DNA of 64,000 bases from assembly GCA_021613535.1 (NCBI GenBank), contig CP075492.1:1-64000 (forward strand). The letters are read 5' to 3'. The position numbers were made by a program, and so were the translations under genes. The DNA comes from Adineta vaga (lineage: Eukaryota > Animalia > Rotifera). Positions 1-64,000 of the stretch are shown here, in pieces; the first letter of the stretch is position 1; each line of letters begins with the position of its first letter. A model generated the notes under the pieces. That model did not search any database. It was given only the letters and a program-made list of their open reading frames with translations, and was not told the origin of the DNA.

Positions 1-1700
1 ACTTGTTAAAATGATAGGAAATAAATTTTGGTGGATAGTCATTCAATAATAGAGTTAATTCAATATGTAATCTTTCTTGATCAAAATCTTCTACATTTGA
101 ACAAAGACGTATTGCTCGAAAAAGAGCACCTTTAATTGTATTACGATGAACATGACGTGGATGATCCGATAAAAATGGAAGAATATACGGTGCAGCTGCT
201 GGTTTATGATAAACATTAGTTCTCAATTGTCCTTGATTATTATGTACTGATACATCAAGAAATTGAGCACTTAATCTTATTGTTTGAGTAATACTAATAT
301 TTTTATCTTTATGATTTGCATGATTGAGTAATGTATTAATTTCATCCGTAGAAAGATTAGCCGTCATAAAAACATCATCAATATATCTATAGAAAGATAT
401 AAGCAAAAAATAGATAGATAGATAGAAAGTTATCCTCTTACCGGCCATATAATTCATTATGAGCTTTTTGATGTTCAATTAATGATTGTTCCCATTTTAA
501 CATATAGATATTAGCTAAAGTCATAGTAAATGGTGATCCCATTGCTCCACCACGAATTTGTTTATAATATTTTCCTTCGTAAACAAAGGAATTTGTATCC
601 AATACTGCATTAGATAATTTCATCAGAGTATCAATTGTCATGCCATGAATTCTTCCATTACTTGCATGCATATTTAAAAATTGTTGTAAAGCAACTAGAG
701 CTCCATCTCTTGGTATCATTGTATACAAATCGGTCACATCAAATGTAATAAAATTTGTTGTTGGTGTTAGACGACCGATACTTTGATACAATGCCAATCG
801 TCGAATAAAATGAATGTCATTAATAAATGTAGTCTGCTTAGTTGCTTGATCAAATATTGGCCGAAGAACTTGATCTAAAAAATGTGATATACCTATGGCT
901 GGTGAATGTATCATGGAGATAATCGGTCTTAATGGTGTACCAATCTAAAAATAATTAAAAATTATATTTTTATTATCAATATATTTTAAATACGATTACT
1001 TTGTGTGGTTTTGGTAGAAAATAAAGATGAGGTAATTCAATTGTTTCAATATTTGGATACATCTTTAGTTTCCATAGATTACGATTAATAGCTTTATTCT
1101 TCAATAATAGAGTTAATAATCCTATAATATGTTGAAAATGATCTCTACATGGATTAATACCATTTTCAATTTCTTGATAAGCTTGAGTTTTTTCCATATA
1201 AGCCAATGATTTATTATGATAACTTTCAACGCTAGCTAAATGAAATACTTTACTTTTATCTGATCTTTGTATGACAATGTTATGTTTATTTCGTATACGT
1301 TTGATATTTTTATATCATTGTGTCTGTTCATATTGAGCGCGCTGCCGTAATAATTTCGGTCGTAATGGTGTTGTATGTGATAAAGTAAAGAGATTCTCAA
1401 TACCATCAAAAAATTCATTGGCTCGTTGATCAGATCCAGAAACGCAATTATCATGAAAACCATCTTTAAAACATTTGACAAGTGTTTCATATTCTTTTGT
1501 AATGATAACATCTACGGATAAATTTGAGAAATGACTTTGACAAGTTGGTATAAAAGGTGGACCATTTGCAAGAAATTCAATATAATTTGATGAAGGAATT
1601 GGAGCTACTTCAATGATTGGTGCTGATAAACGAATATGACTTAGTTTAGTAAAATGATTGCTCCGATGATTGTTGCACCAACCAGTTATTTTTCTTCTAT
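1..1700 (-). pseudogene. Penelope-like (Athena clade) reverse transcriptase ORF2; intron-containing, degenerate, runs off the window start
   Basis: Spliced translation gives PLE RT motifs: LANGPPFIP, IQRSDKSKVF, HLYFLPKPHK^IGTPLRPIIS (intron 945-999), FDVTDLYTMIP, QIRGGAMGSPF, LYGR^YIDDVF (intron 387-441), FLDV, VYHKPAAAPYILPFLSDHPRHV. There is an in-frame stop/frameshift damage around 1100-1320. Confidence 0.93.
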
Positions 1701-1731
1701 AAAAACACCATCGGAGCGTCGTCGAAAAAAA
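1615..1731 (-). promoter_or_regulatory. Programmed -1 frameshift signal: slippery heptamer T TTT TTC plus H-type pseudoknot
   Basis: Minus strand TTTTTTC (1730-1724), 6-nt spacer, stem 1 GCTCCGATG (1717-1709) pairing with CATCGGAGC (1668-1660), stem 2 GGTTGGTGC (1683-1675) pairing with GCACCAATC (1623-1615). It sits at the ORF1/RT junction. Confidence 0.8.
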
Positions 1732-3367
1732 GACAATTTATGCTTGGTAATAATTCCATACGTTTAATAATATTTGATTGACGTGCTGCTATAGCATTGA
1801 GAATAGTAACAAATGGTTTTGGTAGTGGAACTTGTCCACCAACTGATTCAATGAGTTTCTTCTTTTCACATGCAATCATATTTGTTTGACTTCGAACTAT
1901 TTGTTCACTTGTATTAATTTCTAATGATATTAAATCATATTTAAATTGGGCAATCATCTTTTCACGTCGAGACAAGATTGTAGCACATACATCTGTATTT
2001 AATGGTAGATTATCAAGTAATTTTTCAATATTATCAATGGCATGATCGAGAACATTAAATGATACTGGTAATCTTCTTGTATAAAGACGTTTTTTTAATA
2101 TTGCCACATATTGTTCGGCTTGTTGTTTATCTAATGTTGTTTGCCATATAACTTTAGCTGAGATAATCTAAATATATAAATGTAGATTTATAACAACAAT
2201 GAAATCTTTCTCACTTGATCTTCAGATGGTTTTAAATCATAAAATGTTTGTACTAAATGATAATCATTCGCATCAAATTCTAATATAGATTTTTTTCGTT
2301 GAAAATCAGCTGCCAATTTATGTTGACCTCTACGTACCAATGCAGGAATTATCATTGATAATCTTTGTAGATCAACAGATTGGCCAATTTGTAATTCCGT
2401 ATGTTGATTCAATGAGATTTCTATTTGTTTTAATTGTTCAATAGTTGTTTCTCGATATTTTTCTATGTTTTTCTCTGTTACAAATTGAACACTGTTTAAT
2501 TTATTCTCTTTTAGAAATTGTTTGGATAATTTCATTGACCATACTTTGGAAGTGACCATAATAGTATAATAATTCTCCCAATACTCTTGTTTCAATCTTA
2601 AATAGAATAAATTATTGACAATTTGAGCATATTCACGAGCATATTGTAATTTTTCAGGTGTATCCAGTGATTGAATTGTATGTTCAGCACCTTCTAAAGC
2701 TGTTGATAACATCTTTTTAAATATATGATCTGGTGTACTTAAATAATTTGGCTTCATATCTAATCTTGATGTAGTACTTGTTGTGGTGGTGGTGGTGGTG
2801 GTGGTAGTATCATCAACAACAGCAAATGTGACTGAACGATGTCGTTTTTCTTTTGGTTGTGTGATTGAAATTGTGCTAATCGATGCAGTAACGCCTGTTG
2901 GTCGAGTTTCTCGTTTCCTTTTGACTATTTTGGACTGAACATCATGATGTACATCTGATTGCTCCTATTATATATTTTTTTATGATATTAATAGACAAAT
3001 AGTATTCATATTTATAGAAAATATACATTACCGGAAGAGTCAATGAATTATTCTCTTCTTGTGTTTCATTGACAAGTTGATGTGATGAAGCACTATATGT
3101 TTCAATCATTGTTGCAATTGTTTCATCATTTATTCCTTGATTCTTCAATTTTGATCTAAATCTCTGTAATTTACGATTTCCACGAGACCTTTTCTTCTTT
3201 TTCTTCTTCTTCTGCTTCAATTCTTCTTCTTGTTCTTGTTGAATTGTTGGTGTATTCTCTGCTGTCGAAAGAATAAGTTGTTGTCTATCGTCTGACTTGG
3301 AATGAGTAGAATTATTTTTATTAGTTTCATTATTATTAGTAGTTGTAGTATTATCATCATCAGCCAT
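1697..3367 (-). CDS. Athena ORF1, coiled-coil protein with basic NLS-like motif, 3 exons
   Basis: ORF pieces 2942-3367, 2188-2757 and 1697-2107 join through GT-AG introns (~2965-3031 and ~2168-2214). Contains KKKKKRSRGNRKLQRFRSKLK and ends ..FFDDAP, directly upstream of the RT. Confidence 0.85.
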
Positions 3368-4147
3368 CTTGAGAGGGAAGCAAAAAATGAATATCTAAAA
3401 TTTAAAAACTAACCAAAATTGAGAAATGAAAAGCTTTCATTAAGAATATTTTAAATGAATTGAAAGTTTTTTGATAATAAAAAACATGATCAATATTTTT
3501 CTAAAGTTCTTTTTTCTATTCATAATATTGATTTTGATGCACACAATTGTTTTGATTTGAATTTATAAAAACATTGAATACGTTCATAAATCAGATTAAT
3601 CATTATCTTCGATAATACTTGATTCTGTTCAACAGATGAATGTCGTTGATTGGACCATATTTCCTTAATAGTACAAAGGAGAAGGTGTTGTATGAATATC
3701 ATCAATATTATAGCGATGGAAATTGCGTTCAATATTTGTATTGCTCATAGGCTTCATAATACAATAAAAATGATGAATAATTTCTTTTTAAAGGAAAGAT
3801 AATAACATATTATATTTGAATCTGTTGGACGAATGATTTGTTCTGATTTTTCATTATCAGTATTACCAATGGATATATTTTGTTTATTTGAAAGATCATC
3901 CATGTTATTTTTTCTACAGTTTCTTGTAATTATAAAATTATAATTTAATTATCTAAAATAAATCACGCTAAAAACAACAATTTAAATGTTCCAGTAAATC
4001 ATTTAAATCATACAGTTTATTATTGTATATTTTATAGAAGAAAGAGTTTGTGATATTTAAAAACGAGTCAATCCAATTCTAACTATATTATAAAACTAAA
4101 TGTGAATAGAATAAAAATAATGCAGTGATCTATATAAGATGCTTCAC

Positions 4148-4207
4148 ATATATATATATATATATATAGATGGGTGAGTGAGCGAGCGAGAGAGAGAGAG
4201 AGAGAGA
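4148..4207. repeat. Compound (TA)n / (GA)n microsatellite
   Basis: Directly visible. Confidence 0.9.
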
Positions 4208-4699
4208 TTCTTGGATTTTTCTCATTGGTGAAAAATTAGATATGCATAGATGAAAGAGATAATATAAACAATTATATCACATGATTGAATTCATAAGTGA
4301 TGTCATCAAGAATTTGATAGACATTGTATTCTGATAAATATTAATGAGATGAAAGTAAACAAATACAGATATCTAAATATAATAATACCACTAAGTTATA
4401 CCTAGATTGGAAACCAAATAGATGATAGAGTTAATCTGAAAAAAAATGAATAAATGATGATTAATACATATGAAAGTGAAGCAAAATGAGTTACCAATAA
4501 AACACATAATTAATAGTAGCAGATGATTAAATGAATTGAAAACAATAAATGAGAATGTATGTATGAATAAAAATAAAAAGGAAATAACAACAAAAATTGT
4601 ATGTTCAAAAGTCTTCAATATTTAGAATTAAATAGAAGAGAAAGTCAAGTATGCAAAAATGAGATAATTTTTTGTGTACGATTTTCTATGTTTACACGA

Positions 4700-5403
4700 C
4701 GAGCTTCGATAATGGCACACATGAGAGGATCGAATTCGTGGGAAAATGGCATTTGATATGATTGATGATTATCAGTGCTCATGAATGTTATTGTTGTATT
4801 ACTTCGTTTGTTATTTGATGAATTGAATTTTTTTTCATGAATCTGACGTTGACAATATTTTCGTTTTCCACGCCAAATTTTTTCGGCTTTGATTTTCTAA
4901 AACGAAAAGATACAAATCAGTATGCTATAGTAAAGTTGAGAAGAAGAAAAAGAATAACGAATTACTTGATTTTCTGTCGGATGAAGTTCATAGAATGATT
5001 TCACCAGTTGAATTTCGTCAGCATCAACTGGTAACATACTTTTCTTCTGTTCAAATCTTGTATGTAATTCTTTTAAACCATTTTCAATGAGAACTCGCAG
5101 CGTATCCGATATTATATGCATTATTTCATGGGTTGATGTTTTATCAGATACCAACGAGTGATAACAAGAATATTGTTGTTGTAAATGAATTCGTAGTTGT
5201 TGACAGATTTTATTGAGTTTGTTTTCGGTTAATTTTTGTCGATGTCGAATATTATGTTCAGTTCGAGGATAATCCCAATTGATTGAACATCGCTTTGTGA
5301 GATTCTTTGGCATTCTTGATAACCATTGGACGGCAAATAAAAGTCTATCTGTGACATGTTGCCAGTAATCTTTTTCCATTTCCAACTGAAATCTCATACA
5401 CAT
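4700..5403 (-). pseudogene. Second Athena coiled-coil ORF1 paralog, interrupted by piggyBac
   Basis: FQLEMEKDYWQ...DADEIQLVKSFYELHPTENQ^IKAEKIW aligns with ORF1 FYLRLKQEYWE...DANDYHLVQTFYDLKPSEDQ^IISAKVIW, with the intron at the same position. Confidence 0.75.
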
Positions 5404-5406
5404 TAA

Positions 5407-7774
5407 CCCTTTCAGGACCGGCTTATTTTGAGGAAAAAATACAGTTATAATGTTCTTTAAAATGCTTTATTTTTGTGAGATGTATCAAAAAGAGCATCAA
5501 AAAGCTTTCAAAGTGTGATATTCTTTGAAACAAGTAGGATTGCACAGTGGAACATCACAGTCCGGACAATAAAACCTTGTAACACTCCGTTTTTTCTCCC
5601 GCTTGACTGAATGACTGCAGACGAAACAGCGTTTCTTGACATTAGTGCCAGGAATAAAAGCGATGAAATGACGAGCAGAGAGGCGTAGCGGACAATCGAT
5701 TGGTGGTCTTCCTTTCGTCTGTGGCCGCATTGATCCATATTCTTCAATGAGTTCTCGAGCAAGTTCAAGACGAAATTCCGAAAGTTCGAGATTTTTGTGG
5801 GTTTTTATCTTGTACATGGCATAAGAGTTCTGCACAGTGATATCAAATAAATGAAAAAACAATTTCTTGTACCATTTGATTGTTTTTCTTAGACATTCTG
5901 AGAAACTGGTTTGCATGTCCACTTGGTCCACTGCTCCCATATTTTTGTTATATTGTACAATACAATGAGGTTTCTTGATTTTTTGGCCTGTTTCTCTATC
6001 ATTCTTACCAGTTTCTACCATGACAGATTTGTGCGCGGTAGTAAGCATGTGCACCTCTCTTTTGTCCATCCATTTGAGTGCTAAAAGTTCACCAGTTGTT
6101 TGATATTCCTGTTGACCCTTTGCCAGCTTTCCAAACATTGGCATCCCATTTCTTGTTCTTTTCACAGTTCCACAAGATTTCGTTTTCTCCTCCAGTAATC
6201 TTTCAAATAATGTCGGGCTGGAATACCAATTATCAATGAAGAGTGTATGATTTTTCTTCAAATAATTTTTCATCAATGTTAGTATTACTGAACCTGATAT
6301 TCCAACCTCGGGATAATTGTCAATTTCTGTTTCTGCTCCAGTGTAAACGATGAAGTTCAGAACGAATTTGGTCTCACAGTCGCATAACAGGAAGAGCTTT
6401 ACACCAAAACGATGTCTTTTCGACGGAATGTATTGCTTAAAACTGAGGCGACCTTTCCAAAGCATCAGGCTCTCATCAATACACAAATTTTCCCATGGAA
6501 TTATTGCTTTTCCAAATTTCTTTTTCAAATTTTCGATAATTGGGTGGATCTTTCGTAGTTTGCCTTCTTGCTCTGTGTTATTATCAGCAATGTGAAGATA
6601 TCGCAGAACAGAAAGATACCTGTTCCTTGTGAAAAGCTCGCCGAAAATTGGTGTTGTTATCAGCTTATCCGTTGACCAATAATCTTTTATGCGATTCTTT
6701 TGATTTAATCCCATCAAAATAGTGGTAGCGAAAAAGATATACATTTCTTCCACATTAGTGTCGTACCAGGCGGCAGTTTTTTCAATATTTGGTGTTGCAT
6801 TTTGTTGTTGATAATTGTTAGTTTCTTCAACAATTATTTCCATTAGCTCGTTGTCAAAAAAAGCTTTGAAATAGTCAGATGGATTGTTTCCTTCGATTTC
6901 AAATTCTTCGTTGACACCTGATGCTTTATCGGAAAATTTCAAGTCCTTGAGTTTGAAGCCACACTGACTCCACTTTCTGGGAGCACGTTTTTTCCGAATA
7001 GTCGGTGATGCAATGTCCTTTTCTTCATCTTCTTCACTGGTTGAGGACATATGTAAATCGTCAAATTCTGTTGCTAAGTCTGATTCCGAATCGTCGAAAA
7101 TTTCGTCGATTTCCATTGGATTGAGCTTCTTTTTTCTTGAAGTTGCCATATGTAAATGAAACCTGTTAGTTAGCGTTTTACTAATCGAAATAATTATGTA
7201 TATATAATATTTGATATATAATATATGTTACTTCTGCTTTTATTATAGAAAATCAACAACTATATATACGATTTGAAAAGTTCAACTAGAAGCGAAAAGA
7301 AGAATCTATATGACGTGATGGAAAATCAGTTGACAGAGTACATTTGATCAGATGGAAGAGCATATGATGTCATCATATGTTCATATGGTAGATAACACTG
7401 TGCACATGACGTCATGTATATATGTACGCAAAAGAACGAAAAAAGATATATGATGACGTCATGGCAACAATGGTAATAGTACATATATGAAGACATTGCA
7501 TAGCAAACTGATAAAGTACGAATTGTGAACTCTTTATGTATCTAATTTTTTTGTCAGTATCTCTTTATAACTATCTAATAGATGATGAACGAGAGGAAAA
7601 AATCCATGAAGTATAAATGAGAATAAGAAAAAAGAAAATACTAATAATAACACGGACGTTTAAAACAACATCCACAATATTTACTTCAAAGAAACACGAA
7701 AAAGGTCGAATTTTTACACACAAGACCACATGAAAGCTCAATGGCACTTTAAAGTGCCACCGGTCCCGAAAGGG
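5407..7774 (-). mobile_element. Complete piggyBac DNA transposon
   Basis: TTAA TSDs at 5403-5406 and 7775-7778. TIRs CCCTTTCAGGACCGG (5407-5421) and CCGGTCCCGAAAGGG (7760-7774) match at 14/15. Confidence 0.97.
5497..7149 (-). CDS. piggyBac transposase (PGBD4-like), intact, 550 aa
   Basis: DDD triad contexts CIDESL, FIDNWYSS and MGAVDQVD; YIPSKRHRFGVK; C-terminal Cys-rich domain CFVC...CPDCDVPLCNPTCFKEYH. Confidence 0.96.
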   Translation of the reverse strand: MATSRKKKLNPMEIDEIFDDSESDLATEFDDLHMSSTSEEDEEKDIASPTIRKKRAPRKWSQCGFKLKDLKFSDKASGVNEEFEIEGNNPSDYFKAFFDNELMEIIVEETNNYQQQNATPNIEKTAAWYDTNVEEMYIFFATTILMGLNQKNRIKDYWSTDKLITTPIFGELFTRNRYLSVLRYLHIADNNTEQEGKLRKIHPIIENLKKKFGKAIIPWENLCIDESLMLWKGRLSFKQYIPSKRHRFGVKLFLLCDCETKFVLNFIVYTGAETEIDNYPEVGISGSVILTLMKNYLKKNHTLFIDNWYSSPTLFERLLEEKTKSCGTVKRTRNGMPMFGKLAKGQQEYQTTGELLALKWMDKREVHMLTTAHKSVMVETGKNDRETGQKIKKPHCIVQYNKNMGAVDQVDMQTSFSECLRKTIKWYKKLFFHLFDITVQNSYAMYKIKTHKNLELSEFRLELARELIEEYGSMRPQTKGRPPIDCPLRLSARHFIAFIPGTNVKKRCFVCSHSVKREKKRSVTRFYCPDCDVPLCNPTCFKEYHTLKAF

Positions 7775-7778
7775 TTAA

Positions 7779-9420
7779 TATTATTTTCATCGGCATTGAA
7801 CTTACTTATCGATAAATCATATAAATAAAGCACATGCCAATGGTTGCTTATATGTGAGCAAAAATTAATGCTATTAAAGAAAATATTCTCAATATTCAAC
7901 ATTGAGGTTACGTCTTTTTTTCTTTCACAAAAATTTTCAAATAATCAAGAGAAACTTTTTTCAAAGTAATAACAACCAACAACTACTGTTTCAAGAAAGA
8001 AAATACCTATATTGTTCCTAAACATTCTTCTACTGTTTGTGTTTTTTAGATGCAAACACATTTCCAATTGCATTATGTAAAATATATCTGTTAACATCAC
8101 GTTGATCAGGACGTAAAAGTTTAGCTAATTCTAAATTAAAAAAAAAGCGATGATTTCTTTTCATGATAATTGTCACTAAAATTACCTTTTATATCAGATT
8201 TTCGTTAACTCGACATTTTCTTAATAGACATACGAGCTTGTACACGAATATCAGGATACAAAAACTTTGTAATTAAACGACATGTTTTTGTAATATCTGT
8301 ATCATGTTTACATTCTTTTAACTGTTTATTTGACATTTTCAACCGTCGACAAATTTTTGTAATTTTTTGATCCTCTATATTCATTGGATCATTATCAATT
8401 GTTTGAGTATATTTAGAAGAAACGTTTGGTTTCGAACGAGAATGTCTATTTAAAAAAATTTGATTTTAATATGTGATAATTAAATGAATAACCTACTTTG
8501 GTCTCCAATGAGACTTATAATAATTAATTTCTTCTTTTAGAGGAAGGTTCTCTCCAACAATTGTATCAAATGATTTATAAGACGAACCGTTATATTCATT
8601 CTTGTTTGAACAACCTATACAAAATTGAACAATTAGATTAGGATAAATTATACATATGAATCAATATCAGTTTTTATTCTGTAACGAAATATGTTTAAAG
8701 TATCACTTTTTTTATTTATACTTTTATAGTTATTTCTTATTCATATGCAATTACTGGTATTGTTCTTAAATATTATCTAATCCTTTCAAAGCCTACTAGT
8801 ATTACCTGATGAAGTTGATGATCGAAAGAGATCTTTATTTGTTGAAAATGATAATACTGATGTGGATATTGATTTATCAACATTAGGAACAATTTCAATT
8901 GACGAATGAGTCACTCCATCTGGAATTTCTAAAATATCCATGAATATATTGTTATTAGTGATGTAATCTATCCATCACATTAGTACATACGATCAGTTGT
9001 ATATGAAGATTTATTAGAATGTTCATCAATAAAAATAATATCATTTTCAGGATTTATACTTGATGAAACCTGTTTTTCATTATTTGTTTCAACATTTGTT
9101 GATTGACAATTTTTACGATTTGGTAAATCAAATTCATCTTCATCTGAACAGAAAAAACTACTTTTATTTATTTATTCATACAATAATTTTTGACTCACCA
9201 GATGTATGTAAATAATTATTTCTTAATGAAATCAATCGATGATGGACCTTTTTACGTAAATAAAGAACTTTATGATTGACCAACATTATCGACTTGTCAA
9301 TTGTTTTTCTTCTTGCCGTGATTGTAAAAAAATAAAGAAAATAATCTGAAAGACATAAATACTGGAAATTGTAAATAAAATTAAAGCGGACCTTCGAAAT
9401 ATACTGATTTCCTCGATATA
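7779..9420 (-). pseudogene. Multi-exon degenerate ORF, probably the 5' part of the piggyBac-interrupted coiled-coil gene and/or another Terminon ORF
   Basis: Several short GT-AG introns and coding-like basic/acidic segments (SDEDEFDLPNRK, ITKICRRLKMSNKQLK) with stops. Confidence 0.4.
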
Positions 9421-10935
9421 AATTAAAATAATAACAAACATTGAACAGCAATACGATGGGAAACATGTTCAAAACTATACATTTGGTGTTAATGGAAAAA
9501 AATTGGAGGTCATGATATTAATATGAATAGATGTCGTACAAATATATATATATAGGATTAATGTGCCAACAAAAGTGGTAGACGTCCTTTTGTACGACAC
9601 CCCTTACATATATGTCTCAATAATATTTGATCTGCTATCATATCATTTCCTTTTTCTTGTTCTTTTTCTTTATCTCTCTCTTTCAGTGTGTTTTCTCTCT
9701 ATACATTTTTCTTGATATTTCTCTTTCTCTCCTCTTCTCTTTTGTACTCGCTCTTGCTCTCTCATTGAAGGTCTCTCGGATATCATAAAAAAAGAAGTTA
9801 GTTGTAGACGGATACTAATAGGAGTTAGCTGTGTCTAGACTTCTACGTTAGTCGTTTACAACTATACACATATACACAGTGTGCTAGACGTATCTTGATA
9901 TCGAAGTTAGTTATAGTCGTTATAGTTGACTCTGAAAATGGAATAGGAGTCTGAACCTGCTCAATCTCAAACTATATTCATTTGTGAACTTTGTTATTAT
10001 TTTTCATTATCATTAAACAATAAATCATCACGTCTCGGTGTTGTCCGAACGCTCTGAACTATTTGACGTCTCTTGATTTATATTCATCTATCAGAAGTAG
10101 ATTCCGTTACAGTAGGTTGGTGTATTGTCCTACTGAGTCAGAAGATAGAGAAAAGGGGCGAGAATATCACAATAGGTAGGTTGGTGTTGTCTTACGGAGA
10201 AGACAGGTGCAGTTTCTAATTCAACTGTGACAGAGGTGAGAGAGAGAAGTATTTCCTATGAATATCAAGACCTGGCCAGGCTTGCATTCATGCGATTCGA
10301 TATTCAAAGGAAATATTTTAATCTTTATGATCCTTAGTCTCAGTTACACCCCGGAGGGTATCTCATCGATACCCTTTGGGGATTTACAGGTAGCTGTTCT
10401 TAAAATTAGATCTGCACGTACAGGGATCACTTGAAAATATATAGATGATTTGCGAGAAGGAGAGGATGTGTAAGAAGAATCAGTGATTTCCTACAATCAT
10501 TGGTATGCAGAAAAGGAACGATGTTCTATTTGTTATTTCGCGATCTTGCAGTCATTGCAAGAATTCGCATATTGGTTCACATAATACGGCGATTAAGATT
10601 GATTATTGATGGATAGTTGACTTTCTTGTTCAACTATTCATTTCAATCTTGACCGTCCTTTTTTTTATCGAAAATCTTCGAAAAAAAGTACTCATTTGTT
10701 CAAGAAGTCATGAACGGTACGAAACATTGCCAAAGATTTAAAATAGGATGGCAATAAAAGTCACATGAACTTACGTTAGTTACATATCTAGATCATCTAT
10801 GAAATGTAACTAAGTGTTGTCTTCTTCTATACAGGGTTGAAAACTAAAATGACCACTGATATATTTCTTGAGACTATCGAGTCGAAGCACCTAGGAAAAG
10901 TACATCGTCCGCTCTGCCTCGCAGAATATGCTCAG

Positions 10936-11035
10936 TTGGTCGTGGTAGCTGTTGTTGGCTTTTCATTCTATATATGAACAAGTTCCATAAAAACATAAAG
11001 CCACCTGATGAGGCCCTTCAGCAAGGCCGAAACCG
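10936..11035 (+). ncRNA. Type III hammerhead ribozyme
   Basis: GUC cleavage triplet 10939-10941; stem I GTGGT/GCCAC; core CTGATGA 11005-11011; stem II GGCC-CTTCAGCAA-GGCC; GAAA 11029-11032; stem III TGGT/ACCG. Confidence 0.8.
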
Positions 11036-11924
11036 CAAACATGCATCTGAAATCAATTTTAATTTGCGTATCTTTAACGCAACAAAGATAGAGAACATAA
11101 TTATTGAATGCTCTCATTCACCAATCACATAATCACCTTTTACACAAGGTAGTTTTTGTTTGAAAAAGTTTGTAAACTTTCTTCTATTAACGCAAACAAT
11201 TAGAAATGCTGCTTTAATTTGATTATTTGGATTCATGATGATCCAATATTTGTTCCATAAAGGATATTATTATAACAGTGACCAGTATCTAGAATGATCA
11301 TATTATCATGAGCAAAATAGATTAACTAATTTGTTTTATTCAGTGTTTATAATTAATATGAGACTTATAAAGAAATTATTATTACTATTATTAAGAGTGT
11401 ACTCAGCCGATGTTTGTTCTGAAGCGTTATTGTATGATTCGATGATATCATCCATATTTTCATTCATCATTGTAATGAAAACGAGATGCGATCGATTTGA
11501 ACAAGAAATAGTTGTTTTTTTATTTCTACTTCGTTGGCTAATTCACCTAGTGATTCTCTTCCCTTAAAGATTACTTTTAATAGTTGATTTCATCCTGGTT
11601 TTTGATAATATGCCATATGTTAATAATGTATAGATGAAAAGATAAATATGTTTGAAATATCTGAAAGAGAAAAGTTTCATATTAGTAAATTGTTAGAATG
11701 GTACTTTCTACAACTAAACACTATGAATTTTATGCAATTACAAAAAAAACAGAAGAGAAATCGAACAACGTCATTTAAGTGTTTAATTGTATGATGTTAG
11801 TAGAGGCTTTGTGTATATTGTATTCGAATTATCTTGAAGGCCGCGACACGGTAATTGATCAAAATGACATGGAAGATAATCGTAATCATATGATTTGATG
11901 ATCTATGATTGTGATAAAGTAATT

Positions 11925-12566
11925 TTAAGTAAGAAGAAAAAACGAAAACATTTTGATTTTACTTACCTTTTCTTTCCATCTATTTTCTTGCTCGTTGAGC
12001 ATGCTTATTTCATCCGAATACTGCGAGATACAATCAATGTAGTGCATAAATCTGGGATCATTTGCTATGGGTATATCTGTGTATACATCTATATAGGTAT
12101 ATATGCATATAGTTTCATTCATTCTTTGGTATAGGCAGCAAAACCGAGAAACAAATTGAAGAAACTTACTATGCAATAATGATGTTGGTGAAAAAGACTT
12201 GGTTTTGTTTGAGAGAAGTCTACGTACAATAAAGGTAAGTAAGAGTAAAAGCATGAAAACCAATATTAGACTGATGATAATAGTTTGTCGATATTGTTGT
12301 GCCAGATCTGTAAAATAGTTATTTGATAAAGAATGTGTAAACAATTGAGTTCGATTAAACATCGAAGTAGTTGTGTTTGCAAGAGGGCAACCTTCAGCGA
12401 ATGGAGCTACCGTACAATTCACTCGAAGTGGTTTGATTTTCATTCGATGTAGGTATAATTGCGCTAGATGTTCGTCCATATCGTTGTTAAATATATCGGA
12501 ATAGTTGAGTGGTCGATGAAATCCATAGGAATGACTGCCGTTGCGAAATATATAGTAATTAGTCAT
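11925..12566 (-). CDS. Single-pass membrane protein, probably spliced; Terminon-type TM ORF
   Basis: Hydrophobic segment IIISLILVFMLLLLLTFIV followed by RR; internal GTAAGT donors. Confidence 0.5.
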   Translation of the reverse strand: MTNYYIFRNGSHSYGFHRPLNYSDIFNNDMDEHLAQLYLHRMKIKPLRVNCTVAPFAEGCPLANTTTSMFNRTQLFTHSLSNNYFTDLAQQYRQTIIISLILVFMLLLLLTFIVRRLLSNKTKSFSPTSLLHSKFLQFVSRFCCLYQRMNETICIYTYIDVYTDIPIANDPRFMHYIDCISQYSDEISMLNEQENRWKEKVSKIKMFSFFLLT

Positions 12567-13148
12567 CTTTTTTCCAAAACAATAAAAGTAAAAGATTAGA
12601 CCAAAAAATCTGAAGGAAAAACGAAAACAAAATTCAGGATAAAGTTGATCGATAAAGATAAGTCAAAAATAAACTGATCTTTAGGATTCGAGTCTGTCTT
12701 GGGTATCATAATTAGTTTTATTTCAACTACGAAGATTTGCGGATGATATTAATTGCTACATGCAAGTGATATAAAATTAGAAAAAAAAATACTTGAGCGA
12801 AAATCTATTTTAAAATGATGAAAACTTTTGAGTATTAGCGAAGATTTATTCGAAAAATTTTCGTGATGTTTTTTATCAGTTACATATAGTTTTCGTGTTT
12901 TGACAAAGTTTGTTTGAGATGATTTATAAATTGAATTGGATTAGAATAAGGTGAATATTGTTTCAGAACATTGATAAACTGATATGATATTGATTGGATT
13001 AATCTTGGATGAGTGAATATTTATGAGAAATATGAGATTAGCGATGAATTATATGATGGAGTAAACCGTATGTCTAGTGTCGATTTGATTAATTAATCAA
13101 GATTATTATATGTTCCCATTACTGCAACTGTATAAATTGTTCCGTATT

Positions 13149-13880
13149 TCATTGATGCTCTTCTTCTTCTTTTTGGTGTATGGCATGTGTCATATTAATT
13201 TGATCCATTTGTTCGATTTCGTTTTCTACTATTTCTATATCTTGTGGAATAGTGATTCCACGATGTTCGTTCAATTGATCTTGTTCCAAATCGTCACGTC
13301 GAAATTGTTCTTGTTGTTGTTGTTGTTCGTTTTCGACCGTTTGAGTTTGATCTATTTGCTCAATTTCGTCCTGTATCGTTGGTAATTGTTCTTGAGAAGC
13401 AGATGCTTCGAGCTCATTTATTTGTTTTTGTTTATATTCATCTCCTGCATCGTCATTCTTCTTTGCTTGTAAATGTGTTCTGTAAGTCATTCGATCTGTT
13501 CGATCGACGAATAACTGATGATATTGAATGCTACCATTGTGGTGCGGTGATCGATCTCTATTTGGACATTGGTGTTCAATAGATCGTTCATGTCTTTGTC
13601 TACTGGTATGCTGCATTTGAAGCCGTCGCTGTTCTTGTCGAGAGTGATATGGTCTACCTCGTCGTGCATGTCGTGGTCTGAGTGTACTATCGTATCGTTG
13701 AGGAGCTTGAATTGTTGATAGTCGACTCGAAATTCTATCAGTTGTTGTAAGTTGTGTGAATGGTCGGTTTACAGTTCCATTCTCGACAGATATCAGTAGA
13801 TCAATATTGGATTGGTTTTCATTATTTGAAATTAATGGTTCTGATGGAGTACATCCGAGCTGACTGTTATTTGTATCCAT
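13149..13880 (-). CDS. Arg-rich / Gln-Glu coiled-coil protein of unknown function, 243 aa
   Basis: Open ORF with RHARRGRPYHSRQEQRR and a Q/E-rich tail; paralog at ~14540-15078. Confidence 0.6.
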   Translation of the reverse strand: MDTNNSQLGCTPSEPLISNNENQSNIDLLISVENGTVNRPFTQLTTTDRISSRLSTIQAPQRYDSTLRPRHARRGRPYHSRQEQRRLQMQHTSRQRHERSIEHQCPNRDRSPHHNGSIQYHQLFVDRTDRMTYRTHLQAKKNDDAGDEYKQKQINELEASASQEQLPTIQDEIEQIDQTQTVENEQQQQQEQFRRDDLEQDQLNEHRGITIPQDIEIVENEIEQMDQINMTHAIHQKEEEEHQ

Positions 13881-14539
13881 ATTCTAGAATAAACGTTTGA
13901 ACATAAGAAAGAACAACTTCGACCTTTACATGCTTTTTATAAATATTGAAGCGGAGTTTACGTTAAAGAATATGATATCTTTTTCAGACGAAACTGAATT
14001 AAATCGTATATATCTATAACATATAACAGAGGCTAAATACATTTAGAATATAAACAATTACCAGAATGATGGTTCTATTTATTTTTTGGAATAATAATTA
14101 ATGGTCTACCATTTACATCGAACAGTTGAAAATTGAAATAAAAATATAAGTGATTCGTATGTTGAGAGTTACTTAGATGTAGATATAATATTGATGTAAA
14201 GTAACTCAATATCCTTTGCAGAAAATTAAATGGAATCGTACATGTATCTAGAATATAAAATGTAAAATAAGCAATTTTAAATGGTGAATATGGAGTGAAT
14301 TTGAAGAATATTAATAAACATAAGAGAACACTTTACTCTATTCAAATGGTTTCAGTTTATAGAGAATAGAATTGAAACGGTGATCACAATAGGAATGTTG
14401 AATTATAGATATCGAAGATGAAATATATAGTTGTAAAAGAAGTCTATATAGAACGATGATACTTGTAAGATAAAAGTTGGGTTTAAAAGTAGTTTGGATT
14501 GTATTGAATTATTGAAATAAAAATGTGATATCTTCTCAT

Positions 14540-15078
14540 TACTCTAGTGTTGATCTTCCCTTATCACATTGTTGCCCTTCATTTTGTTCTTTCTCCTCTT
14601 TTCATCTTTCAGTGGCATCAATTTCATCAAGTTGTTGGACTTCCTCTTGCATTCCTGCAAGTTCATTGATTTAGCCTTGTTCCCAACGGTCCATTGTTGT
14701 TTGTAGTTGCCGTTGCCGATTTTGTTCGCGTCCTAGTTGCCGTTGATATTAATCTTCATACCATTGCTCATATTGTTCTTGTCTTCTTTGTGCACTTCGA
14801 CGTTAACAATAGCTTCGTCGATGTAGTTGTTGGTAGTATCGGTGTTGTAAACTTCGTGGTCCTTCTTGTCTTCGGGTTAGGGAATTCTGTCCGGAGGTGT
14901 TCGTAATTGCTGGTAGTTGACCTGTAGCCATATTTACAGGATTAAATATAACTGATAATGATTGACTTGTAGTTATCATTTCATTAGAGAAGAATTGATT
15001 GAAGGTGGATTCGTTTCCATTATTTTCAAATGATGCTTCGTTTGGATCATGACCAATTTGACTGTTGGTTGTATTCAT
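14540..15078 (-). pseudogene. Disrupted paralog of the 13149-13880 ORF
   Basis: N-terminus MNTTNSQIGHDPNE versus MDTNNSQLGCTPSE; R/Q-rich continuation past the stop at 14803; shared upstream motif. Confidence 0.55.
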
Positions 15079-16153
15079 TCCGAAATGGGTGTTCAGGAAT
15101 AATAGTAATAATAAACATTCCCATGAATTACATAATTAATAATTTTTAGATATTGAAGTGGAAATGCTCACATGAAAAGGTTGAATATTTGTCTTGTATC
15201 CTGTTCTGAAGTAAACGCAGGTGTAGATATGTCTAGAAAAAGTAAAATAATTGAGAGGTATTTGTGTTCTAATTGGATATTAATTGAAAAGTATTAATTA
15301 ACCTAATTTTTCTATTAGGATGTGAATGTAAATTTGTTTACTCACTGCTTAGATGTTGAAATCAAATTATTTTTTAGTTTTCTGGTAAATGAGTTAGATT
15401 AAGATTGTTTACATATCGTTAACTACGTATTTGTTTGAATTGCTTGTAATTCGTACTGTTTCGTTGTTGAATTTCAAATAAAAAGTTAGCGATGTTTTCA
15501 TTGATCTGAAATAGGTGAAAGTTTTAGCTAGCTGTGACGACAGAGAGTAATGATCGCAAATTTAACATCTATTTGAGTTTATTTAGATTTGATTTCTATC
15601 CAATTATATCTTAAAGTATCCAAACCAACTATGTCATCAAAACGAAACAATTCATTTTACACCAATCAATCAACAACAAAATACTATCCATGTAGTAATA
15701 ATGGTGAAATATAGATCTAATTCAAAAAGCACCCAAAATCAGATCAAAGAATTGGCATACCTAAACAAATGTAAAAGGTGAAAGTTTCCGTAACACATAT
15801 ACCCGCCTCTATATAATCGGACGAATGTAATACAATCATCTCAGAAAATGCCAACCAACGTCACAGCATCACAACCCATTCCAATAAATATACCATGTTA
15901 TTGATAATTCCAAACCAATACCACATAATTCCACTTAATGAATCTTTCACCCAGAAACGTTCACCTTTCTCCTTCTGAAACTTGTACGATTTCCTCACTT
16001 GAATCCTCATTACAACAAAACAACGAAACCTTCTTCTCATTAGTAATACTTTCAAGTGTACACCACTATGTTAACTTTATAAATTTTCATAAATTATGCG
16101 GTATCGTTAGATGTAGCGTATTTTTGAGATGATCGAATAATGAATAAACTCAT

Positions 16154-16215
16154 ATCATCTGAAGAATCTTCTTAGTTGAAGATGAAATCTAGATTATGGT
16201 AGCTAGTACACACCC
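16154..16215 (+). ncRNA. Minimal type I hammerhead followed by ACACCC (retroelement 3' end 1)
   Basis: ATCAT-CTGAAGA-ATCTTC(ttagtt)GAAGAT-GAAA-TCTAGA-TT^ATGGT, then AGCTAGT-ACACACCC. Stem III is the palindrome AATCTAGATT. Confidence 0.85.
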
Positions 16216-16309
16216 ATATTAGACTGAAACAATCTTTTCTGATATCTTCGGATATTTGAAACTGATTTAGTTATTTACTTGTGATTTCCAAAAATCATGA
16301 AGTAATTAT

Positions 16310-16376
16310 TACCATCTGACGATTCCTTTAGCCGGGATGAAATCTAGATTATGGTAGCTAGTACACACCCACACCC
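16310..16376 (+). ncRNA. Minimal type I hammerhead followed by (ACACCC)2 (retroelement 3' end 2)
   Basis: TACCAT-CTGACGA-TTCC(tttagcc)GGGAT-GAAA-TCTAGA-TT^ATGGTA, then the same tail as copy 1 (36-bp direct repeat). Confidence 0.8.
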
Positions 16377-16466
16377 AAAACTACAATGGTTTCATGGAAT
16401 ACAATTCAGTCAGTTAATTCTTTTTCTACTTTTCTACTATAATAATTCAAAATTTCTTTCTATTAG

Positions 16467-16571
16467 ACGATATCAACTGATAATCATGACATAACAGATT
16501 CAACTCCTACATATGATAATTTGCCATCAGCCGATCCACCGAGATATAAAGATTTATATCCTATGGTTTGA
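16467..16571 (+). pseudogene. Last exon of a 5'-truncated ORF ending in a PPxY motif
   Basis: After the TATTAG acceptor: TISTDNHDITDSTPTYDNLPSADPPRYKDLYPMV*. Confidence 0.4.
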
Positions 16572-16756
16572 TCATTTTTACAATTCAACAATTTCTCTTC
16601 AAATTAATTCACTTCTATAACTATCTAATTCCTTTTTTTTCCATAGTCGATAGACCTATTTCACATAATAAAACTCAATGAAGCTGTTTTGTTTAACATT
16701 TCTATATAAATTCCTTTCTTCTTTCTAGATCAATCTCGTCATTCACCGATAGAAAA

Positions 16757-17339
16757 ATGCAATTTCACCGTTATACAAAAATTCTAATAACTCTTTATGC
16801 TCAATTCTATCTTACTAGACATTGTGAAACTCGTGCTCTTATGAATGATACAACAGATCTATCAATCGAACAACTGCTATTATTTCCATCTACATATGAT
16901 CATACAAACGTCGAATGGGATCGAAATCTGAATCTAACTGAAACAACTCAATCAAATTTCCTACATACCATTCACCATGTATCGAACCCAATGCGTAGGA
17001 AAACATTGTACGACAGGTTGTTTGATACAGAGTTCGATTGGTAAGATAGCGACACATTTATTCTCACCCTGATAAAATGAATTTGTGAGAATTAGCTTTC
17101 ATCTCGTTTCACGAATTCATCATGAAATCAATATTAAAAAACTAAAAAGTATTAATTTTCTCCTCATATTTAATTCTTTTTCTAGGCCACGCTATCTTCT
17201 ACTTATCTTCGCCTGCATCGCAAGCCATACTATAGTTGCTTGCTATTGGATATGCAAACATCCAAAAATTCAATATAGAGCCGTATATATGAATGACGAA
17301 AATCAGCAGCCAACAACTAAATTATCAACCACACTATAG
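16757..17339 (+). CDS. Small type I membrane protein (signal-like N-terminus, one TM), 2 exons
   Basis: Exon 16757-17040 joins 17186-17339 through GTAAGA..TCTAG, giving FDW^PRYLLLIFACIASHTIVACYWIC; N-glycosylation sequons NDT and NLT. Confidence 0.6.
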
Positions 17340-17644
17340 ACATTCTTTCAATTCCACTATTTCTCTATACATTAGTTTTTCCTACAAATCCACACCAGTT
17401 AAATGAGAATTTGTTTTAAAAAATCTTTCCTTTCAATCTGATATTCTTACCACGACATAAATTCAATCATTCGTCTCTTTCATTTCAGATAAGACATTAG
17501 AAAATTCATCAACTACAAAATTCTCCTAAAATTTATCCTAATCTTAGGATTAAACTCAAAGCCAATCGAATTTGTTTTGAATTTTAATTGATTAGATTCT
17601 TTGAATTTGATTAATTGGAGTTCTGAATCAGATTTAAGCTACAA

Positions 17645-17688
17645 GCCATCTGATGAGACTGTGAAACTTAGTCGAAACCGGTCATGGC
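17645..17688 (+). ncRNA. Minimal type I hammerhead (retroelement 3' end 3)
   Basis: GCCAT-CTGATGA-GACT(gtgaaactt)AGTC-GAAA-CCGGTC^ATGGC; perfect core, palindromic stem III ACCGGT. Confidence 0.92.
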
Positions 17689-17698
17689 GGGTATTACT

Positions 17699-17793
17699 CA
17701 CACCCACACCCACCCACACCCACTCTCACCCACCCACACCCACACCCACCCACACCCACTCTCACCCACCCACACCCACACCCACCCACACCC
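17699..17793 (+). repeat. Interstitial telomeric-type tract (C-strand of TGTGGG with TGGG/TGAGAG variants), 36-bp higher-order unit, about 2.6 copies
   Basis: CACACC CACACC CACC CACACC CACTCT CACC CACC repeated. Confidence 0.9.
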
Positions 17794-18910
17794 TCAAGAT
17801 GCTAATTCAGATAGTGGTGATGTCAGTGTTCTTCGTGGATATGGTGATGCATCTTTCGCCTCTAAAATATGGTTTCCTGTTGGTCGAGATCCAAGATCAA
17901 TTACTACAGGTGATTTTAATGGTGATGATATTTTAGATATGATTGTTTCTAATAATGGTGACAGTACTGTGAGTATCCTTCTTGGATACGGAAATTGCAG
18001 TTTTAGTACACAAAGAACTTATTCTACTGGTAGTCCTACATCTAATGTAAATGTTGGTGATTTCAACAAAGATAATCAATTGGATGTTGTTGTTGTTATT
18101 AATTATTCTAATAGTATTATGAGCGTTTTTTTGGGTAATGGTGATGGTACTATAGCTAATCGAATTATATATCCAACTGGTCCAAATCCATCTTCTACAG
18201 TTATAGTTGATATAAATAATGATGATCGATTAGATATTCTTCTTGTAGTTCTGGGTGCTACTCAATTTAGTGTTTGTCTTGGTTTTATCAATGAAGCTTT
18301 CGTCAAGAAAACAACATTAATAACGGGTAGTGGTTCTCAACCAAAATCATTAGTTATCAGTGATTTCAATAATGATAATCATTTAGATCTTGCTGTTGCT
18401 AATTCAGGTATCAATCAGATTGGTATTTTTCTCGGTTATGGAAATAATTCCTTTACAGAGCAAATACCATGTTTAAGTGATTATTCTCCAAGATCTATTG
18501 CTATTGGTGATTTTAACAAAGATGGATACATAGACATTGTAGCAGCGAATTCTGATAATGATACTGTTGTCATTTATTTTGGTTTTGGAAATGGTACCTG
18601 TATTGCAAGCGAGAAAGTACTTCAAACTGGTTCAAAAACTAAACCATCTTCGATTGCTGTTGCTATGTTTAATAATGATACTTTCTTAGATCTTATTGTT
18701 GATAATTATGGTAGTAATACTGTCGATGTTTTTCTTGGTTATAATGATGGTCAGTTTGAAGATATGATGAGTTTTGCAATTGGTTATGGAACTCTTCCGT
18801 TTTCGATTCTTCCGGGTGATTTTGATAATGATCAAAGGGTTGATTTTGCAGTAGCCAATGAAGGTACTGATAATTTGAAAATCTTTTTACAAACTTGTAC
18901 ATATTCTTAA
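17794..18910 (+). pseudogene. FG-GAP/VCBS beta-propeller repeat gene, 5'-truncated at the telomeric tract
   Basis: Repeats GDFNGDDILDMIVSN, GDFNKDNQLDVVV, SDFNNDNHLDLAVAN, GDFDNDQRVDFAVAN; intronless; begins mid-repeat (ANSDSGDVSVL). Confidence 0.85.
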
Positions 18911-19365
18911 CTTTTTTATTTTTATTTCTATGTGAATAATTTTTAAAAATTACAATAAATAAACTATTCATTTTCTTTTTTCAAACATAATGTACTAGAT
19001 TTTGGGCATAAGAGTGATTATACAAATTGCAGGAAATAGAAAAGAGTTAGGATCAATTGTACAATTTATTCTTACAAAATCAAAAGAAAATAACATACCA
19101 TTGTTTTATTTAAGTATACGAAATTTACCAAAAGTATGTTTACGTGAAATGAAAAGATTAATTAAATTAGAAAAACTTCTTGAGAAATATCTTATTAAAT
19201 ATATTTCTCGTGATTTGTTTGTTTGTTTATTTTTTTGTGAAAAGGGTGAGTGTAGGAGATAAGAACTAGATGAATGTGCGCTTAAATAAATCTTGATTTA
19301 TTAGTTCGTTATGAATAAATATTCGTTTTTTCAATTTGAAAAAAGTATCAAAATAGAATAAAAGA

Positions 19366-22300
19366 TTAAGAAGAAGCAATATTCTCGTTCGTTACGTCAC
19401 TCAGTTCGATACTTTCGGAACGTTTTGATCGACGAGATTTTCTTCTGGACTTTTTCTGAACAGGAGTTTGATGTTGATGCGATTTTCGTATGAAATAGAT
19501 AATAATCACTGTTAATAGCGATAGAAATGTGACGATTGAAATAACAAGAGATGCAATTAAGAAACTACGATACATAGAAGTATCTTGATCTTTTACTTCT
19601 TCGGGTATCTTTGTATCACATTTTGCTTGATAGGTATTTGTCGCTGAACAGAAAAACATTGTTTGTTTATCTAGTACGGAGGAAGGAGTCAGTTGATTTG
19701 TTAAGATACCTTGTTTTAATGCGGAAGTGTTATCAGATAATTGTCGTTCGAAATCAATATATAATGCATTGGCAGTTAATATGAAATTAGAAGAATTAAA
19801 AAAATTGATCACACTAGTAATATATTCATCTGTGTCTATTGATGAATGTTGTTTGAAAGGAATGAGTTGAATAGATGAGATGTTGATCTGTTGTTGATTG
19901 GAAGGATTTAAGGCAAAAATGAGATCAACCAATAATTGTTGTTGAAGAGAATTGATTGACCATGAATCGATTTTCACAGTTAAAAAAATAGAAAATTGTA
20001 TATAGGAATCGATGATAAATGATGATGAACTAGTAGTAGATTTTAGACCAATCGAAGTAATCGCTGGTGATGAAGTGATTTGTGAATTTAATGTAGTTGA
20101 TAGAGAAGTCAAAGAAATGTTAGAATATAATGATGATGAACTAGTAGTAGATTTTAGACCAGTCGAAGTAATCGGTGATGATGAAGTGATTTGTGAGTTT
20201 AATGTAGTTGATAGAGAAGTCAAAGAAATGTTAGAATATAATGATGATGAACTAGTAGTAGATTTTAGACCAGTCGAAGTAATCGGTGATGATGAAGTGA
20301 TTTGTGAGTTTAATGTAGTTGATAGAGAAGTCAAAGAAATGTTAGAATATAATGATGATGAACTAGTAGTAGATTTTAGACCAGTCGAAGTAATCGGTGA
20401 TGATGAAGTGATTTGTGAGTTTAATGTAGTTGATAGAGAAGTCAAAGAAATGTTAGAATATAATGATGATGAACTAGTAGTAGATTTTAGACCAGTCGAA
20501 GTAATCGGTGATGATGAAGTGATTTGTGAGTTTAATGTAGTTGATAGAGAAGTCAAAGAAATGTTAGAATATAATGATGATGATGATTGTGGACTTGTTA
20601 ATGTAATGTAAGTATTTGAAGTCGATGAGAAAACTGAAGATATGGAAATTGTAGGTAATGATGAATTACTGTATACTATTGTTGGTGAATATTGATTAGT
20701 GATTTCAGTAGTACTTATCGTAATCATCGAACTAGATGTATGTGATGGATCCGTTGATTTCATACTAGTCTTCTCCGTCATCTCAGTCGTTGGAAATGGT
20801 GTCGAAGATGAAATAGTAGTCATATCTATTGGAATAATATTAGTTTCATTTTGTTGAATTTTAACAGTGATCTGATAAATTTGTTGCTTTTGTCGTAAAT
20901 ATTCATTAGGTAATCGATCAAATATATGTAAATCTTTTCTTTGATTATTTTCTCCTAGAAAATGATTAATATCATAGTTAAACCATGTATTCATAGTGAT
21001 ATTTAGACCATCATTCACTCTTATTGATGAAGAAATAATCTTGTAATTTGGATAGATATTCTTTATACGAATATAAATAAAAGATAATGAAGGTATCGAT
21101 AAGATTGGAGTTACGATTACAATGATTTTCATTGTATTAGAATCAATAGATTGATAATCAGCTGTAACATTTAAGACATAATAAACTGGATAAGAAATCG
21201 TTGCATTAGTACTTGTAAAAACTGTATCTGGAATGAATTCACCATCAGGAAAATCATCGACTAAATAATCGCATTTGCCATCATTGAGTTGTCGGTCATA
21301 AATATCTAATGAAACTTGTCGAATTAATGAATGACTTGTTAAAGACATTAACAACGACAATTTTGGATCACCATTAGGATTTTTTTCTGTATACGTAGCA
21401 TTAAATGAATGAAATAATCCTTTCAATGATGCTAGCATTTGCCATGTGATTGATGTCGTTGTAAATGGTTGTAAATTACCCAGATTCCTTGTTAAACTTG
21501 GTGATGATGATAATGTATTATTGACATTCATAGATATAATTTCAAAATTAATTAATAAACCTTTTTCATTTTCAACAATTGTTGGTTGACCACTAGTTAT
21601 TCGAAAATCATTAGCACTACCATAACCACTATTCGTAATCAGCATCGATAAGATAAAAGGTTCAGGTTTAATCTGTTCTTCACCGAGTGAGATAATCAAA
21701 GGATCAGGACCAATAACATATCTATCTAAGAAATAGGCGATATGTAATTGTGCATCGGGCTGAACAAGAATTGTATCAGGTGTTAATGGAATATGTAAGA
21801 ATTCTCCATCTAGATTATACGAAAGATTTCCACCCACTCGATACCATGTTGGTTCAGTTGGTGCTGCCGTAGAATAAGGAATAATAAACCAATTCACACT
21901 ACCTGATGATTTACTTGGTAATTTACCATCACCAGTAATGCCAGTAATAGATCCAGTAAAAGTAGGTTGTCCAATACTGAAATAATGAAGACGATCATGC
22001 TGATTATCGTTATCTTTGATAGTTATATTTAATTGAATGTTCTCGACTGGACTATTTCCAGTATTATCCATTTCTAATTTGGCATCAAAACCTTCTCGCG
22101 TGAAAGTAATTTTTTGTATAATACGAATTTTGACTGTTGCACAAATACCTCGACGTTTTTCACTTTCTTCTTTTGCTTTTTTTAGTTTCTGATGAGTATT
22201 AGAAAAAGCCGCCATAATATCATCATAACCTTTAGTATTAGCATATTTTGTATCTTCTTGATATTGTTTCAAACTAGCTAACCAATCTATTTGTTTTAAA

Positions 22301-25300
22301 TATGGTAAAGTTTCCGTAGTATTATATTTCCACACTGTCATTGTACGATTATAATAGAGAAGAAAATCATTCGTCATACTCTGATTGATTCCATTCGGTA
22401 AAACAATCAATAAATCTTGAAATTCTCTTTGACTAAGAAATAGTCCCATTTCACTTGAACTTGAACGAGCTCGATCAAATGCTGTCCACCATTGAGCATC
22501 ATCCACTTTAAGCCAATTCTCATTTCCATAAATCAATACATATATTTGAATATAATTATCCACAGCATTGACCATACGTTGATGATCGTGATAAGCAGTT
22601 AGAACTATTGGATCAATATTTAATGATCGACGAGAGAAACAATCAGCATCATCAAAACCTTTTATACACATTGCTAAACTAAAGAGACCCGTAAGTACCA
22701 TACTGACTGGATTTGCAGTACATGATAAAAATAAACCAAATCCTGACAAGCCAAGGTTCAGTAGACTAACGTCATCAAGTGCTATATCAAGACTTGTTCC
22801 TGAGACAAACGTTACTAACGAGGTAACTAAAAAAAGCAAATTCTCTTCAGAATAGTAATACTTTATTAACAAAAGGAATACTTACCACAATTAAGTGGTG
22901 ACGGTATAAATCCTAATCCACATTCAATCATCGCTCGAGCACAATCAAATATACTTCGACATGATTTGGTTGCTGTGGTTACAGGAACTATATTCGTTTG
23001 TATATCAACAGGTCCATTTTGATAGTTTTCAACTATTCCTCCACCTGTGATAGTTGGAATGTAAGGTGGTAATGTTGGTGCATTGACAATACAATTTGAA
23101 TTCGGTATATCACCTAATGTCGATCGATGAAATGCTGGTAATGTCATGACTGTTCGTTTTTTTCCATTACATTCATATTTATATATGAGAATACCTCCCA
23201 AACATATTGATGGTGATTTTATTTGTGATCGAACAATGATTGAACGTTGAATTCGAAAAGAGAGAATAATTGATGAATTTGCTTCAATATGACCAATAAC
23301 ATCATTAAGAAGAATAAATTTTAAAAATGGATGATTAGTCGGTAAGTTTAATTCGAGATCTTCTGCTCGAATTAAACCATGATTCGTTATAGTTAATTCC
23401 ATCTGTTCAACATTACTATTTTCTAAATAATCTAAATCCAATGACATTGGATTCATAGTAATTACAGGTAATGGAACATTTGTCTCAAAAGTTGCTTCCA
23501 AAATAATAGTATATTCATTTTCAAATGGTTTGGGAGTAACTGACCAAGTATGTGAAATAACTTGACGCTGAAGAAATATCACTGTTTCTTGTCCATTACT
23601 GGATAAATCTACGGTTATCATACTTGAATAGGATGAATGTTTGTTTGCCTGTGCTGTTACTTGATATGTATCGGGTGTTAAAGCTACTGACGTTCGGCCA
23701 TCATCATTAGTAAGTAAGGTATATCGATGACCTAAATTTCGGCTAATTAAAATAATAGTCGCATTCACCACACGTGGAGCATCAGGTGAGAAATAAGTAA
23801 ATTCATCTTCGATAAGAAAAGATAAATTAGTCGAGGTGATATTATTTCCTACAATAGTTAAACGGAATGTCATTCCTACGGATACTTGATTTTCTTCATC
23901 GATAATTTCACTACGAATATCAATGATACTCAACGGAGCTGAATCAGAAATAGTAATTAAATAAGTAATAGTGGCATTACTAGATACATTTATTGATGAA
24001 AGAATTGGAGTAATGGCAGTTAAATATGATTGATCATTGGGTACGCGAACGAGTAATTTATTTGATGGTTGCGAACCGATATTAAATATAGTTGTAGAGA
24101 AAAGTTGTTGACTATTTCGAGCAATAGTAAATGAACGATGAGAAGAAGAGAGAGAATATTCCGCTCGATCTGCTTTAACATTGACGGAAATAATTAGATA
24201 ACTTGAAGTGATCTGATTATTAGAAAATTGAAAACCTACTTGTCCGATATAAGGTTTATTAAATTGAAGTGAGAGATCAATTAAACATTCATCATTTCCC
24301 AGTATAATAGTGTCAGCCGTAGATTGATTACAATTTAAGATTAAACTATAATTTTGAAGAATAATTGGACCAATTAATGATATATTTAGATTAGTAATAT
24401 TTAATGGAGTTGGATTGATTAATTTTGCAATTGCAGTGAAATTATTTCTTGAGCCTGTACGGAATTCTAAAACAAAATTTCGTACTAAATGAATTTTCAT
24501 TCCAAAATAGACTAATTTATCTTGATCTTTTCCATCATTGATTTGTTTCAAAATAGGATGTGATGCACCAATTGTAATAAGTCCATATTCATTGCTTAAT
24601 GGTGTATAATGTGTTTCAAAACTACCCGGTGGTAGTCGCCATTTCGGTGCAGTAACAAGTGGCAGATATCGACGATTTTTGCCATTCACGTCAATCCAAA
24701 CACTAATAGTACTATCCCACTCAGTCAATTGATAATTTGAATCTAATGCATTGATTTGACCTTGAATACGTAATCTTATAGATTGAATAATTGTGGTTTG
24801 AGAATATTCTGAAGAAAATTTTATGGAAACATTATAAGCAATGGGAATATGTAAATAAAATGATTGTCGAGCAATGGTTGGCATAGCTTTATTTTTAACA
24901 TTAATAGTGATTAAATATGATTGAGAAAAAGCGGGAATAGAAGGACAGAATAATAATGTATGTGTTTCATTTGATATTAGAGATAAACCAGGAAAGGATT
25001 GATCTAACCACCAAGATAATGGTGTATCACCTTCAATTAGATAATTAGTAAGATTTAATGAGAATGGAAATTTTTCTGTGAGAGTGAAGTTTTGCATAGG
25101 TTTTAATTTAGGTACAATAGGTGTTAAAGTACAATTTGAACCAAAATAAGGATAACGACATAGACAAGAACCAAATGCACATGTTCCATGTATACATCCT
25201 TCTCTTGGACAACTTGGTAAATATTGATAATATAACTTTTGAGAAAGTTTTGTTCCATTAATTTTAATTTCTATAATCACTTGTCCGGGTGAATGTGATG

Positions 25301-28300
25301 GTAATACACAATTAATTTGTTGATTTGTAACGTACACTCCAGGTAAAATGATTTCTTGACTACTATTATATAATAAGCATTGAAAGAAAGAATGATTATT
25401 AAAATTATCTCCATATATTATCACTGATGTATTGGATATATCTAATCCAGAAGTCGGATTGAGTGAAGAAACCATTGGTATTGCTTCACAATTGGGACCA
25501 TAAAATCCTGTTTGACAAAATTGACATAATGGACCAAAAAAATGATTATTCTCTGGACATTGACATGTTGCTTGAGTAGCCGTACAAATCGCTGTTCCAT
25601 GAATACATAGAGGACATTTTACACACGATGGATAATTATGATAATCACTTGCACATTGATCACAATTGTCACCTGAATATTGACTATTGCATTGACATGT
25701 TTCATGAGCAATACATTGTCCATGTGATGTACAATAATTTCTTGTTCGACAACTCCAATTACTAAAAATAGGTAATTGTTGTACTGACATCGTTTGAAAT
25801 CGACTTTCAAGAAGTTTATATGTAATCGAGTTTTGAAAAGAACAATTGGTCAGAATTGATAAAGAATACAACTGTTGTTGATATGATAGTAAACTGCTCA
25901 AGATAGAATCTGGATAGAATGAAACATATTTAATGCATGATGATAATTCTGCGGGAATTTCAACCACTAAAGAAATATTATAAAGAGAAATCTTGTTAGA
26001 ATTTCTTATTGCAATTAAATTTGTAAAATTATTAACATAATTCGAATAAATAGGTAAACTTGCACCGTACCATGTTCCACCATAAGCATATAAACTTGCC
26101 AAATATATTGTCTCTTGTAGTATGATCGATGGAATTTGCCATGCATATGCCGGATGAACCGCGGCGAGATTAATTTGGTTCATATTATTATTAACTAAAA
26201 ATGAATGATTGAAAAATCCATTCTGATCACAAAGAAATTTATGGTTATAATAATAATCACCGATTTCAACGACAAAGATTGTTGGAGATAATAAATATTT
26301 AGATCTGTATAAATAAGTAAGATTACCTGATAAAGATATTTGTCGATCTTTGCTTAATCGATATCGATTCGTTGTATCGATATCCCATCGAACATTCACT
26401 GTATAACTAAGAGGAACATTGATTATCAATGTATGTGATTCTTTTCCACCTGAATTTGATATACCTATATTAAAGTTATAACTATTGAGAGAAGCATATG
26501 CATTAATAATATGCATTAATCCAGTAGAACGATCAAGTTGAATATTATTTCGAAAGAAATTCATCGATTCATCATTGGTGGCTTTTATTAATTCATAAAT
26601 AATGGGTTCTGTAGCCACAATAACATTTGTAGATAAATCAATAACAATACTTTCATTTTCAGCTAAAGTGTAATTAGATACGGAATTTATCACAGGTTTG
26701 ATATTATAAATTTGACAAGTAGAACCAGTCCATGGTGTTATACAAATACATTTTCCTTGTTCACATCGACCGTTTCCATTACACTCATTAAGCGTTACAG
26801 GACACACTTTGTTGACATATATCGATTCGCTTCCATAAGCTGTCCAAGTTAATCCATTATTCAGTGACACAGAATAATAATAATTGTCCGATAGCATTAC
26901 TGATGTTCTACAGACAATTTCTTTGTTAGTAGCTCTTTTCGCAATATATGTATAGTTTCCACGAGAATAGTAGGTACTTCTCAACAGACATAAGACTGAT
27001 TTATTTGTTAGTAACATATCTAATTGACCGGAAATATCGAAATTGTCACCCGATATAGTTATATCAATACCACCATAATCCACTAATGTCCATGGTTGAA
27101 TGGAGAGTACAGTCGGAATCTGTAAGCAATTTGGTTTGTAATAAGGAGGAAGACATCCTTCACAATTGAAACCAGTAAATCTATTCGGATCAGAACAAAC
27201 ACAAGTTTGATTGAAACATTGACCACCATTCAAACAAAAGCTTTGACAAGAGTAACAACTACCAGAATGTAAGAAGAAACCATCTATGCATCTATCGCAT
27301 GCATCTCCCTCGAAATAACTATTACATCTACAAGTTCCATACAAACATGATCCATATTTACATCCATTTAACGGACATGTTGCTTGAATACGTACAGTAC
27401 CAAGAGAAGTCTTTACAGAATTAGGTTGTAGAATAAAACTAGCATAATAAATATTAGGATAAATTTTTGGTGCTGGAAAAATAATATGAGTATTATTTGC
27501 ATATAATACTGTACTTAGATTTCGCACTGAATCTATAGAATACTGTATAGAACCATTGGCTAATAATTGATCGAGTTCACCAGATATATTAAAATGATCT
27601 CCAATTATAGATAGATTCACATTACCCACATCATCCCAAATCGACTGTTCAATGCGAAAAGCGATTAAATATTGTTTACATGTTGGACCATAATAATGTG
27701 GAGCACAAGTAGTACAATAAATACCAGTAAAACCAATTGAACAGATACATGAACCATTTATACATGTGCCAGAATTTCCACAAGAATCTAAACAAGAATA
27801 ACAATTTGGATAATTAAAATATTCATCAGCACAATGTTCACAATATTGTCCAGCATATCCTTCATTGCAAAGACAATTTCCAAGTGAACATTGACCGTAA
27901 CCTGAACATGCAGACATATTCACAGGACATGTTTGTTCTATTGTCACCTGTATGGAATTTCCATCAGTACCTGATTGCCAATTAGTATCATTATCCAAAG
28001 AAAAATAAACTTGATAGGATTGATACAACAGATCTCGTACTGAACAGATAATATGTGTATTATTCATAGCCACCGCTGAAGTAATATGATCAATATTTTT
28101 TGAGTTACGAAAATTACATCGAACAGAATCAAGTGAAATATTACCAGATATATTAAAATGATCTCCAATTAAAGTTACATTTTTATATTCTACACCATTC
28201 CATATTCTTGGTTGAATTGATAATAAAACAGGACGTTGTTTGCATAATGAACCATAATAATGTGAAGCACATTTACTACAATCAATACCAATAAAATTAT

Positions 28301-31300
28301 TTGGACAAATACAAGTACCATTCATACATGTACCATTATTTTTACAAGAATTTAAACAAGAATAACAATTAGGATAAGCAAAATATTCATTAGAACATTG
28401 ATCACAAAATTGTCCGGTATATTTTGAATAACAACGACAACTTTGTAATGAACATTCACCATGATTAGAACATGTAGGAGAATCTATTGGACATGTTTGG
28501 TCTATTATTACTTGAATAGATTTTCCCTGATCACCTGTTTGCCAATTAATACCATTATCCAAAGAAAAATAGATTTCATATGATTTATATTGTAAATCTT
28601 GTACAAAACAAATAATATGCGTGTTATTAATACTTACAGCTTGAATAATATAATCAATATGTTGATCGTAACGAAAATTACATTGAACAAAATCAAGTGA
28701 AATATTTTCAGATATATTAAAATGATCACCAATTAAAGTAATATTTCTTTGTTCTATACCATTCCATCTTGTTGGTTGTACTGATAATAATATCGGATAT
28801 TGTTCACATGATGAACCATAATAATGTGAAGCACAGATACTACAATCATCACCAATAAATCTATCTGAACAAATACAAGTACCATTCATACATAAACCAT
28901 TATTCTTACAATAAGTACATGATTGACATATACCGTATAAATAAAAATAATTCTCTGCACATTGATCACATTGATCACCAATATATTCTTGAGAACAAAC
29001 ACATTTTCCAAAAATACATTTACCATTTAAACAAGCTGCTAATTGATTTGAACATGTACCTTCAACTTCAATATACAACGATCTTTCTTCAACTAACCAA
29101 GAAGTTCCATTTGTAAATGATACTGATACTTTATAGCTTCCTGGAATCATTGTTGATACTTGACAAATAATCTGTGTGTTACTAATAGTATGTGCATGAT
29201 ATATGTAAGTATTTTGTCCATGAAATTTACATATAATAAATTTATTTCGAATTAAATTACTTAAGATATTTGAAATATTAAAATTATCACCTATAATTGT
29301 TACATTCACTGCATCGATATCTTTCCACAATGTTGAATTGATTCTTTGTATAATGGGATACTGTAAACAATTGCCACCGTAAAACGACGGCTGACAATTT
29401 TTACAAGATATTCCAGTAAATCGATTGGGTTCATAACAAATACAACTACCATTTTTACATGAACCAGTACTTTCACAAGAACGACAGGAATAACAATATG
29501 GATAAGAATAATAACCAACGGCACATTGATCACATAGTTTACCAGAAAAAGTAGGATTACATAGACAACTTCCCATATTGCAAACACCATTTGATGAACA
29601 AGTACTAGATTCAATTGGACAAGTTCTAATGATTTGTATTGTTAATGTCCTTTCGTCTCCTGAATACCATGTTAGACCATTATCGACAGAAATATGTACA
29701 GAATAATATCTCGATGACATATTTTTTACTGGACAAATAATATGTGTATTATTTGCATTAATTGCCATGTAAACATACTTTTCATCATAATAGGAAAATC
29801 GACATTGAACTGTTACATTCATCAATGAATTTGATCGATTAAAATGATCACCAATAATAGTTACATTAATATTTCCAATATCATCCCATCGGGATGGATT
29901 AACTGACAATGTCACAGGATGTTGTTGACATAATTTTCCATAATAATGTGGTTGACAAGTACCACAATCATAGCCAGTGAAACGATCTGAATCGGCACAG
30001 ACACATATCTGATTATGACATGTACCATTATTTTTACACGCAGAACATCGATAACAATTCGGATAATGAAAATATCCTTCAGCACATCGATTACAATACA
30101 TTCCAGCATAATTGCTATGACATGAACAATTTCGAAAAGAACACGTACCATGATCAGAACATATTGAAGGACTAGGCGGACACGTTGGATTGATATATAT
30201 TTGCATAGTATTTTGGTCAGCTCCGGAAAACCATTGTGTACCATTATCGAGAGAAATAAAAACGTCATAATATTCAGATTTCATTCTATTTACTGGACAC
30301 ATAATATGAGTGGTTTTTACACTGACGGCATTAACAATATAATCGTCGCCTTGCCGACTACGAAGGTTACATTGAACAGATTCGAGTAGAACTAAACCGG
30401 ACATGTTAAAATGATCACCGATGATTGATATATTTCGATGTTCAATATCTTGCCATTGTTGTGGCTTAATTGATAGTACAACTGGGTATTGTAAACATGA
30501 TGAACCATAATAATGTGGTTGACAAGTACCACAATCATAACTAGTGAAACGATCAGGTTCTGAGCATATACAGGATGAATTGATGCATGTTCCATTATTT
30601 TTACAATGTCGACATGGAAAACAATTCGGGTAAGAAAAATAGTCGTCAGCACATCGATTACATGCTGAACCACCAAAATTTGTTTCACATTGGCAAAAAC
30701 CGAGCTGACAAAATCCATGATAAGAGCACGTTGGTGAAGCAAGTGGACATGCGCCTATTACTGTTAAAAAGAGTGAAGTTTCTTCTTCTAACCATGTGTT
30801 TCCATCGGTGAGAGAAACAGATAAACGATAAAGTGCGGACAACATTTCACTTGTTTGACAAATGATATGTGTATTATTTGCGGTATGCGCAAGAAATGAA
30901 TATACAGCTCGGTTCGATCGAAAGCGACATATAATAGCTTGATCATTGATAAGATTACTCAACAAATTTGACACATTAAAATTATCACCTAAAATCGTTA
31001 TATTTACTTGATCAGTATCTTTCTGATTACTTGACACTAGATTCAGTACAATCGGATCTTGTAAACAAGACGAACCGTAATATGGTGGTATACATTTGGA
31101 ACAATCATATCCAGTAAATCGATCTGTATCAGAACAAATACAACTCTCATTTTTGCACATACCATTTTCACATCGAGAACATGAAATACAATTTGGATAA
31201 TTGAAAAAATCACTGGCACATTGATCACAAATTCTGCCAGTATATCCTGTGTTGCACACACATTTTCCCAAAGAACAATATCCAAAAGATGAACAGCGTT

Positions 31301-33899
31301 CAGGTGAAGAGGGACATGTTTGATTGATTGAAACAGTGAGAACGGAGCCACCTGAATTCCATGTCGTACTGTTATCAAGAGAAAAATATACTGCATAAGC
31401 ATCATACAGCATGTTCTTCACAGGACAAACAATATGTGTGTTATTATATGCAATAGCAGAAACAATATAATCATTATCTCCGAAATAATAAAACTTACAT
31501 TGTACAGTTCTATCAGTAGGAGAATTTGTTAATAAACCAGAAATATTAAAATGATCACCAACAATTGTTACATTAATATTCTCAATATCACGCCATTGTG
31601 GTGGTTCGATAGATAAAGCAATAGGATATTGTAGACACGATGGACCGTAATAATGTAGCTGACAAGTATCACAATTAAAACCAGTAAATCGATCTGATTC
31701 ATTACAGATACATGTATGATTAATGCAGACTCCTTTATTTAGACAATATGGATTGCATGATAAACAATGAGGATATCCAAAATAACCATCGGCACATCGA
31801 TTGCAAATTTTACCAGCGAAGTTTTGTTGACATTTGCACAGACTTAATTCACAAATGCCGTGATACGAACATGTTTGAGTATATGATGGACAAGTATTTC
31901 GAATATCGAAAGTCAGTCTGTCTTGCATATCAATCCAGGTGTTGCCATTATCCAGTGAGACAGTTAGAGAATAAAAACCGGGTAACATTGTTGAAACTTG
32001 ACAAACAATTTCTGTATTATTTGCATAATGAGCATGAACAATATATTGGATATTTTCATCGAAGCTACGTTTCATAAAAGAACAAATGAGAGATTTATTC
32101 TTTATTGAATTAGATGTTTGATTATAAAGGTCAAAATGATCACCATGAATAAGAATAGTTTCACCATTTATATCATTCCAAAATGTCGGTTCAGCTGTTA
32201 ACATAATTGGATATTGTAAACACGATAATCCATAATAATGTGGCATACAATCCGAACACGTTGCACCTATAAATCGACTTGGATCGTAACAGATACAAGT
32301 TTCATTCAAACATTGACCGCGATTTTCACAATCATGACAAGAATAACAATTTGGATATAGATAATAATTATCGGCACATTGTTGACATAAACTTCCATTA
32401 AATCCTCTATCACAAACACATTTACCAAGTTCACATCGACCATTATTTCCACAATTTGTTGCATTATTTGGACACTTATATTTCGTTTGAAGAATTAGAG
32501 CAGAATGCAAATCTTCCTTACCAATTTCAGTTCCATTGAAATATAAATGTACGTTATATGAACGTTCAAAATCCAGTTTTCGAGGCCTTCGAAAAATAAT
32601 GTGTGTATTATTTCCTTCCAACGATATTATAAAATTTTCTAATGGAGGTGGATCAGTCCCTCTGAGAACAGCCGAATCCCATGAAAGATTGTGAAGTCCA
32701 ACTAGAGCTTTCGAAGAATTGCCATGAAATTCTACAGTTTTCTCCAACTTGGAAGGTTTGGTAGAGCTTAACTCGCCCTGATAAAAGGTCGAGTCGTCAC
32801 TACGAGCTTTTCTTCTTAATTTAATCTGACATTGGACCATATTTTGTTGTAAATACAACTGTAACTGTCCAGATATGTTAAAATTATCACCAATTAAAAT
32901 AATCGAACGATAATCTGTATCGAATAATACACTGGGTTCAACTGCTAATAAAACAGGTCTCATTTCACATCCTGGTCGATAATATGGCGGCTTGCAACTG
33001 CTACAATCATGACCAGTAAATCGATCTGGATCTGAACATATACACATTTGATTTTTACAGGTGCCATTATTTTGACACAGTGTATCGCAACGTAGACAAA
33101 ATGGATAGAAATGATTAGCAAGACATTCAGTACAATTAGGTCCTTGAAAGTTCGGCAAACATTTACATTCACCTAATTCACATACGCCGTTATGACAATT
33201 AGTTACATCTTGAGGACACGTACGATTAATATGCAAATTATTTTCGTAATAAAAATCAGTACTTATTTCTTGGTTATCAATGTGAACAGTTATTTGATAA
33301 TCAAGAGTTTGCAAAGCACTTGAGTTAAGTACAGGTAATGGACAAAGAATATGAGTATTATTCAATAAGAATCCGATGGATGTTTCTATAAGAGTGAAAT
33401 GTTGATGTCGAAAGAGACATCCAATAGTACCATTGCTTGTGAGAAAGTTCTCACCAATTATAGTGATATTTATACGACCCATTTGAGTATCATCAAATAT
33501 AGTTGGTGTCACATTGAAGATGACTGGTAAAGGTAAACAGTCTTTACCATATAAATGTTCTTTACACATCTCACAATCCTCACCAACAAATGGATCTACA
33601 CATATACATTTTTGATCCTTACAAGTACCGTTATTGCGACAATAATTACAAGATCGACAAGATGAATAGGAGGTTCGATAATAGCCAATCATACATTGAG
33701 AACAGTCAGGACCCATGTAACCTTGATAGCATTGACAATATTCTTTCAGTTCAACTTCGTTTTTCTTCTCTTCTTCTACTCGTATACAGTCACCACCATT
33801 ATGGGCACATAAATTAGTATCGAAACAAGGAATATTTTGTTGCGTCACAAAATTGAGTGTGATGATTAATAATAGGAGTGAGCGAATCCAACTGAACAT
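19366..33899 (-). CDS. Giant (~4,824 aa) type I membrane protein: signal peptide, 13 EGF/laminin-EGF + IPT/TIG modules, Ig/cadherin-like region, Ser/Thr stalk, TM, basic tail
   Basis: ORFs 22866-33899 and 19366-22872 join in frame through intron 22827-22885 (TGT G^gtaag..ttttag^TT ACC), total 14,475 nt. 13 G(D/E)(N/H)F TIG motifs; TM FLIASLVISIVTFLSLLTVIIIYFI. Confidence 0.9.
20020..20585 (-). repeat. 111-bp coding tandem repeat x5 (37-aa Ser/Thr mucin-like unit)
   Basis: SSSLYSNISLTSLSTTLNSQITSSSPITSTGLKSTTS repeated nearly identically. Confidence 0.95.
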
Positions 33900-34269
33900 A
33901 TTGTATTCAGAATTTCATTGATGAAAATACATCTGAAGCAATCATATTTAAGCAAATTTAGCAAGGTGAGGATGGGAATGTATTACTCCAAGAGTTGCCA
34001 AACCTCCTAGTGGAAAATCTCCTGATTTCAAGAGCTGATTTTTATTATTTTCTCCTGGTTTTAGTATTTTCCTAGTCGTCCATTGATGATATTTTCATCC
34101 TAGAAAAACTTTAGGAAAGAAAGAAAAGATTAATCAGTATTCGGTGAATATCACAATCAATCAGAAAAAAAGTTTTTTACTTTCTATTCTATCTCACGAA
34201 CAAAACCTCTCAATTAAAAGAAAAAATTCTACATATTTTAAACTTATTCTGATATTCAATGTCCTTCAC

Positions 34270-34441
34270 TGGAAAAAAATAAACGACTTATGAATCTCCA
34301 ACGTATAATAAACTGTTTTTTTTTGTTTTTTGAAGTGGGCTTCATAAACGAAGAAAAGATTTATTACCTTTATCGAGTTTGGACAAAAAAAGTTTATCAT
34401 ACGTTGGAAATTCATAAACTCTTGTCGTTGATTTTTTTCCA
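34270..34441. repeat. Fold-back inverted repeat / MITE-like element
   Basis: TGGAAAAAAATAAACGAC..TTATGAATCTCCAACGTATAATAAACT is mirrored by AGTTTATCATACGTTGGAAATTCATAA..GTCGTTGATTTTTTTCCA. Confidence 0.7.
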
Positions 34442-34747
34442 TCATTTTTTTGCAATGTCGCAGTAAAATGAAATCATTCAGATACTAACCATGTCATCAT
34501 TATTAGACTACAGTTTGTCAAAACCGTTTCAACCAACACTTATACATAAAATACTACTCCTATACCGCCAAAAAAGATTTCAGACGCCATAATTGCTAAA
34601 ACATCAGCAATATTAGCATTAGGAGTAAATAGAGTAGTGTCATATATTTAAAATTGCCGAGATATCGCAAAATCTGCATCATTAGATCCCGTCATCGTTC
34701 ACAGTAGATAGATACGGAATCCGCTGATATGAATTGTAAGTTATACA

Positions 34748-34823
34748 GAGTTCGGCGGGGCTGAGTTTTACAGCCCGATCTCACCGGGATCGAGTTCGGG
34801 TTTGGGACAGTCTCGCCGAACAC
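34748..34823. mobile_element. Tiny GC-rich palindromic element / transposon-end remnant
   Basis: GTTCGGCG (34750-34757) and CGCCGAAC (34814-34821) are inverted termini enclosing two GC hairpins. Confidence 0.4.
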
Positions 34824-35461
34824 CAAGATTATATCCAAAATCTTGCGTTTCGCAAGCCTGATTAGTCCTGAATGTGGGCCGTGACGTCCCTGTGATAGTT
34901 GTCATATGTCAGCTGTTAGAGAACCTCATCGTAATGGTCGCTGCGACTAATATACTAAAATACTGTAGATTTGCTGAACCTTATGGCTGGATAGCAGCTT
35001 CAGCCCAGCACTGTGTCCTGTGGGCTTTCACGAAGTTTGCAGCCTTCCGCTTTTCTATGTCGCTGACTTTTTTTAGGTTAACGATACCCGTTTTATCCTT
35101 TGCCTCCAAGAAATCATTGCCTTTCTTGATATCTTTGATGTCGTTTGGATTTTTAATTCAGTGGATGTTGTTTTGTTTGGGGATTTAGGATTCAGAAATC
35201 TTCAAGACTTCGGAATCCGGATAGGTTTCTTTGTCAATGAAAATGAAACGTTATTTCGTTTGCTAATGCTTAAGCGTCCTTGTGAATACGACCGTGCTCT
35301 CCACTTAAAACATGCCTGTTATCAGCTTTTATCAATACTACTCAACGATATTTGTCGTATAAAATGGCAATGATATGGTCGATGTCATATAATTCTGAAT
35401 GAGTAAGCTCTCATAAAAAGAAGCAACTACAGTTTTTATGGAGATGATGGTGAGTGAGAGC

Positions 35462-35509
35462 AAACTAAGACGGATTTCGTCCTTGCTAGAAGGACTCATC
35501 GGGTAGTTT
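35462..35509 (-). ncRNA. Degenerate type I hammerhead
   Basis: AAACTAC-CCGATGA-GTCC(ttctagcaa)GGAC-GAAA-TCCGTC-TTAGTTT; U-to-C change in the core; followed by CTCTCACTCACC. Confidence 0.55.
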
Positions 35510-35808
35510 CGTTTTTACATATGTTCAAATGATTAGAAAATCACAACGAAATAACATAACATGAAATTTTAAGTACGGATCTCGAGAAAGAGTTGAATCC
35601 TAATTTGTAATAGATGGTTAGTAGATATTGATGTTTTATGGGTATGATAGTTAAAACTATTAAGAGAAGATGAAGAATTTTATTTGACCAAAGAGACTCT
35701 GCAATAAACAGGCCAACAAAGTGTGTATATGAAACAGTAAAAACGAGTAGAATATTTTTATGAGTTTTGTTTGTTGGTGATGATTTTGGATCATTTGTGT
35801 ATGGTTTC

Positions 35809-36032
35809 TGTTAGGATCCGAACTAAAGAGTTGACGAAAAAAGGGAAGAGGAAGAAAGCGACACCCTTTTAGTTTCGATCTTCGACCACCTTTATTTCAG
35901 GTTAGAGAGATAACAACAACAACAACAAAAAACAAAAAACATATATATATAAAGTATAATCCAATAGAAAGAAAAACAACACAAGAAACGAAAGGATCGT
36001 CCATCTACTATAAATAGATGGCGATCCTGACA
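35809..36032 (-). repeat. 3' LTR (224 bp)
   Basis: Near-identical to 43376-43600; PPT GGTGGGAGGAGG at 36033-36044. Confidence 0.96.
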
Positions 36033-36099
36033 CCTCCTCCCACCACCAGGTTCACAAAAATAGATTCATTGGCAGCAACTTGTCATATAAATATTGATC

Positions 36100-37545
36100 T
36101 TATTCTGATTTAAGACCCACATAAAGAATTGAATTGACAATGTTGATATTCTTGAAATTGATATGACATTGTCGAAGGATTTGTTTTGCCGCTTTATCAC
36201 CAATATTTGCTGGACGTTGTATTTCATAAATATATCTATTTCGACGATGACGTTGACTACTGTTGGTATTTCTTCTTTTTTGTGCAGCTTCTGATCGACG
36301 CTTTCTTCGCTTTGCTGGACGAGATGGATAGTTGTTTGTATCAGGTTCAGCATTTCCAACTTGATCAACTTGTGGAACATCATTTGCATCTATGATTTGT
36401 TCATCGACATGTTCAGAATCTGTAACTAATGTAACCACTGGTAGAATAACAATTGTTGATGTAGATGATTGCATGGACGAAGATAAGTTATTTTCTTCTT
36501 GTTCTTGTTCTTGTTCTGGTTCTTCATCTTCAACAGGTTTCGGTGAGGTTAGACGACGTTCATATGTTTCATGAACAGCCATCATATCCTCACTATCTTC
36601 TTCAGCATCATCATCACCAAACAACGCATCATAACTTGATTTTAAATTGACTGAAGCAGAAAAAGATAACGAGAAGACGTAATTTTCTTTTAAATACAAA
36701 AAATACTTCCCTAAAGATAAACCAGCACATGGAACAGCAGATTCATGCATGAACAACACGATTTGAACGAGTGCGAGAACATCATTCACTGCATAATCGA
36801 TCATGCGATTTCGACGAGATAAAGATATATGTGGATCTTTGTTTGTTAATCGATTGTCGAGACCAATAGACCACGTGCAAAGTGTTTCTCTCTTCGATAA
36901 ATATTGTTCGAATAGATAACAGACAGCGTCTTGGATGCTCCATAGATTTCCTGTAACCATCTTCTGTTCATTTAATAAATGTGCCGGCATTAATAACAAG
37001 GGATCATATGCTGGTGCATGAATTTGTATACCATCGATATGATCATCATCATCTACCATTTGAGAATTGATCCAATCATTAAACCAACGTGTAAAGACAC
37101 ACTGGACATTATGTAATGTACCAAGGATTGGAAATGAGAATAAGGAAAATTGTAAATATGGTGTTAATTCTTGTAATGGATCACCCCAACAATAAAGATG
37201 ACAATCTTGACGAAATATAAGTTCAAATAATTGTCGAAACTTGTGAAACGATGATGATGATGATGATGGAAGGAATTTTGTTTCAAGGATAATTACTGGA
37301 ACTGGTTCTTGTTGTAATGAGATAAATGATATCTGAATAAGTGATGGATTGTTGGTAAATTTATCACCTTCCGTGTCCATACAGAAATGTTTTGTTTCTT
37401 TGGCAACTCGAATGAGATGATCCAATTGAACAAGTGTTGAGCATGAGTTTAAGAAAATTAGATAAGATAATTGGGAAGATTTATATGCTGGAAATAATTC
37501 AGCGTATAATTTTTCTTTAGCAACTTTCTTTCGATGATGTTTCAT
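36100..37545 (-). CDS. ORF3: DEDDy (RNase D-like) 3'-5' exonuclease
   Basis: ExoI FCMDTEGD, ExoII-region WGDPLQEL, ExoIII YAVNDVLA; acidic linker and Arg-rich tail. Confidence 0.8.
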   Translation of the reverse strand: MKHHRKKVAKEKLYAELFPAYKSSQLSYLIFLNSCSTLVQLDHLIRVAKETKHFCMDTEGDKFTNNPSLIQISFISLQQEPVPVIILETKFLPSSSSSSFHKFRQLFELIFRQDCHLYCWGDPLQELTPYLQFSLFSFPILGTLHNVQCVFTRWFNDWINSQMVDDDDHIDGIQIHAPAYDPLLLMPAHLLNEQKMVTGNLWSIQDAVCYLFEQYLSKRETLCTWSIGLDNRLTNKDPHISLSRRNRMIDYAVNDVLALVQIVLFMHESAVPCAGLSLGKYFLYLKENYVFSLSFSASVNLKSSYDALFGDDDAEEDSEDMMAVHETYERRLTSPKPVEDEEPEQEQEQEENNLSSSMQSSTSTIVILPVVTLVTDSEHVDEQIIDANDVPQVDQVGNAEPDTNNYPSRPAKRRKRRSEAAQKRRNTNSSQRHRRNRYIYEIQRPANIGDKAAKQILRQCHINFKNINIVNSILYVGLKSE

Positions 37546-38279
37546 AATACTTTCAACATTGATAGTTTAACTAATCAAGGTTAATAGATAAATAACATTC
37601 AACACTTATGATCAACACTTAAATGTGATTTGAATTCAATGAAGAAGAATTTTATAGAGAATAATAATGAGATATATAAAGATGAATTTGATAAATACTA
37701 ATCAAATGTAAATCAATGGTGAAAAATCAATAGCTATGGATATTATAACCACTAATATTGATACTAATTTAATAAAACCACGTAAGTATTGATGCTATTT
37801 GAAAATAAAATCAGATGCTCGTTGAATAAAAAACCAGGTGAACGTTAGACAACAAATTGAAGTTAAATGACCAACACCACGTACTGACTAATGAACCACG
37901 TAATGCAGCAACAATAATACCTCCACTTGATGTATCAACAGCAACGACAAGACAATTTCTAAAATAATATTTAAAAAATAGATGTGACTAGATCAACCAT
38001 AATCGAACATATCGAGACAAAAAATAAATAATAAGAAACAATAAATAATGACCAATGGCTACGCAGTGACCAATGAATGAACACCTTTAAAATAAATAAA
38101 CTTCAATGAATTATAATAAAAGATGGCGTAATAATCGGTACTATAGTCCATAGAATACTTGACCAATGCTCATAAAAAATATGAATAGAATGAACATTAT
38201 ATAAAACATCAAAATAATAAAGGGAATAAAACAGGAAAAGAAAACGAATAACGTAATAACTTAAATTCATAAGATTTTT

Positions 38280-41200
38280 CTAACAAGTTGAACATGACCT
38301 TAATTGAGACACATGTACTTGGTAGATTTGATCATTAAAACCATCCTTAATCCAGTAAGTGGGATGTTGAACTTGAACAACTATCATTGGATCAGAATAA
38401 ATTGATGATAATTTTGTACGTGATGTTGAAAGTTTTTTCAATACACGATCACCAACATTAAATTGAGGATTAGGACGATGAACATCATAATTTGTTTTAT
38501 AATATTGTTGATGTTTAACGATGTTTTCTCTTGCATGACGATGATATAATGTTAAGGTTCTTTTGAAGAATTGAAAATAATCATTTGGTTTGGAAAATTC
38601 ATATGCAGCAATAGGTGGATCAGGTGGAAGATTTGGTTGACGTCCGAATTGTAATTGATAAGGTGAAAATTCAGTTGTAGCATGTTGACCGGTGTTGTAC
38701 GCAAATACGATTGATTCTAAATGGATGTCCCAATCATTCATGTGCACGTTTGTGACCTTTGCTAACTGACGTTCAAATGTAGCATTAAAACGTTCAATAG
38801 CACCATTTGTCTGTGGGTGATATGGAGTGGATTTGATATGATGACACCCTAATATTGTAGTAAATGCATCGGCTAATTGATTATTGAATGGTGTTCCTTG
38901 ATCCGATTAGATTTGACGTGGTACACCATAAATGCAAATATAATGTTTGTATAAAATTTCCGCTGTTGTTTGTGCATTCTGTTTTTCAACTGGAATTGCA
39001 ATCACCCATTTAGTAAAATAATCTGTAATAGCCAACACATATTTATTGCCTTGTGATGTTGTGGGAAAAGGTCCTGAATAATCTAAACCTATCATTTGAA
39101 ATGGGCCACTAGGAGATTCAATTGGATGAAGAAAACCATATGATTTATGACGTGCAAAATTGAATTTTTGACATTGTAAACATGAATGAAGATAATTTTT
39201 TATTGTATCTTTCATATTTGGCCACCAATAACGATCTTTCAAATTATTATACGTCCGACGAAAACCAAAATGACCAGCCCATGATGACGCATGATAAACT
39301 TCGACCACTTGAGCAACTAATAATAATGGTATATAAATTAATTTTAGATTTGCAATACCACGTTTGATTATTTTATAAAGAATATCGTCCTTCAATTCAA
39401 ATGAACACTTGGATGACTCTTGTTGTAATTTACGAATCTGTTCTTGATAAAATGAATCTTGTTTTTGAGTATCACCAATCTTGGCGACATCAAACACATG
39501 ACCATCCACTCGTGGCGGATGATCATTCACTACCAAAGATTGATCTACTACTGGTTCAATATTGACAACATCCGACAAAGCTACTTTGGCCTTTGCTTGA
39601 GCTCTTGTAGTTACAGCAACGAACGATGAAATACCAGGAATTACACCAAAATCTTCTTCAATAAAATCATCGTCATCTTCAACTTGACGAGGATACCTGG
39701 AGAGATAATCAGCCATACAATTACATTTGCCTGATAAATGATGAATTTGTTTGATATTGTATTGTTGTAAAATCAGTAATATACGATCAACACGACGATT
39801 ATTGGAAGATTTTAACTGCATATCACGTAATGGACAATGATCTGTATATATAGTAAATTCGCGTCCTAATAAATATAATTTCATACGTAAAACACAGTAA
39901 TAAATGGCTAATACCTCTTTCTCAATTGTAGGCCATTTACGTTGAGATTTTGGTAACATTTGTGAATGAAAATAAATATTTTTCCTTTGACCATCTTCAT
40001 CTTCTTGAAACAAAACACCACCAATACAATTATCCGAAGCATCAATTTCTAATGTTAAAGATAATTTATCATCAGGATAGATAAGAAATAGTGGTTCAGT
40101 GATAAGAGCATCTTTTAATTTGTCGAAAGCATCACGTTGAAATTGATCCCAATGAAACTTGTTTTTATTTGCTTTTGTTAAATTTGTAACTGCTAATATA
40201 GGTGCAGCTATTTGAGCATAATTCTTGATAAAATTCCTATACCACCCAATCGACCCAATAAATGCATTTGCTTGATGTAATGAAATGGGTTGTGGGAGAG
40301 ATAAAAATTTTTCAATGCGTTCTTGAAGTGGACGTACACCATCATTACTAATTGTATGACCTAAATAATCGATGTTGGTGCGAAATACTTCACATTTCGG
40401 TGGATTAAGTTGAAATTTGTGTTTGTTGAGAATAGCCAAAACTTGATTGACATGTTGTAAATGTTGATCGAAATTATCCGAGTAAATTAATATATCATCT
40501 AAATAAACGATGCTAAATTTTTTGCATGGAAGTAATAAACTTGACATAATACGTTGAAATGATGGTGGACTATTTTTAAGCCCTTGTGCCAAAACGTTGA
40601 ATTCGAATAAACCATGAGTTGTGATAAATGCCGTTTTGTGTTTGTCATCTTCTTTAATTGGAATTTGAAAGTAGCCCGACTTGAGATCTAATTTTGAATA
40701 ATAGCGACGACCACCAACCATTTGAATTGCTTGTTCAAGATTAGGTAATGGATAATTATCTTGAACGGTGATATTGTTGAGCTTCCGATAATCGACGATA
40801 AATCTGTAAGTACCATCACGTTTTTTGATTAATAAAATTGGAGCTGAGTATTGAGAGAATGATGGCCGAATTTGTTGATTTTTCAACATTTGTTGAATAA
40901 TATCAAAAGTAGCATTTTGTTTTTCAATGGTTTGTGGATAAGGTCGAGACGTTGTTGGAGGTTTATCTTCAGTACAAATGACATGTGGTGTATCTGTTTC
41001 GGCAATGGTTATTGTTGTTGTATCAAATAATCGATGATGTTTTTTAAAAATCTTCCATGCTTCAGTTAATCCTTTTTGATTATCAAGATGAGTTAGGAGA
41101 GAACGGATGTTGTTTTCGCTTGTTGATGTTAATAATTTTGATTGATCTTCATCGATGGAAAATCTTGTTTGAGGATCGAAAATTGTAGATACAAATTCAG

Positions 41201-41909
41201 TTTCATAATACGGTGTCATTTCACCAACAATTTCTTGATAAATCAGCTGTTGATTTTCCATGGAAGAATTGTACATATAAATAGTTGCTACATGATCCAC
41301 CACTGGAACTATTGCATGTGCAGCTATTAATCCTTTTCTTTTCAACGTATCTGCAGGTGAAAATAACATATGTCCAGACGAAATTTGGGAAATAACTTGT
41401 ATTGATTTTTCTTGATTTGGATAAAAAGATGTAAATGTATTTGTTCGACAAGGTACTCGACTATCTTGTATTGTATTTTCCATTGGCATATCAATAATAA
41501 TATCCTGAATATGGACTTGAACTTGTTTTTCTTTGTTGTTGAGACTAACGTAATATTTATTGATATAATCCATTCCTAATAAACAATCCACGCATAAGGT
41601 ATCAACAACACCAGCAACAATACTAGTACTTGATTTATCAAATTCGATGAATATTTTTGTTGTACCAAGAATATTAAATGTTGAACTACCATCGGCCATT
41701 AAATATGATTGTTGTCTAAGTTGTATATTAACATGATTTGTTTGTTCGAGAATAGATTTTTTGATAAAAGATTTAGATGAACCAGTATCGAACATAATTT
41801 TTGTAATAACTTGATTGACTTTTGCAAGGATGAAGATAGGTGATGGATTTAATGAACGAGTAGGAGCATCACCATCAATCGATGATCCTACTGTTGAAAA
41901 TACGGACAC
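38280..41909 (-). pseudogene. pol (protease-RT-RNase H-integrase) with a single nonsense codon at 38907-38909
   Basis: FDTGS, YLDDIL, EIDASD, H..GH..CLQC, GLDYSGP, TDYFTKW, PRQI*SDQG, YHPQTNGAIERFN; the 38280-38747 ORF is in the same frame. Confidence 0.95.
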
Positions 41910-43240
41910 TGTTTGAAGAAATGATCAGTGCCATCACATCTATAACATCGGTATGGAGGTTTTGGTACACGATTAGTTTGTTGTTGTTGAGTTAGTGGTT
42001 TGTTAATTGTTGGTACCCTGTTGTTCATTTGTGGTTGATTTGGATAATTTCGATATGAATTTTGTGGTTGAGCTGGTGTATTATCAAATGTTGAATGTTG
42101 TTGAAATGCTTCACCAATACTTTGTTGCTCATCAAGTGATTTCAATTCTTCGATTTTTTGTGCATATTCCAAAAATGATTCTGTTGTTTTTGGATTTTTC
42201 AATAATATATCAAAACGTAAAGATGTTTTTAATCCATCTTTTAAATATTGCAGTTTAGTTGCTTCATCCATCGTTGGGTTTGCTTCTTTACATAATTTCA
42301 TAATTTCGAAATAATACTGTCGAACATCTTGATTTAAACTTTGTTGATATTGTCTCAATCGATTAAATGCAATATCACGTTTTCCCGACGATTCAAACGT
42401 CTCAATTAATTTTCGGACAAATAATGACCACGATGGAAATAAATGATAATTATCGAAAAACCAATCTTTCACATCAGCTTCTAAACAAGAAGGAATAAAA
42501 AATAATTTATCCATATCTGACAGCTTCAACAAATGCATTGTTTGATTCACTTCACGTAACCATTTCGAAACATTTTGTTTTGATCGACCTGAAAATTTTG
42601 GTAATTTCTCGATATGGCTGAGTAATAACTGATTTCGCAATGAACTAAATACATCATCTTGAGTAACATTCGGTGTGATTAATTGTTGTTGACTTAATAT
42701 AAAATCGTTGGATAAAGGTTTTGTATCATCAGTTTTTTCAGAAGAAAAACGTTGTAGAAATAACTTTGCAAATGAAGTGAATGTTATTAAATTTGCTTCG
42801 TTATATATATACCAAATAAACGCTGCGCCCGTTAACACACCAGGTACAAAGTTCATTCGATCATTTATGTTAATTTGTAATAGATTGAATTTTTCAAATA
42901 AACCTTTAAACCATTGTTCAGCGTCACCTGAACCATCAAATTTCGGTGTTGATTGTAGTTGTTCTTGGATGATTGAATGATGTGTTCCCTGCGAGTGAGC
43001 CATGACTTGATCATTTAATTCATGACCAGCCACAAACTCCTCCTCATCAAGCTTTGTTTCATTTGATGGTTCAACTGATTTTTCTAACTCCGTTAGATTA
43101 TTTCCATTTGACATTTTCTTTTTTGTTGATGGTTTAGTTTCTTTAATATACTGTAGATCATCAATTTTTGTCTGTGAGAAATCAATTGTAGATCGAGTTG
43201 TTTTAATGTTCATTAATGTAACGATCTGCTCACTTGCCAC
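41888..43240 (-). CDS. gag with CCHC zinc knuckle
   Basis: PKFSG..WL motifs, LRQYQQ...YLKDGL, CYRCDGTDHFFKQC; pol overlaps in the -1 frame. Confidence 0.92.
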   Translation of the reverse strand: MASEQIVTLMNIKTTRSTIDFSQTKIDDLQYIKETKPSTKKKMSNGNNLTELEKSVEPSNETKLDEEEFVAGHELNDQVMAHSQGTHHSIIQEQLQSTPKFDGSGDAEQWFKGLFEKFNLLQININDRMNFVPGVLTGAAFIWYIYNEANLITFTSFAKLFLQRFSSEKTDDTKPLSNDFILSQQQLITPNVTQDDVFSSLRNQLLLSHIEKLPKFSGRSKQNVSKWLREVNQTMHLLKLSDMDKLFFIPSCLEADVKDWFFDNYHLFPSWSLFVRKLIETFESSGKRDIAFNRLRQYQQSLNQDVRQYYFEIMKLCKEANPTMDEATKLQYLKDGLKTSLRFDILLKNPKTTESFLEYAQKIEELKSLDEQQSIGEAFQQHSTFDNTPAQPQNSYRNYPNQPQMNNRVPTINKPLTQQQQTNRVPKPPYRCYRCDGTDHFFKQCPYFQQ

Positions 43241-43359
43241 GCGGATTTTTGTAATAAAGTTGTTTGCAAAAATAGGAAAAGAAATAAAATAAACAAATTT
43301 TTAACAAAGTAAAGAAGAAAAGAAAAAAAAATAAAAAAATAAAAAAATAAATAAATACA

Positions 43360-43374
43360 CCGGCTAGTGCACCA
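43360..43374 (-). promoter_or_regulatory. Primer binding site, tRNA-Gly-like
   Basis: TGGTGCACTAGCCGG 1 nt after the 5' LTR; resembles the complement of the tRNA-Gly 3' end. Confidence 0.7.
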
Positions 43375-43375
43375 T

Positions 43376-43600
43376 TGTTAGGATCCGAACTAAAGTGTTG
43401 ACGAAAAAAGGGAAGAGGAAGAAAGCGACACCCTTTTAAGTTTCGGTCTTCGACCACCTTTATTTCAGGTTAGAGAGATAACAACAACAACAACAAAAAA
43501 CAAAAAAAACATATATATAAAGTATAATCCAATAGAAAGAAAAACAACACAAGAAACGAAAGGATCGTCCATCTACTATAAATAGATGGCGATCCTGACA
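43376..43600 (-). repeat. 5' LTR (225 bp)
   Basis: TGTCAGGATC...GATCCTAACA on the minus strand; differs from the 3' LTR by a few substitutions and homopolymer indels. Confidence 0.96.
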
Positions 43601-43658
43601 GTTTCTATTGTTTGCTGAGGATGAGGATGATAGTGAAGATGAAGAGTGTGAAGTGAAA

Positions 43659-44830
43659 TTAAGGGTGATAAGTTTTTTTTTTAATATCGTTTACTAATTT
43701 TTCGAAATGAAATTTTTTGTCTTTCAAGTCATTTGAATGTAACTGATTATTCGATCTTGAAATATTATGTAAACGATTGAAAAATTCTAGTGCTTTCGAA
43801 TAATTGTTTTGGTGTTCATAAATATTAGCAATCTTATTGTATAATTTCATTAAAATCGGATGATCGAACGATAAACATTTTTCTTCAATTTCAATTGCTT
43901 TATGATAATAAAGAAGTACATTGGAGTAATCTTGCATATTATCATAAACTGAACCTGTATATCTGTAAGTTACACCAATATATGAATGATCGGATGGGAT
44001 AAACTTTTTTAGGATTTCATAAGCGCTTTTGCACAATAGAGAAGTGCGAGTGAATAATTACCCATATTATTATTTGATTTTCCAATATTTCCATTAATAA
44101 CACCTAAATGAGGATGATCAGGAGGAAGATTATTTTTGAATATATAAATTGCATGTTGATAATTTAATAATGCGTTTGGATAATCTTTCATACTATCGTA
44201 AACTCGTTCAATATTATTGTATGTTATACCTATATCAGGATGATTGGAATGAAGTGATTTTTGTTGTATTTCAAATACTCTTTTATAAAAACTGAGAGAA
44301 TCTGAATAATCTTCCATTCGATTTTTTTATAATTGTAATATTATTCTATATAACGGCTAATGTAGAATGAGTCGAGGAAATAATTTTCTCCGAGATTTGA
44401 AGGGCTTTGTCATAATATGAAAGTGCAGTTGTGTAATCATCCATATCTCTATGTACTTCGCCAATATTATTGTTGATAGTCGCTAGAAGAGAATCATTGG
44501 AAGGATAATTCGTTGAACATATTTTATACGCATTCTCATAGGCTGAAAGTGTCTTGGAATAGTTTCCCATTTTTTCGTGTATTTCACCAAGTCGATCCCT
44601 TCGCGGATAGTCTCTCATCTGACTATATATCGAGCCAAGATTATGATAGCTGAGAGCCAAATCAGGATGATTAAGAGGAAGATATTTTTCTTGAATATTC
44701 AATGCCCTTTGAAATGATACAAGAGCATCTGATAATCTCCCATTTTAATCATTAGATTAGCGAGACAATGTATAGAAAATAAAATTTCATTCTCCTCAAC
44801 AAACTGAGTTGTTGTTTTCATTGAATCAAT
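43659..44830 (-). pseudogene. TPR-repeat (kinesin-light-chain-like) gene, fragmented
   Basis: Repeats HPDLALSYHNLG, LATINNNIGEV..YTTALSYYDKAL, HPDIGITYNNI are split across frames. Confidence 0.85.
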
Positions 44831-45200
44831 TGTGATTTCAAATGACATAATTTACCAAATTCGTCATTAAACATTCGTTCACTACGATAATCAAGTATAA
44901 CTAATGGTATGTAATTATTCTTTAATTTGAAAAAAAACTCCACTCAAAATGTCCTATAAAGCCTTTTTTCATATACATTCATTCTAATAATTATCAATAT
45001 GAAAATGCTTATTAAACGGATCTAATATGTTGATCAACATCTGTATCGATAATAAAACAAAAATTGATAATTAATGTTATTTCGTATATTCACCAGGGTT
45101 TATCAATATTAGTATTAGAAATACAAGACCATTTGCTTTTCTCTCTCTCTCTCGATATGTTTTAACACTTATTCTCAACATTCATTTGAAAGAAAAAAAA

Positions 45201-48200
45201 ATGCTCTTGAAAAGAATTCTGTATTTTAGTTTGTTAATTCATCTAGTAAAAGTAGAAGTTCAATTAAATTTTCATTTAACTGATTGGACTAATGAAAACC
45301 ATGATTTTCTGCATGATTGTTTGAATGTTATTGCTCGAACTGAACATGAATCTGATCCATATCAAGTTATTTCATATTGTATGTCTGAATGGCCATCAAA
45401 TTTTCTCTTAGAAACCAATACTATCGATGAAAGCTTTACTTTTTTTCAACTTGCACAAAAACAAATAACAAGTGAACACTTATATCATTGGTCTGCATCA
45501 ATTGATCTTATTGAAAATTATCAAATTTATTTAAATCAATTATCATCATCATCATTAGAAGATACAATCTTTTATAATTGTACATTACCTTCATCTGGAT
45601 CACAATGTCAATATATTTTAATGAATTATACAAAAAATTCTTCATCATTAAATGAAATTCTTTATAATTATTATCAAAACAATATTTATAAACCAATAGA
45701 ATTCACATGTTATATACATTTAGAATGTAATCGTGGTCCATTTCCTGCATGTCTCGATTGGACAGAAATATGTGATGGAAAAATTCATTGTCTTAATGAT
45801 GGAATTGATGAAAAATATTGTTGGCAACTTGAAATTTTTCAATGTAATGAAGATGAATTTAAATGTAATTATGGACAATGTATTTTAAAATCTCTTATTC
45901 ATGATCAATCATCCGCGTCTGATTGTTCAGATTGATTCGATGAAGCATTTGGATGGACATCGGGTTTGAAAGCTGGTCAATTCTTTACGCGAGAACCCAT
46001 ATTTGCACATGAAGATATTTCATGTATTAGTCATTCTAATGGATTAAGTACATTTGTTTTAACAAGTTCATGTGAACCATATCGTGAAGAACTTTTAATC
46101 AAAACATTTTTCTCAATTAAACCAAAATTATTAGATGAACAATGTTGGTTAATTATGCAATGTATTATACAATTACCAAATTTCTTAGAAGCAAAATTTC
46201 TTAACTTTGCTTTTCCTAAAACAGTAACATGTGAAAGTCTTTATAATGAAAATTTATTCAAAAAAATCATCAAAGATAAATGTCCAAATATGATACCAAT
46301 TTCCGATTATCCAATACTTGATGATCATGTTTATTTTCTATTTGAAAAAAATTCTTTAAAATATTCATCTCGTCCACTTCCACCAACATATATTTGTTTT
46401 GATAATCAACGTATTTATATACCTGATGATGGAAAAACATTTCTTCTAACTGCTGTTAATAAAACTAGTCGATATTTTAGAGATATTAATTCAGAAAATG
46501 TCCCTTCACCTGAAACAAGATGGTTATATTTATTTATTCGTTCTATAACTAAATGGTTATCAAAAGTGACACCATCAATTCTCAATAATTCTACATTATG
46601 TAATCAAACAATTATGTATCAATGTGAAAATTCCATGAAATGTATTTCAAAAACACGTTTACTCAATGAAGTAAATGACTGTTATTATAATGATGATGAA
46701 GATTATTTATCAATACGTAATAATACCAATTTAATTGAACAATTACCTCATTATATAAAATGTAAATCATCAAATAATTATATTCATTTATTTCAAGTTA
46801 ATGATCAACTTCAATGTGATTGTCGAGTTCCTGGAGATGATTATTGTGATGATGAACATTCCGGTGAATTATATTTTCGAAAAACAATTTTATTTCAAAC
46901 AATTTGTGATAAATATCTTCATTTAACATCAGAATTTACTTCTGATAAAAATGAAACCGATGAAACTAATTGTGAACATTGGCCAATTGTTCATGTTTAT
47001 AATCATTGTGATGGATTTTGGTATTTAGTTAACGGTGAAGATGAACTCAATTGTGATCCATCTGAATCTTTATTAAATTGTTCAAAAAATCATCATGTAT
47101 GTGTATCAATAGAAACTAAACAATTAATATGTTTACCTATTGAAAAAGCTAATAATGGTATTATCGATTGTTTTGGTGCTGCTGATGAATCAACATTTTG
47201 TAATCGAACTTTAATACCAAAGTCCGATGCAAATTTATTTTATTGTGGATCATATTGTATTACAGATGTTAAATTATGTAATAAAAGAGTCAATTGTGAT
47301 ATGAATGAAGATGATGAAAAACTTTGTCAAAATAATGATCTTGAACATTTGATTAATGATGGTGAAAATGGAATTTGTACGAAAAATTATGAATTATATG
47401 CATCTGATCCTATTAAAACATTATATAGATTATTTGTTCATCATGAAGAACGATTTGTTATACATTTTACATTAAATTCAACAAAGAATTCAATTGGATA
47501 TACATCACAACATGGTTTTCCTTTACAAATTTCATTAAATAAAACATTAAAATTGATTTGTTTATGTCCATCAAGTTACTATGGTAATCGATGTCAATAT
47601 TAAAATCAACGTATTAGTCTTACTTTACAATTTCATAGTGAAGCAATATTTTCGAGAAATTCCATTTATTATAATAATATTATTAATTGATATTACAATA
47701 AATGAACGAATTATTCATTCATATGAAAAATTAAATTTTTTATTTTTAAAACATTGTCAAAAGAAATTTAATATTTATTTATTATATTCAACACGACCAA
47801 AAGATTCTCATAGAAATTATTCAATTCATATTGATATTTATGAAAAACTAACATTAAATTATCGAGGAAGTTTTATTAAATCAATTCTTTATTCATTTTT
47901 ACCTATTCATCGTCTTGTTTATCAACTCCATATTTTAAAATATAATGAAAGTTTTTGTCAATGTGATCGAGGTTGGTCAGGGAAATTTAGTGCTATTCAA
48001 TATTTCTCTACATGTTCATTAGATTCGTTAAGTCTTGGTCAATTAGGAAATAATCGTTCATTATGTATGTGTTCATTAGATAAAATAGGTTCTCGTTGTT
48101 TTATTTCCAATTGTATATGTCAAAAAGAGACATGTTTTAATAATGAAAAACAAATTTGTTTTTGTCAAGAAATTCTAAATAAAACTCGTGTATGAAATTG

Positions 48201-49220
48201 TTTTGAATTTGATCATAATGCACGTTCAAAATGTCTTGGAGAAAATACATGTGAAAATAATGGTGAATGTTATCAAGATAATTCATTATGTCCAAAATAT
48301 TTTCTTTGTCAATGTCGTGTTTGTTATTATGGAAAGCGATGTGAATTAAATATAAATACATTTAGTCTTTCATTGGATTTAATTCTTGCTTTTCATATAA
48401 AATTAAATGAAAATTTTATTAAATAATCACTTACGGTTTTATTGAGTGAAATATTTAGTATTATTATTATATTTACTGGATTAATTAATGCTTTTCTTTC
48501 ATTAATTACATTTAGAAATCCGAAAACAAGAGAATTTGGTTGTGAAATTTTGGATTTTAATTTCTACACATATTGTTTTAATTAAAAATGAATATTTTTT
48601 CTTGATTTTCTTCTTTGATCATGTTTAATAATTGATCAATAGTTAATTGGATTTGTATCAATTGAAAGAGGATATGTTTCAATTAAATGTATTACTTGGA
48701 ATAAAAGAAAAACACGATCTTTTGCTAAATATATTATTTTATTAATTATATTAACAAATATTCATGATCCATTTAATCGAACTTTATATAAATGAAATGA
48801 ATGATAATAATAATAATGAAAAACAAATTCTTAAATATCGATCATCAATTCTTTTCATTTTATTGTTCCATTTATAATTAATATTCTATCAATAATAACA
48901 ATTATAATAAACAAAGTTTTACAAAAAAAAAACGTGATTATCAATCAATTTTAAATGAACAATTTCAAGAACATAAAAACTTCCTTAATTGTTCCATGTA
49001 TTTTAATAATTGTTGCAATACGACGTTTAATAATTACATTTGCATCTGCTTGTATGAAATCTATTAATGATTGATGGTTATTTCTTACGGGATATTTTAT
49101 ATCATTAATTCCATCAATACTTACTTTTATTTTATTTGTTTTATTATCAACTGTTTATCGACAAGAATTTCGTAAAGCACTTTGTCGTTATCGAAAAATT
49201 CTTCAAAAGACATTCATAAA
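45201..49220 (+). pseudogene. LDLa/EGF-repeat ectodomain + 7TM receptor gene, decayed
   Basis: Signal peptide, CLDWTEICDGKIHCLNDGIDE, LDLa and EGF motifs, in-frame TGA at 45933-45935, frameshifts, and eroded TM helices towards 49220. Confidence 0.85.
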
Positions 49221-49676
49221 TTAAAATTATTATTTATTCTTTGTTGTCTTGTATACATTTGTTATTGTCATAAATTCATTTGCGTCGGAAGTTAATCAGA
49301 AAAATTCAATTGAAAATAAAAGCGTTCATATTCCAAATTTTTTATATAAAGAAATAAATCACATGTTTGCATCAAGTTAGAAACTAGGAAAAAACCCAAA
49401 TAAGATAAAGAAAAATAGATAAGAATGAAATGAAGAAGATAGAGTATAAATATTGAAAGCAAATTCAAAACACAGTCGATAAATAATTTAAAGGTGAGTT
49501 ACAATATTTTTGCTTCTTATTTAATAATAAGTCAAACAATCGTTCATCTTTTACTAAAAAGTGATGCTAAATAAAACTAAAGATTTCAGGGATATAGATG
49601 AGAATGATAAATAGATAGTTTCATTCTCATTTTCAAGATGAATTATATATTTATAGACAATTGATTGAGTTGATCT

Positions 49677-50636
49677 ATGGCGTCAAGAATACGAACTACA
49701 AACGATCAAAATGTATTAGTCGCTGGTATATCTGCGATTATGGGTGTTTCTCTAAAATCATCATCATCATCATCTGTTAGCAAATCAGTAGAAGAGGAAA
49801 AAGTTTCACTATTAGATTATCATGATAAAACATATTCGTACGGTCAAGTAGGAGGTGATGCATCTACGAAAAAAGATTCCAATCGTACAGCTTCTCAAAT
49901 AGAAATATATGCGAAATTGCCGAGTGGAAATGAATTAAGACTTAATGTAGATCCAAATGTAACTGTCGAACAAGTAACAAATACTGTACACAACAGTGGA
50001 AATGTATTGACCGATCAAGGACGCATTGTATTTGCCGGTAAAACATTAAAGGATGAAAAACGATTAAATGAATATGGAATACAAGATAGATGTACTGTTC
50101 ATGTATTGAATCGCTTACAAAGTGGAGCTCAATTAGTTTTGGATCCGGCAAGTATGGATCCAAAATATGATTACGATTTTACAAATGTTAATGATAACAG
50201 CGAAGTATTTACAAGAGGTTCAATGAAATATGTTCGACTGTGTGGATGGAAACGTTTCGCAATTAATGTAACTAATAAATTTGAGAATATGGTCTGGTTA
50301 GGCAATGGCAACCAACGTGGCGAATGGCCTGTGTCCTTTCACGGAACCGGTTTTCATCAAACTAAAACCATTGCAATGGATGGTTTTGAATTAACAAAAG
50401 GAAGACAATTTTCATGTGAATATGGTGTATATTCAACACCAGATTTCGAAGTAGCTGAACGATATGCTGTTAAGTTCTCCTATAATAATGATCAATATTT
50501 AATTGTTTTCCAAAATCGTGTAAATCCTAACACATTGATTAAATTATCAGACAATCAAATTGGTGTGGGTGAATATTGGGTCAATCCTACCGACAAAGAT
50601 GTTCGTCCATACGGAATTTGTATAAAAAAACTTTGA
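49677..50636 (+). CDS. Ubiquitin-like domain fused to a NEURL4-type ADP-ribosyltransferase-like domain
   Basis: Ubl: GRIVFAGKTLKDEKRLNEYGIQDRCTVHV. ART-like: GWKRFAIN..GEWPVSFHGT..GVYSTPD..FQNRVNP..DVRPYGICIK. Confidence 0.8.
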   Translation: MASRIRTTNDQNVLVAGISAIMGVSLKSSSSSSVSKSVEEEKVSLLDYHDKTYSYGQVGGDASTKKDSNRTASQIEIYAKLPSGNELRLNVDPNVTVEQVTNTVHNSGNVLTDQGRIVFAGKTLKDEKRLNEYGIQDRCTVHVLNRLQSGAQLVLDPASMDPKYDYDFTNVNDNSEVFTRGSMKYVRLCGWKRFAINVTNKFENMVWLGNGNQRGEWPVSFHGTGFHQTKTIAMDGFELTKGRQFSCEYGVYSTPDFEVAERYAVKFSYNNDQYLIVFQNRVNPNTLIKLSDNQIGVGEYWVNPTDKDVRPYGICIKKL

Positions 50637-51561
50637 TTACTATATATTACATCTGTTTTTATGTTTTAAAACAAAGTTTATAATGGAGAACCTTTCTTTA
50701 CGATCAAAATAATATTAACTGCATTTTAATCTTAATAAATCAAATTTTGAGAGTGGGTGTATGAAGATTACAACAATTCAACGAGTTTCATCAATAAAAT
50801 GTCCTATTCCATGATGTAGAACATTGGAGAATAAGATGATTACTCTAACTTGCCTAATTTGATTTCGAATAAATATTTTACAACATAAAATGCCGGTCAA
50901 GATCTTAATTGAAGAGAAAAACTCACAATTAATATAAACTTAGTTTTTGTATAACGACTAAATAAAATTTTCAGTTTATATTTTATAACATAGATGATGA
51001 TACTTCAAATGATATAGGAAACAAGAAAAAGATAATTTTATCCTTTGATACTTATGTAAACACTTTGATTGAACTACCAGACTATAATTGACATGCACTT
51101 ACCTTTCGCTTCTTTGCTTCTTTTATATGACACTTTGACGTAAAATAATTGTTAGCATATACTCTATAAAACTCAAATGGAAAGTATAATTTCATTATTG
51201 TTGCTGATATGAGAAAGAAAAACAAATCTACTTAAGCAAATCAGTCGAAAGAACAAATGTTTAAAAATATTCGAAAAGAAAAAGGAAATTATTTCCACCC
51301 CCTCAACATGACTATCAAAAGTGAAAAGAGAATAATATATTTTCAGAAAAAAACGAAGAAGTGAAACTTGATATTGAATTTCATGGATGAAAATTATGAT
51401 AGTTGTCATAAACAATTAGTCGATTGAATATATCATTTAGTTTTCGAGTTATTGAAGCAGAAGCATTTTGATCAATGCACTATTTAATAGTAATGTTCTT
51501 TGTTAAATTAAGTTTATATCTATTTATTTTCTTTTAGAAAATTTTATTTTAATGAATATTA

Positions 51562-52520
51562 TTAAGTATGTGGAGATAAAGGATTGATAGTTCGATGAAT
51601 TCGTTTGAGAAAAATTAAGTTCGAGAGTTTTTCTTTTAAATGAGGTAATGTTATAGCAGTAGCATAAGGTAAAATAATTGCTGGAACATTTGCCATATAT
51701 TCAATCAATGTTCTCACATTAGTATCAACATAATAACCATTTATTCTTCGAATAATATTAATAATTGTTAAAGGTAATGCAAAGATAATATATGTAGCAG
51801 AAATTGAGAGAAATTGTAGAATTAGTTTTCGATTTTGTCTCCACATATTAACACGTTGTAAACGACGTTTTTGTAAAATAACTCGTAAAAGAACACTACC
51901 GCTAAGAATAACGATGAGTGGAAATGGAACAAAATTATGACCGAATGTTAAAAATAAACGAAATGATGATGGAAATGAACATGAATACCATGGACCACCA
52001 CATAAATAAACATTTATATTATATTGATGTTCACATGGATAAATAAAAATCATATATAAATAAAAACATGGTGCATAAAGAGCAAATATACTGAGTGGTA
52101 TATAGTGAAATAACCATCGTCCACGTTTAGTATTATGCCAATAGGAATGAAAAATTAAAATATGCCGTTCAAATGATAACCAAATCATTGAAAAAACTGC
52201 ACCAAACCAAATTCCTCGATCTACTATTTGATGAGTGAGACAAAGAATTGGAGTAAATGGTTCATATACACCTAATTTTGTGAAACTTAATACTAATGAT
52301 ATACCTACTGTAAGATAAATAAAATTATCATCGTAGCATGATTATACAAAGCTGTACGTGCTGTTTTTGTAGCCAAAAGATGATAAAATACAAATAAATA
52401 ACAAGGAAATGATATAATTTGACCAAAGAGATTTGATGAGAATGTAATATTTGTCCAATCGGGTGGAAGATAAATATCTTTGACATTGATTTTATTATTT
52501 TCACTCATATTTTCAATCAT
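51562..52520 (-). pseudogene. Rhodopsin-like GPCR with a frameshift near 52320
   Basis: WLSFERHILIFH (TM3), HYIPL, LRVILQKRR..WRQNRKLILQFL; the N-terminal part lies in another frame. Confidence 0.8.
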
Positions 52521-54491
52521 TCGAAGTGATGATTATAAAAATCTACTTTCTTTTTAACTGTTTTAAGAATTATATTTTCTAGAGATAAATCTGTATACAT
52601 GAATGCATCTTTCTTTTTAAATTTATTTCATTTTTATAAGTTTAAGTGAATCGTAAAAAATAAATTATCTTAGAGTATATAAAAAAAATGTCTTCTTCTA
52701 CCCAGGTCAATGTCGCTCGGCCGTAAACGGCCGTGTACCAATATTTTACGACGAAAAACGATCGCCATCCACAACAATCGTTTACGGCAGCCGAATACGA
52801 CGTCTTACGATGTTTTACGCCTATTGTAAACAATGACCATACACGTTCGCCGTTTACGTCTACTGTAATAATACGACACCTGTAAACGATAGTCAGATAG
52901 TACCGTAAGATACCGTAAACGGCAGTTGTAAACGGTGACAGTTTTCCACAGTCGCATACGACCGTTTACGGCCGATTACGCTTATCATAAACAACGACCA
53001 CACACGTTTACCGTCCACGACTACCGTAATAATACGACGACTGTAAACGTGACTCGGATAGTATCGTAAGATACCGTAAACACTAGCTGTAAACATTGAC
53101 CGTTTACGGCAGTTACTTACGATGTTAACAGCCGTTCACGATGAAGACCTGATTCCATTAATTACGGTGCAAATTTTGTTCTTCTCCAGTAGAAGAAATG
53201 AGCTTTCTAGCTTTTTTACACGTCTAGCATAAAGGTAAAAGATTTACATAAAATCTATTGAGAACAACACCGTCATTCCCTTTGTGAAACTGTATGTGAT
53301 CTGAATATTTTCATCCGGTTTTTTATAGATATATCAAAAAAAATAAAAGACTTGACAATTTCAAACTTTTCACAAGTCTGCTCTATTCAAATAAACTTTG
53401 TTCTAATACATTATTTTAGGTATGGAAAATAACGAATGTAATAAGCAAATGCTAGATCTCACTTTGATAAGTCTTTCATTTAAGGCAACTTTCTATAAGA
53501 TATGAAGTGAGATAGTTTATTGGCGGCATTTTGTGAATAGGCTAGTGAAACAGGACATGCAAGCAAGTTTTAGCTAGTCCAATACACATCAACTGGACAT
53601 GATTTGCTAAAAATCGTATTGAATTCAGCCATGATTTCTATTTGATTTTAAAAAATTTCAGGCATAGATTTCAATTGATTTAAATTCCTTTTCTTTACTG
53701 TAACAATAGACTTCATGTAATTTCAATGGAACTTCTCTACTGATAAAGAAAGCAATTAGTAAAGCTGCTTGGTAATTAAGTTTATATAATATTTTATCTA
53801 ATAGTTCATGGTCGGTTCGGTTAAATCATTCATAACAATATTCGATTGATTCATCTATTTTTGATTCACATCTTTAGAAACTCTTACAAAAAAAGTTCTT
53901 TGAAGTTATTATACGATACGTCGTTTAAGATTTAAATGCTTTTTTAATTGTCTTCAACATGATTTTGTTGGTCCATCACGGATGGATATCAGAATTAAGG
54001 CGCGAAACTTTTGTGTTCGTTTCACAAAATAACTTTGTAGAGAAACAAGCATCAGTCAGAGTGCTTTATGAAAAGTGAAAATATCTGAAGAATATCCAAT
54101 TTACAATCGTATTGATTAGAGTAAATTTTACTGACTATATAAAATATATTTCAAAAAGTTTTGTTCTTCTGGTAGTATCATTTCTACATATAAACTATAT
54201 ATATATCACAGTTGTCTTAAATATCCCAGTCATCACTCTAGAGCGACATCTACCGTTCGATGCTATATATGGACTTACCAATGATATTCCGAATTAGAAG
54301 ATAGAAAAACCAGATAGCACTTTCATATAAAAGCCTCGAGGGAAATTAATTCATAAAATTCAAAAGTTTTAAAGGATTTCTCCTTTTTTGTCGAGTACTC
54401 ACTAATCATGCTATTGCTCACAAATATTAAGTAAAAGTAGTAGAACATTCTATCATTTTTGTGATGTGTTATAATCATTGATTTAGATCAA

Positions 54492-57400
54492 ATGGACGTA
54501 GAACTTTCGTTGTTTATGGAACTTGCTGAAGATCGCAATGAACGGCAACGTTTAATAAGAAATAATCTTGGTCGAAAACAAAGAAATCTCAATCTCATTA
54601 ATGGTCTATCGCTTTATGTTCATCCAGAAAGACAAAAATCCACTGAATATAATATGTCAAACAATGAAGCAATATGTACATCAGAAACAAGTGATACAAT
54701 TCATGATGATTATAACATTGATTTTGATCTTATCCCATTAGCGGATTTTATTGACAATTCAGAAACCGATGACTTACATGATGATGAATCAGTTGATAAT
54801 TTCAATTTCATCAATGAATGTTTTTTATCAAACAATACACAACTTGTCCCATCTCTTCATCCGTACACTCATATATCCACCAAGGATTTTTGCACGAATC
54901 TTCTTCGTGCTTTTCGACAAGCAAACTTATGTAAAACATATTCAACAATTATTTTGAAATTAATCAACTCAGGTTTGCCACAACCAAACAATTTACCAAC
55001 ATCTTTAAACTCACTTACGAAATATATGTGTGGTAAGTTATTGATTTTGATTAAATAACGAAATTGCTAGTCTTAAACGTGAACCAAATACCGGATATTT
55101 TCTCATTCCTTTTTACGTCCTCTTGTTGTTTATTTAGTCGAAAATTTATTTGCAAAAAAGAAAAATATGTTTATCATGTCAATATGATATTGAATATTCT
55201 GCTACATTTTGTTTTAAATGTAATTCAAGTGACAAAACTGAATTTGCCAACGTTTATGATACTGATTATGCTGTAGTATTTAGTGAAATAGTCGAACGAA
55301 ATATTGCTGATATAGCTAAATATCGTGAAAAGATATTAAGTGAAAAATATGATAATATAAATAATGATATTCCATTTCAGAAGGTTAATCGTTCGCTTTT
55401 AAAAACTATCGTTCATCAGCCATTTATTAGTACTTTAATTCATCTCGATGGTATTCCATTGGCCAATTCAAGTAAACTAACATTATGGCTTCTTTCGAGC
55501 TCCATTCTAGAACTACCACCTCATCTACGTAATCAAAGACAAAATATGATTATTCTTTCAATGTGGATTGGAGATCAACAACCAATCATTAAAACATGGC
55601 TACGTGAATGTATTCCAAATTTAAATAAGCTTAAATCTTCAGGTATGTAAATCAACAAGATATTGTTTAATACTAACTTCAAAATATGAATTTTATTTAA
55701 GGTGTTCATTTTATGCGACTCTGAAATAATGTAGTTTATTTCTATAGCTATCTCACTGCATGAAAGGCCTCGGTAAAACTTTATTCAAAAGAACATTAGG
55801 CGATTCACTTCTTTCCAAAGATTTTTTAAAAGTTGATTCTATGAAATTCGATCATAATCATGTAACGTAATGTTCAGAGGTCCCTTTTCTTCAACATTAA
55901 ATAAATTTATCTGCAAGTGTCTGTTGTTGAAATAAGCCATTTTATTTGACATTGATTAGAAAAAAGTATGCTGAACAATGTCATTCCTTATCGACTATCA
56001 GTTTAAAATGTTTTCTATAAATCGAGAGAAAGCAAAAGCATCCTTATTTGTCTTTAATATTTACTAGAATATGTGAAATTCATTTCATTTGCAATGTTAT
56101 AATATTTCATAAACAAAAAGATGTTTGATTCTATATAATTTACCTTGTAATTTAGGCTTCTCGATTCGTAACGGTGAAGAATGGCATGTTTATTTTCTTG
56201 GATTAATTGGAGATTGTCCAGCTATTAAACTCGCATTAAATCATATTGGTAATAATGGATATTATTCCTGTTGGTTTTGTAAAATTAAAGGTATCCATAT
56301 GAATAATAAACGCCAATATCATTATGAAGAAGTTCCTACTATGAGGAGCATTAATAGCTACAAAAATGAATCAAAAGAAGCAGAAATTACCCATGAAAAT
56401 AGGTAAAAACAATATTCTACAAGCTAGTGTCTTTCTAACTTGCATATTTTGACTATCCACAGCATACAAATGAGGCATAGATAGACGTTGTGATACAAAC
56501 TATTCGTCTTTTAGAGCAGCAGAAATAAAACATTTATTGTTCTATGCCTTAATACCTATATTCTATCAACATCTTCCTGTCAATAAAGCTGCTCATATTG
56601 CTCTTTTCGTTTGTGCAATTCGTGTAAGTTTTTTTTTATATTATAGAATTATTACTTTGCTCTTTGTAATCTTATAACAGATGCTTCATGGGCCAAAATT
56701 ATTTGGGGATGAAACTGGTCTTTTAGCACATGATTTACTATCAATATATTATAAAGATCATTCGAAATATTATGATAATCTAGAAAATTTAGTTCTACAT
56801 TTGCACACACACTATTTGACTCAATATTCAAATTATGGTAGCTTAAATAACACAAATTGTTTTGCACAAGAAAGTTTACTTGGTGCATTTGCAAAAAATA
56901 AACATGGTACTCGTGAATGGGAGATTTACTGGCGCACTATTTCAATATTAGTCTTTTTGTAAGCTATATGGCATTTTGTACTTTTTTTACCTTTAGATTG
57001 ATTTTTCTCTACAAAAACTAATCAATCAACAGGAAATTGATCATGTAAATCATAGTGAAGGACCTTTTGATGTAGCACGTCTATCAATCAACAATATAGA
57101 TAAACTGCTGTCATGGCATAAAGGTGTATGTAATTGTAATCAACCTACAATGTGTATTGTTATCTATCATCGTTGTGTAATTAGAAGTCAAACATATCAT
57201 TCTCTTTCTTATCCAAAACGACAATCAACTAACAGTTATTTCGTAAAATACACTAATGATCGTTGTGACACATTGTTTGGAGCAATTGAACTTTTTTTTG
57301 CATATAAAGGTTCTACTTTGGCACTGATTAATAATTATCTAAGTAAACATCTGTTTTCTGATCTATTTGCTGCTTCTTCTTACCATTCTTCCTTATCAAA

Positions 57401-57551
57401 ATATATCAATACTTACTTTTATATACTTCAAGAAAAACCGTTATTATCTCATTATGTACCAATTGATCAAATATTAAACGTATGCATTGTTTTTGAAAAA
57501 GACAATTTTATTATTGTAACTCCTGTTTCTCAAGCCTATGAACATGACTAA
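54492..57551 (+). pseudogene. CMC/EnSpm-type transposase, multi-exon, apparently internally deleted
   Basis: LPQPNNLP, CLSC..CFKC, HLDGIPL..LWLL..ELPPHLR, LIGDCPA..GYYSCWFC, LHLHTHY..YGSL..CFAQES. The segment expected between 56400 and 56560 is not recognisable. Confidence 0.8.
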
Positions 57552-57777
57552 AGAATTTCATTTATCATTGTTCATTTATCAGACATATAGTACTATTATT
57601 AGCATTTTAGATATTAGAAGATGTTTTCCTATTTAAAGATATATTGGAAGTAAAGCTTCTTTTGAACATTTAAGTAAAAAAAGTAGAATTTCATTTCTGT
57701 GATTGAATGAAATACAACTGAAAATTATTAAAAAAAATCGGTATATTTTACGTGATTTCAGATATTTTTTCTTTAAC

Positions 57778-59423
57778 ATGCAGTCCACAAATATTGAAGG
57801 TCAACGTAAACATGTTCCTCGTAAGATATATACGCCAACTCAACAATCATCAGCTACAATTGCAAAATATTATCTTTTATTTTTCAATGAAACTGAGACG
57901 TATCAGATTGTAGCTAAAAGCAGCATTAAACGTGTTGACGATCATGGAATAGCAACAATCACAGTTCGTAAAAAGCAAATTAAAGCAAATGTTATTCTTA
58001 TTGGTAACCTTTTAATCTAGTTATTCACTTGAATATTATTTACTTTCTTTTTTTAGGTTCTTATGATGAATGTGAAAGGGAAATGAGTAAAAGAACACGA
58101 CTATCTCAACAAGGCGATAGTAAAAACTCTTCTAATTTTTTCTTATATTAGAGAGTTAATATTGTAGATGAAGTTGATGCTGAAAAAAATAATGATTATG
58201 TGGAGAACGATGTAATGATGGTTGATACTCAACATCAAATTTCAACTCAATCTCAATTTCCACATGACGCATTAGCTACGTTAGATTTCGAATCATCATG
58301 TAAATCATTAAACGAAACCTTTGGTCTATATATCTTTTACATCAAATAAAATCTTTTTGTAGCAGAAGCCGATGAAAAGGAGAATGAGCAATACCACGAC
58401 GATGGTGACTTGTCAGATCAAGATGTAGAAGTGATTAAAAACAATAATACGAAAAAGAGAAAATCTACAAATGATCATGTGGGTGAAAAAAGAAAACGAA
58501 TTATTAAAAAAGGTTAATCTTCTATCATATATCTGCTGATATTATTACACATTATTTTGTAGGTGATACACATGAACAGTCTAAAAAAATAGACATAGAA
58601 TCTGAAATAAATTATTCTGGTAATTATTATTGCTACTAGCAATTTTGATAAAAAATGTTTCGTTTACACTAGATATTTCTATTTTGAATACAATTGAAAG
58701 GAAATTCTCTGGACTGGAAAACAAATTGCTTTCTATTGAAAGAAAAAATGATAAAACAATGACCCATTTAAGCAAGAAGATTGATTATTTAACAGCATCG
58801 TCAATATGTGCTAGTTGTTTATTATTCTCCATAGAAAGGATCAAACTGATTTCTAGTATTGGAAATCCGTTTGTTCCTATTGTCTTGTATGAACTATTCT
58901 TCTTTCTTTAGAATAAGATGTTGCTTGATCAATATCGTGATGAGACTAATGAACAGTTTGATAAAGAATTGGTAAAAATTATATTCTATTAAATAAAAAT
59001 AATTTTTTTATCAATAGATGTATGATAATATTAATTTATTAGCAACAGTTTCTTCATCATTTGGTGATTTTGCGCGAAGAACTATGCGAATAGTTTTCAG
59101 TGCAGAAGAGTTAAAAACACAAATTCTTCCTCCTCAAAGATCCTATTTCGCTCGAACAAGTTTGGACGAAAAGAAATTTCAATTAGTGAATGGTATAATA
59201 TCGTTTTATGTATCAATATCACAAAAATATTTTTTATTTTTACTAAGATGCTATTCGTATCAAATTCAAAATTGACAGCAGCAAATATGCAGCATTTTAT
59301 AAAAACATTTTGCGAAGAAAACTATCTGATTTTCTTATTGAAGAACGTCGTAGAGAATTGAAGAGAATTAGTCGAAATCATATTCGATCTCAAAATGCAG
59401 AGAATTCATCTTCTTTAAATTGA
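57778..59423 (+). CDS. Transposon accessory gene, multi-exon, BEN-like C-terminus
   Basis: Many short introns; SFGDFARRTMRIVFSAEELKTQILPP..LDEKKFQLV^AIRIKFKID. Confidence 0.5.
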
Positions 59424-60209
59424 TTCAGTGTAATTACAAGTCAATGATAAATGAGAAGAATGTAAAGCATTTTTTCTCATACTTTTCCACGTATTCTATT
59501 TTATTTTATTCGATTTATATGCCCTTTTTCAATCATTCTATTTCTTCTAGAATTTCTCTGGTATAGCCCTTATCCATGTTTTATTATTTTTCAAAGAATG
59601 AGGAGATTAACATTTGTTTTTCATTATTTGATTTGTAGACATAAACATACACTATCTACTAAAGAATCATCTCATTCAGTATTTCTTTTGATCAAGTAGA
59701 GATACTGTTGAAACTATAATGCTTTTTTTCATCCTCATTCTTGTCTTTCTATCTTTTCATTTACGTTATTGTTTTTATTTGTTATTCCATTCACAATTAT
59801 TTTGCAGATAAAGTTTTTAAGCTGTTAAATGATATCTTTTCCGATTGCTAAATGAAAGTAAACTGAATATATTGCAGAAGATATTTTTTCAATATATTAA
59901 ATCAATGTTTTATTGAAGATCATAAGTGGTTCTGGTAAAAGACATGTGTTCTTCAAAAAGTACATCAAACGATAAAATAAAAAAAGTGAATAAACACGTC
60001 GTAAATAAATGGTATCGATAGGAAATAAAACGAAAACAATCAGGAATAATATAAAGAAAAAAATTTCGAAGAGTTAGAAGGATGATGTATACTACAATCA
60101 TACTTCTCAAAAAGAATCTTCAAGTCAGAAGAAATAAATAGAAAAAAAACTAAAAGTAATGAAAGGTAAACGTTTAAATAAATCAATAAAAAAACTGTAT
60201 TCAAAGTTT

Positions 60210-61260
60210 TTATTCTTCATCTCGACAAAACGATATTTATTGATGTTCACCATCTGCATCAATAACAGTTGCTTTTCGTTTTCTTCGATATGTAATTAGC
60301 GAAAAATAATTCGACATCGATCGGCGAATTTGTTTTTTCGTCAAGACGTCATTCGGATGACATTGTATTGAATAATTTGTACAAAAAATATTTTAAAAAA
60401 TCATGAAAATAAAAGAATTGTATTTACCAATAATATCATTAATAACTGTTGGATCAATATCGGTAAGTTTAAAGTTCAATGGAGGAATGGGGTATAAATA
60501 CTTTAAAATAGCTCGAGCAGTCGTGGTTGAAGTATCTTTTTGTAATCCAGCAAGAATTGTTGGATCAATATTCAATCTATTATTTGATGGTGACATTTTT
60601 TTGTCATCGTTCATACCAACAAGATCATCATTAATATCTTTCATCATGTCATCAACGATATTTTGAACAACTTCTGAATGTTCTGGATATGCTAAACAAA
60701 AACCTGACGTTGTCAACAAAATTAATTCAATTACAGTTTGAATACTCACGCATCATTGTCGTTTCAAGAACTTCGATTCTTTTCTCGATCTCTAGGCATA
60801 TTTTCTTTAACTGAATTAATTCACTAAGATCATTTTCAAGATTTCGTTTTTGTCCACTATCTATTCGACTATCTAAACACAAATGGATAATGGATATTGA
60901 GAGAATACTCAAACTTATTGAATTATATATACATGTACTTGCACGTTCAGAACTTGTATTATTTCCATCGATTTTATTTGAAGCATCATAAAAGATTGTT
61001 GTATCTATTTTTTTTTCATTCGAAAATGGTTCAATATGATGAAATTCTTCTTTCACTATTGAACTAACACGAGGAACATTATTCATAGTCGTCGGTGAAT
61101 TACTTTCAATTGCCAAAGAAAAACTATCCTCTGGTACGTAATCTGGAAATATGCATCTTATTATGATAAAAATCAAATAATACATAACTTACTTTCCTTT
61201 TTCACATTTTCTTTTTCTTGCTGTGGATTTTGACGGTACAATTTCTTTCGAACCATTCTT
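60210..61260 (-). CDS. Second, convergent transposon accessory gene, multi-exon, coiled coil + BEN-like helical domain
   Basis: LKKICLEIEKRIEVLE; STTTARAILKYLYP; KQIRRSMSNYFS. Confidence 0.45.
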
Positions 61261-61960
61261 GACGAAAGACGACAGACAAAAAAACAAAACGAAATAAATA
61301 CTGATAATAATACAGCTATGAAAAATATTGTATAATTTATCTATAAATCTTCACCTGATTATAAGCACAGCACTGTTAATATGACTATTTTTGTACTTAA
61401 CGATTCCGATTAAAGAGTGAAACTGCTTAAGCACTAGAAAAAGGATAAGACTAAAGGTCACAAAGAATATATCGAGGGTTATCTTTATTATACAAACGTC
61501 TGATGTTGAAAAAAATATTTAGCTATCAGAACACTATAAAAAATGGAAACTGACAGTAAATAAATTTCTAATTAAACAAAAACTCCTTTTCGTACAGAAA
61601 AAAATTAAAAGCATCTGAAGCAATCAAAAGATGTCACTTCATTCCAGTCCTTACTAACCACTCGTCGCTAGAAATTCCATACGTTCTTACGTTATTCATG
61701 TGTCGCGAATCCAATTGCTATCCAAAACCATCTGATATATATTTCAAGCAAAAAACTGTCACACATATTTCCTTGACAGATCATAACCATATTTTGTATC
61801 TTCGTCAGGACTTCTTTTAGAATATTCGGAAATCTGATTTCGTCTTTCAGGATTTCATATCGACCCTATATATAGAGGTGCTTTTTTCGTTATTCATCTT
61901 GATTTCAAACTACTAAAAGGTAAGGCTTATACAATCTTTCAACTAGGACGGGTCCTAGTA

Positions 61961-62166
61961 AAATCCGGTGAAATCAGGGTGAAATCAAGGTGAAATCAGG
62001 GTGAAATCCAATGAAATCAGGGTGAAATCAGGGTGAAATCAAGGTGAAATCAGGGTGAAATCCAATGAAATCAGGGTGAAATCCGATGAAATCAAGGTGA
62101 AATCACGTGAAATCAAGGTGAAATCACGTGAAAGCAAGGTGAAATCAGGGTGAAAGACTGAAATCC
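61961..62166 (+). repeat. 10/11-bp tandem array (AGGGTGAAATC variants), about 19 units
   Basis: Directly visible; preceded by the palindrome ACTAGGAC-GG-GTCCTAGT (61942-61959). Confidence 0.92.
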
Positions 62167-62715
62167 TGAGGTAGCATTGGTCGAGTACGGCAGTTTACTA
62201 CTGTTATCAGTCGTTTACGTTGTGATACGATCGTAAACGGTGAGTGGTACGGTCGTGTACAGTAGGTTACGGCTGTCTCACGGTGGATGGTTGGTGTGAA
62301 CGGTGATCGTGATCCGTCGTATACGGTACGGCGTCTTACGGCCGTAACACGGCGCATATTGAAACAGGTGGTTTCCTGGTCGTTTACGACCGTAATTTAG
62401 TCGTTTACGACAGTATACGTCATCGTGAACGGTCGAAAACCGCCGTTTACGATTGTCGTAATGTTCGACCTGGGCAGCTCTACCATTTTTATTCTTATTG
62501 TCTTATATTAATTTGTTTGATTACATATTTAGAATCAACTACGAATAACAAACGAGATAAATCATAAAAGATTAAAATCATCTATATTATTGTTTTGAAT
62601 GTATATTGATCAATTAAACTTTTATCTGTCTTTTCTTTTCGTATTCTAAACTATTCTATTCAATTTCTTGTAGATTTCATTCTATAATATTGTATTAAAT
62701 TCAATTCAATCAGAT

Positions 62716-64000
62716 ATGACTCATAATCCAACTACAGAAACATTATCAATGATTATGAAAACTATTTTTCTTTCATCACAACAACAACAACAACATGAAC
62801 AATGTTCATCAATTTCTTTATTTACAAAATTTGATTATTTAAGTCAATTACGATTATCTATGAATGCAAATATTTCTCATCAATCAATTATACCAGTTTT
62901 TCCTGTATTTAATGATCAATATGAATATTATCCATTATTAAGTAATATTCCAGGTATGCTTATGTATATGTATATAGTCTTATTTTGTTTCCTGTAATAT
63001 TCTATTTGTAGATGAACAATTATCAAAAGAAGAACATCAACTTAGAATTTCTTATCTGTACCAAGATCTCATAAATAAGACAATATCATCATTGACATAT
63101 ACAAATGAAACAGAAAATGATATACGAAAAATGTTACAGTACTATTCTCGAAAATGGCTCATTGATGAACATATCCTAATAGTCAATTTAAATCGATTAC
63201 TTTCAATACTTTCTCAATTGAAATTGAATGATTTTCATATTCAACAACAGCAAATATTATTTACATTATCTATTCAAGAATGGTTTCAAGTTTTAGAATT
63301 CTATCTACAAATGGATGGTTTGTGTTGATTAGAAAAAAATGAACATTCCTTTTTGCTTCTTATTCTACTAGAACAATGTTTCTTTATGAAAACATGTACA
63401 TTTCGTAATGCAAAACTTCGTTCTACAAACGAAGGTTTATTTTGTACAATGCTACCTGAAGCTCGATATGGTATGAAAAAATGTCGAGATCAAGCTTGTT
63501 TGTTCTGTTATGAACGTTTGGATATAACTCGACGATTCGAACCAGCAATGTACTTTTCTAATAGACAAATTCATCAATTTATCAATCAGTATCAAGTCTA
63601 TTTAAATTGTGATGTTGTAAGTTTCACATAGAAATACAATTTTTATCTATTCATTATTCATTTAGTTTTGTAAAACTTCGAATGTCATCTATGCTTTGAC
63701 TTGTCCATGTCATCAAAATGATTATATTGGTCGTTGTGTAGGACCTTTTCGAGATCGAATGAGGCGTACATTTTTTTTTCCATTCCTTCGAATTTTTTTA
63801 TTCTATATCAAATCTATCTAGAACATCGTATGAATGCTTGTCGACTTTTGTGCAATTTTTTCATTGGAACAATTGTTGCTGATCGTCTTCAAAATGAAAG
63901 AGAAGAAAATCCGTAAGTTAATCTATTATTACAATCGAGATGATGATGATGACGATGTCATATGAATCTTATTGATTATTTTAGAAAGACTAGTGTTAAT
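62716..64000 (+). CDS. Spliced PLE-type GIY-YIG endonuclease gene, runs off the window
   Basis: Exon joins give CRDQACLFC...LNCDV^FCKTSNVIYALTCPCHQNDYIGRCVGPFRDRMR^QHR (intron 63617-63665, next intron ending at 63821). Confidence 0.8.

Follow-up and report, generated by a model that had tools for sequence, protein, structure and literature searches.

A truncated FG-GAP gene, telomeric repeats and stacked hammerhead-bearing retroelement ends: a probable record of chromosome-end healing and extension in Adineta vaga

Introduction

Near one chromosome end of the bdelloid rotifer Adineta vaga, the interior of a protein-coding gene abuts telomeric repeats that are preceded by several hammerhead-bearing repeat ends, which raises the question of how this arrangement arose. 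The stretch that we analysed, hereafter the window, is the first 64 kb (C3:1-64000) of a chromosome-scale contig in an assembly of six contigs (100.8 Mb). Athena and Terminon elements, on which Gladyshev and Arkhipova in 2007 and Arkhipova and co-workers in 2017 are said to have worked, provide the obvious frame of reference. They are endonuclease-deficient Penelope-like retroelements of bdelloids (PMC6431247, PMC8557442, PMC5537684), and a model of healing and extension by these elements has been published for A. vaga (the same three sources and PMC13564844). Neotelomeres have also been described at A. vaga breakpoints (PMC13564844). The first-pass annotation proposed that the chromosome broke within an FG-GAP gene, was capped de novo and was then extended at least three times, internalising the old telomere.

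Truncation of the FG-GAP gene

The coordinates of the features are given in Table 1. The gene to the right of the telomeric tract matches FG-GAP_3 of Pfam over seven stretches (E=4.6e-43; 146.1 bits against a cut-off of 26.9) and FG-GAP with 66.2 bits. Its closest paralog is an ORF of ~1456 codons at C1:12.94 Mb, the C-terminus of which is 68% identical to the fragment at the amino acid level and 77.8% at the nucleotide level. Homology to this paralog begins at 17802, inside a repeat, in agreement with the abrupt mid-repeat start beside the 95-bp tract that had been noted before. The paralogs are intronless, span ~1400-1470 codons and carry FG-GAP repeats upstream of the point that corresponds to the junction. 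Because these longer genes continue upstream of the junction, and neither the missing 5' part nor another FG-GAP piece was found in the window, we regard the gene as truncated and not as starting normally at this site. The synteny comparison between the window and the closest paralog was negative, so the C1 gene is not usable as an intact allele. The assembly is haploid.

Table 1. Features at the telomere-gene junction and in the units to its left
Feature	Positions	Strand	Remarks
Unit A, ~520-bp retroelement 3' unit	15696..16215	+	ends in HHR-A + ACACACCC; 94-96% identical to L033, L039-L042
HHR-A, predicted minimal type-I hammerhead	16152..16202	+	core CUGAAGA/GAAA; 60.2 bits, model R1
ACACACCC tail of unit A	16208..16215	+	1.3 reverse-complement telomeric repeats
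Unit B, 161 bp, discrete; contains HHR-B and a tail	16216..16376	+	81-87% identity to other copies
HHR-B	16309..16357	+	core CUGACGA/GAAA; predicted cut between 16350 and 16351; 53.9 bits
ACACACCCACACCC tail of unit B	16363..16376	+	abuts the truncation point of unit C
Unit C, 1.32 kb, ends in HHR-C + 16-nt spacer	16377..17698	+	5'-truncated 3' part of a longer element
HHR-C	17643..17690	+	core CUGAUGA/GAAA; predicted cut between 17683 and 17684; 66.8 bits
C-strand telomeric tract, 95 bp, degenerate (ACACCC/ACCC/TCTCACCC)	17699..17793	+	36-bp unit x2.6, 100% identity
Linker TCAAGATG, 8 nt between tract and gene	17794..17801	+	unmatched in the C1 paralog
3' fragment of FG-GAP/VCBS-repeat gene	17802..18910	+	last ~368 codons plus stop
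Open frame, 408 codons; begins at an ATG within HHR-C, crosses the tract (THTHP...) and continues in the gene fragment	17684..18910	+	uninterrupted

Since the 408-codon frame runs without interruption from its ATG, a short but functional FG-GAP gene might in principle begin normally with the THTHP-rich stretch, and the first-pass annotation had itself named a shared THTHP N-terminus among homologs as an argument against its reading. None of the paralogs compared has such a start; they carry FG-GAP repeats at this point. The apparent N-terminus is instead telomeric repeat DNA with a perfect 36-bp duplication, its ATG lies inside a hammerhead, and no expression of the frame was found in public contigs, which together leave this explanation with hardly any credibility. 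The in-frame reading of the tract has roughly a one-in-three chance, because the tract is free of stops in any frame. Contigs from one public run (X17, classed as RNA only by guess) match other copies or paralogs and not the window locus.

The fragment might alternatively be a 5'-truncated mRNA retrocopy, that is, a captured host gene that forms part of a Terminon-like chain, and would then not derive from a broken resident gene. Its geometry would match such an origin (sense strand, missing 5' end, telomeric repeats at the truncation), and host genes have been reported as captured between neighbouring Terminons; the lack of introns is uninformative either way, given the intronless family. However, the sequence after the stop codon shows neither a poly(A) run nor a telomeric tract or the end of an element. 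It leads directly into 45 kb of DNA that carries normal large genes, including a convergent EGF/TIG gene, and no telomeric tract was found to the right of the fragment within the window. We therefore consider a retrocopy very unlikely and treat the fragment as what remains of a resident gene.

The telomeric tract and its linker

The C-strand repeats lie on the plus strand, the orientation of a left telomere, at 17.7 kb from the start of C3, where telomeric repeats are absent. Other copies of the family to which unit C belongs (family C) have tails of only 8-24 nt, so most of the 95-bp tract is either not element-encoded or was duplicated later. At other loci, the tracts between hammerhead tail and linker measure just 8-20 nt, which is hard to reconcile with a mature telomere as the site of attachment.

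The 13-mer formed by CACCC and the linker TCAAGATG (in G-strand form CATCTTGA) occurs in 578 exact copies in the genome, compared with 0 for the reversed control, and ~2,500 tract ends with a CCC/TCAAG... junction stand above background. At other loci the linker is longer, reaching TCAAGATGGT, and its shorter and longer forms are nested prefixes at tract ends, which suggests that it was copied from a fixed RNA. The same layout of hammerhead, ACACCC, linker and then unrelated or gene sequence is found elsewhere, for example in front of a TPR-like frame in L041. Two other origins were rejected: a high-copy transposon terminus, as the sequences diverge right after 8-12 nt, and the bdelloid spliced leader, which ends differently. 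A full-text literature search with the linker string returned nothing relevant, and the linker goes without mention in the publications on Athena/Terminon elements examined (PMC6431247, PMC8557442, PMC5537684).

Predicted hammerheads

The pattern CTGANGA-gap-GAAA-gap-T-N-ATGG has exactly three matches in the 64 kb, at 16159, 16316 and 17650, all on the plus strand, against 0.05 expected by chance. These correspond to the type I hammerhead previously noticed 10 nt before the tract (helix I of HHR-C ends at 17688) and to the two further plus-strand hammerhead-ACACCC ends. HHR-C has 5 bp in each of helices I and II, a 1-bp helix III and a CCGG loop, while HHR-A has 6-bp helices I and II, a 1-bp helix III and the palindromic loop TCTAGA, with its cut predicted between 16195 and 16196. 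Only these two folds are perfect; in HHR-B, the first pair of helix II, next to the core, is mismatched (U:U), where the family consensus is A:U (as in the L033 copy). HHR-A is chimeric, its 5' half resembling a 95% family of the CCGG loop type and its 3' half (16181-16216) sharing 36 identical nt with HHR-B.

An Rfam search of the window returned no family at gathering score, the best being Hammerhead_3 for HHR-C only (16.3 bits versus the required 48.5). Because neither the gathering nor the E-value mode gave a usable hammerhead match, we built our own covariance model, R1, from 15 copies (the three in the window and 12 others). The conserved core and a non-G at position 17 are present in all 15, with U, U and C at H17 in the window copies. 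Pairing occupies 93.4% of cells in the hammerhead fold of these copies, as against 20-55% in slid controls. Compensatory changes occur in nine of 15 pairs, and in helices I and II both sides have changed in seven of 11 pairs. None of 500 shuffles equalled the fold. A15.1:U16.1 is invariant, and the loops (CCGG, CGCG, CTAG and TCTAGA) are all palindromic. Minimum free energy folding recovered the expected helices I and II in single hammerheads, with z scores of only -0.5 to -0.8 that are uninformative for 50-nt RNAs. Judged by sequence and backed by covariation, the three window elements are minimal type-I hammerheads with predicted cleavage.

A helix III of 1-2 bp with a small palindromic loop is a described form of the minimal type-I hammerhead (PMC4209133). 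The minimal hammerheads of metazoans and Penelope-like elements have 5-7 bp in helix I and 4-6 bp in helix II, and their fold is predicted to be dimeric (Cervera & De la Pena 2014, PMC4209133). They share with the window copies the 1-bp helix III, the palindromic loop of 4-6 nt and the core CUGANGA...GAAA, but the folds described here sit 10-16 nt upstream of telomeric repeats and score below the Rfam gathering thresholds. The Rfam hammerhead models expect a longer helix III.

We also followed these ends across the genome, as the first-pass annotation had proposed. Downstream of all 15 sampled hammerheads, (A/T)CACCC units set in within 3-11 nt and form tracts of 8-140 nt, and in the window a spacer of 5-7 nt separates such units from the seven bases scored as helix I, placing them 10-16 nt from the cut. 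The model has at least 128 matches genome-wide, many of them close to contig ends. A fixed-spacing pattern of hammerhead plus CCC was too strict, giving 13 matches and missing the window's own copies.

Units A, B and C

Unit C is 85-89% identical to copies at C3:18.30 Mb and C6:13.57 Mb, loose ends of which show up at 16377 in public contigs. We call it 5'-truncated, as had been proposed for this 1.3-kb unit, because three other copies run on upstream of the point matching 16377. The two distal units have fixed 5' ends. Unit B begins at the same base, right after ...CCC, in the window and at L032, L033/L040, L034 and L035. The window copy of unit A shares its start base with L039 and L042, with differing flanks, while other copies extend more than 700 bp further upstream; no telomeric repeat was found at the 5' end of unit A. 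Since these ends are common to independent copies, units A and B look like short non-autonomous units and not like random truncations.

The earlier count of at least three extensions does not hold in this form. HHR-A and HHR-B share the identical 36-nt 3' half, and the A/B junction recurs with the same start of B at four other loci (L032, L033/L040, L034), so units A and B may together represent one partial-tandem or template-jump event, a class of event described for Penelope-like elements. Two addition events are thus documented, with a third possible.

No Athena reverse transcriptase was found in the units or in the 8 kb upstream of L068, a longer family-C copy, where ORFs resembling a PIF1 helicase, Exo_endo_phos_2 and OTU occur; Terminons reach 40 kb. 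The distal units look short, discrete and structured and may ride on the Athena machinery.

Subterminal position and assembly support

The outer 15.7 kb, left of unit A, is a mosaic of minus-strand elements with a piggyBac transposase and a reverse transcriptase fragment, and no continued head-to-tail chain was found there. A Pfam search of unit C and the leftmost 15 kb gave the piggyBac transposase as the sole match. The idea that the old telomere was internalised is thus borne out in part: the tract lies inward of the contig start, but it is still subterminal and no chain extends beyond the units.

Public short-read contigs from three studies confirm the tract/gene junction only, within one unbranched unitig that reaches just 28 nt into the tract; for the junctions further left, support comes from the assembly. 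It is conceivable that repeats led to a false join here, either at the tract or from one unit to another, as units A to C are multi-copy and the short-read contigs break throughout 15.4-17.8 kb. Yet the order and orientation of hammerhead, spacer, tract and linker are those expected biologically and recur at many loci, and the gene/tract junction is unbranched in three independent data sets, so that we think an artefact highly improbable.

A biological alternative of somewhat greater weight, though still improbable in our view, is that the junction did not form at a free chromosome end. The gene would instead have suffered an internal double-strand break, repaired by capture of a telomeric fragment from another chromosome end that already bore Athena-type units, or by recombination or break-induced replication with it. 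In A. vaga, break-induced replication has been proposed to have transferred an Athena-bearing region from another telomere (PMC2861651), many telomeric tracts in the genome are interstitial and many form head-to-head pairs, and the mosaic outer region would suit such a history. Against capture, the locus is subterminal with the polarity of a left end, and no G-strand partner tract was found within the 64-kb window. Moreover, a linker common to hundreds of tract ends points to templated synthesis on a broken end and not to ligation.

Proposed history and comparison with known systems

Taking these observations together, we consider it likely that the chromosome was truncated terminally at this locus, healed, and subsequently lengthened by retroelements that attach to telomeres. 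What stands of the break, de novo cap and extension proposed earlier is the truncated gene, the tract polarity and the Athena-type ends, not the number of extensions or full internalisation. Less in line with this reading are the lack of an Athena reverse transcriptase in the stretches searched, the missing telomeric repeats at the contig start and at the 5' end of unit A, the outer 15.7 kb without a chain, and the very short tracts at other loci. We infer the order of events, the enzymes and base-pair priming at the healed end as follows. On the distal side of codon ~1090 of an FG-GAP gene of ~1450 codons, everything would have been lost, and the exposed 3' end would have gained the short stereotyped linker followed by G-strand telomeric repeats. 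Base pairing would then have joined the 3' (ACACCC)n tail of a family-C RNA of Athena/Terminon type to the short G-rich end, and 1.3 kb of this RNA would have been reverse-transcribed before synthesis stopped. Units B and A would have followed head-to-tail in one or two more rounds; a template jump, leading from the 5' end of one RNA to the 3' ACACCC end of its successor, is a possible route.

The units left of the tract are Athena/Terminon-type 3' ends in the published orientation, and the locus offers a clean instance of what has been reported for A. vaga before. As in Athena/Terminon elements, a hammerhead lies just upstream of short (ACACCC)n or (TCACCC)n, 3' ends point toward the centromere, and 5'-truncated copies stand head-to-tail in a subtelomeric setting beside exposed or truncated host genes. 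Unlike in those elements, no Athena reverse transcriptase lies in or beside the window units, and the 5' ends of units A (~520 bp) and B (161 bp) recur unchanged in independent copies. The locus supports the published model on a chromosome-scale assembly, with very short telomeric seeds sufficing for attachment, and provides a compact base-level record of gene stump, new telomere seed and retroelement extension in bdelloid rotifers. Its added value lies in the short discrete distal units and the stereotyped linker at the tract/gene junction.

Chromosome healing in yeast, ciliates, nematodes, Plasmodium and mammals likewise joins telomeric repeats in end-proximal orientation to an internally cut gene, but the window has in addition a fixed non-telomeric linker before the repeats, and extension by retroelements and not only by telomerase. 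The HeT-A, TART and TAHRE elements of Drosophila also extend or heal broken ends as head-to-tail, 5'-truncated arrays with 3' ends toward the centromere; they are non-LTR elements with poly(A) tails in a telomerase-less host, whereas telomerase-type repeats and hammerhead/ACACCC tails coexist here. At the rodent TERC-ITS loci, the mouse has 14 loci plus a separate 3'-domain fragment (Nergadze et al. 2007, PMC2246262), in contrast to the single linker, putatively templated by an RNA, that is common to hundreds of junctions in A. vaga.

A possible origin of the linker

The linker at the tract/gene junction is new in the description of this locus. We tentatively suggest, with rather less confidence than for the history above, that it is an imprint left by the template RNA of bdelloid telomeric repeats, derived from the region just 3' of the template and copied when synthesis starts on a non-telomeric 3' end. 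The templating RNA would in that case carry ACACCC repeats followed by UCAAGAUGGU. If so, each CCC/TCAAG... junction would mark one event of de novo telomere formation, and head-to-head tract pairs would go back to double-strand breaks, healed at both ends and rejoined afterwards. The motif would then serve as a direct lead to the rotifer telomerase RNA and make all past healing events mappable in an animal renowned for withstanding massive DNA breakage. In the first reading of the sequence, TCAAGATG had been overlooked.

A truncated FG-GAP gene beside a telomeric tract

The first-pass annotation had described an FG-GAP gene that starts abruptly in mid-repeat beside a tract of C-strand telomeric repeats, and comparison with paralogs agreed with this description. 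Intronless FG-GAP genes form a large family in this genome, their open frames measuring ~1400-1470 codons, and the window copy (17802-18910) aligned solely to the last ~368 codons of these paralogs, through the stop. Nucleotide homology to the closest paralog (contig 1, 12.94 Mb; 68% amino acid and 77.8% nucleotide identity) starts at 17802, and the paralog has ...DILVTNSDSNDVSVLLG at the position of the window's ...HPQDANSDSGDVSVLRG, which places the junction inside a repeat unit. No second FG-GAP segment was found in the 64-kb window. The ORF at 17684-18910, which matches FG-GAP_3 (E=4.6e-43), begins at an ATG within the hammerhead preceding the tract and reads through the tract; because the tract is stop-free in all frames and public contigs gave no sign of expression of this ORF, the open frame is most simply attributed to chance. 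The resulting THTHP start was searched for in FG-GAP homologs as a possible normal part of the gene, with a negative result.

Read evidence was taken from Logan contigs. A single unbranched unitig, present in the data of three independent studies, runs from 19060 across the gene and 28 nt into the tract; it supports the tract/gene junction and speaks against a second allele in which the FG-GAP gene is intact. Between 15.4 and 17.8 kb, public contigs are fragmented throughout by repeats. To the right of the fragment lie ordinary large genes, one of which is on the opposite strand and encodes an EGF/TIG protein of >3,600 codons. A 111-bp tandem repeat (x5.1, 99% identity; 20018-20583) lies inside a 1168-codon minus-strand ORF, where it encodes Ser/Thr-rich protein repeats.

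Features of the probable healed end and of the surrounding DNA
Feature	Position	Strand	Remarks
Reverse-transcriptase fragment	1-914	-	Typical RT motifs; runs off contig start
piggyBac-type transposase ORF	5497-7149	-	Intact, 550 codons; DDE_Tnp_1_7 (E=1.9e-89) and zf-Tnp_2
Separate hammerhead core	10998-11049	+	CTGATGAG ... CGAAAC, helix II GGCC/GGCC; 14.6 bits, weak (model R1, the 15-copy covariance model)
Unit A	~15696-16215	+	94-96% identical to several copies
Reverse-complement telomeric repeats after HHR-A	16208-16215	+	ACACACCC
Unit B	16216-16376	+	Discrete, 161 bp
Reverse-complement telomeric repeats after HHR-B	16363-16376	+	ACACACCCACACCC
Unit C	16377-17698	+	85-89% identical to copies at contig 3 18.30 Mb and contig 6 13.57 Mb
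Reverse-complement telomeric tract after HHR-C	17699-17793	+	95 bp
Hammerhead-like relic, degenerate	35462-35509	-	CCGATGAG ... GAAA, then CTCACTCACC; 27.6 bits, E=2e-6

Three hammerhead ends

The hammerhead pattern matched exactly three times in the window (HHR-A at 16159, HHR-B at 16316 and HHR-C at 17650, all on the plus strand), with 0.05 matches expected by chance. Each has the architecture of metazoan and Penelope-like-element hammerheads, namely a helix I of 5-7 bp, a helix II of 4-6 bp, a helix III of 1 bp and a palindromic loop (PMC4209133); the helix III loops are TCTAGA, TCTAGA and CCGG, respectively. Since none of the three reached gathering level in an Rfam search, in which HHR-C alone obtained a match (Hammerhead_3, 16 bits), we aligned the window copies with 12 further ones from elsewhere in this genome and counted pairs against the expected structure. 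Across the 15 copies, 93.4% of cells were paired, compared with 20-55% when the partners were slid; both-sided changes occurred in 9 of the 15 pairs, and the observed pairing score was reached by none of 500 shuffles. The covariance model built from this alignment scored HHR-C at 66.8, HHR-A at 60.2 and HHR-B at 53.9 bits. The annotated observation, with its three plus-strand hammerheads followed by ACACCC repeats, is confirmed. The earlier term "perfect" fits HHR-A and HHR-C only, because in HHR-B the helix II pair adjoining the core is U:U instead of the A:U of its family.

A genome-wide search, proposed earlier as a check, yielded at least 128 hammerhead copies by covariance model, a lower bound from 150 scored candidates, and many of them lie near contig ends. 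Two strong matches on contig 4 (2714-2760 and 5525-5571; 3-6 kb in from its left end) are on the minus strand, the reverse of the polarity that a left end should show. The degenerate relic in the window could be what is left of an old Athena-type end; it points the opposite way and lies 35 kb from the contig start.

Units A, B and C and the number of additions

Units A, B and C are the retroelement 3' units that end in HHR-A, HHR-B and HHR-C. Both unit-C copies listed in the table and a third one run upstream past the point matching 16377, with sequence common to them, and the window unit is therefore 5'-truncated; loose ends at 16377 in public contigs correspond to longer family-C copies. An Athena RT was not found in the units or in the 8 kb upstream of one longer family-C copy, which encode other proteins (PIF1 helicase, an Exo_endo_phos_2 domain and a weak OTU match). 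Terminons reportedly carry varied accessory genes and reach up to 40 kb (PMC6431247, PMC8557442, PMC5537684).

In the window as at four further loci, unit B has the same 5' end, placed directly after ...CCC. A hairpin capped by TTCG (16240-16262), also found in the B copies of L033, L034 and L035, varies in its stem between copies yet stays paired by eye, which suggests that unit B may be a structured small RNA beyond its hammerhead. Three independent unit-A copies (window 15696-15706, L039 and L042) share the same start base within unrelated flanks, with no telomeric repeat at their 5' junctions, and related copies extend >700 bp further upstream; the fixed start might be that of a short subfamily, or else an internal start site. 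A 1151-nt contig in run X17 (guessed to be RNA) represents, over 15706-16215 and with 16 differences, a member of the unit-A family that is located elsewhere; transcription of this family is possible.

HHR-A is a chimera: its sequence as far as GAAA resembles the 95% family, in which the loop is CCGG, and from 16181 on it is identical to HHR-B over 36 nt. Given this chimera and the recurrent A/B junction, A and B do not necessarily represent two independent additions. They could have arisen in one partial-tandem event by template jumping, partial tandems being the usual arrangement of Penelope-like elements (PMC6431247, PMC8557442, PMC5537684); equally possible is a new RNA that primed by homology on an eroded older hammerhead. 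The at least three extensions proposed earlier thus reduce to two additions and a possible third.

Athena/Terminon RNAs combine a hammerhead fold with an adjacent (ACACCC)n or (TCACCC)n end, pair with G-rich overhangs and are reverse transcribed from the chromosome end, and their copies are mostly 5'-truncated and form head-to-tail arrays beside exposed host genes (PMC6431247, PMC8557442, PMC5537684). Experimental A. vaga breakpoints are reported to carry neotelomeres and Athena fragments (PMC13564844). The anatomy of the locus agrees with the published model, which makes the following sequence of events the best explanation: all DNA distal to codon ~1090 of the FG-GAP gene would have been lost terminally, the broken end healed by telomeric repeats, and the healed end extended by unit C and afterwards by B/A. 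Identities to the nearest relatives (unit C <=89%, unit B <=87%, most of unit A 95-96%) are loosely consistent with the proximal unit being the oldest. Such healed ends are already known, and the locus is a well-resolved new instance. The initial interpretation was largely right, but overstated the number of events and the internalisation.

The telomeric tract and its linker

The tract, the only telomeric one found in the 64-kb window, is degenerate and contains a 36-bp unit repeated x2.6 with zero differences, so that part of its length reflects recent tandem duplication. Tails of other family-C copies measure 8-24 nt only, and the bulk of the tract is therefore not element-encoded.

Between the tract and the first paralog-homologous base lies an eight-base linker, TCAAGATG (17794-17801). 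C-strand tracts at numerous further loci are likewise followed by this sequence or by one of its prefixes. The 13-mer CACCC+TCAAGATG has 578 genome copies versus 0 for the reversed control. Of the tract-type ends on contig 1 (non-A base after CCACACCC), the first 100 listed were counted by hand; prefixes were TCA in 37, TCAA in 28, TCAAG in 18, TCAAGA in 17, TCAAGAT in 15 and TCAAGATG in 9, continuing with +G in 5 and +T in 3. Among the first 100 full 8-mer sites listed, the next base was G in 47, then T in 26. Sequences beyond the 8-mer and G/T differ, and we therefore rejected the end of a repeated element as its source.

Copying that begins at differing positions on one fixed RNA would yield such nested prefixes. 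At L064, a truncated family-C copy, a short prefix coincides with bases belonging to the element, which fits microhomology alignment. At tract-selected loci the linker occurs without a nearby hammerhead and so goes with the tract, not with Athena tails. From the linker counts by themselves, we tentatively consider the linker a possible imprint of a templating RNA, with somewhat less than even confidence. Alternatively, it could derive from a 3' extension shared by Athena-type RNAs. With either source, the linker supports templated synthesis on the broken gene end over ligation of a ready-made telomeric fragment.

Sampled long interstitial tracts (L014, L023, L011, L016, L007, L026, L009, L010, L005, L020, L027 and L030) are mostly head-to-head pairs of a G-strand tract, a 13-40-nt spacer and a C-strand tract, with linker-type junctions (CTTGA/GGG... 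and ...CCC/TCAAG) on their outer sides. Their arrangement gives the impression of two healed ends that have been joined. The linker found across the genome, the short units with fixed ends and the paired head-to-head tracts merit follow-up.

Position in the chromosome

The window spans bases 1-64,000 of chromosome-scale contig 3 (20.35 Mb), in an assembly of six contigs totalling 100.8 Mb, and the features of the probable healed end lie 16-19 kb from its left end. The telomeric hexamer, the kinds of retroelement and the layout of the assembly agree with the bdelloid rotifer A. vaga, whose telomeric repeat is (TGTGGG)n (PMC13564844). Telomeric repeats are absent at the contig 3 start. In the window sequence left of 15696, the plus-strand retroelement chain is not continued. 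This outer stretch holds the RT fragment, with an apparent interruption by an intron or frameshift and no Pfam match for a 158-codon piece, the transposase, ORFs without family matches, and the separate hammerhead core, which no telomeric repeats follow. The DNA outside the old telomere is a mosaic. "Internalised" is thus apt only in part for a tract that is still subterminal. Near the right end of the window, an 11-bp tandem array (GGTGAAATCAG) of ~17.6 copies occupies 61967-62155.
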